Source: Lama glama
Lineage: Eukaryota
NCBI GenBank assembly: GCA_028534125.1
Contig: JAPYYK010000086.1
Coordinates: 4,216,001-4,280,000, forward strand
Direction of reading: 5' to 3'
Length of the DNA stretch: 64,000 nt
Position 1 is the first letter of the stretch. Each line of letters opens with the position of its first letter. The notes below the pieces were generated by a model that saw only the letters and a list, made by a program, of their open reading frames with translations, was not told where the DNA came from and made no database searches. Below, one piece after another: positions 1-64,000 of this stretch. The translations under genes and the position numbers were made by a program.

Positions 1-129
1 GCATATGGGTAATGAAAAATCAAAAACAGTTGAAAAGTTCTGAAGTCATGAAAAGTCAAAAGTAGCTAAAAAGTTTTCCTTCAGATTCTTTTAAATAGAA
101 GAAATAAATGAAGCTAAAAATTAAATTTC

Positions 130-1800
130 TCCTTTCAAGAAATGATCCTGGAACTGATACTGGCTGTCCACGTTCAGAAAAATAGACCTGAACTCAGGTT
201 TATTAAAGTTAACAAAAATTTAACACAAAATGAATCATAGATCCAAATGTAATACCTAAAACTACAAAGTTTTAGAAGAAAACAGAAGATCTTTGTGACC
301 TTGGCTTATGCAAAGACTTCTTAAGACATGAAAAGCAAGATTCATAAAAGAAAAAGCATGATAAAATAAATGTCATTAAAATTAAAATCTAATTTTCAAA
401 AATAATGTTAAAGAAAATGAAAAGCCATAGACTGAAGGAAAATATTTGCAAAATGCCTATCTGATAAAAAAACTACAATCAAGAATATATAAAGAATTCT
501 GAAACTCTATAATAAGAAAATAAATAACCCAATTAGTTTTGAATAGGCAAAAGATTTGAACAAACATTTCACCAAAAAATATATCCAGTGGCAAAGAAAT
601 ACATGAAAAGATGTTCAATATTATTAGTCATTAGGGAAATGCAGTTTAAAACTGTAATCAGCTACGCCTATACAACCATTAGAATGACTTAATTTTTTTT
701 TAATTGACAGTATTATATGCCTAGGAGGTTGCAGATTGTGGGCGGCAGAATAATGCTGCCCCTCCGGAAGAAGTACATGTCCTGATCCCCCCATACCTGT
801 GAACATATGTTGTTACATGACAAGAGGCAATTTCAATTGCAAATAGAAAAACAAAATTTGTTAATCAACTGCCTTTAAAGGAAAGAGATGATCCTGGGTT
901 AGCCGAGAATCCAGTTTAGTCACGACGATCTTTTAAATGTGCAAGATGAAGGCAGAGGTTCAGTGTCAGAGTGAAACTGTGTAAGAAGGACTCCAGCAGT
1001 CATTGCCAGCTTTGAAGATGGATGGGGCCACAGGCCACAGGGTGTGGGCAGCCAAGAGGAGCTGGGAAAGGCAAGGAAAGTTTCTCACCCTGGAACCTCC
1101 AGAAGGAAGCAGCCTGCTGCCACCTGGCTTTTAGCCCAAGGAGATGTTTTGAATATCTGACTTCCAGAGCTACAAAATAATAAATGTATGTTGTATAAAG
1201 CCACCAAGTTGGTGGTAATTTGCTATAACAGCCATGGAAAACTAATGAATAAACTAATTAAAACTCTCCTAAATTTCTGATGAATGTGAAATGAGTACAA
1301 ATACTGTTTTGGTTAGAAAGTAAAACATAGCAGATCAAATAAAGTTAAAGATACGTCTGTGTCCTAGGAATCTCATTCCTAGATATTTAAACATTTGTCC
1401 ATTCAAATGTTGATTGTGACTTTTTGCAAAATTCAGCAGTGGTTAGTAGATAAAGAAATAGTGGTTTGTTTACCCAGTGGGATGCTCAATAATAAACAGG
1501 GGTGAACTCACTAATTAAAAGGGACACAAACAATAACAAAGATGACTCTCAAATGTAACCAAGTGGAAGAAACCAGACTCAAAAGTTTATTTATATGACT
1601 TTCTAGAAAAGATAAAATTATAAGGACACAAAACAGACTGCTGGTTGCCAGGGGCTGGATGGGTGAGGAGGTTGATGGCAAAGGGGGTGATGAAGCTATG
1701 TCTGATTGTGGTGGTGGTTACACGATTGTGTTTGTCAAAACTCATAGAGCTGTGTACCAAAAAGGGTGAACTTCACTGTTTGTAAATTTTACATCAATAT
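130..1800 (+). mobile_element. Old L1 (L1MC/L1MD-type) ORF2 3' region and 3' UTR, interrupted by an MLT1 LTR at 737-1248
   Basis: A-rich degenerate L1 ORF2 motifs (aaatatttgcaaaat..tatctgataa; aggcaaaagatttgaacaaacatttcacc; tagtcattagggaaatgca) and an L1M 3'UTR-like end (gattgtggtggtggttacacg...ttgtaaattttacatcaata). Confidence 0.8.
737..1248 (+). mobile_element. MLT1 (MLT1D-like) ERVL-MaLR solo LTR
   Basis: Starts tgtgggcggcagaataatg, contains gctgggaaaggcaaggaaa/acctccagaaggaa, and ends gtggtaatttgctataacagccatggaaaactaat. Confidence 0.85.
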
Positions 1801-2039
1801 ATATACAGATTCTCCATATAAGACAAGTTGCATTTGAAGTCAAGAAATCTAAGGAAACTTGTCTATTGATGGCCCCATTCTGTTGTCTCACAAGTGCTAT
1901 TTTTTAGAAAAAGGAATTTTTTTGAAAAAGGAACTTTAGAATTGGAAGGAATTTTAATCATCTCTTAGTCCTTTAATTTTTAAATCATTTTTTGTTGTCA
2001 GAATCCTCCCCCCAAATATAATAATATTCTTAAATAGAC

Positions 2040-2265
2040 CCTGTCTGCCAGACACTACAGCAAGCACCCTGCATTACTCCTTTTAACCCTAAGGCATCCC
2101 TGTAAGGTGAGTATTTTAAATAATAAAAAAATCATCAATAATATGTTGCTAATAATAATTATACAGGTGTGCAAATGGAGGTTTATATAGCTTCATACAG
2201 CTGGCCAGTGGTGGAATGGACTAACTGTCAGCTTGATTCTAGAGAACACTCTTAACCACCATGAC
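2040..2265 (-). mobile_element. MIR SINE
   Basis: Reverse-complement MIR core and head (...ctagagaacactcttaaccac). Confidence 0.6.
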
Positions 2266-3404
2266 ATTGCACGGCCTCGTTTCTCTGAAATCCTTAAAAA
2301 AAAAATAACTACAGGAGCTGCTGCTCTGGTTGCTGAATGTGTGTGTTGGGGTGTGTGTGGTAGAGCTGGGGGTCTGGATCCTGTTGGGCGGTTTCACGAC
2401 AGTAATATAATTTGGACGCTGCTGATCTGGTCCAATGATATGATTCTATAAGGAGAAATTTGTAGCCCAGAGAGGTCCAGTGACTTGCTCTAGATCACAC
2501 AGCTGGTTAGTCTCCCAACTCCTGGTCATGTGTTCCTTCCTCAGCACAGTGACAGCTCACAGTATAAAGCCCACGCTTTATGCAAATATCTGTCCTTGTA
2601 ACCCATGCAAGACAAAGTCCAATAGAAAACGTAATCTGTTAAGTTGGATTCCCCATACTTGTGCCATAGTTTTGCATTTAAAAAATAAATATCATTACAT
2701 TCAAAGCAGAAGTATTGATCCCAAAGAGATGAGTTTGGAAGGGTAAATAAAGGCCCAGCTGTTTCCAAAATCTGGGCTTTTGCCATCCCACATTCTTCTT
2801 ACTCTTTCTTCAGAATGGTGTTTACTACATGTTTTACAAATAACCTATATTAGATTTTATAAGGAATAAGTGAATGTAATTTGCATTTCCTAGGCAACAC
2901 TTGATTGCATCCCCACTCTGTTCAAAGCCCCTTTCTGTCCCCTCGAAGCCTGCACGGTCCTGGGACCCTACCTGCACGTCCTTTCCCCTGAGAACTGCAC
3001 AGCAGACCTAGGTAGGACCACAGACCTGGCTGATCTTCCTCCAAGTAAATCCTGGGAAAATACTGCAGAAATTGATAAAGTAATGCAGACCAGTTAAGGC
3101 CTCAATACCGGAAGTTGCTAAATAATGAAGTACGTGAATTGTACTGTACACGTTCTCACATTACACAAGAGAAAATGGATTTCTACATTATCTCACTACA
3201 GAGGACAAGAATGAGGATTGGTGGCTTAAAGTAGCTTTCAGTAGAAGGTGGGTGCAATGTGGTCTCAGTTCATTAATGTGCGTCTGATGCTGTTAGTTCC
3301 ACTGACCTCCCGTAGGTATTTTGGGATGCAGTCCAGGATGTCCACTCAGCTCGTCTTTTGTTAAACAGTGACTATCTAGCAGGGTTGTACTTGCTTTATT
3401 CATT

Positions 3405-3655
3405 CAATAATTTGCTGAGTACCTACTATGCGCCAGAACTGAGTTTAATGTTTTACATCCGTTACCTCCCTGAGTCCTGTATAACATTCCTGGATGGCAA
3501 TCATTGTTACTCTTTTGTTCATCTTTTCACTTTGACTCATTATTCTGATTCTAAAGATGCTGGAGAGATTAAGTGAATTGCTCAAGCTCACATGTCTATT
3601 AAGAAGTAGAATCAGAATTAAGCACCGGGCTTTCTGATTCTACACCCCAGGTGTC
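3405..3655 (-). mobile_element. MIR SINE
   Basis: gagtacctactatgcgccag...gagattaagtgaattgctcaagctcaca...tctgattcta matches the reverse MIR consensus. Confidence 0.65.
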
Positions 3656-4214
3656 TTTCTGTAGATGACATTACCTTCAGAAGCAGGCATGATGGAGATA
3701 TAGCGCAGTCAAAGTAAGCTGACCAAGGATGTCAACGTTGCCACCCAAACCTGAACATTTCTTATTCCATAGAGACTTCTAACATGGATATTTGGCTAGG
3801 CTAAGACAGTAAGGCTTCCCTGGTATCCAAATAATACAAGGATCAGAAAGTTCTGAAGCCCTCCGGTCTAACTCCCTTACTTTACAGATTTATTCTTTAT
3901 TCAACACATATTTACAGAGAACCTGTTGTAAGCTGCACAGCGCTGAGGATACCCAATCTCCGTGCCCTTACGGAGATGACAGTGTAATGGAAGCAAATGA
4001 CAAGAACGCGGGTCATTTAGAGTCCTGGCAATGCAAGGGTTGAGTGGTAGGAGGTTTATTGGAATGAACAGCCACTTAATGCAGATTTGGGGGATCTAGA
4101 AGACAATGTCTTTGTTGAGTTCTGGGAAAGATACCAAAGAAATAGAAGATAGCAGCTCAGAAGGTAGAATTCAAGGGAATAAATGGGCAAATGGGCAAGG
4201 ACATGGGATAATTA

Positions 4215-4720
4215 TTTTGGGTGCCCAATACGTTTATCCTCCATCAAACTTCTTGTGGTAACAGAACCTACCTCTTCGACACAGGACTTAAGCAACATCA
4301 GTCAACTACCCAGTTTTCCTGGACGCTGCTGTTGTCCCAAGCAGAACCAGCTGGAGTGCTTCCCTGGGACTGAGAAGCAGAAATAGAAGATGAGACACTG
4401 TCTTACAAACGTGGTTTCTAAACCAGGACGAAGTGCATCCAGGGTGGTAATAGCCATTTTCCTTGCCTTCCAGAGAGAGCCTGCCTACCACCGGAATCCC
4501 AGCGGAGACCTGGAGAAATGAGACATGGAGTCCTGGCAGCGCCGACATCCTTATCCAGCCCATGAGACTCTGGTTCCCACAGGCCCTCTTTCAGTTGTCC
4601 AAGCCACCCCTGTGTCTCTCCCAGCTGGTAAGCCGGTGCATCCTGTTCTCATTGGTTGACTCATTTGACACCAATTTGGGATGGATAACTTGTAACTGCA
4701 AAAGAGTCCTGACTAATAGA
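4215..4720 (+). mobile_element. Old MLT1 (MLT1J/K-like) LTR remnant
   Basis: agagagagcctgcct... and terminal acttgtaactgcaaaagagtcctgactaataga typical of old MLT1 LTR ends. Confidence 0.55.
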
Positions 4721-5079
4721 AACTCACTAAAGAAGAAATCCAAATGTCATTGAATGGGTGTAAAGGTCTTTACCGCCATAAAAATTTAAAAATGGAAGTG
4801 GAACAGTGATATCATTAGGTCTCTATCAAACTAAAGAGGAACGAAAGGTGTAATGATCCTCAGGGCTGGTTAGGGTGCAGGAGGTGAACTCACAAACTCT
4901 TGGTGAGAATGTAACTCGGAAGCCATCAGTGAGTGACATGTGTGTTCCTTTTAATCTAGCAATGCCTCCTCCAGCACTTGATTCTGAGGAAATAATTGTA
5001 TAAGCTTACAAAGGTGTATGGACAAGAATGTTTATTGCAGAACTGTCCCTAATAACAAAAAATTACGTCCTTATTTGGG

Positions 5080-6290
5080 GGATTTTTTTGAGGTCACATT
5101 CACTTCTAACATTGTATGTTTCATGTGTACAACATTCTGTTTCTATTTCTGCATACCCGAGAACATGCTCACCACCAAAAATTTATTATTGACCTCCCAG
5201 TCCCTTCCCCTCTGATAACCACTACTCTGTTCTCTGTATCTACGTGTTCCTTTTGATTTGGTTTGGTTTGTTGATTTATTTGGGGTCTTTTTGTTTGTTT
5301 ATTATTTTTTTATAGTCCACATATGAGTGAAATAATACAGCATTCATCTTTCTCCATCTGACTTACTTCACTTAGCATAAGGTCCACCCGTGTTGTTACA
5401 AATGGCAAGGTTTCATCTTTTGTTGGCTGAGTAGTACTCCGTTGTGTGTATATGTATACAGGCCTACACATACACACACCACATCGTCTTTATCCAGTCA
5501 TACATTGGTGGGCACTTAGGTTGTTTCCATGTCTTGGCTACTGTAGATATCTTTTCAGATTGGTGTTTTCATATTATTTGAATAAATACCCAGAAGTAGA
5601 ATAGCTGGGTAATATGGCAGTTTTCTTCTTATTTTTTGAGGAATCTCCATTATTGTCTTTCATAGTCACTGCACCAATTTACATTCCCACTAACAGAGGA
5701 TGAGAGATCCCTTTTCTCCACATCGTCATCAACACTTGTTATTTCTTGTCTTTTTATAACGGCCACTATGATACATGTGAGGTGATATCTCATTGTGGTT
5801 TTGACTTGCATTTCCCCAATCATTAATGATGCTGAACATCTTTTTATGTGCCTGTTGGCCATCTTCTTCAGGCAGCTTTTAAAAATGTCTGTTTAGCTCG
5901 TCTGCCTATTTTTTAATTGGGTGGTTTATTTTTTTGTTACTGAGTTGTATGAGTTCTTTATATATTTTGTATATAAACCTCGTATCGGATGTATCTTCCA
6001 CCGTTCAGTAGGTTGTCTTTTCATTTTATTTGCGGTTTCCTTGCTATGCAGAAGCCTTTTTGATGTAATCCCATTTTTTTTATGTTTTGCTTTTGTTTCC
6101 CTTGCCTGAAGAGACACATCTAGAAAGATACTTTGCTAAGACCAATGTCAAAGAACATACTAGCTTTTTTTTTCTGGGAGCTTTGTGGTTTCAGGTCTTA
6201 CATTCAAGTTTTTAAACTCTTTTGAGTTAATATTTGTGTATGGTGTGGGATAGTGGTCTAGTTTTATTTTTTTGCATGTGGCTGTCCAGT
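5080..6290 (-). mobile_element. L1 (L1MA9-like laurasiatherian) 3' end with degraded ORF2 C-terminus, nested in an older + strand L1ME fragment (~4840-5065 and ~6300-6560)
   Basis: Minus-strand ORFs 5650-5862, 5926-6117 and 6160-6348 translate to L1 ORF2-like peptides (MANRHIKRCSASL..MQVKTTMRYHLT; KMKRQPTERWK; [11 protein letters not shown]), with an L1 3'UTR on the left. Confidence 0.9.
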
Positions 6291-9200
6291 TTAGGAGGTT
6301 GATGATTTTTTTAATGATAATATGGTGATAGAGTGTAATAATATTCAATGATTATAATGATTACAGCAGATCCTTATGTAGTGACATGGAAAAATGTCTA
6401 CAGTGTCATGTGATCAAAGCAGGCTGTAGAATAGGACATACAGTGTGACTGTTTTTCATTTAAGAGGTATATATTTATTTGCATAGAAGAATCTGGAAGG
6501 TCTGGTTATCTCATGGGGACTCAGGATAATGAAGGCAATTTTACTTCTGAATTGTTTAAATATTTCATAAAAATTTCTGTTCTTCAAAATTCAAAAAGAC
6601 ATTGTCATATTCTTGTCAGGGGGTGGATGGAGGAAAGGTATCAGACCGTCAGCCTTGGTAATGATCACGTTATAGAAGAAGTGAGCTACTTGGGTTTTCG
6701 TTAAACCTTCTGTGAATGAAGAGTGGCTACAGATTGACAGACAAGATTTGGAAGGAACATGTAAAGTTTTCATATGGTCCAAAAAATAGGAGCTAATCTG
6801 GAGCTGGGTTAAATCTCCACCCCTTTTCCCCCTTTTGTGCCAAGCGCACCACCATTAGAAGTAGACCCGTACGCCCAGCGCCTACTCCACTAATAGCATT
6901 TTTGATTTACTGAATTCAGTGACACTGACTCCACCCTTGGGGTTTTCAGATCGCTGACAGTCTTCCCTGGGAGGGCAAAGAAGTTCTAGGCTTCCCCACT
7001 TTTTAAGTGGAACCATTTGAAAATGCCACCCCTGAACCACTTCGACCTATAGAAAAGTCGACCTGCAATTCATCAAACACACCCCTTCTCTAAAATAAAA
7101 ATTTATATTTTATATGATCTGTATGAAATGGTGTCTTCAGCAGCCCACAACCACTGATGAAGATATAGTGTATATTCAGTCTGAGTCAGGGTATTTGGTC
7201 TCCCAAGTTTGGATGTGCAGTCTGGACTATTACGTTGGCTAATGTTATTTCAAAATGGTCGGTAGAAACTCCTTTGCAAGCTCCGCTCCAGCCCCAGCCG
7301 TGCGCTAGGCTCCCCTGTACCACACACATTTCTATCCCAGCGCTCTCTTCTCACACTTCCCAGAGAGGCTTTTAGCATATCATGGTTGTTTTTACTTCAA
7401 AGATGGATTCAACACAGAGGCCAAGCATAAGAATCAAACCGTGGAGGTTGTCAGAAGCTAAAGCATGCTCTGTCAAAGGCGTGTGAGCAAAGCCAAATCA
7501 AATAATGGCTTGTGCTTTTTAGGCGGCCTGCGTTATAAATTGCAAGGCAGCAACGATAATTAAGAATAATGTTCGCATAGGTAGAATCAACATCGATCAT
7601 ATAAAAAGGATAACAAGGTTTTATCAACTGGACCGATTCTGAGGCAAGTTTTAGGTTGGGTATGTTTAGAAGGAACCAAAGCAGATGATTAGATGCAATA
7701 TTGAGCTTAATGTGCAAGAAAAGCAATTGGGATGAAGCCAATCAGTTTCCTGACTCTAATGCAGAGAATATGGAGGGTTTTATTAAAATATAAAATTGAA
7801 TTTAGGTTTCTGGGCATTGCTGATGCCCTAGAAAGAAACTGGCATTATCTTATCATTATTTCTTAATTTCTAGCTTCAGATGCTTTATTAAACAAACAAA
7901 ATATAGACTGAAAGAAAAAGTCAGCACTGGTTTCAGAATAATTTTTGCTTTTTCCCATAATTATTTCAACCTGTACTCATTTATTTCCTGCATTGGTGTC
8001 ACAGAGAGCACACTGCAAGTACAGAACCTTGTGTTAAGTTGTAGATGAGACACCAGGTGTGGGGCGGGGCGGGGGTGGATTTTCTACTATTGACCTTTTT
8101 ATATAAATGAACCAAGTTATTAACATTTTAAAAGATCGTTCCATGACCGATGATATTAGAAGCAACAGAATTTGTCTAAAGACTGTAGTGCTGGTGGGGG
8201 GTGGGGTCTGTTTCTCCAGAGTTGGTTTCTAAGGCAAGTAAGATGCACCGAGAGAGAAGGATGAGCAGGGAGGACAGATGCGGGAGTTACCTGGGAGGAG
8301 TGGTTATTCCCAGACACCGGGGTGAAGAGAACTCAGCTACTTCGTCCCTGGAGGTGCTGCTGAGTCCTGGTGTGACAAGGCAGTGCCCCCCTTTCTGACC
8401 ACCCCCCTTCCTGCTGCTTTTGAAGAGGAGAGCCTGCACAGAGTGCAGATGAAACCAGTGTAGGGCGGAACCCTGGAGAAGAGTGTTACCTGGCTTTTAC
8501 CACTTAATGGGAGAGGGGGAAAAAAAAAACACTAAAAAAGAACGTGATATATGATTGGATTATGAATGTGGAGTTATGCAGAGAAACTGGGGAAGAAGAA
8601 GGGATAGGCCCTACCCTGGAATAAGCCAGCTGCTGAGGCTCCGGGAGTGTGAGTGTATTTTTCAGAGTCATCTACCAGGACCTCCTCCATGGCTCCGAGT
8701 TATCAGCAGCCCCACATATTCTATTCCCACCACTGTGTGGGGAAAGAAACCCTCTCCCCAGCCCTGTTGCCTCTGATCGATTCCTGAAGCCTTGATTCCC
8801 AGGTGTGAATATAGTTCCCGGGTGCAATTCCCACTTGACTGGATTGTCAAGGCTCACACCTTGGCTCCCTGACTCAGAACATCTCCAGTTCCGGCTGGTT
8901 AGCAGGCTTCTCATCGTGGCCGTCTCAAGGCCACTTTGTCCTTTGCCACATGCAGCCTGTCAGGGAAGTAATTCCATCCTCCCCTGCTCTGGGGAATTGG
9001 AAGAGAGCCTCTTTCTCCCCTAGAGGGGTTGGATGAGAAGAGTTTAGGGCAGTGGGTAGAGGTGGGTGTTTTATCTTGATCATTTGCTAATATTATTAGT
9101 GCTGAGCAGAAAAGGAGTTTCCAATCCTGTCCCCCACACTCCCAGCCCCAGCTCAGGAGGCCCCCAAATGCCCCAGTGAGCTCCAAGCCCCCCAAGTCAC

Positions 9201-10609
9201 ATGTCCATAATGGCATGTGTGTTCCCATAGTGTGCGTGTAATTCATCGTGATAGGGTGACGACTGAAGTTACTCAGGGCAGTGTTCAGTGGTATAAATAT
9301 GGACGTGATGACTATTTGAGTAACGTCACTATCACACTACATCAAACTCATGAACTTACGGATTGCGTAGGATGCGGCTACGGTGAAAGTGGTGAGTTTA
9401 TTTAAAGAGTGTAAGTACAGGAGGCACACAGATTTTGAAAATGTAATGATGGGCTGCACGAATGACTGGAGGTCAAGAAAGTTAACCCTGGAGGATTTAA
9501 TGAGCACAGATGAGACACCTGCAATGGCCGACCTGGATGCTTTTACTGTCTGAATAACTACTGCTTTGGAGAAGAGAGCAAAGATGTTAAAGTGTGTATA
9601 ATCGTCCAGGCCTTTCTGAATCCCAAAACCTGGGGACGGCCAAGAAATCCAGCTCCTCGCAAGGATGAGCCGGACAGATGTAAGGGCAGACCCAGGCAGA
9701 GCTCAGGCAGCTTTATTTTGCTTCTCCTTCGCGGGCTCCCGGCAGAACAAAGAGAATCTCCAGCTTCTTAAACTGAAACTTCGTAAGACTAAAGAGTTTT
9801 CCGTGTCTGTTCCCCTTCTCCTAAAAACTTTGCGATTTTGAAAGATGGGGATTTTAATAGCTAAGTGTTTTGGATGTTCTATTATGGTGAAAGTCTAAAG
9901 AGAACCCTCTTTTATTTCAATAGGGCTTCAATCTTCTAAGCTCTTATCACTCCTGTGACCTGGTTCAACCTCACAGTACCCTCACCGGATGGGTAGGACA
10001 GCAAGGTGGCTCATTTTTTAGATGCAGAAACTCAGAGTGGGAGGAGTTCAGGGCCCAGTTATGTGTGAGCAGTAATCACAGGACCCTCTGTTTTAGGAAG
10101 GCAAGAACTGCTGTGGTCCCTTAGAGCAGCTCCACAGTCTGAATGATGTTCTCAAGCTGGAGTTGAGAAACCTAACAGTTCCGTGAATATAAAGTCAGGT
10201 TATGGAAAATGACCTAATGCATTCTATGCAGAAATTTAAGTGCTCGACATAACTTCAGTCCATTATAACCTATGATGATACAACGAGGGGCACTTACGTT
10301 GATTTTCATTGCACCTATTTGACGTAGCGAGGTCTGAGGACAGAAACAGCTACTCGGATAAAACTGCTCCAACCTGACCTGATTGGTTGGTCCACCTTTA
10401 AGCCACAGCTACAGATGAATATAAAATATGCCCTTTTTGCCTGGGAAAGTGTGAACACATATTCTAAATGGAGTACTTTCAAGTGGTGTTTTTACTACCA
10501 CAGTGTTCATGGGAACAGTTTTCTAAATCAAGTTCTACCAGAGCTTCTGGAGTGTCTATATGACACACACGGAGATACCTACCCACACGCGCTGTCTGCA
10601 GCTTAAAGC

Positions 10610-10835
10610 ATAAACTGTGGTGGCAGACCACTTGTATATGTCAGTGGTAAGCTGTGAAACCCTTGATACCTCGCTTAATCTCGCTAAGAATTGTCTGCAT
10701 TTTCCAGAGATAGGAAATTAATCATCTGATCTGTCTGATGGACTTGTTTTGAAGATCAAATGACATAATGATGGGAAAATGGTCGGCATAATCGCTCGCC
10801 CATGTTAGCGCTCAGTACCTATTATCTATCATTGT
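10610..10835 (+). mobile_element. MIR SINE
   Basis: agctgtgaaacccttg...ttgttttgaagatcaaatgacataatg...ttagcgctcagta. Confidence 0.55.
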
Positions 10836-10932
10836 TCTCATGTGTAGGACAGGTTCATTTATCCAAAGTGGCTTGGACGGCAATACAAAGGAGAATATAA
10901 AAGAGAACCAGAGGGAAAAAATCTAAAGGTCT

Positions 10933-11378
10933 CTGTCTCACTTTCCTACCGCTGCGATAACAAATTACCACAACCACGTGAACTTACTATCCTCCGATCC
11001 TGGAGATCCCAAGCCTGAAGTCAGTTTCACTAAAATCAAGGTACCAGCAGTCCTGTGTTCCTCCTGGAGGCTCTAGGGGAGAATCTGATTCTTCGTCCTT
11101 TCCAGCTTCTAGATGGGTCCCTCCTTCCATCTTCCAAGCCAGCAATGGCTGACCAAGTCTCACACTGGCGCTCCTCTTCTATACTCAAGGGTCCCTCCGC
11201 CTCCCTCTGAGAAGGATGCCTGTGATCACACTGGGCCCAGCAGATAATCTGGGATAATCTCACGATTCTTAATCACATGTGCAAAGTCCCTTTCGTCATG
11301 TAAAACAGCATATTCACAGGTTCGAGGGATGAGGATGGGACATCTTTGGCAGGAGTGGGTATTATTCAGCTGCCCAAG
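10933..11378 (-). mobile_element. MLT1 (MLT1C/D-like) solo LTR
   Basis: ttcctaccgctgcgataacaaattaccaca...ggaggctctaggggagaatc...gcaaagtccctt...tattcacaggttc...ggacatctttgg. Confidence 0.85.
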
Positions 11379-12831
11379 GCTATGCCACACATATGCCATA
11401 ATAACCATGTGTTAAAAGTTCACGGACTTGTTCAGTGGAGAGTCCCAACTCACAGCCTTCTTGCTCTTACTTTTGGTGCTAGTCCAGTAAACGTGGTTCT
11501 CTAGTTCTTAGTAGCCCACTGCCAGTTAGAAACAGGCAATCATCGTGTTCCTGGAAAAAGCCTGGAAGTTGGGGACCTCACTTTTTCCCACAATCCACTG
11601 GCCAGAATGTGGCTGCATGACCGCCCTCCTCCTCGGATTCAAAGGAGCTGGGAAATGTGGGCTGGTGCCCAAGAGGAGAAGGAGACAGGGTTGCATCAGC
11701 ATCTTCATTCTCCAGCTGTCGTAATAAGCCTGTTTAGAAATGAGGCCAGAGGAGGGTCCAAGAGGGTAAAAAACATTGAAGGATTAGAGATGCAGCTAAG
11801 ACAAGCTCCCACTTGATAGTTTGCCAAAGACGCACAGGGGAGAGCGAGGAAGGCCTGAGTGTCCGACATCAGTGATTTATCTGCCTTGGCTTAGACAGCG
11901 AGCCTTGGAGGCTGAGCCAGCCTTTCTCCTGGCAGAACTCAGAACTACTGCAAACTTCCCAGGCAGGATGAGACCAGCAAACTGACCCATGTTGAATTTA
12001 AATAGAACCGTTTCCTCTGAGAAAGTTCTCTCTGATGCATGGAGGTTAATGCAACGTCTAGGATACCAAATCTATGCCTTCAAGAAGTAAAAAGGAATGC
12101 TTTTTTAAGTGAAGGAAAATATCTTTCCATTTTGCTTTCTATTGCTGATCACTAGATATCGAAAGCAGAAAGAAATTAGAGAACCAGAAATTGGCCTCAA
12201 AGCCCAGAATGAGTCCCAAGAATTCTTAGGGAGACCAACTCCGTCGAGATAAGTTTTCTAGAACCTCTCTCTTCTCATCACACAACTTCCATATTACTTT
12301 TAGAGGCAAGCCTTTTCCTTCCATACTTTTGTGTTTAGTTTTAGGTAAGATTTGGATTATCGGATTGCCTTTTCTCTGGGTTTGAGGAAAAGGAAAATTA
12401 AACTTAAATGCAAAGTTGCCTCCAAGTTACCAAGTGTTTTGGTAAAGTACACAATTGGTGAGGAAAGAAATAAACCAGAAATAAACAGGCTCATGTGTGG
12501 AATTTAAAGCCTTAGGTAATCTTTTCAGCATGTCTGAATAATTTGAATCAGAATTTTAGAACCCGTCGTTTTCTGTAGTTTAAAATAACCATTAAAATAC
12601 ATACCAGCCCACAGCCCAGTGCTCGCAGAAACTAAGGGACCAGATGGAAATCAGTATGTTTGATGAACTTTGTGTACTTAGGAGACGTCTTGTATCTTTT
12701 GCTTCTCTATTGTAAATTTTTTTGATTTGGCTTTCATGGGATTTTGAGACTAGAAAAGTCTAGACTCCTCTCAGCTGAAGAATAAACCAGAACCAAACGA
12801 AACACAGTCGTACAAATAAAAACCTCCTCCA

Positions 12832-13014
12832 TTTTATAATAACTATAAATGGAGTTTACTTTTAAACATTGTGAATTACTCTATTGTACACCTGTAACTT
12901 ACATAGCATTGTACATTAACTCTACTTCAACATAAATCAATAATAAAAATAATAATTACAGTGGTCACAAACAAAAAAAAAACAAAAAAAAACAAAAAAA
13001 ACAAAAACAAAAAA
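12832..13014 (+). mobile_element. Short retroposed insertion: L1 3' tip, extra 3' sequence and poly(A), with a perfect 14-bp TSD
   Basis: AAAAACCTCCTCCA at 12818-12831 and 13015-13028; interior matches an artiodactyl L1 terminus (ataactataaatggagt...ttgtacacctgtaactt...attgtacattaactctacttcaa); AATAAA at 12942; A-rich tail from ~12969. Confidence 0.85.
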
Positions 13015-13309
13015 AAAAACCTCCTCCAGCCGGGACACCGCAGCTTCAAGTCTGAACTGACCAGAGGGCACGCATTTGCATTAGAATGACCCCCTGTTGC
13101 CAAAGTAAGTTGACTAGGTGAGATTCATATCTGTGTATCTCCATGGAAGCCACTCCCAGGAATCAGAGGTGCTTTTCTGCAAAATTGGGGAGTGTAAGTA
13201 CAAATGAAATGCTAGATGAGAAATTAGTTTGAAGGTCCTAACTACTACGCACATGCAGACTGCTAACATTTTCAGTAGATCCGGTCATATCCCACAGAGG
13301 CCAGTTTGC

Positions 13310-13500
13310 CACAGATCACGTATAACGTGCACACTGGAATCAGATCTAGACTCAGATCCACCTTTACTAAACATCACAGCTTGGGCAGATTTCATAACTT
13401 CACTAAGCTTTAAATTTTTCATCTTTTACTGGGAATAATAAGAACTTCATAGAATTATTGGGCAGATTAAGCAAGAAGGATCTGACACAGAGCTGCAGTT
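13310..13500 (+). mobile_element. MIR SINE
   Basis: ctggaatcagatctagactcagatcc...cttgggcagatttcataacttcactaagctttaaatttttcatct. Confidence 0.6.
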
Positions 13501-15127
13501 AATGTGAGTTTTGTTCACTCGCTGCCTCGCAGCATGAGGATGGGTACCTCCCCTCCAGGAATGTGGATGCCCTCGGTGCAGGATTTTGCACGTGACTGCC
13601 AGGCCTCTGAACCAACAGTGGAACGGAAGTCACCTTTAGCCAGCCCAGGCAGGCAATCACTACATGCCTCCAGTAAACCAAAGCCTGGTCTCCTAGCACA
13701 AATCGCCAATGGGGATGGGAGATGGTGAACCTTATCAGCCTCCTATCAGAAAGCCCTCCAAGCTGGACTTCACACACCTCTTGAGTCTAAGAAGAAATTA
13801 GAAATTCCAAGGGAAGAATCTGTGACTTTTCTACACAATGATAGTTCAGAATCATATACCATCTTATCCAGAGAGAGGTTTCACTTCCATGAAAGACTCA
13901 GTATCAAAGAAAGGCAGGCTTTGTTTTTGAGAACCAACACTTGGTTTTTTACCCTTTTTTTTCAAAAGCGTTGTGTGCCAACTCTGCTCCAAGCATGCTA
14001 ATTACTTTCCAGCAGTCATCTCAAGGAACCCTTGAATGACAACTTTATGAAGAGGTACAACTATGATCACCATTTCCAGGTCACCACACAGAGTTATCTG
14101 GCTCTAAAGTTCACACGGGCAATGACCTTGTGTCCTCAGGAGAACCTCCTTCAGATAAATCTACAGATAAACAAAAAGAGTATTTCCCAGAGTGTGGGAC
14201 TGTACCTCTGGCTGTTTGAAGATAACTTATGTTGTTCATGACATCAAGTAACATTGATTAACATTGAAAGGAAATGACCCCCTTCCCTTTTTTGTACCAC
14301 AAGAATGTCTCAGCCTGGTATTAGCATCTCTTAACTCCTGTGACACTTTTTAATCCCCCAGAAAGCAGACCTCAGGCTATGATAAGATTTCTGTTCTCCA
14401 TACTATCTGGCTAGAAATTAATAGCCTGCTTTCAGTGTATATATATATATTTTTTAATTACTTTCTAGCTACTGCTGTACTTCTGTTTATGGGAGTGGGA
14501 TACATGTCTCCTTTTTAAATAACTTTATTTCCATTTATTATAAATGTATTTCTATTAAAAGTAACTTTAAGGTGTCCACCTATAACTATTATATGTAAAT
14601 TAAAAATAAATAAATAGGAAGAGGAGGAAAGGGATTCCTACTAGGAAAACAAGACGTGGTCAGAGTTTTCCTTAGCAAGTCTGCACATGAGGCTCCCCGC
14701 ATGTGAAGTCGGGATGAAAGCAGAGTTAGGAGGACAACCAGTGGAGGAGTGAGCGAGCTGGAGCTGTCTTGGGTGGCTCCCAGGTTTTAGATTACGTACA
14801 ACTTTTCTCAAGCCAGATTCCTAGAAGCATCAAAAGCTCTGATGTAGAGAGATGTCTACCGTATATAGTAAATTAATTCACTATTCTCCTAAGCATCTAG
14901 GGTGGTTCTACGTGGGAAGAAAAATTAGCTTTGAGGAACGTTAGTGAGTAAATAATAGTACAGGTGGTGTAAAAATGATCAAAAGTGGGCATGAGCGATG
15001 AGCAAAACCATAAATGGGGCGCATTTTAGACTAAAATTCGAGACATTGTCCAGTGAAATACATTAGAGGTGCCATAGCAGAAGCCACTGTAAAGGGTGAA
15101 TCCTGCCTCAAGTACGAGCCGGGGTCC

Positions 15128-15335
15128 CAGCGGTTTTCCATCAGGGGTGGTTCTGTCCCCCTGGGGTGTTTGGCGCTGTCTGGATGCGTTTGGGGGATGA
15201 GGACAGGTGTTGTGCTGCTCGGATCTAGTGGGCAGAGACCAGGAACGTTGCTAAACACCCGGCAGTGCGCAGGGCAGCCCCCCGCAAACGGTCGTCCACC
15301 CCGTCATGTCAGTAGTACCAAGGGGAGAGACCCTG
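15128..15335 (+). mobile_element. MER20 (hAT-Charlie MITE)
   Basis: cagcggttttccatcaggggtggttctgtccccctgggg...atctagtgggcagagaccagg..gttgctaaacacc...atgtcagtagtaccaagg..gagaccctg. Confidence 0.8.
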
Positions 15336-16349
15336 CTCTGGCCTGACCGTCAGTGTCGGAGGCGATTCAGCTGCTGCTGCTCATCTTATCTGAAGGCCAC
15401 GTCCCTGTTTGATAAAGTTCATATATCACCTTATGGTGGGTGATTTGACCTTTGGTTGCAATTTTCTGCTTGTTTCAGACACATTTGATTACAAACTTCT
15501 TCTGTTTTAGCCTTTAATTCAGAGGGTGTCCCAGCAGAGAGCTGCAGTCTTGCCCCTGGTCCTGTTATAACTAGGTGTGGGGGGAGGGGGGCTCTCACTA
15601 GCCATTTTTTAATTGTTTCAGCCTTAAAAAGGAATCTCATGTGGGTGGTTCTGATCAAAGGAGCATGATAGTTTTTATTATGGCTGTTTGGACCATTTCA
15701 TTGCAGATTTTCCTGCAATTTTAATCTTTTAGTTTATTTTTACTCTTTTACTTGTAATCTGTGTTTTACTTTTAACAATCTTTCTGTAATGACAAATAAC
15801 TTGCAGCATGCAATTAAATAGGTGTGCTGTCAGCATTCTGAACCTCGGCTTCTTTTATTAAAGAATGCAGAGAGGCCTGGTCTAAAATTGTACCAACCGT
15901 GGTCCATACCCAGAGATTGCATTTTCAGACTCATTACTTGAAGTTCATTTTCTTGTCTCTTTCTCCTCAATATAAACTTCAGAAAACAAAATTAGTTCAT
16001 TGAAGATTTTGATCACTAGGGAGATGAAAAATCAGAGATTTTCTATAATGACAATACCCTATATTCTGTGAAAAATACTTACTCGTATCACTCACTAAAA
16101 TGGAGAAGAGTCATGTAAAAGGCTAGAAATTCATTTTTATAAGAATATTTAATTGCTTGGTTTTTAACCCTAGAATCACTTAAGGGTGGAGAATCTTGGA
16201 AACAGAAAAATACTTACTAATGATTGACTATTTATAAAACTAGCCCCATCCACAGACTCAGACAGTATTTGTCCGTGTTGAGTGGTATCTCATTGACTGA
16301 ATATTTAACAATTCTGTGCTTCAACAGTGCAAAGCAATTACAAAATAAA

Positions 16350-16760
16350 ATTGAAAATCTGACAAATCTTGCCCCCAAAATGCAGGGTTGCAGAAAGCCA
16401 GTAAAAGAGAAGGAACACTATTCTAATTGAACACAAAGCCATCAACACATGAGGGTCTGAGAGAGTCAGACAGTGAACAATTAAGAGAAAATTGACCAGA
16501 ATGATTACGAGATAACTGCTTCTGAAGAGAAAGATTTAAATATCAAAGACAAAGAGAGAATCTTGGGGAAATTGATGGAGCCTTCAAGCCCTTATGCAGA
16601 AGTGACCCTCTTGATTATCACACTGTGAAACGCAAACATGAAATAAAGGAAATTCTATCACTCTGCTGCTCAAATTGATCAGAAAAGAACTATTCTCACC
16701 CCCAAATAATCAATGCTGGGTTCAGGCTGTGCTCATTCTGACATTTTGTGCATCGTTCCA
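16350..16760 (+). mobile_element. Ancient Tigger (TcMar/pogo) transposase C-terminal remnant
   Basis: Frameshifted translation ...KDLNIKD / LGEIDGAFKPLCRSDPLDYHTVKRKHEIKEILSLCCSN*SEK resembles the Tigger transposase C-terminus (recalled motif). Confidence 0.5.
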
Positions 16761-17617
16761 TTTATAACTTAAATATTGTTCATGCTGCAACAAAATTTTG
16801 TAATTTGGGTTTCATTTTTCTTACCCTTCCCATCAAACATTTCATTCTTTGCTCTGAATTTTTGGTTCCCATTTTAAGGGCGTTCATTTTAAATGGTCCT
16901 TTTCCAATACCAACTATCCTTGGACAACTATCACCTTTTGTAACAGAATGTCGTAAAATTGTAGAGTTGAAAGAACTTCTAGAAGCCAGCAAGTTCACTA
17001 CCCTTTTTCAAATAAAGATATTACGACTGAATGAGATTGCCACCTGTCCCAAGGTTATAAACTACAGAGAACATTTTAATGGAGTATAAAATCACTATAA
17101 GCCTATAACATACTTTCCAGGCAGGAAGGATAACGCTTTTGAAGACCCTTTGATGGTGCTTCTGAATTTGAAGTCATTTACTCATATAAGAGCAATAAGT
17201 ATAACTATTTCTGCTCATGTTTTTATCCGTCCCCTTTATGTTTTTGGTAAATAGTTTGGAGAATAGGAATTATGAGTCCCTTGTCTACCACTTCCTCTGG
17301 ATTTCTCGTTCTCTGCTCCTCCTGAAAATGTGATCCAGCTCAGTGTTTATTTTTATTTCCTCCTTCGCTTAGTGTAATCTGTGATAGATCACTCTGTAAT
17401 TAATTCAAATTACCAACATATCATTATGATAATCTTTTCAACTATCCTGAAATGAATGTGGTCCTGATTTGACGAGTTCTCCCTGTCTGGTAGAAGAAAC
17501 CATATGACTGCATCTGCTTTTCTCTTGCTCCGAGGATGATGAAGTATGTTCTCATGGTGTTTTTTTTTTTCCCATTTCCACCTCTCACCCCATTTATCCC
17601 AGGCTTCTCAAACTGGT

Positions 17618-18085
17618 GATTCATGAGCCAGAGATGGCCCAGAAACATGTTTTTCCCCAAACCAATGTCATTTAAAAATTTTTCTATTAGTAGACAGCTT
17701 CAAAAATTGGAATATTTATATAAATCCAAACGTCTAGCTTCTTTTTTTTTTCAAAAGGGCAAATCTTGAAGTATTGCTTTGCCACATGCACCTGTCAGCC
17801 AAGGCTTGGTAACAGTTGGCCCCTTTCTACAGAGCACCAGCTTTGCAGTGTGCCTCAGGGCCATCAAGTCCTATTGCCTCTGTAAACAGAAGGCATCATT
17901 TACTATTTTGTATTTCTGTGCTTCTTTTTCTTACAATAGAGTTAGGGTGAAATAGTTCGTGTGTCTGTGTCCCTAGAGGAGAGAAGACAGAGAGGGCTGC
18001 ATGTCTCACAGATAGGAGGGAGCCTTCTCATACTCACTAGTTTCCCCCAAGACTCCTGTAGGCACTCCACTTGACACTCTCTGTT
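17618..18085. mobile_element. hAT-Charlie-type DNA transposon remnant (MER102/MER115-like)
   Basis: Terminus ccaggcttctcaaactggtgattcatgagccaga and opposite end ...cacttgacactctctg. Confidence 0.45.
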
Positions 18086-18163
18086 CTTATCTATGGTTCC
18101 CCATCAGTGTTTGTATTTGGGTTCTCGAGAGAAACAGAATCATCAGTGTGCGTGTATGTGTAG

Positions 18164-18366
18164 TTGTTGTTGTTGATATTGTTGTGTGTTTTTCTTGTTT
18201 TTAATTGAAGCTCCCTTACTGGTCCTGCTTCTGTGAGTGGCTGTGGCCGGGGGAAATGGGGAGGGGAATCAGGCAGCGCCAGGAGGGGTCATCTCCCCAA
18301 CATTCCATTTATTCACAGAGCTAGACAGACAAGCACAGAGTCACTGCTGCGGTTAGAAGTTGGCAG
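18164..18366 (-). pseudogene. CFL1: 5'-truncated processed pseudogene fragment of cofilin-1 (distal 3'UTR plus A-rich tail)
   Basis: Reverse strand reads CTGCCAACTTCTAACCGCAGCAGTGACTCTGTGCTTGTCTGTCTAGCTCTGTGAATAAATGGAATGTTGGGGAGATGACCCCTCC...GAAGCAGGACCAGTAAGGGAGCTTCAATTAAAAA, which I recognise from memory as the end of the mammalian CFL1 3'UTR, followed by a degraded A/CAA tail. Confidence 0.8.
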
Positions 18367-18697
18367 TTTTTAAAATGACGCAAATGAACTTATTTATGAA
18401 ACAGAAATAGACCCTCAGACACAGAAAACAAACTTTTGGTTATCAGGGAGGAAAAGGGGTGGGAAGGGATAAACTGGGAGTTTGAGATTTGCAGATACTA
18501 ATTACTATATGTAAGACAGATAAACAAGTTTCTACTGTGTAGCACAGGGAACTATATTCAATATCTTGTAGTAACCTATAATGAAAAAGAATATGAAAAC
18601 AATTATATGTACGTATATGTGTGACTGAAACATTACTCTGTACACCAGAAATTGAGATAACATTGTAAACTGACTACACATCAATTTAAAAAAAAAA
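18367..18697 (+). mobile_element. Artiodactyl/camelid-type L1 3' end with short poly(A)
   Basis: aaatgaacttatttatgaaacagaaatagac...gggataaactgggagtttgagatttgcagatac...tagcacagggaactatattcaatatcttgtagtaacctataatg...tgtacaccagaaatt...acattgtaaactgactac then A-tail. Confidence 0.9.
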
Positions 18698-19554
18698 CCT
18701 AGATAGCAGTTCATGTGATTATGGAAGCTGGGAAGTTCCACATCTGCTGTCTGCGATCTGGAGTAATAGGAGACTGGTGCTGTGTTTCGAAGGCCTGAGA
18801 GACGGAGACCCCGCTCCCCACCCGGTATATATTCCAGTCCAGGTCTGAAGACCTGAGAACTGAGAGCACGAAGGGCAGGGGAAGATGAATGTTACAGCTC
18901 AAGCGGTCAGGCAGGGCTAATTCAAACTTCTTCTGCCTTTTGTTCTATTCAGGCCCTCAGCAGATTGGGTGATGCCCTCCCACCCTGGGGAGAGCCATAT
19001 GGTTTACTCCGTCCACCGATTCAAATGCTAATCTCATCTGCAAGCACCCTCACAGACACGCAGAAGTTATGTTCCATTCGCTATCCGGGCATCCTCGGAC
19101 CCAGTCAAGCTGACACATAAAACAAACCATCACAGTGTTCTTGTTCGGGGGATGAACAGTATGAATCAGTACATGAATTAATGTGGAAGGAGAGTGTGTA
19201 CATGTTTTACAGTCCAAGGTAGCCTGTCTGTGGGGACAGTCCACGGTGACTGGAAGTGTATACCACGAATCTTAAAACCGAGCCTTTCTTGTACCGATCT
19301 GCTGGATGTATGCTCATCAGGTGGTTTATTCCCAATCTCATGCCGTTTCCAGGGAATTTTGCATTCTGCCAGAAAATTTATGTAAAAAAAAGGACCAGAC
19401 AGCATAAGTTATCTCTTGTATTTAGTGCTTTCGAATCATCCTGGATTTATTTACTCGTTTTTTCACTTCCTTCCCTCCTTCTTAAGCTCATCGTAAGGAG
19501 GTCTCATCCTATTTTAAACTGTTTTCAGCTTAAATGGAAACATTTGCCTGCTTA

Positions 19555-20975
19555 TCTTTTCTTTATTTTGAAGTAACATTGACATACAAGGTTATATTAG
19601 TTTCAGGTGTACAACATAATGATTGGACACTTGTGTACATCATGAAATGTTCACAGTAAGTCTAGTTGCCATCTGTCCCTGTACAGAGTTGCATGTTTGT
19701 TTCCTTATGATGAGAACTTTTCAGATTTACTTCCAAATTTAGAATACAGTATTATTGACTGTAGTCAGTCACCATGCTGTCTGTACATCACATCCCCATG
19801 ACTTACTTACTTTATAACTAGAAACTTGATTCCTTTCACCCTTTTTACCCATCCCCCAGCCCCCCCTTCCCTCTGGCAACTACCAATCTGTTCTCTATAT
19901 CTATGAGTTTTGTCTGTTTATTGGTTTGTTTTTTATAGTCTACATATAGGTGAAATCATAGGGTATCTGTCTGTCTCTGATTTATTTCACTCAGTATGAT
20001 ACTCTCAAGATCCATTCATGTTGTCACAGATGGCAGGGTTTCATTCTTTCTTACGGCTGCGTAACAGTTCGTCGTGTGTCTTTTTACCACATCACCTTTG
20101 CTTATTCACCCGTTAATGGCCATGTAGGTGGCTTTCATATCCTGACTGTTGTAAACAGTGCTACAGTGATCATAGGGGTGCACGTATCTTTTTGAATTGA
20201 TGTTTTCATTTTCTTCAGATGAATGCCCAGAAGTGGAATGGCTGGATTGTATGATAATTCTATTTTTAGTTTTTTGAGGAACCTCCATACTGTTTCCTAT
20301 AGTGGCTGCACCAGTTTACATTCAAACCAGTAGTGCACAAATGTTCCTTTTCTCTACATCCTTGTCAACACTTGTTATAACACCTGTCTTTTTGATCCTA
20401 GCCATTCCAACAGGAGTGAATTGGTGTCTCATTGTGGTTTTGATTTGCATTTCCCTGATGGTCAGTGATGTGGAGGATCTTTTCATGTACCTGTTGACCA
20501 TCTGTTGTCTTCTTTGGAAAAATGTCTCTTCAGATCCTCTGCCCCTTTTAAAATCAGATTGTTTGGGGGGTGGTTGTTGTTATTGACGTATGAGTTCTTT
20601 ATATAGTTCGGGTATTAACCCCTTGTTGGACGTACAATTAGCAAATACCTTCTCCCGTGCAGCAGGTTGCCCTTCAATGTTGTCGATGGCTTCCTTTGCC
20701 GTGCAGAAGCTTTTTAGTGTGATGTGGTCCCATTGGTTTATTTTTGCTTTTGTTGTCATAGACTTTGGAGTCATACCCAAAAAATATATGTTGTCAGGGA
20801 GCTTTCTGTCTGTGTTTTCTTCCAGAACCTTTATGGTTTCTGGTCTTACATTCAAGGTTTTCATCCATTTTGAGTTAATTTTTGTGTATGGTGTAAGACA
20901 ACGGTCCAGCTTTCCCGGTACCGTTTATTGACGAGACTGTCTTTTCCCCAGTGTATATTCTTGCCCGCTTGTCTT
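19555..20975 (-). mobile_element. L1 (L1MA9-like) 3' ~1.4 kb
   Basis: Minus-strand ORF 20580-20864 ([17 protein letters not shown]...[21 protein letters not shown]) and ORF 20106-20288 are L1 ORF2-derived; L1MA-type 3'UTR. Confidence 0.9.
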
Positions 20976-21919
20976 GATAAGAGCAGACTAGTGCCTTTTT
21001 ACTTCTTCCCAAGGAAAGAAATCTGTAGAATGTGTGAAACTGTTGATAGCAGGTCCCAATTCCCAACAGGCTGACTGCTTGTTTACTTAACATTCTGCTT
21101 TGGGGGCCACACTGAGGAGCCCTAAAGTCAAGTCCATAATCGAAGCTCTAGCAGAATATTCTACAGGGCAGCCTGCAATCATGCAGATAATGGCTGTGCA
21201 AGAGGGGTAAAAGCTCTTTGGCACGTTTATATCTGACCTCTGTCGATTAACCTCAAGGAAAGGTAATGACACTTGCACTCATGAGAGATTATATTGTCTA
21301 CTTCAGGATAAATCTGTTTAGTGAATAAGTAATAAGCAAATTGTTAATGAAAATGAAATTCCTGGGGACGCTTCAGAAAAAGTTTAAAATCACAAGTTGG
21401 AAATGTGTTTACCGCTTGTGAATGATAATCGGCTCACAGTTTCTGAGCCGGAAAGTTCCTTCATCACTACGTAATGCACTAGGAAGAAAACAAACCACTG
21501 CCACAAACTCTGCCACAACCCACGTTGACTGAATATGGATGTCTAGAGTCCAGCTTCAACCGGCTGTATTAAAATGCCCTGGAGACAATATCAGACAGTC
21601 CTTAATGCCCTTGGAAGGAGGGGTGAAACAGACAGAGATAAAATAGCCATGATCATTTAAAAAACCTTTGTGTTGGGTGGGGTGTAGGATTGTGAGAGGG
21701 GTAGAGAAGGTGAATCGCGGTGAGGGGGATTAATCTGTGCTGTTTGCCTGTTTACAATGGGGCGAGACACAGGTTCAATGGAAGAGCTTACGAATGCTTC
21801 GCTCAGCCCTTGTGAGGCCCGCCCCCGCCCCCAGCCGTTCCTTCTGGCCGTCGGGAGCCGTCACCATCTGGCCTTCGCTTCTGCGCTGCAGACAGGGCTC
21901 CTCCTCCTCCCCGCGGAGC

Positions 21920-22100
21920 GTGGTAAAGCCCAGGGCTGCGGGTCTGGGTTTAATCTCTAATTCTACCCGCAACTGTCTGGGGGACTTCGGATCAGGTGAC
22001 TCAGTCTCTCTTCTCTACCTGCAAAAGGGGTCGCTCATCACAGGCTTACATGAGGATTCGGTGAGACAGTCTGTGTCGTGGGCTTAGGTCCGTGTTTGGC
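21920..22100 (+). mobile_element. MIR SINE
   Basis: gtggtaaagcccagggctgcgggtctgggtttaatc...tctctcttctctacctgcaaaagggg...tgaggattcggtgaga. Confidence 0.55.
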
Positions 22101-23439
22101 ATCCCGTGGGCGACCCGGAAGTGCAGCCAGCAGGAAGAGAAATTGCGCTCCTCTCTGTCCCCTAGCGGGTGCTCTCCCTTCAGGCTGCTGTGGGCATTTG
22201 TCTTTCCAGCTCCAAGACTCTTCCCACCCCATCTCTTCAAGTCCAAATCCATCCTTCACGTGCCTTTTCATAAAGCTTCCTGACCCCCCACCTCCTCTGA
22301 TGTCACCTTTTCCCCTCCTGCTTCCTCTTCTTTTCCCTGGAAGACACACAGCCATTGACCCGGAGCTCCGTGAGGACCAGAGGCATCTTCCCAGCACCTT
22401 TGTTATAGTCACAGTGGCAGTGGCAGCGTCCAGGGGTATTAGGTGCTGTGTAAACGCTAGGTGATGAGCGAGGCAGAGAGAAAGGAAAAGGTGAAATGAG
22501 GGGAGAAGAATGAGCGCCAGAGAGAGAAGAGGCAGGTGGAAAGTAAGAACAGAAAAGCATACAAAAGGAGCATCCCGGCCGCCCCCCCCCCCAAGAGGGC
22601 CAAGGAAGGGAGGATTGGGGGGGGGGAAGGAAAGGCGGATTGGAGGTAGGTGACTGTGGTTTTCCCTCTGCAGTGGCTGCTGCCAGCCAGTAACTGGCTC
22701 CTACAGCTCTTCAGTGGGATCTCTGCTGGCATAAAGCCGCTCTGTGTAAACAGTATCCCTGTGTGGTCATCAGAGAATGTGCAATAGGCTCTCTGTGTGA
22801 GCAAACGTATAATAGACTCTCTGATGCAGTTGCCGCTCAGACCCCCTGGCTCTTTCTGTGTGCTGCTCTAATGAAATCGCAGAATGCCTTAGAACTGGGA
22901 CCCCTGGAGTGACAGTGTTGGAAGGGATGGAGCGGGGAGGAGTAAGTCCTTCTGAGGTTCATGGGCTCTGGGGTGATGACCCCCTCCACCATCACCCCTG
23001 GACGCAGTCAGCCGCGGCGTCCGTGGAGGTCATTCTCGCCGTGGTGCTCACTCACAGTTCTGGTTTTTCCCTCACTTACACTTTATAGCTGCTGCTGCCT
23101 GTTTTCTCTAAAAGGTAGATTTGGGGAATTTTTATCTCTTTTCAGCCGTCTTGTTAGAATTTAATAATCCACTTCCAGGAGTGTCTCTGCCAGAGATTTT
23201 CATTACTTGATGTCCAAAGCAGCTGCTGGAGAGGTCCTGATAAGGAAGGTGGAGGCTGGGTGTCGCGAGGGACAGGAGAGTGGCAAACTCCTCGATTCTC
23301 CTCCTGGGCGCCCAGCTGTCTGGAGCTCAGGACTGAACCTGCAGACTTCAGAGACAGCTGTTCATGAAATGAGAAGGGGCCTTGCTCGCAAATTTTTCCA
23401 TATCAGCCTTTTGTTCTTTTTTTTATTTCAGAGTTATTT

Positions 23440-23520
23440 ATCTTTTCTCAGTTGAAGTACAGTCAGTTTACAATGTTGTGTCAATTTCTTGTGTACTGCG
23501 TAACATGTCAGTCATACATA
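23440..23520 (-). mobile_element. Camelid-type L1 extreme 3' tip
   Basis: ttgaagtacagtcagtttacaatgttgtgtcaatttcttgtgtac...cagtcatacata, the same family as the 18367-18697 element. Confidence 0.7.
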
Positions 23521-23669
23521 CTGTTCTTTGTTCATTGAAGGATCGTGAACAAAGGTAAAAGCTCAGCATACAAATGCTTTGAGATAAGAGACATGGTTTG
23601 ATGTCCTGCGAAGTGCTCAGTCTCACACTATAGACTTTACAGCCATTAGGTGCTGTAAGTTAATCCCTG

Positions 23670-24125
23670 TATCAGTCGTATTCATTTGTAGATTAACGTA
23701 TACAATAGACATGTACTAAACATCTGTGATGTCCCAAAATATGTAGAAATGGCAATTGACAAAACAAAGTCTCTGCTCCCCCCAAGACAGAAATAAACTA
23801 GTAAGTAGGTAACATGTCAGGTGGTTACCAGGGCTCTTGTGAGAATAAGCAAAGCACAGACAGGGAGAGGGGAGTACTGTGACTTTATATAAAGGAGTGA
23901 GGAAAGGCTCTCGGATCAGGTCACTGTGGAGCAAAGATCAGAAAGAACAGGGAGTAAATGCACTGGGAAGATCTGGGTACGCAAAGGGGCCAGAAGTGCA
24001 AAGGTCCTGAGACAGGGGTATGTTGCCTATTCCCCAGGAATAGAAGGAAAATGTGGTGAGAGTGGAGTGAGGAGAGGAAGTGGTAGATGTGAGGGCAGGG
24101 AGGAAGGGAGCAGCTGTACTGTGGC
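23670..24125 (-). mobile_element. L2 LINE fragment
   Basis: gacaaaacaaagtctctgct...ggaaaggctctc...gtgcaaaggtcctgagacagg typical of reverse L2. Confidence 0.6.
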
Positions 24126-24149
24126 AACATCACCCACATCTCTGCAGGC

Positions 24150-24490
24150 CAGCAGATTAAACGTTATTTCTAATCACACAAATAACAATGTGTATCAGCA
24201 GGGCTCTCCTCTATCAAATAACTCAAGGATGTAGACTCCTTTTTTCTTAAAAGGCTTGATCTAAATACCTGGCCTCCAAGGTCCCAAGACATGGGAAGAA
24301 AGCCAGAAGCTTATAAAGGATTCTTTAAGGGCCATCATTGGAAACTGCAATACCATTTTCATCCACATCCCACCAGGCAGCACGACCCCACCTAGGAGCA
24401 AAGCAGGCTGGAAAATACCGAAGTTTTCCCATGTGCCAAAGAAGAAGAAAACCAAACTGAATTTGATTATCTTATGGTCCAGTCTCTTCC
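24150..24490 (-). mobile_element. Old MLT1 (J/K-like) LTR remnant
   Basis: ggcctccaaggtc...cattttcatccacatccca...gcaaagcaggctggaaaat...cccatgtgccaaagaagaag. Confidence 0.5.
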
Positions 24491-27400
24491 CTAAGAACTA
24501 CGTTTGACCCAGCTTAAGCTTTGTGCCCACCCCTGTGGTCTTATTACAAAAGGAGACTAGGAAATGGGAGAAATCCTGCACAGATAACCACTGTCCACTC
24601 TGCAAGGTGACGCTGCACTGGGTCACTGACTTCAGTGGCTTGAGAACCAGCTCTGGTCCTGTATCTGTAACTTACAGAGAATAACAGTAGACCCTTTAGC
24701 CGGGAGTCTACTTTCACTATATGTGAAATGTCAAAAGTAAACACTGTGATTTGGGAGGTCATGGGCCTCTCTGAAAGCCTTGCAGAAGCTATGGACCCAA
24801 AAAGTGCATAGACACAAGAAAGTTCTAGTGGGTTCAACATCCTTCAAAGCTCATGTGTTTCAGGTCATAATCCTAGAAAATGAAATATCAGGCCTCTTCC
24901 AAGTTTGACACTTTATGATTCAATTGGATGGATCTGAGGGAGAAAAAAATGGAGGAAAAAAAAGGGATGTCGGGCAGTGGAGAGGAGACATAACCTAGAC
25001 GCTGTGTGCTCTGAAACCTGCCCCCTGGGCTGTCATCCTCTGCTATCCATCAGCAATAAAACTTACCCACAGACATTTTTATCATGTCCCGCTGGAACAG
25101 ATCAAAAAAATATGTATCAGGCAGGTTTATTTTCACACAGTTTCAATGAGTTGACAGTCTCTTATTCTTAACTGAAGTATGGTTTGGGCAATATCATCTC
25201 ATTTGCGACACAGCCCACTTTGAGCATCTGAGTGACAAACGGCTGATCTGTGGGCTGGTAAGTAAGGAAACAGCCATCGGCTGTGCCCTGTTGTTGATCG
25301 TTAACATGAATCAGTTTTACGTGACGCATCGTGCATCCTGGAGCAGAGAAGAGAGCGCCTCTGAAATGCAGGGGCTGACCCCACCGACTCCTCTAGGTGT
25401 CTTGGCCCTTAGACAGTTGGCTGCTTGTTCGTCCATCAGGAAAATGGGTCTCATTCCCTTTTATTAAAACATTATTCTCAAGAAACAAAAACACCTGGTT
25501 GCACCCCACAGGGATGGGGTGTTGGGGAGAGAGTGGGAGGTTGGCCTCACTCTGTTCTGTGGCCATAGCTGAGACCCCTTGCCTTAGACTAACCACTTTG
25601 CAAGTGTCCACGGTGGATTTTGTTAAGGATAGTGGGTGGGACAGTTTGGACAATACTCCTAGAATTAAAAAAAAAAAAAGTTGAAGGACAATACCTAACT
25701 GTGGCATCATCACAATTGAGAGTGTACTCATTCCCTTGTTCAAGAGTCACCTGTTAGGGGCCCAGAGTGCATTGGATGTGTTCTGAGATGACAGGCCTTG
25801 TTCCAAGACTCAAGAGTCCTATTCAAGTTGGGGAGATAAGACACATACCATGGAGTCACCTGGGTAACAGAGACAGGATTCTAAAGCCAGCACGAGAGGC
25901 CAAAAATGCCCAGAGTCAGCAAGGTCCTTGAGTTCCCAAAGAAAGTTATGGGCCATGTTGATGACCAACATATCTTGCTCAATGGATCCAACAGAGCCTG
26001 TTTTTCCAATAGTTGGAAGAAATCAGCAGTTCTTTGGTTGAGTACAGTATGAAGGAGTCAACTTCCCAGAAAGAGGAAAATTAAATCAAATTTGATGATC
26101 CTCAGTGCTATCTCTGCCTTGAGAATGATGATTGGTCCAGCCTAAGCCGAGTGCTACTGGTCATTAAAAGCAAAGGAGAGGTTACTTCCAGGTGAAATCA
26201 TTGAGATGGACCTCCATGGAGAAGGTGGAGTTTGCACTGATCCCAAAGGACGGTGAGATTGAAATATTTAGATATTGGGAGGATTGGGAGAAAGACATTC
26301 CAGCTAGAGGATATGATCAAAACAGGCCTAGAGCTGGCCATGTGTGCATGTGTGTCACAGAGGACAGCCATGGGTAGTGATGGGAAATAATGTGGAGCAG
26401 AAAATTGCATGGCTTGAGTACCACGCTTAGGGTTCTTCGGAGGATGTCAGGAGTCAGAGGAGGTTTATCAGATGGAGAGTAGCACAACCACAGTACTGGT
26501 GGCGGCATGTTAAAGTGTTGGAAGTGGAACGTTTGGAGTTTTGAAGGCCACTTAGGATATAATCAGCCTAGAGATATAAATCTGAACCAGTCAAGCTGTA
26601 GGAGGAAGGGGTGAAGAGGGGAAAGGTGTTCCATGGGGCTGCCTCTATGACCTTAGCAGTTAGCTTCATAAAGAGATGAGGAGAGAATGAGGAATCAGAG
26701 TTTCAGCTTCCTGTGTGTGTGTCTCCCCCAAGTAGACTGTCATGTCCTTCAGGGGAGGGACTGTATGTTCATCTCTGTATCTCCCGACGTGTCTAGCATA
26801 GTCCTTAGTTCAAAGTAGAAGCTCAGTAGATGTTTGCTGAATTTCATCCTGTCCCCAACATTTTTGCTGTCTGTTCCCAGAAACTCTGCTCCCTAGTGGG
26901 TAGAAGGTGGTTGATCCCTGTGATACAGCAAACCTAGGGCTTATCCTTTCAGGGTCATATTATCATGGGTGGTCCTCTCAGGTTGAGGCAGAGAAATGGA
27001 GGCAGCCATTGGTACTGGGTTACTGGACTGGAAAATCGATTTACTGGATGGGTAGCAGCTAGAAGGATGTCTACACTTCCAGTGTGTTTGTTGTTTGTTT
27101 GTTGTTTGTTTATTGCTTTTTAGTGATGTGGAATAAGAGGAAACTCAGAAACAGTCCAGTGGTCCAATGTTTCTTCCATTATAAACCTCCTCGCTGCTGT
27201 GGCTAGCCTTCCAGGCTCCTTGCTTGAAGATTTCAAAGATCAAGAGATCACTGCCCTGCTGTTACTGGATGATTCTGTTTATTTGAAAGTTCTGAAACTA
27301 TTAGCTTTCTCTTGTATGGTTTATATGTTACAGCTGCTGACCCCTATGTGCACATACACACCAGCCCGCCCACTGCCGCTTGCTTATGGTTGTGATCCCT

Positions 27401-30400
27401 TCAGGACCTAAGGTTCCTTAAAAATGAGCTAGAAGTCTATTTAGAAGGATCGTGAGAGAGCTTGCAGACTCGTCACATTCCCAAGGAACAGGAATCATGC
27501 TGCATTCATATTCAGGCCCGGCTGGGAAGGGAAAACTTTTACAAATATTTTTAAGCTGAAACTTTTTGATATTTGCATTAGCTTTCTTCCATCACCACAA
27601 CATTCCACGCAGCAAAAGAGACATGAATGGAGAGTCTGACTGGGGCACCATCTCATTCTTGGGCTTCCCTGGGTTAATAATACCAGATTAACTCAACTTG
27701 TGATTTGATAATCCAAATTTTGCTTGTTTGGTGTTGTTGGGGACAGAAGGAGAGAGAGAATGTAGAAAATAAGGGAGATTCTCTAAAGCATTTACTTAAA
27801 GCAGCAGGAAAGGGAGAAAAATCACAAAACCCATTATGTGAATCTACATTAATGCATGAAAATCCATCTCAGGCCCTTCTGTCTTGAGAAAATATCACAG
27901 GTCTTTGGCAGACAATAGGGTGAAGGGGACACATCACAGAGCAGTCATCTGCACCGACCAGCCCTAGAGAAAGTCGGCTGCTTCTCCCTCACCGCAGCTA
28001 TCACGTCTCCGTTAAGTGACCAGCTGCAAAGATGATCAAGACCGAACTTCTGCCTTAGGAAGTTAACAGCCCGAATTGTCAGGGTTTCCAGACCGTCCTT
28101 CCCCACCTTTCCAAGAACCTCTTTTACACACTCAGTGATTCTTCACTGTTCCTATGAAATATGGCATTTGGGGATCAAAACCAGTTTTTTTCTGGACTGA
28201 CAGGTTTGGAGGGTAGTGGGACAGAAAGTTTCCACATGTGTTAAATACAGTATGTTTATTATAAAACCTAAGAACCTGCTGGCTCATGATGAGCATATGG
28301 CTCACTCGAGGTCTCTAGTCAGATATCCTTTGTGCATTCATGCAATCTGCTTCTTTGGACTTCAGTAGAAGGCTGTATATGCATTCCCATCATATTTCTC
28401 TTAATGGTCTGGACTCTTGATTTGTAGTTAATTAGTATCAAAATCCTTTTAAGATGCCAGACCCAGTTTCTTTCTAAGCAAAGAGTAATCCTCTGGTCCA
28501 CCAAAGGTGAACTGATGCACTGTTGGAAGTCAGGCACTGTCAGTCCCAAATCACTCGCCATCCAGGGCTCTAGGTAACAAGAAGAGGTGAGATTAAACAC
28601 TGAAAAGAAAACCTGCAGCAATCTCTGCCTTTGTAGGAGAAAAAAAAAGTGGAACTCTCTATGAAGAATTTGAACGTTCCCATTCAGACTGTTGTAAGGA
28701 TATAAACCTAAATTCATCCATACAACACTGAATGGTTTGCTTAATATCTGGCATACTCTGCCCCATGCCTGCATCTGGAAGGAAATGGCATTTCCACGAG
28801 CTCTTTCAAGGAATTTAGTGCTCCGGAAGGAGCTATATTTTTCAGGAGCTCCCAAACTCACCCCTGAGGTACCATAAAAGATTAAGCTTGCCTCATTCAT
28901 GGGAAGTAGATTTTTTTTAAATCCTGATTTATTTCAAATTTGTGTAGTAAAGCATTCTGATCAGCCCCATGTGGATGGGAGAAACAAAGAGGAGAAATTA
29001 TGACATAGAAAATATTCTCTGAAAATTGTTTTCTTCTCCCATCAAGATGCAGTTCAACAATATGCAGATTAGGTGGTGCCATTGTAATTATGTTTTCTTA
29101 ATGTTTCCACAACAGCTCTGCTTTTGCCAGACTTCAGTATTTTAGCAGCATAATGGTCACTTTGGAAGGGATGAACACCCATTATATCTAGAAAAGGAAG
29201 ACCTTGGAAAATCAAATTCGGATAATGCAAAGAGTATACTTTCCATTGCTAATTTGTTTCAGTTATCTTAGCAAGGGAGAAAAAAATAGAATGCTCTCTC
29301 CAGGAAGAAAAAAAAAAGGATAAAATGCAAATGAATGATTAGAAGCAAATACAAATCCCTCAAATTCTAAACCTGTATTTAAAACCCGTCACCGGACCGT
29401 TGGACACCCAGGCTAGGTAGATCTCAGTGTATTTGTGACTTACCAACACGTGTGCCACGGGGTGCAAGTTCTGGGCAGTGTTAATAAATGCTAGTCTTTG
29501 TCAACTCCACTTGCAAAATGCATTAGCTTAAACAAAGTTAACCAAGTTTTATTCCTGTAGCAACACACTTTATTATGGCAGTATTCAAGAGTTGTCATCC
29601 ATGGCCAGAGAAAAGATGCAGCATTCCCGAACTATCTAGAAATGGAACCCTGTTTTATGGAGATGACAGAGATTGGTGTGCCAAGAAATACTCTCTGGGG
29701 AACACTGGTGACACCAGTCCCCGTTGTTACAATAATAAAACTGTAGCCCAGGAAATTAAAAGAGACTCTTCTGAAGTCACCCAAATGAGTCAAGATCAAG
29801 CTAGATAGAAAATTTCGGGCTCCCTGATGCTCAGCACAGCCTTCCACTCCCTCCAGCACATTCACTGCCCGCTTGTTTGGCAGAAGCTCACCTGACATTG
29901 ACACATTTATACATTTCTACTTTTTGGAAGATTGCAGAGTTTTTCTATAGGAAACAACAGATCTGTAATAGCATAGTTTATGTTTTTAATATCCTAAATG
30001 AATTTTATAGTTTAAAAAGTGCATCTCTACTCCTAGGTAATTGTTTAAATAGTTGCAGCCCTTTACAATGGGGCCCCAGACCTCATGGCCTCCTGGGCTG
30101 GGAGGTAACGCACATGCAACAGCTCAGCTGTAACCAACTGCTGCCTTGGAGGAGTCTTGTTTCTAGTTCTGATTTTTTTTCAGGGGAAAGCCAAAAGTGA
30201 GTTTTTATGTGAAACTCCTCAACCTTCAAATCTAGTGAGTGGTTCACATTTAAAAAAATAAAATAAATTGTTGGCCGGTTTTCAGGCTGCCAGTCTTCGT
30301 CTCTGTTTTCCACTTTGGAATTAGTCCCGTCCTCTCCCGTGACTCTGCAGGGGCAGCGCTGGGAGAGAGGCTCTGGGAATCCTTGGGACAGAGGCAGACA

Positions 30401-30569
30401 CTCAGCAGGTCAGAGCTCTTACCAGCTTCCTTTTTTCCAACGACCAAATGACACAGAAGAAGAGAGAAAGCCAGAGAGAGATGATCAGAGATAAAGAGGA
30501 GAGAGCAGTTAAGATCCTTGACACCTCCTACCCCACTTTTCTCTGTCTTTTTCTAATTTTTAATTCAGT

Positions 30570-31375
30570 TTTAGTAGACTTTATTTTTTCAGAGAAGTTT
30601 TAGGTTCACAGCAAAATGGAGTGGAAAGCACAGAGACTTTCCATACACCCCCAACCCCACACAGCCTCCTCAACTATCCACATCCAGAAACAGAAGGGCA
30701 TGTTTGTTCCAGCCAGTACACCTGCACTGACTCTTCATTAATCCCTGCTTTACATTAGGGTTCATTCTTGGTGTCATACATTCTGTGGGCTTAGACAAAT
30801 CTGTCATGACACATATCTGTCATTATAATATCACACAGAGTTTTCACAACCCTAAAACCATGTCTGCCCTGCCTATTCATCCTCCCCTCTCCCATCCCAC
30901 CACCCTCAGCAATCCCTGGAAACCACTGATCTTTTTTCCTTCACCACAGTTTTTCCTTTTCCAGAATGTCATATGGTCAGAATCATACAGTCTGTTGGCT
31001 TTTTTCACTGTGTAATAAGTATATAAGTTTCCTGCATGTCTTTTCATGGCTTGGGACTGTTTATTTTTGGCGCTGAATAATATTCCATGGTCTGAATACA
31101 GCAGAATTTATTCATTCACCTGCTGAAGGATATCTTGGCCCCTTCCCAGTTTGGGCGATTATGAATACTGCCATTATAAACAGCTGGTGCAGGTTTCCAT
31201 GTGGATGTTAATTCTCAGCTGTTTTAGCTAAACAGCAGGGTGTAAGATTGCTGGATCATAGTGTCATGTATGATTTTGTAAGAAATGGCCAGTCTGTCTT
31301 CCAGAGTGTCTGTGCCATCTGGCGTTCGACCGGCAGTGAATGAGAGTGCCTGTTGCCCCACAACTCTTACCTCGT
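30570..31375 (-). mobile_element. L1MC (L1MC1-like) 3' end
   Basis: agactttattttttcagagaagttttaggttcacagcaaaatggag...tacattagggttcattcttggtgt...ccctggaaaccactgatc...ttccagaatgtcatat. Confidence 0.85.
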
Positions 31376-32419
31376 TTAATATCTGATGTGACTTCCTGTA
31401 CTCAGCTTTCGAGGGATGTGTCCTCACCGAGTGACTTGGTGTGTGAAGTTTCTGCCTCAGGGGCTGGGTCTCAGAGTACCTAAGGGAGGAGAGCCCTTCT
31501 GCTGTTCATTGTGTGTTTGGTTCATTTTGAGGGCTGGATGTCGTCGCCTGACAAAGCAGGTTCTGGCAGGGGTCTGGCCACCGGCACCAGACCCTCACGG
31601 GCTCTCTGCCCGCATTTTCATTGGGAGGGATCCATTTCTTCACTACTGTTCCTGGAGGAAGTTGAGCAGCGTAGATTGCTAAAGATTTTCCCATCAGGCT
31701 TTTAAAATAGCCCAACCTGTAGTCTGAGAGCTGGCAAACGGAGCTGAGTAGAGCTATGGATAAAATTACAAAGTCCTAAAGCCTGGAAGATAGCAGGCTT
31801 CGCTTTTTAACTCCTGTAACCCTTCTCTTATGTAGCTGGGCTCAGTCACATGCAGGCAGAAGACAACTTTATCGTCTCCCATGACATGTTCGAACTCATC
31901 ACCTGCGTGAAATCTTGGTCAGACCTCAGCACTTTCAGGGGTCATGCTCAGATAATTATAAAATCTCCCCATCGCTTTTCATTCTCAAAACAATCTCAAA
32001 TCAAGGAATTAAAATCTTCATTTCAGTGCAAGGGTCAAAACTCTAAACTCTTATCTGATGGCAAGGATTCTCAGCTCCATTTCAGTACTGCTTTGAACCT
32101 TTTAGTGTTTTGCTGAAGACAGAGGTGATAGAGGGTGCCCTGTGGACTACTTCTTGGTCTCCTGGTCCTCACCAGCTCGTTTTCCCCTCCATGCCCGGGA
32201 CCAGGGGCTGGCGAGCAGGTAAAAAGGGCACAGTCTCACGTGGCTGGTGCTGCCGGGATTTGGCATCAGGACTCTGCACTTGGAGGATCTTTATATCAAT
32301 CTCTTTCTCTTTGGGGCATTTTTTTCTCTCGTTGGGTACTTTTGTATGTTTCTCAGTGATTCCAACTGCCCTGCAGGGACATTTCGCTTCATCCAGTCTC
32401 ATGAGATTTCCTTCTTTAG

Positions 32420-32630
32420 GCTTTGGAGTCAGACCACAGGGGTTTACATTGTTAATTGTGAATAAATTACCCAAACCGCCATGTCTCTCTCAGTTTCCCC
32501 ACCTGGAAACAGGATGATAATAGAATCTACCTCATAGGGCTGTTTATAAAGGATTTAATGAAATGATTAATGTAAAGTCTTTTAAACTAGAGCTTGGCAT
32601 ATATAAGATCTAGTAATAAATATTATTATT
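32420..32630 (+). mobile_element. MIR SINE
   Basis: ggctttggagtcagac...ctcagtttccccacctggaaacaggatgataatagaatctacctcatagggctgtt. Confidence 0.8.
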
Positions 32631-33294
32631 GTTAATATAATGTATCCATAGTTTGAAGGCAGTTTCTAGAAGATTGTTACCAGAGATACAGATTCATCGT
32701 CAAGGAAGCTGGGAACTAGCTACAAAGAATTCTAGTGTAGAGGATTAAGAAACACATTCTAAAGTTACCCGTGATATCCTGGTAAAGTAGAAGAACACCA
32801 GAGTCACTTTCAGGAGACCTGAGTTGTAGTCCTGGTTCTGATACCAACTGCCGTGAGTTCTTGAAAACTTATGTGTTCTACATCTAGTCTTCCTCCCTAA
32901 ATTTAGATTAAGAAACACGTTTTTGAGTTCATCTCTAAATATTGGCCAAAGTGTTCAATCCCCAGTGTCTTCCTCTTTAAAATGGAATTATCAGTCCGGC
33001 CCACCACAAAGTTTTGGCAAAGATCAAGCGATACCTCTGTCACGAGCACACCATAAACCCTAAATCCTTCACTCAGTCACTCAGCAAACATTTACTGGCC
33101 AGTGACGTTCCCAGATGCTATGAAACTGTAAACTATTGTTAACATCACCAGGAAGGAAGTAGGTAAACTCCAGTGTTTCTTGTAGCTTTAAAATTCTTGG
33201 AGTCAAATTATAAAAAAAGAAAAGAAAAGAAAGAGGAATCCTTCTCATTGTTCAAAAATAATTTGCACCCAGTAGCACGGAGAAACATCTAAAG

Positions 33295-33498
33295 TATCTC
33301 TGTCCAACCGAGCTTTCTGTGGCGGCGGAAGCGATCTGTATCTGCACTGACTGGTACGACAACCGCCAGCCACATGTGGCTGTTGAGTACTTTAAATGCA
33401 GCTGGTGCCACTGAGGAGTTGAATATTTAATTTTATTTTAGATAACATATTTAAATACCCCCACTTGGCTGGTGGCTCCCATACTGGGAAGCGCAGAA
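33295..33498 (+). mobile_element. MER3 (hAT-Charlie MITE)
   Basis: ctgtccaaccgagctttctgtggcggcggaa...agccacatgtggctgttgagtactt...gaatatttaattttatttta...ttggctggtggctcccatactgg. Confidence 0.8.
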
Positions 33499-34189
33499 TT
33501 CTAAGACCCATGGTAAAGGCTGGTACAGGAAGGAAAAAGACATGCAGGCCATGGAGTCTTAAGTGGAGAGACACGTTTGCCGCTTGGTAGGAGTGTATGT
33601 TTGCCTGCAGATATTTGGCCTTATTGTTTTTCAATATTAAACCTTGGAACTTGGATAATTGTGATTTGTCTGGAAGAGACTCCAGCTTAAATTGTAAAGA
33701 TTTGCCCACGACCTTGCCCTGAAAATGGAGTGGGGGAAATCCTCAAGCTTTCTGTTCTTATAGAGTATAATTATGCGTGTTTCATGAACTATGAAGAATC
33801 AAGGATTTACTAGAAAGTTTGCACTCATTGGTCCTTACAACAGGCATGCTTTAAGAGGCACTAAATGCAAACAAATGCATTTCCTCTAAGGGCACCGTGG
33901 GTGGGGATATGATAGTGAATGACCTAGAAAGCAGATATTAAGTGCCTCTGATTCTGTTCATTTTGTGAACCGGACACTGCTGGACGGCGTTAGAGGCAGG
34001 TAGACTCACAGATCCACACATGAAGCAGAAGGGCAGCATGTCTTTTTGAAAACAGATACCCTGCACTGCCTGGTGTGGCCAAAGGGGTGATAGACCCCAA
34101 GTTCTTCTCATGCCAGGCCTGGGGGCTCCCCTACTTCTGCAAAAGGGGTGACATTTCCCAAATGTATTAAAATGAGATAGACAGGAGAG

Positions 34190-34584
34190 GTGATGTGTGT
34201 ACAGAAAATACCCTTTGGCTCCTGCTCTCCTAGTCACACAGAGCACTTCTCTGACCTGATGCGCCAGCCTTTTCCCACACCAGCCAGTTATCTAACACCA
34301 GCTGGGTGTCCTACACTTCAGTTTGGTTCTGACACTGTCGACCAGGAGTTAGGGCAGAGCCCCCCGATTCAGGGTCCAGACCTATGAGACTGCCCCACTT
34401 AAGTTGCCAATCACAAGTCCCAGGTCATCAGCTGTGCTTGTGACCAACCAGCTATAAATCGGGGTTCCTGCAACCCTTGGGTTTGAGGACTTGCTAGAGT
34501 GGCTCACAGAACTCAGGGGAACATTTGAGGTCACCACTTTCGTACAGAGGGTGTATTCAAGGATAGAGATGAACAGCCAGATGG
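34190..34584 (-). mobile_element. MER21-like LTR, partial
   Basis: acaccagctgggtgtcctaca...ttctgacactgtc...gaccaaccagctataaatcggggttcc...ttgctagagtggctcacagaactcagg...gatgaacagccagatgg. Confidence 0.8.
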
Positions 34585-34910
34585 GAGAATCTGTTTCTTT
34601 GCCTTTTCCAGCTTCTAGAGACCGCCTGCGTTTCTTGGCCCATAGCCTCCTTCTTCCGTCTTCAAAGCCCATCAGTCTAACCTCTGCTTCTCTTGCCATC
34701 TCTCCTTTTTCTCCCTTTGACCCTCTTGCCTCCTCTTAGAAAGATGCTGGTGGTTAGATTAGGTCCAGCCAGATAATCTTGGCTAATCTCCCATCTCAAG
34801 AACCTTAACGTAATGATATCTGCAGAGTCCCTTTTACCGTGTACGGTAACCCAGTCACAGGTTCTGAGGCTCAGGCTGTGGATGTTTGGGGGAATAATTC
34901 TGCCCCAGCA
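34585..34910 (-). mobile_element. MLT1 (C/D-like) LTR, partial, fused directly to MER21
   Basis: gagaatctgtttctttgccttttccagcttctaga...atctcccatctcaaga...atctgcagagtcccttt...ggatgtttggggg. Confidence 0.8.
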
Positions 34911-34979
34911 TCATCAGCAGGGAACAAGCCACCTGGACGGGGAGATGTGTGCAGTCAGGCCCTCTCCGCGTTGCTGGAG

Positions 34980-35170
34980 CCAGTGGCTCTCTGTGTGCTC
35001 CCTGGACCAGCAGCATCAGCCACGTTGGGGAACTTGACGGAAATGTGCGTTCATGAGCCTCACCTCAGACCTGCAGAATCAGAAGATTCACAGGGGCAGA
35101 GCTCAGCAATCACTATTTTAATGAGCACCGGGGATGTTACTCACGCCCCGCCGAAGTCTGAGAACTGCTG
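34980..35170. mobile_element. MER5A (hAT-Charlie MITE)
   Basis: cagtggctctc..gtgtgctccctggaccagcagcatcagc...cctcagacctgcagaatcagaa...aagtctgagaactgctg. Confidence 0.75.
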
Positions 35171-35971
35171 GGCGAGGGGCTGGTGTGGGAAAGTCAAGGG
35201 CTGAGGCTATGCTCTTGGGAGCAGCTGTCTCTCCTTAAATCTTTGTCAAGGAGGAATGCCTATAAGGATGCTTATAGGTTAAATTTCTGTAAGATTTAAT
35301 CTCATTATGTATTTGTCATACTTACTTCTTGCTCCAAATGGGATTTCAGGTGGCTTACAAAATCCCAGTTATGTCATCTTAAGTCAGGGAGGTTTTAGTC
35401 CAGTTTTTGTTATCTCTGGGATATTTGTGCAGAGGAGACAGGATTGGAAGGAGAGGGCAGCGGAGGGCCCTACCCCCTCCCCTTTTCTCCCTGTTCTCTC
35501 TTTTACACCTCCCCAGGAGGAGCCTTGCTCATGTCAGTTATGCACCGATGAATATCATGTTGGAGGAGGCTGGGTGAAGTCTGAAGCCACTGATACACAG
35601 AAATAGAAAATGTTAGAATAAGAAGAGGTCTCCGAGAGCATGTTCCCAAGGCCCTCATTCTACAGAGGGCCTCCGAGGCCCAATGAGGTCACACCCAAGG
35701 TCACTCTGTTCACATGGAGAAGTTAGGATGAGAGGCCCTGATTCCTGATTATATGCTAGTCAGGTCGCACCTACAAGACAGAGGAAACCTATGAGCTGTT
35801 TTCACCCAACACAAAGAAACGTGACTAAAACAGGTTGACTCTGACCCACTCACATCTTCAATAAGGTTCCACACGTGAGGAGAATCAGTTAGCAAAATGT
35901 GAGATTCCTGTTATTGGCCCTAATGTTGGAGCAGAATGGAATTGAAATGTGTCTGAGATGTGTCCAGAGCA

Positions 35972-36214
35972 GGAGTGAGCAGAAGACATCATTATAGTTC
36001 TACAGAAACAAAAATCTTTCGAAGGCAAAGTAAGAGTTTTAGGAAATTAACAGGGTAGATGAGGCGATGGTTGCTGGGGTGAGTGGATGGGGGAGTGAGC
36101 AGAAGACATCATTATAGTTTTACAGAAACAAAAATCTTTCGAAGGCAAAGTAAGAGTTTTAGGAAATTAACAGGGTAGAAGATGGTTGCTGGGGTGAGTG
36201 GATGGGGGAGTGAG
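35972..36214. repeat. Tandem duplication of 120/115 bp
   Basis: Copy 1 at 35972-36091 and copy 2 at 36092-36206; GGAGTGAG occurs at 35972, 36092 and 36207. Confidence 0.95.
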
Positions 36215-36922
36215 GACTTGTTCATACAAAAGCGAGGACCAGGGGAAAGGGGTTTTCACAAGAATAATGTGAAAATCCAAATGGTAAATTATAAAGCCAA
36301 GCCAAGGAGTTCTTGCAATTTATAGGAATGAAAATATACAAGAAAAGTATATTCACCATGGCAAAGAGAGCTAGTCAAAGGGCAGAGAGAGCTAGCCTAT
36401 GAGTGAAGAGCGGGGTTTCCTTTCCTTTAAGCCAGGAGATGACAATGAGGAGGATTTAAAAGGAAAGTGTATGGAGCTGCAGGTGGGGCGGGACAAGGAG
36501 GGGGGTTGGTGAACCAGTGAAGAAGTAGGAGAAAAGTGTAGAGATCTGTCACCATGGTCTGACACCTAAAAAAGTGTATGCACAAGAAAAAAAAAATGTG
36601 AGGCTTTAAAAATAACCAAGAGAATATTTTCTCATTTTTTTCTTTTTCTTTTTCTTTTTTTTTGTCTTGGTGAGAGGAAATAAGGTTATTCTAGTGGTAA
36701 ATATGTTTTAGGAACTGATGAATTCAAATCATTAGCGTCTATATGCAGAGTCAGACCTGCATGTCAGAAGGGGTGCCAGCCCAACCAACATTAATTTTCA
36801 CAGGCAAGGTTGAGGAAAGTTTTCAATTTTAAAAAACTTAGTTGAGCATTTTTTAATGCCTTTCTTTTCTCATGGGCTTTTGTTTCTTTATTCATTAAGT
36901 AGAAAGAAATAGAAAGAGAATT

Positions 36923-36976
36923 TGTGTGTGTGTGTGTGTGTGTGTGTGTCTGTGTGTGTTTGTGTGTGTGTGTGTG
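36923..36976. repeat. Interrupted (TG)n microsatellite
   Basis: Read directly from the sequence. Confidence 0.95.
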
Positions 36977-37038
36977 GCACGAGCAGTTTTCAAAACGTCC
37001 AATTCCCCCATGAGCTCTCTGTAAATTTCAAAGACCAA

Positions 37039-37057
37039 ACCCGCCATCTGGTGGCGA
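37039..37057 (-). promoter_or_regulatory. Candidate CTCF site
   Basis: Minus strand TCGCCACCAGATGGCGGG matches the CTCF core CCASYAGRKGGCRS. Confidence 0.6.
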
Positions 37058-39448
37058 ATGAGCATTTGTGCTCCTGGCTCAACTCACTTTGAAAAATGAT
37101 CAAATTTTAAAAATACCAGTATCATGATTTCTCATTACCTTCGATCATCAAATAAAATATGAATCCTAATACCTTGAATATTAACTAGAATTCAGAGTAT
37201 AAATTAACTAGGTGCTTGTTGTAGAAGATTTGTCATGAAATGAAGGGCAATTAAAAATGAAATAGATACAAACCCTTTACCAGAATCGTACCCATAAACA
37301 AAGCTTGGGAATTTGTTGAGGTCTGGGATGACACTTGTGAAGACTCTTATTTCCCACCCAAACCAAAGTGGGTCCCCCTCAACCCCCACTCTTCTGTACT
37401 TCCTTCAGATTATTTTTCACAATTTCCTACTTATTTGCTATTTTCCTCAAGGGGTTGCTTTTAAAATGTAGTAAATTTCACAAGATTAGGGATTGCTTTT
37501 GTGTTTTTTATGCTTATATCCCCACTGCTTATAGTAGACACTCAGTAAATTTGTCGAGTAAATTTAGTTGAATTAAAAATACTTAAAAATAAACTCTGAA
37601 ATGTTAAAAAAAGAAAAAACACAATTATATGAACAGTTAAATTAGAAAAATCTCTTTGAGTGAAGTATACTGACATTTTTCAGGAAACTCAGTTGAACTG
37701 GTTTGGCTGTATCTCTGGTAGTTCCAAGAACCGCAGTGTCTGGGGCCGTGCTACAGACAGTAAATCTGCTAGCACGTGTGTGTCCGTTATTCAGTAGTAT
37801 GTCATTGGTTTTGAAAAGCCTTATTAGATTGGATGGAGTCTTTGGCAATAAACTGGAACCTTTCAGAATCAACAATCAACTGAAAGAACAGCTTGAAATT
37901 CACGTCCTGATGTTTGCCAGAACCACTGGGTTATGAAGTGACATTTGGCTACCTGATTTAGCCAGACCACTGGAAGCTTCGTAACTTGCTAACGCTTGTG
38001 GACGTCAGTGCATCGGAAGCCAAGTGCTAGGGCTCTGCCTTCTTGGATGTGAACTTAGTCATGTCACATCAGACATTCATTTTCAATCATGGAGCCACAT
38101 TTGGACTTTGCCCTCTGACAAATGCCAAGTGCTTCCTTACACACACAGCCTTATCACGCAAAACCTGCTCGAACAGCAAGGAGAAGCGGTGGGAAGGTAG
38201 GATTTGAATTGGACTCTGCAGGTTTCGTGTTCAGTTGAGTTTGTTGAGTTTAGAGAGCAATCTTGTGGGTTCCCTAAGATTCGTCAAGGGGGATCATTCG
38301 CTTTACTGAAAGTTTGAGACCCTCCCAAGATGGTTCAGAGGCATTAACCACTGTGGTAAAGTCTTAGTTGTATTAAGGGAAGAGGATGTGTTCTGGTTGG
38401 CTCGTCTTTCTCCCCTTCCCCCTCCAGTGAACCATGGAGAGAGTGTGGAAGTGGGGCTCTACCAGCTGAATTATTTTTACTTACAACAATAGGAGCCAAA
38501 ACTATAATGTGAATTAAAATCACCTGGGAAGCTAGCTAAACTATAGAGTCCCAGGTCTAGCTCCTTCTACCTCTATGGATGTGCAGGCACCAGGAATCTG
38601 GTGCTCAGAGGAGGTGCAGAACACACTTTGGGACACCTCAATTTAGTCCTGTCAGCCCTATGAGTGTGAGGACTCTGTTTTCTTCCCAAGTGTATCCCCA
38701 TCCCCAGCGCCCCTGGCACATGGTTGGTACACAGTGGGTACCTCCAGCGGCGATGATGGAGGGGTGGGCGGTGGGTGGGCGGAATGGTGGATGTCCTAGT
38801 GGATGAATATGTAGATTCTGGAACTTAAAACAGGCTGAGCAAGACTAGAAGAGAGAAGGGTCAGTTTTTCAAGGTCCAAAGATTCTTTGAATTTATCCTT
38901 AAATTTCTGATACATATGTTACATTCACCCCCTGATTTTATGTGACCTTTATTTTAAATACCATCTCCCTTTAGCAACAGAGTAACATTGTCACTTGGGA
39001 TTAAAAATGATATTTTTGTAAAATGGCAAACCATCTTGACATTTCATTACAAACCTTTTAACAAATTCTTGTTCTCATTCAAAGCTCTTCTTCCAAGTAG
39101 AACAAAGTCTCCCATCCGTGGTTTTATAAGAACAAAATGCTTCCTTGCAGTGAGAGTCCAGTCGGAAGGGCCATGGGGATGGGCGGTAAGAGGTCTGCGG
39201 GATGCGCCAGGACAGCTGGAGTCCACATGCCTTTCCTCCTCTGTCGATCATCCTGTGACTTGAGCAAGTCACGCCCCTATCTGGGCCCCAGTTTCCTCAT
39301 CAGCAGAGCGAGAGGTTTACCAAGGTGATGTCCAAGGCCCTGGCGGCTGTATGTGTTATCTTGTATCACTTCCAGACTTTGGTTTTCCCCCATGTCTCAT
39401 CTTTGGGAGCAAAAGCTAGACTTCCCTGAAGGTCTCTGTTGAGCATGC

Positions 39449-39935
39449 TGGGGGAGGCAGAATAACAGCTCCCCCAAAGATGTCTGTGTTTGATCCTCGA
39501 AGCTGGGAAGATGCTGCCTTCCATGGAAATGGGGATGTTGCGGCTGTGATTAGGTTAAGGACGCTGAGATGGGGGAGTTGGCCTGGTGGGCTCAATCTAA
39601 TCTCAAGTCCTTAACATCAGAGAACCTGTCCTGACTCATCAGAGAGAGCTATGTGATGGTGGCAGAAGCTTCAGAAAGGTCATGGGAGCTTTGAGGATGG
39701 AGGAGGGGGGCTGTGAGCCAGGGAGCATGTGCCGCCTTCAGAAGCTGGAAAAGGCAAGGTCAGAGTCTTCTCTAGTGTTTCCAGAAAGGAATGCAGCCCT
39801 GCCAACCCCCTTATTTCAGCCCAGTCAGACGCGAATTGGACTTCTGACTTGCAGAGCTGAAAAATAGTAAGTGTAAATTGTTTAAGCTGCCACATTCGTG
39901 ACAACGTATTATGGCAGCAATAGGAAATTAACAAA
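39449..39935 (+). mobile_element. MLT1D-like solo LTR
   Basis: ggcagaataacagctcccccaaagatgtc...agaagctggaaaaggcaagg...ggacttctgacttgcagagctg...ggcagcaataggaaattaac. Confidence 0.85.
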
Positions 39936-42900
39936 TATGCCCTAAGAATGCAAGCACTATTCAGGAATCTGGCACTTTCCAAAACCCATTAAGTGGGCAA
40001 ACCAGGGCCTCTTGGTGGGGAGGGGAGGGGGTTTATGAGGTTCATTTGGCCTGGGCCTCAAACTCATCAAGGGCCTCAAATTTAGACTTTTTTGACCTTG
40101 ATCTCCCAACAACTCCTTTGAAATATGTGTGTATACGTATATGTGCATGTATATATACACACATATATTCAGGCAGAATTAATTTTTCAGCACCCCCAGG
40201 AAAACCACTGAATGGTCTAAAAGCAAAAACATACTTGGTAACTGAGAAGAAACGCCACAGAGGCTACGTCCCTTGCAGTGAGGGCGCCCAGTGTAAACAG
40301 TAAGAGGCCCCCCGAGGCAAGTCTGTCTCGTGTGGCTCTGAATCACAAAGGTGTTGAGTCTGGGTTTGAGAAACATGGAAGCCGAAGTAGCGCCAGGATA
40401 CAGGGGAAATTATAGAGCCGAAGGGCCCTTCACAGACTCCCAGGCCGCCTCATTCATGCCGCAGGTAACTGAACTGAGACTCAGGAAAGCAGGGGCTTGT
40501 CCCAAAACGAAGCCTGGAGTTTGCTTTCTGCTACAGCAGAGGTTCTTACTGAAAAGAAAGCAGGGCTGGAAAGGAAACTTCTAGCCCAGTATCGCAGAGT
40601 CTGCGTGGCCTGAGCCTCCCTCACAAATCGACCGGTCACATCACGTCTCGAGGTCTTGCTGCCCAAACCAGGAAACTGACCCCGGTTTCAGGAGGCAGCT
40701 GGTGGCGGAGGAGGCAGCCAGGATGTCAGAACCGACACTCACCCAAGCAATCAGCTCGCGCTGGCCAGAGACGGGCACACACATCTCAAAATAATACACA
40801 GAATCTCTACTCTAAGGTGGTCTACGGTCCACTTTGGACTAAATTATCTGGAAATCTTGGGTGTTGTCACTAGTTTGTTTGAGCCCTTAGCAGACATTAA
40901 TGAGCACCGTCTGGAATATTAGAGCAGGAGGAAACCGCAGGGGCAAGTGGCTTATCCCTCCAACCACACAAATGGAGACGGGCCCCGGCGGTGAAGGGCT
41001 GCATCCTCGTGGCAGACGCAGCCTTCCAGCCCCGTCCGTCATGTCCCAGGCGCTGCTCCTCCTGACTGCTCACCGGAACGTAGACGATGCTCTCTTGCGA
41101 GTGAAGACCCGCAAGGCATCGTGAAACATATTTCCAGTCTCAGCCCAGGTACTACCCTTGGCCTAACTGTCAGTCTGAAAATTGTGCCTCCTGAGGTCAG
41201 AATTCATGTGCTCTGATAGAGGGAGAATCCCAACTCTTTGGTGAATAAATAAGTGGTGACACTCCACTCCTAGGCCGAGGACAGTTTCTTCAAGAAGATT
41301 GGAATGGAAAGCCCTAATTATTCACCAGTGACTGACACCCTGATCACCCCAGTGTTTGGGGAAAACCACAGACTTCTCACTCTCCTTTCATCCAAGTAAC
41401 AGCATTTTAACAAACTATGAGTCCTTACCCAGATGCTCAGCGTAATATATTTAACATTAGGTACGATGTCCATCCAGAGCCAGTAGATAAACTTGAATTT
41501 GATGCCGAACCTAATTTCAAGATATTACTCAAATACTTCAAACCCTGGGCTTCTGCTAGGGCAGTTGCTCAGGTCTTTATTCCTGATTTCTCTGCATTCA
41601 GTCTCTTCCATTCAAAATGCTTAGCTGTCAAGTGCTACTGTTTTAGGAAAATTGATTTTACTGTTACTGCCTGAGGGACAAGGGGAATCTCAGATCAGGG
41701 TGTCTGCATACTGCTGGGATGCTTGATAGATGTCCCCTTGTTAGTTTCAGATCACGTCCTAGAGATGAAACGCACAAGTAAGAAAAGTCGTGCTCCGTGA
41801 GCACCCTTCGTGGACTATCCATTTGCCAAGATTGATAACGCCATAAAATACTCTTAACTTTGAAAGTGTGAGTAATAAAATGTAATCTTTCTCTGATAGG
41901 TCTGAATGCACTTTAAAATTAGGCAGTGCCTTGGAGTCATTGCAAGGAATACTACTTTTTATAGATCATGGACCCATATAACTTTGGAAGTGAAAGGGTC
42001 TTAGTGTCACTCAGTTGAGGGTTGATAACTAGGTTTTGTGTAGTTGCCAAGTACAACCGATTGGCACGGCTCTGATGTGACACGCTGAGGAGTCTTTGGT
42101 TACTCAGGCTCGTTCGATGAGTGTAATGTGATCGATTAGCAATGTCTGCCTTGGGCGGGAGGAAGGAGTAATTACTGGCAGGGTGCATGTCTGCTATCCT
42201 TAACAATTTCAGCCTCTTCATTTTAAAGATGAACAGCCTAAGATCAAGCAAGTTCAGAGGATTGTCCACAATCTACCTGCTGGTCTGTGGTTGAGCAGAA
42301 CTGGCCACTATTGTTTCTATCATAGCATGCTACTCTGTAATATGAACTCACAACTTCTAGAAAGTAAGAAATCATATAGCAGTTTCTTGGGTATCTGAAA
42401 ACTTCGGCAGGAAAAAAAGACAAAGCAGAAAATATATTTGGGTGGTGATGTACATTACATGGGAAATTGGTGACAATTCATTGAATAGTTCAAAAGAATT
42501 TGAAGTTAATTTTTCAATAAGGCACCATGTAGTTTAAACTATAAAGAGTCTTTCAAAATTCATTTCTATATACTCAATAAATATGTTTAGATGTCTTCTC
42601 TATGCAAGCAACTGTATTAGAGATAAAAATAGTAATCAGATACTCTAGGCAAAAGTCTCCCAGCATCCATTCAACAGATGTTTCCTGAGCCCTTGCTTAA
42701 GTCAGACAAATGTACTCAGTCCTGGAGATTCACAACCAAGTAAAACTCTGCCTTAAAGAGTTGTTCTCGTAGTAGGCAGTGTCTGGCACCATGACTAATG
42801 GTTAAAGCAACTTTATTTTGTCTTCTAGATCTTCAGGGGATTCAGGAGAAGTCCAAGATAGAAACAGTGCTCTAAAGAAAGATAAAGTGTAACACGGGAG

Positions 42901-42969
42901 AAGCTGGTAATTTTTCAAAACAAATACCCAGTGAAGATGAGAAAGTTCCGGCTTTAAATAATATAAATC

Positions 42970-43790
42970 TTTTTACTGATGTATAGTGAACATCATAAAT
43001 CAAAATGCACAGCTCATTGGATTAACATGCAATGAACAGAGTGTTCTTGAAACCATCACCCAGGTCAAGAAATAGAACGTTGTCCACACAGAAACCCCTC
43101 TGCCCTTCTTCCAGTCAGCACCCCTCACATCAGCCCCAAGGATGACAATCTCCTGATGTCCAGCACCGGGCTGGCTTTTCGGTTTTTGAATTTTATATTG
43201 ATGGGATCACAGTGCATTCATCGCTTTACATCTGGCTTCTTTCGCTCCACAGTAGTTTTGCTGGAATTATTCATGCTCTGTGTAGCAATAGTGCATCATT
43301 TCTGTTACTGTGTAGTATCACCCTAGATAAATACACTTTAGTTTCTTTATCGACTCTATCACTGGAGGGTATCTGTGGTGCTTCCAGATTGAAATTATTG
43401 CAGAAGATATTTCTATGAACGTTCTCGTATATGCATGTCTACGGGGGGATGGCCCTAGGGTGTAATTGCTGGGTCATACGTGTGAGCGTTAGGTAAGTAC
43501 TTCCAAAGAGTTTTCCAAAATGGCTCGAACCAATTTCTGTTCATACCTGTTGTGTTGGAGAGTTCCCACTGTTCCACATCCGCTCCAAGATTTGGTATTG
43601 TCAGTACACTTAACAGTAATCGGTCTAGTCGGTATCTCGGAGTTTTAATTTGTATTTTCCTCAACTACAAAGAAAGCTGAACACAATCTCATGTTTTGGG
43701 ACATTCAGATATCCTCTTTTGTGATGTACATGTTCAAACATTTTGCTCATTTTTCTTCTGGATTGTCTTTTTTTTTTTTTTTAATTTTCA
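42970..43790 (-). mobile_element. Old L1 (L1ME/L1MD-type) 3' region
   Basis: accatcacccaggtcaagaaatagaac...ctggcttctttcgctc...aattgctgggtcat...gagagttcccactgttccacatc...ttttaatttgtatttt. Confidence 0.75.
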
Positions 43791-44479
43791 CAAGGTCTTT
43801 GGTAAATTGACTTATATTCCAAGTAAGAAGACACCACAGAGAGTTTCTCATAAGGTCTAGTCAAGGAGAGACCTTCCGACCACCCTAATTTACTTAGAAG
43901 GAGAGAATGTAAGACAAAGAATTAGTAGCTAGATAGAAAACTGTTCTCTCTGTAACTGAATAGGCCAAAAGAAACCAGTGAGGTCTCACAGAAGTAGCAA
44001 TTGCAGGAGACAGCTCCCCCCAAATGCCCCCCAGGACTGGAGGAGGTAAGGGCAACGCTGACATTATTAAACTCAGAAGCCCAGGGAAGGGGCTTCGGCT
44101 CAGCCTGCCGAGCAGGAATTTGGTTGTCTGAGGAGGAGGTGCTGGGTCTCCCAAGAGGGGCGCAGTAAGGCTCCTCTTGCAGGTGCTGGGAGAGCTACAA
44201 GCTGGGTTTGATTACTGCTGGGGGAACAAACCGACACTGTCGCCATGAAGTGCTTGGCAGTGGGAACAAGCAGCAGGCGGGAAGGTGCTCGCCACCCCCC
44301 ACCAGCCTTGCAGTGTCTGGCCCCATCGTCACAAAGCCAGATAGAGGAGCGTGGGGTTAGAGCTGAGGGAGGAGAGCATAACGCCCAGCGAGAGCACACA
44401 AAGGCCAAGCAAAGAGGGGGGAAGGTACACCCAGCAAGGGGGTGGATCTGGGCTTGAGATGAGTCGCGGTTAAAAACAG

Positions 44480-44725
44480 CTAACCTGGAGCAGTGAAAGT
44501 CACTAGGCTGAGCGCCTGCTTACCACGTGCCCGCTTGTGAGGCTTCGCCAGAGAATTGCACCTCATCTCACAGCCCAGCGTTAGGACGATCACCCTCCCT
44601 CTTCCCACTGAAAAGAGAAAATAAAGGCCAGAGAATTGGAGTCACCTGCCCCAGGTCACAGAGCCAGGAGGTGCCCGGACAGAGCAGAGAGCAATTCAGA
44701 TCAATCGAATTCACTTTCTCTTCAT
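44480..44725 (-). mobile_element. MIR SINE
   Basis: gagcgcctgcttaccacgtgcc...gtcacctgccccaggtcacagagccagga. Confidence 0.55.
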
Positions 44726-46369
44726 ACTCAAATCCGAAAATAAAGAGGATTTACTGTAAAGCTATAGAGGATTATGGTAAAGGAGATGTGAAAATTAATA
44801 GCAGGTCTCCTGACTTCGGGGAACTTCTATAGTAATCAATGTTTTCTGGTATATTTGCTCATAAGAAATCTGGCAGATGGCCTCAATATCTTTCCTTCTT
44901 TACCTTTTGTAAATTCTGTCTCTTCTCTTAGGAATCCTTGTCACGTGGTGGAAAACCAGATTCTGTTGATGGGTTTGAAGTGACATTGACTGACTGTTAC
45001 TTTGATTTCTGTCCTTTGTTCTCAGGATGGTAACTGTCTTCGGGTGAGGACGGTCCTGCTCTGCCTTCTCGAGGATCAAAACCTGGGCTCCAGCTGCCCT
45101 CAGAGCCGTAACCAGGAGGAAAACTCTCTGGTTTCTTCCTTGTCCGGTGGGATTGTTCAGATGCAACTGAAGCACCTGCAGACACAAGGACTTCCCGTTC
45201 CTCACAGTGGACGCTACCTGGACACGCGGATCTGCCTGAGGTTTGGAGAAAATGTAAGACCCTGTTCATTCATTAATTCTCAGGCTGAAGTGTACGTTGA
45301 GTTAAAAGTCTGACTTCCTTTAAAAGATGAACCTGCGTGGCAGTCTTGTGGAATTAGAGGGGGGAGCTCTGCATCTCTGGGCAGCCGCTGGCTCTCAGGC
45401 TCTGTGTCATTTACTCCCACTGCCGCCTAATCCGTGTCTCCCTGCCCCTGGGTTCACCTATCCTCCGCCTGGCCACCATATGCTCACTGCCGAATGCAAA
45501 CCTGGTGACAAGACGCCTTGCTTTGGGGAAGGTGATCATTCTGAGCGTGGTCCTCCGTACAGCCTCACCTCAGCCACTTTTGCCTTCCCGCTCTGATCTC
45601 CTGCTCCCTGGTTCCCCGCTGCCTCAGGGCTCTCGCATATGCTGTTCCTGCTATGCTACACCCTCCCCCACATACACCTCCTTCTCGTCCTGTCTTTGAC
45701 TCTTACTCACAATCCTTCAGGCAGCATTTCCTGATCCCCAGACAGGCCGGCTTCTCCAGTCACAAGAGCACAGCTCCTCAGACTTCTCCAGTCTAGCATT
45801 TGTCATTCATGACATGTGCTCGCCTGTCTGTCTGATCCATGTCTGCCCTGTTTTTCCCTCCGGAATGTAGCTTCTAGGGGAGCAGGAGCAGGCCTGTTCC
45901 ATTCACCATTGTGGGTCCTCAACAACTAACAGTCCGCTGGAACGTGACGACCGCTTGATAACGATGTCACGAAGGGGAAAGTAACGTCCATGAGCACAGC
46001 TGGTGGGGGGCGGTGAGCAGCCTCTTCATCCCCGTTCTGCTCTGGCTTTCCCTCCTCTCCCCGGAGGCCAGTGCCAGTGTCTTCTCAGTCCAGGTGCCCT
46101 CGGTGAGTTCTCTCTCCGGGCAGGCTGTAGCTTGATGTCCCTTGGCTGTCACAGCAGCCACACAAGGTCGTGGGGGCCACTGCACAGGAAGTCCCATTGG
46201 GAAGTTCTAAGGTGGGGCCCAGGGGTCTGCATTTCACAAGCACCCCAGGAGCCCCGGGCTCGCCTGGAAAACACGGCCGCAGCCGAACACCCCACTCCAT
46301 CCGCACCCAACCGCCCTGACCTCAGAAGCCTCTTCCCCACCTCAGGCCTCTGTCTGCGACATCCTGCCC

Positions 46370-46815
46370 AGTACTAGCTTCCTTTCCCCGCTGTCATGAA
46401 CTGCCATAAACTCGGCACCTTACAGGACAGAAATTTATTGTCTTACTGCCCTGAAGTCAGAAGTCCAAAAGCAGTCTTAAGTGAGCTAAAGTCCAGGTGC
46501 TGGAAAAGCTATGTTCTCCCTGGGGGCACCCCAGGGAGACTCGTTTCCTCGCCTTTTCCCGCTTCTGGAGGCCGCTGAGGCTCTCTGCACCGCTGCTCCT
46601 GTCACCACACTCCTCCTCTGACGCTGACCCTCCTGCCTCCTTCTCACAGGTCCCTAGCGATGGTACTGAGTCACCCAGATGGTCGAGGATAATCTTCCAT
46701 CTCAGGATCCTTAATGTAACATGCCTGCGAAGTCCCTTGTTCTGCATGAGGTGACACAGTCCCAGGTTCCAGGGACTGGGTTGTGGACATCTTTGGGGGA
46801 CCAGTATCGCACCAA
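46370..46815 (-). mobile_element. MLT1 (C/D-like) solo LTR
   Basis: tactagcttcc...acagaaatttattgtctta...gtcagaagtccaaaa...ggataatcttccatctcaggatccttaa...cccaggttccagggact..tgtggacatctttgggg. Confidence 0.85.
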
Positions 46816-48979
46816 GCACATGCCCTGGTCCCCACCCCCGCGTTCTTCCGTCCCCGCCATTTCCAAGGACTGCGTGCCCCTCGACTGCCTGCTGAGCTCC
46901 CGCCGCACTGCGCGCCCCGCCTGCCGTCCGTGTCTCTCCTTGTCTTCCACTCCAGTGATTATGTTCTTTTTGGAGACAGACTGGTCTGAATCTGAAGTCC
47001 CAGCTCTGCTAGTTCCACGCTGTGCAAGCTTGATAACCAAACTTCCACTCTCTGCTTCCTTTCTAGTGGGTCTGCAGATGCCTACTTGCGGAGCAGCAGG
47101 GAGGGCTGACTGGAGTGCTGGACGGAAAGTCCCTCTCCCAGGGCTGGGTAGGTGGAAAGCATTCAGCTGAGGTGGGTTATTGCAATCCTTATCTTCAACG
47201 TCTCCCCCTTTCTCATGTCCTAACTTGGGGTCTGGGGGTCTACACTGGATTCTCTCTGTAAGTCATCACTTGAGCAGCACCATACAAGGACTGGGGAGGC
47301 AGAGGCTGGACTCTTCTGTCTGTCACGTCCTTTTCCAAGTTGAAATTAGTCCAACAATTATTTATCGGCCCCATCCCAGCACTGGGCTCTGCGCGGAGCA
47401 TATGAAAGGGAGTGAGGCATGGTCTCTGTCCTCAGCAGACGCTCTACAGACAATGTAACAAAAAAAAGTAAATAAATAAAATTTCAACATAAAATGGCAA
47501 ATGCCACAGTTGCTTGTTCAAATCAGGAGAGATGTTTGGATGAAGGGACCCTTGAGCTGAGTGAGTTAGGAAATACTTTTGCAGGAAAAGGGTTATGGCT
47601 TTTTGAATGCATGGATTACATCACTGCCCAAGGCATTGGGCCAAACCGTCATCAGCAAGATTTATGCTTGAGTGTTTCAGGAAAATAAGAGCTTCACAGC
47701 TCTGTTCTTTTAAGCCCAAGCCTGGCACAGGGAGCGCTTGCGGTGGGGGCCTGGATAATCCCGGGGTGCCCTGCTTTTCCAGGGACAGGTCTGACATAAA
47801 TTTAAAGCAATGCAGTCAGTCCACTTGACTGGAGTATGGTGGCTGCCTGAGCATCCTGGCCAGCACAGAGGGGCTCCTGCCAGCGGGTAGCAACCTTGTG
47901 ATGAAGCACAAGAGACAGCAGGCTGGCTCCCTGGCTTCCTGGGTCTCGGCTCGTTATTGCCTCCACCCATCCCCTCCGGTCTGGCTTCCTGGAGCAGAAG
48001 AACCCCGAGATGGCTGAACCTGGAGTGAACAAGGTGACGGTAAAGTCGCTGAAAATGCCTCATTCGGCCAACATCACAATCAACAAAAGCAAATCCCAGC
48101 ATCATTTCTCAGCTGCGTTAATTCATGCAACAGTACGAGCAACAGTCTAGGACCGAGACCCGCTGAGACGGCCCGGGTGCGGTGCGTGTAAGGCAGCACC
48201 TCCCCGAAAGCCATGGGAATCCCTTCACCTCACGCTTGTATGTTCTCAGTAGAAGCTTTGCAGTGTTTCCAAGGCACTGGGTGGTGGCCACAGTTCTTAA
48301 TAGAATATAAAATTAAAGTCTTTAGCAAACCCTAATAACACCCTAATTTCAGTCGATGAAAACCAAGTTTCAGTTACCCATGTTTTTTAACTTTATTAGT
48401 AAATAGTCCTTAGTTGTGCATCAAAATGAACATCTACAGGTTTGGGTCTTCTGTCTCCAAAGACAAGACGTACATCCTGGGATACATTTATAACCCATCT
48501 GGGAAGACTCCTGTAGCCTGCAGTGGACTCAGGGCCGCACCGTAGGAAACTCTGCTCTAGTGAAACCAGCATCCGTTGCTCTTCTCCCAGCCCCGTGGAT
48601 TGGCTTCTCATGTTTTCTGTCTTGGGCGGAGCTGAGGAGTGTCCAGCAGGGCTGAGAGAAGCAGGAACAGGGCTGCAGATCTCTAGCAGGACCAGAAATC
48701 AGAAGTGTATCCAGGCAGTGGAAAGACAAAGGTTAAGGAGCACACTGTGAGCTAAGATCTGAATTCACAGAGTCACAGAAAATGAAAGGTGATTGGGACC
48801 TAGAAAATCTTTCAGCCTGAACCTCCCAGTTCATAGGGAGACAGTGACTGGAGATCTTAAGAAGTAGGCGTGATGGCCCCCCCCTCTCACGGTGGCCGTC
48901 AGCTCAGCGAAAGGATGTGTGCAAAGCAGGCAGCTCGGCTTAGCGTGTGAGTGACAGAAGCAGAACTCAGCCCCCCAGT

Positions 48980-49190
48980 TTAGAGGAAGTGCTCTGCCGG
49001 GCAGCGCAGGCGCACGGGAGACTCAGCGCAGCGACGGCGATCTCGGGAGCGCGACTGCGCCTCGCGCTGGTCCGCGCGGAGGGGTTTCGTATGTGTCCGT
49101 TTGGGCGGCAGTGACCTCAAGCCCGGCGTCTGACTCCAGCCAGTCAAGGGGCCGTTCTGTGCCCCTGTCCCGCGGCAGGGGCCTCTGGGT
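48980..49190. promoter_or_regulatory. Orphan CpG-rich patch with ETS/PU.1-like and NRF1-like motifs (candidate distal element)
   Basis: Dense CpGs; AGAGGAAGTG at 48982-48991 and GCGCAGGCGCA at 49004-49014. Confidence 0.4.
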
Positions 49191-52100
49191 AGCACGTGCC
49201 ACATCTGTGTGTGTCTGATGTCAGCTGCTGTCGCGACCTCTTTGGAAAAAAAATACATACCTCCTCTTAATTTTTTTAAATAAGGGAAGTACTTACTTAC
49301 AGTTACGTTTACTGATAAATTACTGTGATCGTGACCTCTTGGGAAAATAGAAAGGGTTTAGAATCCAGTTCAGGTTGAGGGGGTGGGAATCCCAGTATCA
49401 GGAGGTAACCACAAAATCAGGATATTTCATTATTTTGACTGTGTATTATTTCATCTGTGCATTTATTTCCATGTATATCAGTCAGGACTTCCAGTAGCAA
49501 AAAGAAACTGGAGCTGACTCACTTGAGCAGAAAAACAATTCATTAGGAAGGTATCAGATGACTCGGAAGAGATTGGACGTTAAGTTTGTTTCTACCTTGC
49601 ATGTTTTAAGTAATGCCAACATCAACACCACTTTGCATAAATTTTTCTCTGCCCTGTGAATTATTTCCATGGGATACATGTCTAGATGTAAAGACTGAAA
49701 GTAACTCCTTTTAGATCAGGAGGTCCCTCTTCTTGGGTCCCTAGTTTTTGATTAAGCTCTTGGATGGCTAATACAAGTCCGTAAGTCATTCTCACGAAGG
49801 AACACTGGTGAGTGATCAGACCCGTCAGTGCTTGCCTGTCGAGGATGCGTACACTGTGAGGCCTACCAGCTACTCCTGTCCCCATGCGGCGGTCTGATGC
49901 CACCGCTGAAAGCTGAACAATGGAAAGAGAAGCTTCTATGTGCTGCTCCTGCGACCGCCAATAACTAGCCCTGCGTCCGTGCTGAGTCCAGCAGTGTCGG
50001 AAGGAGTGGTGAGGCCGCGCATCTCCTCCATCCTTCTCCTCTTAGAAGGTCCCTGTGCTCCTCATAGAAGTGTGTCCACTCCTTCCAGCAGTCGTCACGG
50101 TTCAAATATCACAGTTTCTCTTGAGGAAAAAAAAAACGGTGTCATATGGCCCACTGCCCTGGACACTTTGTCAGGTGATTTGTATCCCACCACTCCCCCA
50201 CCTCCACCTTCAGACGACAACCCTGCCAAACGCAGGGTTATGTGTTAGTCCATCATCTTTTCGCTCTGCCAGCTCATTGTCCCCATTCTCCCCGGGGAAC
50301 ATAAGCTCCCTGAGGACAGGCACTCCTGTCTGTTCCCTTGCAATGTCAGTCTCCCCGGTTCTGGTGACACCACCTCGCACGTAGCAGACATGCCGTGAAC
50401 GTGCTCATTGATCTGAGTTGCCAAGAAATTTGGAGTCCTGAGTCTCAGCATGAGCTTTGTCTCTGAACGCATCGGGCTCTGTTCTCGGCTCTGGCCCCGG
50501 CCTGCAAACCGTCGTAGCCTTTTTCCGCCTACGTGGCTTTCCAGTTAGTTTCTCTACTAAACTCATTAGTAGATGCTTTTCTCCATCTTTCTATTTTTCT
50601 TTAATTGAAAGCCGCATTACTCATGCATCCATTACTAACTTCCCATGGCGTATCTTTTCTGGTTAACACAAAGGGTCTAAATTTTTCTGCTACATCTTAA
50701 CACAGATGGTTCACTAATGTCAATGGCGTCTAAGAATATTTTTACTGGAATCTGGGGACCCAAGCCCTCTGCCTGCTGTCAAAAGTATATTTATTCAGAT
50801 CCTAATTTGGTCGGTTTCCCTGTCTCTCTACTCTTTTCCCTCATGAACTGCTTGACTTTCTCATACAGCACGGCTGTTATGAGACATCTTACTCTGGTTG
50901 CATCGGAGTTTGGTCATGGTGCTGGCCTCTCACTTTTAAGCTAGAAGCTTATGACGTTATTCTGTTCCTGGTCATTAGATGGCATCAGAGGGAGTGTCCA
51001 ACCACGGTCCCTGCTAAGTGTGCGAGGGTGATGGGAGCCGAAAGCGTCAGCCTCAGCAGTTCCACTTACATTTGTTTTATTTATTTATGCATCCGTGTAA
51101 ATTTCATTTGGGCGAAGTATTCTTAAACGTATATGTGCGTATATATCTGAATATATGTATATATATGTGTGTGTGTGTGTATATGTTTGTATTTATATAT
51201 ACATTTATGTACGCGTGCACATGCGCACACACACACACACATGGGAAAACCTCTGACTTGGTTCCTCCCGGTGACAGACGTTATTAATCAAAAGACAAAG
51301 TATTTTAAGTCAGGCGTGGCCTTAGGATTCACTTTGGCCAGGGCAGTGTGCGTGGAGGGGACGTGTGTCACTGGTAAGCTGAAGCATTTAAGAGGCAGTG
51401 CTCAATTCTTCTGGCTTTTTCTTCCCCCATGGCAATCAGTGATCATGGACGTTTGTACCAATGAAGAGGTGCACAGGAGAGAAGCAGCCTAGACTGGGGA
51501 TCCACCTCGGAGAATCCCCAAACTCAAAACAGACCTGATTTGAGCAAAACAAGGAGGGAAAAAACCATATGTGTTAAGCCACTGAGATTTTGCTCTAATT
51601 TCAAAACTTCACATTTCCTGGCCGTGGTACACCCTTACACAGACGGCGAGGAATAAAAGGCCAAGGGGAGGACATGGCGATGACCCAGCTGAGACCAGAG
51701 CCGGAAGCAAGCCAATGACCGGAACCTAGGACTCTGCACTCCGTGCTCTGTGTTCATCTCCCTGCAATTCCCTGGACCCCTCTGCTTCCTTAACTGCGGT
51801 GGAAACAGCATGTGGCATCAGGAAGAGTTTCTGGGTGAGTCATGAAAAGCATAAGTTGCCCAGCGTTTTCCAGTCCTGCAAGGTCTTCCCTACTTTACCT
51901 GTCAAGTCAGAGACGGAGGGGATGGCAGCAGGTCTCGGTAAATTGCGGCAGTCAGTATCATCACCAGTAATCATCTCGGCGAAGAATCCAACATGCTTGG
52001 GACTTGAATAGACTCTGGGGTGCCTGAAACTATCGCTGTAGCAGTGGAAGATGTCCAAAAGGTATGTTTTCAAATCCCAAATTATTCACCGTATTACCGA

Positions 52101-52373
52101 AATACGAAAGTGAAGTGGTTCATGAAACAGTCCACATTTTGAAGGGGCTATGAAATATTCTCACCACGTCTGGTCGTATGCCTGCTCTCTCCCCTCTAGG
52201 TCTGCACAGAGCAGGCAGGATCCATCTTTCCTCCCCTTGTAGCTCCGGGAGTTACGGGATCATAGTGCCGAGCTGCATGTTCTGGGAGAAGAGCTGCTAT
52301 AGACGCAGCACGTGGAGGTGAGAAGTAAGGACAAGATGCATGGCTGGACACAGTATTGCTTTTCCTGCTATGC

Positions 52374-52376
<3 letters not shown>

Positions 52377-52453
<77 letters not shown>
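52377..52453. repeat. Perfect (AC)38 microsatellite
   Basis: Read directly from the sequence. Confidence 0.97.
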
Positions 52454-52456
<3 letters not shown>

Positions 52457-53604
52457 AAGATTTCTCCACTTGGATGAGTTTAGAAATCTGTGATTTCTGG
52501 AAACTAGAAACATGAGAATTACCAGGATTTTAATTTCAAAGATTTTTTTCCTACGTTCTTGGCACTGGTTGTGGAAGACTGCACAGATACGGTGCTCCAG
52601 GCACTTCCGTGGGCCGCATAAAGTATTTGCCCAAACTGGCACACTTTGGAGAGTGGAATGGGGCAGGACTGTCCTGGGCAGATCGGAACGTGGTGTCACT
52701 CTCCCTATACGTGCTCTTACAAGAGGTTGTGAACACAGTGCCAGACAGATCTGGGCAGGTGACACACTGGCTGGTTGCAGCCTTTGGCCAACCGGTGTTG
52801 CCCCACCTGAAAGGGCGTCTGCCAGTTGGTTCAAGATAATCGTTCCTAGGCATGAATCTGACCAATTGCCAAGTCTTCCCATTTTTAAAAGGAAACCGGT
52901 ATTTGTATGTGTACGCTTCAATTTCTAAATATTATCAGTTCATTAAAAAACTCAAAATACCACAAAGCCCAAACACATCCTTAAAATTCTAGCTTGGGGG
53001 TCACCAGGTTTTGACCTCTGTCTTAACTGAGAACTGCCACCCTGAAAGAGCGGGAGAGGCTTCTGGGGACAAGGTAAATCTGTCATTTCCATGTGCTTTT
53101 GCAGAAAAGGTAAAGAATTGGAAGATTTACACAGTTCCAAAATTAAGGAATTAATCCCTTCATTTAAAAATGATAATAGAATATATCTTTAAATAAATCT
53201 GGCTTTGCTTTTACTGAAATCCATTATTTCCTTTAAAAACGATGTTGGCTGTTGGGACTAGCCTGGCTGATTTTATTGGGCACAACAGTGTGGGGCTTAA
53301 CCTTCACCCCTGCAGGAGTGAGTAGGAATGAAAATCTTTCCTTTAATCATGAAGGAAAAACTTTTCCTTCTCGCTGTTCTCTGTGGCTGCCCAGAAGACG
53401 ATCCTGTTGTTACATCAGCCAGAACGGCGTCATGTGGCCACTAGCTGCAAAGGATCATGGGGAAGGGGAGTGGGCAGTGACCGGTTTGGAGCAAACATGA
53501 CCCCAAGGGCTGAGCACACCATGGCCCCAAACAAACTGAGGGGTCTTAGCAAGAAAGAAGAGAGGAATCAGTGTTAGGTCAGTCAATCATGTCTCTCATA
53601 ACTG

Positions 53605-54330
53605 CAATTCATTCATTCATTCATTCATTCCTTCATTCATTCTATAGACATTTTTTGAGCACTTATTAGTAAGTGCCAGGCCCTTGGAACACAGGAGTAA
53701 ACAAAAGAGGCACAGATCTCTGACCTCCCCCACTGAGTTTACATTCTTGGAGTGGGGAGGATAATTTTAAAAGGTAATTCATCATAGTATTTTAGAAGTT
53801 GATCAATGCTTTGAAGAAATTGGACAGAAAAGGAGGATGGAGGGTGATGAGACCGAGGGTGGGGTTGTAATTTGACATTGGGTAGTCTGGGAAAGAAAGA
53901 CTTCCAAAGGAGGGGCATTTGATCCAAGAACTGGAAGATGTCTTGGAGTAAGTCATGTTTCTATGTGGGGGAAGAGCATTCTAGGCAAAGGGAATGGCCA
54001 GTGCAAAGGCCCTGAGGGTAGGAGTGGCCCCCACTTGGTTGTGTGAAAAGACCAGAGGAGAGGGAGGCTGGAGGGTAGAGAAGGGAGGTCAGAGCAGGAC
54101 GTGGGGGCCACTGTGAGAAAGTGGGTTACAGCAAGTTGGGGGGCTGAGGGCAGGGTTCTGGGCAGGGGAGTCACGTGGTCGGACTTGTGCTTTAAGGGGA
54201 TCCCTCTGGCTGCTTTGTTGAGAGTGAGCTGGGATGGGGAGCCAAGAGTGGAAGCCAAAAAACCATTACAGAAGCTCTTGCAGTAATCCAGGCAAGAGAG
54301 ATCTGACTGCCTAGACTAAGGGAGCAGCAT
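53605..54330 (-). mobile_element. L2 LINE 3' region with (ATTC)n tail
   Basis: (attc)n, ttttgagcacttattagtaagtgccagg, gggaagagcattctaggcaaagggaatggccagtgcaaaggccctgagg, gcagtaatccaggcaagaga. Confidence 0.8.
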
Positions 54331-56426
54331 TCTTTAACTCATTCAGAATATATATACAGGTAATACAAAAGCCAAAGGGAGCCAAAAAAGGTCTCGTCTC
54401 AGGATGTGTAGCCCGTGCGGTCAAGGTGGCACAGAAGCTGGGAATGGAAAGTGCGGTCGGGCTTTTTTGATTTGCATTTTCTCTCATCTAGTATCAGCCT
54501 TAAATATGTACTATTAAAGCCCACTCTCGACAAAGATCTCTGACGCTCTGAGTTTCCTTTCCCGCTGGTTTGCAGAGCTCCTTCTCAATGGACTCATTGC
54601 GTACAAGCAAGAGGAAGCAGGAGACACTCAGTACAATGCGTTGTTTCAGGATAAAGTTACCCAATTAAAAATACATGGTGAATGATCATGTTTTCCTTTT
54701 TGGTTTTAATAACCAGGGCTTAATCCAAGAAACCTGCTTGCTGAGATGCTTTTGTTCAGTGATCATTTGTTGTTACCCCCATTGAAAGAAGTAGCTATGG
54801 CTGACTGGTTAGATGCTGGAGGGATGAAATGAAGGAAGGAGCAGATGGTGAACATGAAAGGAGGCGAGGACAAGGAGGCGCACGGGGAGGAAAAGATACC
54901 GCAGATGGTCGCGTCGCTGACCCTGAGGCCGAGCACAAAAGAAGAAAGAGGAGCAGCGCTTTTCCAGCCACATCTGCTGACCCCGCCCGGCTCACAGCTG
55001 GTTCTTGGCTGACCCAGGGTGTAGAGCATGGTTCTGGTGCCACCTCTGGGGAGGACCCGGCAAAGTCAGAGAGTCCTGCTTTAGGGGCCAGATGTTTGCT
55101 ATGTAAAGAAACTTCTGCTGTAGGTAAGCACAGTTCTTTGCAATTTATAAACCATAGTGAAAGTGATAATGTATATATATGTATACTCGATATGGCCCCT
55201 CCCCCCACCCCCCCACACTCACACACACCCCCACACACCCCCTCACACCCCCTCACACATACCAGCCCATTCCCTCATCTTTCTATAGTTCTATCCGGTG
55301 TTTCCCTTCCTCTCATTCTGATATAGCGTCATCCTCCAGCTGTCTCGGGTGATCACCTTAACTGCTGACCCAGCACGATAATGTACCACATGTGATTGTT
55401 ATCGACCTGTAACCTGCAGCTTATGTGTAATCATAAGAGGTGATGGTAGCATTAACAGTGCAGGCATTATTAACTAGAAAAAATCTGGAACACAGTTTGG
55501 CCCGTTCTTGTTTGGCAAATGGGTTCATTGCAGCCATAAATGACGACCAAGGCCACAGAGAGATGCCGGGACAGAAGGCAGAATGATACACAATAGATTT
55601 ATCAGCCTCTCTCCCAAGGAGGGTTTTGGCTTTTAACTTTTCAGTGAGAGAATTTTCAGAACACATATTTTTTAAAATACCAGATTGGTTAATGTTTTCT
55701 CCAGAACAATGCTGCAGCCTCCTCTCACCCTTCCACTCCCCCACCCTATGTCTAGATATTTTATTTTATTTTATGTAAGGATTTTTTCAGTTTCCTTCTT
55801 TGCTGAAAAGATGTTGAAAAGGCACCAAAAAAACTTTTGCCCGTCCTCCAAAATGAAAAATCTTACCAGTGACAACCCCACCATTGTAACAGAATTATGT
55901 TTCTTTTTGCATTCTATAGTCTTCGCTTCGAGAGGGGTGCATATAATGCCTCATTTTTCCTAGTTGAAGTAAGCATTTTATATTCTATATAAATTTTATA
56001 TTTTTAAATTTTATATTCTGACTAGCCAATCATAGGTCTCTTTCTCTTCTGTGTAATCACCATTTCGAGTATTGTTCCTGATTAATACGTGTTAATTTTT
56101 AACTGGAAACTACTGAAGATTGTCGGAAAGAGAATCAGCTATAACCCAACCGCCCTCGGAACAACTGCTTTTCCCCAGTCTTCATATATATAATTTTTCC
56201 TTTAAGAATTGGAGTTAATGCTGTATAGACATGTTTGTATTTGCTCCCCGCCCCCTTCGTTAAGAGCGAGGTGGAGACTAGTCTGAGCCTCAGTTTTCCC
56301 AAGTGTGAAACGTCGTGCCAGGGGCTGGAACAGGCGCGGCGGGCACGGAGCCGCAGTGTCAGCGGACGCAGCGCCGGGTCCTCGCGGCGGTTTCCAGGCC
56401 CGGCCGGCGCGCTGTCCGCCCCGCGG

Positions 56427-56445
56427 GCGCCGCCAGGGGGCGCTG
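56427..56445 (+). promoter_or_regulatory. Candidate CTCF site in the CRBN promoter
   Basis: GCGCCGCCAGGGGGCGCTG is a near-consensus CTCF motif. Confidence 0.6.
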
Positions 56446-56528
56446 TGGGCCGGACTCGGCGGCTGCGCGGCGCGGACCCTCCCTCCGCGGCCCCGGCGCC
56501 GCCCTGTCCCAGGCTCCTTTGCGGGTAA

Positions 56529-56807
<279 letters not shown>

Positions 56808-56959
56808 TAAGCCAGGGGCCCGTGCTCGCCGGCCTCCGTGTGTCCAGAACGTAGCCCCGAGGAAATGGTCTGAAGCCGGCTGGGGGGAGAGGGGAAGCCT
56901 GGGTCAGCCTAGCCGCCAGGACTCCTCCTGGACTTCTTCCCTTTGATAAGAGTGACCGC

Positions 56960-57185
56960 TGACACGTATTAAGCCCTTACCGTGTCAGCGGCCCCGCAGT
57001 CAGCACCTCGCGTGCGTTTGTCCGTTTCATCCTCCCCACATCACTTTTCTGTTCCCGACTTGGGGGGTGAGAAACGAATTGGCAGATGAATTCAGTGACT
57101 TGCCCAAGGTCACACAGTTGCAGAGCCAGGACTGCTGTCTGAGTCTGTTTGTCCGCATAGTTGGTGTCTCTTAACCACTTCGCTG
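56960..57185 (-). mobile_element. MIR SINE in CRBN intron 1
   Basis: tattaagcccttaccgtgtcag...agtgacttgcccaaggtcacacag...cagagccaggact...tcttaaccact. Confidence 0.8.
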
Positions 57186-57234
57186 TGGAACAGTGTTTTG
57201 GTCTGTTTTTCTCAGGCGTATAGTTCGAGCACAT

Positions 57235-57280
57235 GATAGAATATGCTTAATTAGAGATAGAATGTGCTTAATTAGAGATA
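57235..57280. repeat. 21-bp tandem duplication
   Basis: gatagaatatgcttaattaga / gatagaatgtgcttaattaga / gata. Confidence 0.9.
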
Positions 57281-59149
57281 CTTGGGACTGTCATGTTCAA
57301 CTCCATTTTCTGTTTGCCTTATGCTTCATGAAAATTGAATCATGGCCTATGTTGGAATACTGGGCAGGAAAAAAAATGGGATAATTGTACAGTCTTGTCA
57401 TGGAATGCTCTAGCAAAGAGATGCTTTCCAAGAGGCGTGTCAGCCAAACTGAGAGTGTTAGCTGAGTCCCTTCACTGTGTGCGAGGAAGTGTGTTAGGTG
57501 GAGATGGAAAGAGGTGTGATACACAGTCTAATACTTGATTCTGAAAATAAAACTAGCAGAAGGCAGCTGATTTGGGCCAGATAAGTGAATGCTGCTACGG
57601 TCCATCAGAGGGAGGGATTATGCAGGGCCTAGAGGGTCTGATGAGGAGCCCTGGGTGGTGCAGTTGGAGACCTCCAAAAGCATATAACTGAGGATGGGCT
57701 TGCAGAAGATGAGGCCTGGAGAGCAGGTTGGGTTGAGGTGTTGGGAAGTGTGCATGTCTCTCTCCAGCGGGACTGGGAGTTTTTTCCCTGTGGGTGGCCA
57801 AGAAACAGTTGTGAGTTTCAGACTTAAGGGAAGCTATGCTTGGAGGATTAACTTGCCCGCTGGAGTGGTGGAGTGGCGTGGATTGGAGAAGGAAGAGACT
57901 GAATGCATGCCCATCATGTAGGAAGGGCCTTTTCCATAAAAATTAGTCAGAATCAGAGTCAAAGATGCTGAAGCCAACCTAGCTGAATTGGAGTCAACTG
58001 AAGAGCTGAACTGTTTTTTTTCAGAGACATCAGCCTGGCCCCGTCCGTGCCAAAACCAGTGTATCAGGGAGGATGCTGATGCTCTGTTGGCATCCACATG
58101 GTGCTCCTGCATGAGATGAGTCATCAGACTTCACCCTGGTAGCTCTGAACAGTCAGTGTGTGTTGTGTCAAAAAAAATCAGGAGAGGGCTCAAGGACGTT
58201 GTCTATATAATAATAATCCTTTTGCAAATCATACATGGATTTTATGTTTAGAAACATTGGATTGTCTGTACATCCATGCAGTATTTGAAGAGTCATCCCC
58301 CTTAAGTGCCAAGGCAGTAGCTTAGTATTTAAGATTCGAAGAATCTGTCCCAGGCAAACAAAACATTAATAACCATTCAAGTAGGGGGAAGTAGGTTTCA
58401 GCCATATCTATAAGAGGCTACTTTTTATATGGAAATCATTCAGAGACTAGAAGTCAGAGCAGTTAAAATGTGAACTTTAAAATTATGAATTCTAGCCTTT
58501 GAGCTGAGAGTTGATCTTTTAAACTTTGTGTAACAGAGCAATAAAGTGTCAGAGTGCCTAGTGAAAGTCAGAATGGTGAATACAAGGAAGCCAATTCAGA
58601 ATATTTTTGTTACCAGTTTTGATTTTTCTTAGTTATTTCTTAGTCTCTTGTAGAAATTTCTTTGTGCTTAGGAAAATTTTGTATGAAGTATTAAATCACT
58701 GAGCATTTGAATTTTAGGTGAAATAGTTACGTTGTTCTCTTTGACAAAGCCAGATATCTAAGTAACTCGTAAGAATTAGTAGAGAGTCCAAGGCAGTTGC
58801 TGTATTGAAAAAGATGTGTGTTATCTTGTTAGGGACCTAGCTGGAGGTGGTTTAATTTAAATAATGACATGCACAAAGGAAAATGACTATTTTATAGAAA
58901 TGCTTTATCTGTTTAGAACTTTACTTGGGGGCTTGCTTGGTTTATTCCCTTCCCTCCCTCGCTCCCTCCCTCCTTCCTTCCTGTCTTCTCTAGAAACTCT
59001 TTTAAAGTTAAATGTTTGAAAGAACCCAAGAGACTGTCTTGTTCATGCCGGTCATCTTTCAGATGAAGAAGCTAAGGTTTAATCAGGGGGATGAGTTTTC
59101 TAAGGTGTCAAAATGAGTTACCAGCAGAGGAGGAGAGAGAAATCTCCCA

Positions 59150-59815
59150 TGAGAAGAATCTCAGATAATTTGTTCAGATAGTCCCCCTTCAGAGAGGCGG
59201 GACGCGAACCCTGCCCCTTAGGTGTGGGTTGTGCCTCATGACTTGCTTCCAAAGAGTACCGTGTGCAAAGGAGGGAGACGCCAGGTTTGCAGTGGAGAGG
59301 TCTGACCGGCGCACCTCAGCCAGGTGCTCAAGGTCACTAGCAGCAGCTGTAAGTCTCGTTGACAGTGCGCACCCTGATGTGACGTGACGAAAACGGCCCC
59401 TCACCTCCCTGGTGTTCCTCCCCAAAACTCACATCCTAGTTGAGGGACGTTCTACAAAATGCCTGACCAGGAGCCCTCGAAACTGTGCAGGCCATCTAAA
59501 ACAGCAAGTCTGAGGAACCAGCCCAGCCCAGAGGAGGCAAAGGGACGTAACAGCCAACTGTAATGTGATGTCCTGGATGCGGTGCAGGAAAAGAAAATGG
59601 ATATTAGGAAAAAACTAAGGAAATCCAAACAAAATGTGTTTCGTTAATAGCGATGTGCCAACGCTGATTTCTCAGTCATGACAAATGTCCCTGACCCATA
59701 TGGGCTGTTAACTGGAGGGGAGAAGCATGTGAACTATACAGGGACACTCCGTACTATCTTTGTACCTTTTCAGTGAGTCTTAAACTGTTCCAAAAGGAAA
59801 GGCTGATTTAACAAA
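59150..59815 (+). mobile_element. L1MC/L1MD-type 3' UTR nested in a MIR remnant, CRBN intron 1
   Basis: tgacttgcttccaaagagtac...gttgagggacgttctacaaaatgcctgacc...tgtaatgtgatgtcctggat...gtactatctttgtaccttttc..tcttaaactgttccaaaa. Confidence 0.75.
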
Positions 59816-60014
59816 GCAGTGGCAGAGTCCTGCCTAGACCCCAGCGCCCTGGCTGCCCCTGCACAGTACTGTCAACAGCCCCAAGTGTGTATGGTGTTTA
59901 AAAGAACCCCTCTTTCAAGGGCCCAGAATCCTCATGTAGGAAAATATTGGAAAGCTTTGACATGTTCATGCCTCTGTGTGTTTTTGTTTTCCTTATAATA
60001 TTTTACTTTTATAG

Positions 60015-60130
60015 CAGAGGATGAGGAAGAAGATGAAGAAATTGAAATGGAAGTTGAAGACCAGGATGTCAAAGAAGCCAAGAAACCAAACATCATAAAT
60101 TTTGATACCAGTCTCCCAACATCACATACA
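60015..60130 (+). CDS. CRBN: Cereblon coding exon 2 ([39 protein letters not shown]); alternative start at 60018 via a NAGNAG acceptor
   Basis: Polypyrimidine tract then tag|cag| acceptor; donor ACA|gtacgt; 67+116=183 nt keeps frame; [15 protein letters not shown] motif. Confidence 0.96.
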
Positions 60131-60738
60131 GTACGTACTGTTGTAGCAGATCTGGTGTGATAGAGACATACACTTACCTGTGGATAAAAGTCCCTAGAAA
60201 CAAATGGTTGGTTTTACTGTTACTGGATGTCACCCCACATGAGAAGTTGTGGACAAGGACGTGGGCTCCTTGCCAGTGGATCGAGGGTCTTAGCTGTAAT
60301 TTTAAAGCAGTTTGATACTATGTCTATGACTGGTTATAATTCTGTGCAGTTACTGGTTGCCCTCCTTCGTCTTCACTGGCAGTGGAGCCATCACAGTAGC
60401 TCTCACTCTGTCCCACTAGGTCCCGGGAGTTACTTAACACACTGACATTTTACACTTGTGTTTGTGCTCTTTGTACAGAGAGGTGTTTAGCTTAGAGTAT
60501 TTGGAACTTAAAAAATGCTCTTGAATTTGTATGCGATAGATTCTTCACAAAAAATTTAGAAACTCTACATCTAAGAGTCACAAATTGACGTCAGTGTGGG
60601 GTCCCGATCACCCCGAGCTCACTGTTCAAGTGCTGGCCCCTCGGGGTTCTCGCTGCTGCTCCGCTCCTGCGTCTTCCGCGCGTGTTTCTGGCCCGAGTCG
60701 GCCGCGCCGCTGACGCCGCGCTGTGTGCTCCCCTCCAG

Positions 60739-60941
60739 TACCTGGGCGCGGACATGGAGGAGTTTCACGGCAGGACGCTGCACGACGAGGACAGCTGCCC
60801 GGTGATCCCGGTGCTGCCGCAGGTGACGATGATCCTGATCCCGGGGCAGACCCTGCCCCTGCAGCTCTCGCGCCCTCAGGAAGTCAGCATGGTGCGGAAT
60901 CTGATTCAGAGGGACAGGACCTTCGCGGTTCTGGCTTACAG
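60739..60941 (+). CDS. CRBN: Cereblon coding exon 3 ([67 protein letters not shown]), start of the Lon-N-like domain
   Basis: Branch-like CTGAC at 60710, acceptor ctcccctccag|, donor AG|gtaaca; 203 nt, phase 0 to 2. Confidence 0.97.
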
Positions 60942-61593
60942 GTAACACCTAGCCCGAGCTGGCTTCACAGTCTCTGTCGTGCAGTCACGGCTGAGGTCGT
61001 GAGGGCCAAAACGGACTGCCGTTTCACGTGCGCAGGAGACTGGACAAGGGTGGGGAGGGACGAAAAGTTTGAAAGTGCAAGTTGGAGTGTTTTGTTGTGA
61101 TCGTTACCGTCTAAATCAAACATTTACTTTCACATGCAGTTAACTTTCTGGTATTTGAAAGGTTTTATATCATTATTTAAGGAAAAACATTTCCAGACTC
61201 TTATTTTACAGTGTAATGTAAAGGATTACTTTTACAAAGGAGTGACTTGTTAATTTCTCAGTCCCAAAACCCTGAGTTGTCCTGTACAGACCAGTGGTAT
61301 ATGGAAGCTGAATTTCACGTGTCCTCAGACAGCTAGAGGAATTCAGCAGTGGAGGCAGGAACTCGATACAGGAAGTCCCTGCCGCAGTGCAGTGCTGCCG
61401 ATAAGGGGCAGAAGTGATGGGCTTCGGACGCAAAGCATGTCTGGTTTGGGAAATGACAGTTTAAACCCCTGTCAGTCCTGGATCATTTTCAGTGACTAGA
61501 AATCTCTTCTTTTCCTAATGAGCCCTAATTACACTTCCTGACGCCTCTATATATCTCAATTCCCTGAGTGCTTTTTAAAATAAAGAAAAATAG

Positions 61594-61863
<270 letters not shown>

Positions 61864-61994
61864 TAAGAGACACCTCTTCCTTAGAGCCTCTTAAATGTCG
61901 TAAAGTGGAGTGGTTCTCTTGTATTTTTTCTGTTCCACTGACCCTTGACACTTTGTACCTTTTAACTAGCTGTCCTTCCCTTTGAAGGTGTAGC

Positions 61995-62170
61995 CTAATG
62001 GTTTCCAACTTTGCTGTGCGTCAGAATCCCCGGGGAACTTTCTAAAACTACATGTTCGAGCTCCACCCTCGCCTCCCTTTCCTAGAGGGCAATGGGGTCC
62101 GGGGTGAGGCCATGGCATCTCCTCTTAGGATTTCCAGCCGATTCTGTCTCCCCCCAGGTTTGAGAACAGT
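61995..62170. mobile_element. MER5-type hAT-Charlie MITE
   Basis: atggtttccaactttgctgtgcgtcagaatccccggggaact...ccaggtttgagaac. Confidence 0.6.
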
Positions 62171-62574
62171 AATGTAAACCCAGTGGGCAGTGTTATTTGG
62201 GGCAGGGCTTCTTTTGGATTGAAGACCTCTCCTCAGGCTGAAAAAGGGTGAGCGGCCTCCGTGCGCTGTCAGCCGTGGACACCGTCCGCACTGAGTGCGC
62301 ATCTGCAGGGAGAACGTTCTGTCGCCTGTCAGTGTATTGTGTGCTTAATACGTTACCAGTAGGTGCCTCTTGTCCCTGGGCCTTACCCAGCTTAGAAGTC
62401 TTCTGAGGGCTCTGTTCTAGCAGTGACCATTCTGGCATAGCTCTCGTGATTAGGGCTTTTTCACAGATTTAAGAGATACTTCATTTTGAAAACATCCAGT
62501 TCACTTGTATCTCTTAAAATAAAAAAAAACAAAACCCCGCAGAGCATTTGTCCTGAACACTGCATTTTACCTTT

Positions 62575-62721
62575 CTTTTTTAATTTTTTTTTACTTTTTA
62601 AAAAATTTTTAGTTGGGGGAAGTCATTAGGTTTATTTATTTTTAATGGAGGTTCTGGGAATTGAACCCAGGACCTTGTGCATGCTAAGCATGTGCTCTGC
62701 CACTGAGCTGTACCTGCCCCC
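62575..62721 (-). mobile_element. Vic-1-like tRNA-derived SINE (camelid)
   Basis: Reverse strand GGGGGCAGGTACAGCTCAGTGGCAGAGCACATGCTTAGCATGCACAAGGTCCTGGGTTCAATTCCCAGAACCTCCATTAAAAAATAAATAAACCTAAT has A and B boxes and an A-rich tail; degenerate TSD TGCAnnTTACCTTT at 62561-62574 and 62723-62736. Confidence 0.85.
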
Positions 62722-63483
62722 GTGCACGTTACCTTTTGCGGGAGTGGTTCTCAGCCCCGGCATGTAAGAGTCATCAGTGAAGACTCAAAAAGATACAGAT
62801 TCTTGGGTCCCCCAGCCCTAGTGAGTTGGTCTCTAATCTGCAGCCAGTGTTGAAAATCTTGTCAGATCTCTGTGTCGCACAGGTAATGTCTTTGAACACT
62901 TGGACATTCAGAGGTTTGGGGTTTTTTTTAAAGATTTAAAAGTAAGAGCGACATGAGGGGAATCACTTTTTCTCTGTTTTGTTCACATAGTGGGTGTTAC
63001 TAAACATTACTGTGAACTGTGAAAAAACCAGTGGGTCAGTCACCCTCGGGCCAGATGGAGCAAGGAAGGAGGAGGGAAGGGGCACAGGGGCCGCAGAGGT
63101 TCACGGTCCTTTCCGCGGGTACCCCCTCCCCCCCCCCCCCCGATCATGGAACGGTGTCCTGTCCTTACAGGACTGTGTGTCTGTCTCCCTCAAGAGGCGA
63201 GCCGCTGCAGGACAGTGGCTGAGACCGCTCTGTGCGCTGCATTTAGGACCGTAACTGTTACATGCCTGAATGAAAGACTCTCCCCCGAGGGCTCTGCATG
63301 GAGACAGTTAGCAAGCTGTTCTCTTGCTTTGGATCTCACTAAGACTACTCTCAGGTTTATAAAATTTTGAACACTTGTGAATACTATATTCCAGAAACCA
63401 TAATGGCAGACTGACCTGGGGAAAAGTTTTATTTCTGCGACTGGACTGCCGACATCAGTGACTTTCGATTGTGGAAACTAGTT

Positions 63484-63502
63484 TGAACACTAGATGGCAG
63501 TA
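63484..63502 (+). promoter_or_regulatory. Candidate CTCF site in CRBN intron 4
   Basis: TGAACACTAGATGGCAGTA, one core mismatch to CCACTAGATGGCAG. Confidence 0.45.
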
Positions 63503-64000
63503 GACCATTAACGCTGAAAACAAGGCAAGGGATTAACACCTGACTCTAGTTGTGAGGCTGGGAAAGCGCACGGTCTCCCTGGTATTCCTTCGATCCCACC
63601 CCCCCCATGGCGTCTCACTAAAGGGTCTGTCTTAATGTCAAAGATCTCCATGGAGTTAGAATTCTCTGGTTCCACGGCCCTTCTGGTCCCGTAGCCACCT
63701 TCACTGGAATTGGTGAAGTGGAGGAAACTGTGGAGGTAATCTGCTAGCAGCTCCTCTTTTTTTAAACAAGGCAACTAGGTGCCAGAGAGGTTGACAATTG
63801 GCCTGAAGTTATTCAGCCAGTAGGCACAGCCGGTTGGCTCTAGGTCCCCGGCTTCCAAACCAGTGCTCTTCCCGCTGTACCACGATTCCTCCAAGCACAC
63901 CTGCAACTCAGGGCAGCCTCCTTTTCTTTTAGTAGCGTCGTAGCAGGTAGCTGTCATTCGTCTTTTACATAAATGACCCTTCGTATATAACAAGTACACC

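Follow-up and report, generated by a model that had tools for sequence, protein, structure and literature searches.

Joined copies of two different RNAs in opposite orientation have been described in several settings. For inverted U5/L1 chimeras, twin priming on two RNAs was proposed (Doucet et al. 2015, PMC4476161). In the data of Law & Burns 2026 (PMC13174262), 2 of 17 mRNA/L1 chimeras are antisense and, of 452 Alu/L1 chimeras, 83.2% or 88.5% (the paper's text and legend disagree) are sense; opposite orientation is ascribed there to twin priming, and a cross-species test separates sequential from chimeric insertion. Nine two-RNA insertions were recovered in cells, the opposite-oriented ones being explained as ligation of two RT-extended ends (Mendez-Dorantes et al., PMC11702581), and a 5'-5' junction between two 5'-truncated L1s, both of them poly(A)-tailed, has also been reported (Zumalave et al., bioRxiv 2024.08.27.596794). 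In the consulted sections of PMC13174262, PMC4476161 and PMC11702581, discrete TSDs flank the whole insert of twin-primed or chimeric insertions; for 5'-truncated insertions, short target deletions (0-20 bp) with microhomology are typical (PMC11702581). The first-pass annotation of the present locus had taken it as established that twin priming uses one RNA and that chimeras are co-oriented, a premise that omits two-RNA twin priming and 5'-5' joins of RT products, both already described. No orientation terms were found in the consulted part of Table S5 of PMC13174262. Our literature search returned no paper on the llama locus or its window motifs and, in the literature examined, no TSD-less, two-tailed germline mRNA/L1 case, and the supplements of bioRxiv 2024.08.27.596794 and PMC11702581 may hold closer cases.

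The locus lies in a 64,000-nt stretch of llama DNA, hereafter the window. Its host element is an interrupted LTR on the minus strand (18112-19134), with TG...CA ends at 19134..18112 and a 5-bp TSD, GTGTT, that is exact at both flanks (left copy 18107-18111, right copy 19135-19139). To the left of the insert stand 52 nt of the LTR 3' end (18112-18163, minus), whose CA terminus adjoins the TSD, and to the right the 425-nt 5' part (18710-19134, minus), with its TG start at 19134. The terminal dinucleotides and 5-bp TSD are those of an MLT2-type solo LTR, and we take the family to be MLT2. A solo LTR with intact GTGTT TSDs, split by an insert, had been annotated at first pass, and the exact TSD copies and TG...CA ends bear this out. 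Relatives of the LTR were found neither elsewhere in the window nor in phages, plasmids or viral contigs; two-motif scans for such relatives gave 28 + 4 loci, and 0 of these 32 matched the LTR region by BLAST. The first-pass annotation put a putative loss of expected LTR sequence at the insert at ~25-30 bp. A 10-nt exact repeat at 18102-18161 (copies 39 nt apart, 76% over 21 nt), of which one copy overlaps the left LTR TSD and the other falls inside the LTR, is probably due to chance.

The insert spans 534 nt (18164-18697) and consists of copies of two different RNAs that run in opposite directions and meet 5' to 5' at 18366/18367, with a T5 run. The head-to-head architecture is real: the 5'-5' join at a T run, noted at first pass, is seen in the sequence, and so are the outward-pointing A-rich ends, namely an A/C-rich tract on the minus strand (18164-18204) for the CFL1 piece and an A run (18688-18697) for the plus-strand L1 end.

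The left piece is a 5'-truncated retrocopy of the CFL1 3'UTR (18205-18366, minus), assigned by cDNA match over 18286-18366 and presumed over 18205-18285. The cDNA is a contig (L001), the sole one found with a 20-nt window motif in a metagenome collection. Its 166-aa frame matches Pfam Cofilin_ADF and is closer to solved cofilin-1 (E about 1e-105) than to cofilin-2 (1e-87). Against the 3'UTR of this cofilin-1 cDNA, 18286-18366 is identical at 69 of 81 positions (E 3e-20), the match ends at 18366, and a copy of an mRNA 3' end, as in a processed pseudogene, is thereby identified. The contig departs from the CFL1 UTR at window position 18286, short of the mRNA 3' end, and CFL1 is therefore tool-confirmed over 81 of the 203 nt only; the rest of the 203-nt left piece is presumably CFL1 as well. 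The original assignment of all of 18164-18366 to CFL1 thus stands for the matched segment and is presumptive for the remaining nucleotides. At the 3' end of the piece, the A/C-rich tract (27 A, 9 C, 4 T and 1 G of 41) may be what is left of a decayed tail, an A-rich end belonging to the mRNA itself, or both, and the left junction has no clear endonuclease site. The cDNA contig itself is a patchwork, with a repeated cofilin coding piece at one end and unrelated sequence in place of the UTR 3' end at the other, which is either an assembly artefact or a cDNA chimera. In viral contigs, the CFL1 motif gave 0 matches, and a search for cofilin protein gave 9 pattern matches, of which 0 were confirmed.

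The right piece is a 5'-truncated L1 3' end with a 10-nt A tail (18369-18697, plus), its 5' edge lying somewhere in 18367-18372. It combines an intact A-tailed 3' end with 5' truncation, as in canonical L1 TPRT, and shares 81% identity with another copy in the window (23443-23520; 78 nt compared), which has an A tail and is flanked by a TSD. We take both to be camelid-type L1 3' ends; the L1 3' motif has 0 matches in viral contigs. Endonuclease-independent insertion (NCLI) was considered for the L1 piece and rejected: it requires a 3'-truncated L1 without A tail, and an A tail is present here. Membership in a spliced mini-L1 family seems unlikely, as no L1-type head was seen in front of the piece.

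Other repeats in the window were noted in passing. The second L1 end belongs to a minus-strand element (23412-23532) in which an L1-type 3' end of about 55-80 nt is followed by ~25 additional nt and an A tail, and it is possibly a mini insertion with a short 3' extension. Two related old repeat fragments (5548-6265 and 20185-20913; 69% over 749 columns) resemble old L1. Directly behind an older L1-like 3' end (12875-12936) lies a 51-nt A-rich tail with C interruptions (12967-13020), and a tandem duplication with a unit of ~120 nt occupies 35972-36214 (94.5% over 128 columns).

No TSD was found round the pair as a whole: the best candidate is 6/7, a score reached by 164 of 400 nulls, in agreement with the first-pass annotation, and a TSD could be hidden by decay or deletion. 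The further claim that neither piece has a TSD does not hold cleanly. The L1 by itself is flanked by a 9/11 repeat, in which 18358-18368 (the end of the CFL1 piece together with two bases of the T run) matches 18701-18711, and an exact 8-mer of low complexity, a T/A run, brackets the CFL1 core (18197-18204 = 18366-18373). Read as a TSD of the L1, the candidate left copy would be 18355-18368 (plus; the 12 terminal nt of the CFL1 piece and two T; 9/14 overall) and the candidate right copy, decayed, 18698-18711 (plus; 9/11 ungapped, or 11/14 with a 3-nt gap). The two T that follow the CFL1 end are common to both candidate copies and absent from the cofilin-1 cDNA. When random window sequence replaces what follows the tail, the 9/11 repeat is reached by 28/1500 and 24/1500 nulls under two scoring settings, and with the left side randomised its sequence score is reached by 45/2500. 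The three tail-adjacent bases (18698-18700) are mismatched, so that 9/11 needs 3 nt of slack; a copy forced to start in or at the tail scores 9/14, reached by 303/1500 nulls, and free local alignment of the repeat is reached by 571/20000 (20 nt) or 1134/20000 (24 nt).

The repeat is in register with an endonuclease-type site. On its diagonal, the base immediately following the L1 tail falls on 18355, where a plus-strand TT/AGAA site at 18353-18358 would be nicked (nick before 18355). Sites of this class occur at 229 of 63995 window positions, and Table S5 of PMC13174262 gives TT/AGAA as the site of cleavage in 2 rows. Repeat score and site jointly are reached by 0/2500 nulls (exact register), 1/2500 (+-2) and 8/2500 (-10..+3), the weight of the site being conditional on the TSD being real. 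These TSD tests are post hoc, having been designed after the match was seen, and covered three layouts.

With a candidate TSD, decayed and flanking only the L1, in the TT/AGAA register, the sequence points to two successive insertions. The parts, their orientations, the repeat and the site are observed; from them we consider it somewhat probable that the CFL1 retrocopy came first and that the L1 later landed inside its 5' end, leaving a TSD of about 14 bp that has since decayed. Under nested insertion, the L1 machinery would have reverse-transcribed the terminal ~200 nt of CFL1 mRNA into the LTR, and the short cDNA would have been joined to the right-hand LTR end via microhomology, leaving no TSD and probably removing a little of the target. 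The L1 would then have entered the other strand by target-primed reverse transcription at TT/AGAA, ~14 bases inside the CFL1 5' end, duplicating ~14 nt across the old CFL1/LTR junction. The right TSD copy would since have decayed, and the T run at the junction would represent the end of the left copy plus the first bases of the L1. At 14, the implied TSD length agrees with the discrete TSDs of 12-18 bp in PMC11702581. The junction provides a further comparison: just past the cut, parent CFL1 agrees with 18712-18719 in the right part of the LTR at 7/8 positions (1441/20000 nulls), a weak match because the comparison relies on CFL1 from a distant mammal; the match across the cut is reached by 479/20000 nulls, and the match to the L1 start is 3 nt only (17005/20000). 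This pattern is weakly suggestive of a CFL1 end that first adjoined the LTR directly and was subsequently copied in the TSD of the L1. Against nesting, the 7/8 junction match alone is not significant, the left junction of CFL1 lacks a clear endonuclease site, and the second L1 end has a better-preserved TSD than the main L1, 10/11 and right at its tail (23412-23422 / 23522-23532). The CFL1 piece differs from the cDNA at 12 of 81 columns, an upper bound on its divergence, and the two L1 ends diverge by about 19%, values that do not decide the order of insertion.

The first-pass annotation proposed a single event on two RNA templates, in which both ends of a break were extended, one on L1 RNA and one on CFL1 mRNA, and the cDNAs were joined 5'-5', either by two-template twin priming or by RNA-templated break repair. 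Such an event would involve a small target deletion, with CFL1 primed at its tail or A/C-rich end. The parts and orientation on which this interpretation drew hold up; the candidate TSD round the L1 alone favors successive insertions instead, and we regard the single event as unlikely, though not negligible. Opposite orientation, A-rich ends that point outward and a pair without TSD all fit it, the non-canonical left junction of CFL1 would suit secondary priming, and the strict tail-start test of the L1 TSD falls short of significance (303/1500, as above). The mechanism is, moreover, already in print (PMC4476161, PMC13174262, PMC11702581, bioRxiv 2024.08.27.596794). Two features find no explanation under it, however: the sequence following the L1 tail is similar to the CFL1 end, in the TT/AGAA register, and parent CFL1 runs on into the right part of the LTR instead of the L1. 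Published twin-primed inserts, as described in PMC11702581, retain TSDs of 12-18 bp, whereas this pair has none; the rows seen of Table S5 in PMC13174262 likewise carry TSDs of 9-17 bp, in a catalogue that was itself selected for TSDs. One specific form, a germline fossil of RNA-templated break repair in which both ends of a break with a small deletion were extended from the 3' A-rich ends of two RNAs, CFL1 mRNA and L1, and the products ligated head-to-head without TSD, we hold to be rather unlikely.

The reverse order, with the L1 first and a CFL1 cDNA entering afterwards, draws on the 8-mer that brackets the CFL1 core. The CFL1 cDNA would have gone into the T/A run at the L1 5' end, with a 6-bp TSD at a perfect TT/AAAA endonuclease site (minus strand, 18373-18368), or just to its left, with a deletion that took the left TSD of the L1; L1-mediated deletions without TSD are known (PMC7058536). 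Both the exactness of the 8-mer and the perfect site speak for this order, but the 8-mer consists of a T/A run, 6 bp would be little for a TSD, no account is given of 18164-18196 or of the 9/11 repeat, and the L1 is left without a TSD. CFL1 also probably has an A run of its own at the position of the 8-mer, which we count against an L1-first order, and overall we find that order improbable. Still less probable, in our estimate, is a later deletion that fused two independent, longer neighbors, each once with its own TSDs, by removing both 5' ends: it would account for the absent TSDs and any lost LTR bases without a special mechanism, yet it would require three events within a single small LTR and has no explanation for the repeat that follows the L1 tail.

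The CFL1/L1 pair lies ~42 kb upstream of a cereblon exon (60712-60942, plus), whose frame (60589-60945) gives a weak Pfam LON_substr_bdg match and an E of 2e-35 against solved cereblon, and which can serve as an anchor in locating orthologous loci; a Pfam scan of 43 of the 111 long frames in the window gave 2 matches, one of them real. The locus is probably an old, inert fossil, and a single old locus has little importance in itself. It does carry a caution: nested insertions with a decayed TSD can mimic a two-template mRNA/L1 pair, and since nested insertions can yield head-to-head pairs, TSD position and cross-species presence should be checked before a two-template call. Should orthologs show the pair to be a single event, a class invisible to TSD-based catalogues would gain a germline member without TSD, and a fossil of break repair, if that is what it is, would be the inherited counterpart of junctions from induced cells and tumors.

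Under the nested or the single-event reading, the pair belongs to a kind that is already described. As in the sequential retroposon insertions of PMC13174262, an RNA-derived piece adjoins the 5' side of an L1; those insertions are told apart by TSD position and species presence, whereas here the TSD criterion is used alone, on a decayed repeat. As in antisense RNA/L1 chimeras (PMC4476161, PMC13174262), an opposite-strand copy of a non-L1 RNA stands at the truncated 5' end of an L1, but the reported chimeras lie within one TSD and the present pair has no spanning TSD; their snRNA/tRNA partners are, in the cases described there, mostly 3'-truncated, whereas the partner here comes from the 3' end of an mRNA and terminates in an A-rich tract. 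Head-to-head RT products are shared with the two-RNA insertions and 5'-5' L1 bridges (PMC11702581, bioRxiv 2024.08.27.596794), of which the tumor bridge is likewise poly(A)-tailed on both sides; those cases are somatic or induced and this one comes from an assembled genome, and the tumor bridge links sites 2.67 Mb apart (bioRxiv 2024.08.27.596794), whereas both flanks here belong to one LTR. The lack of a TSD and the candidate short homology at the 5' junction recall 5'-truncated pseudogenes with microhomology-mediated target deletion (PMC11702581, PMC7058536), from which the locus differs in a left junction without clear endonuclease site. Endonuclease-independent L1 insertions (Sen et al. 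2007, PMC1920257) also have no TSD, with target deletion and occasional capture of another RNA, but they are 3'-truncated, and the L1 here keeps its 3' end and A tail. The germline cases examined are TSD-bounded, and a local, TSD-less, two-tailed mRNA/L1 form, as a fossil of break repair would be, was not among them.
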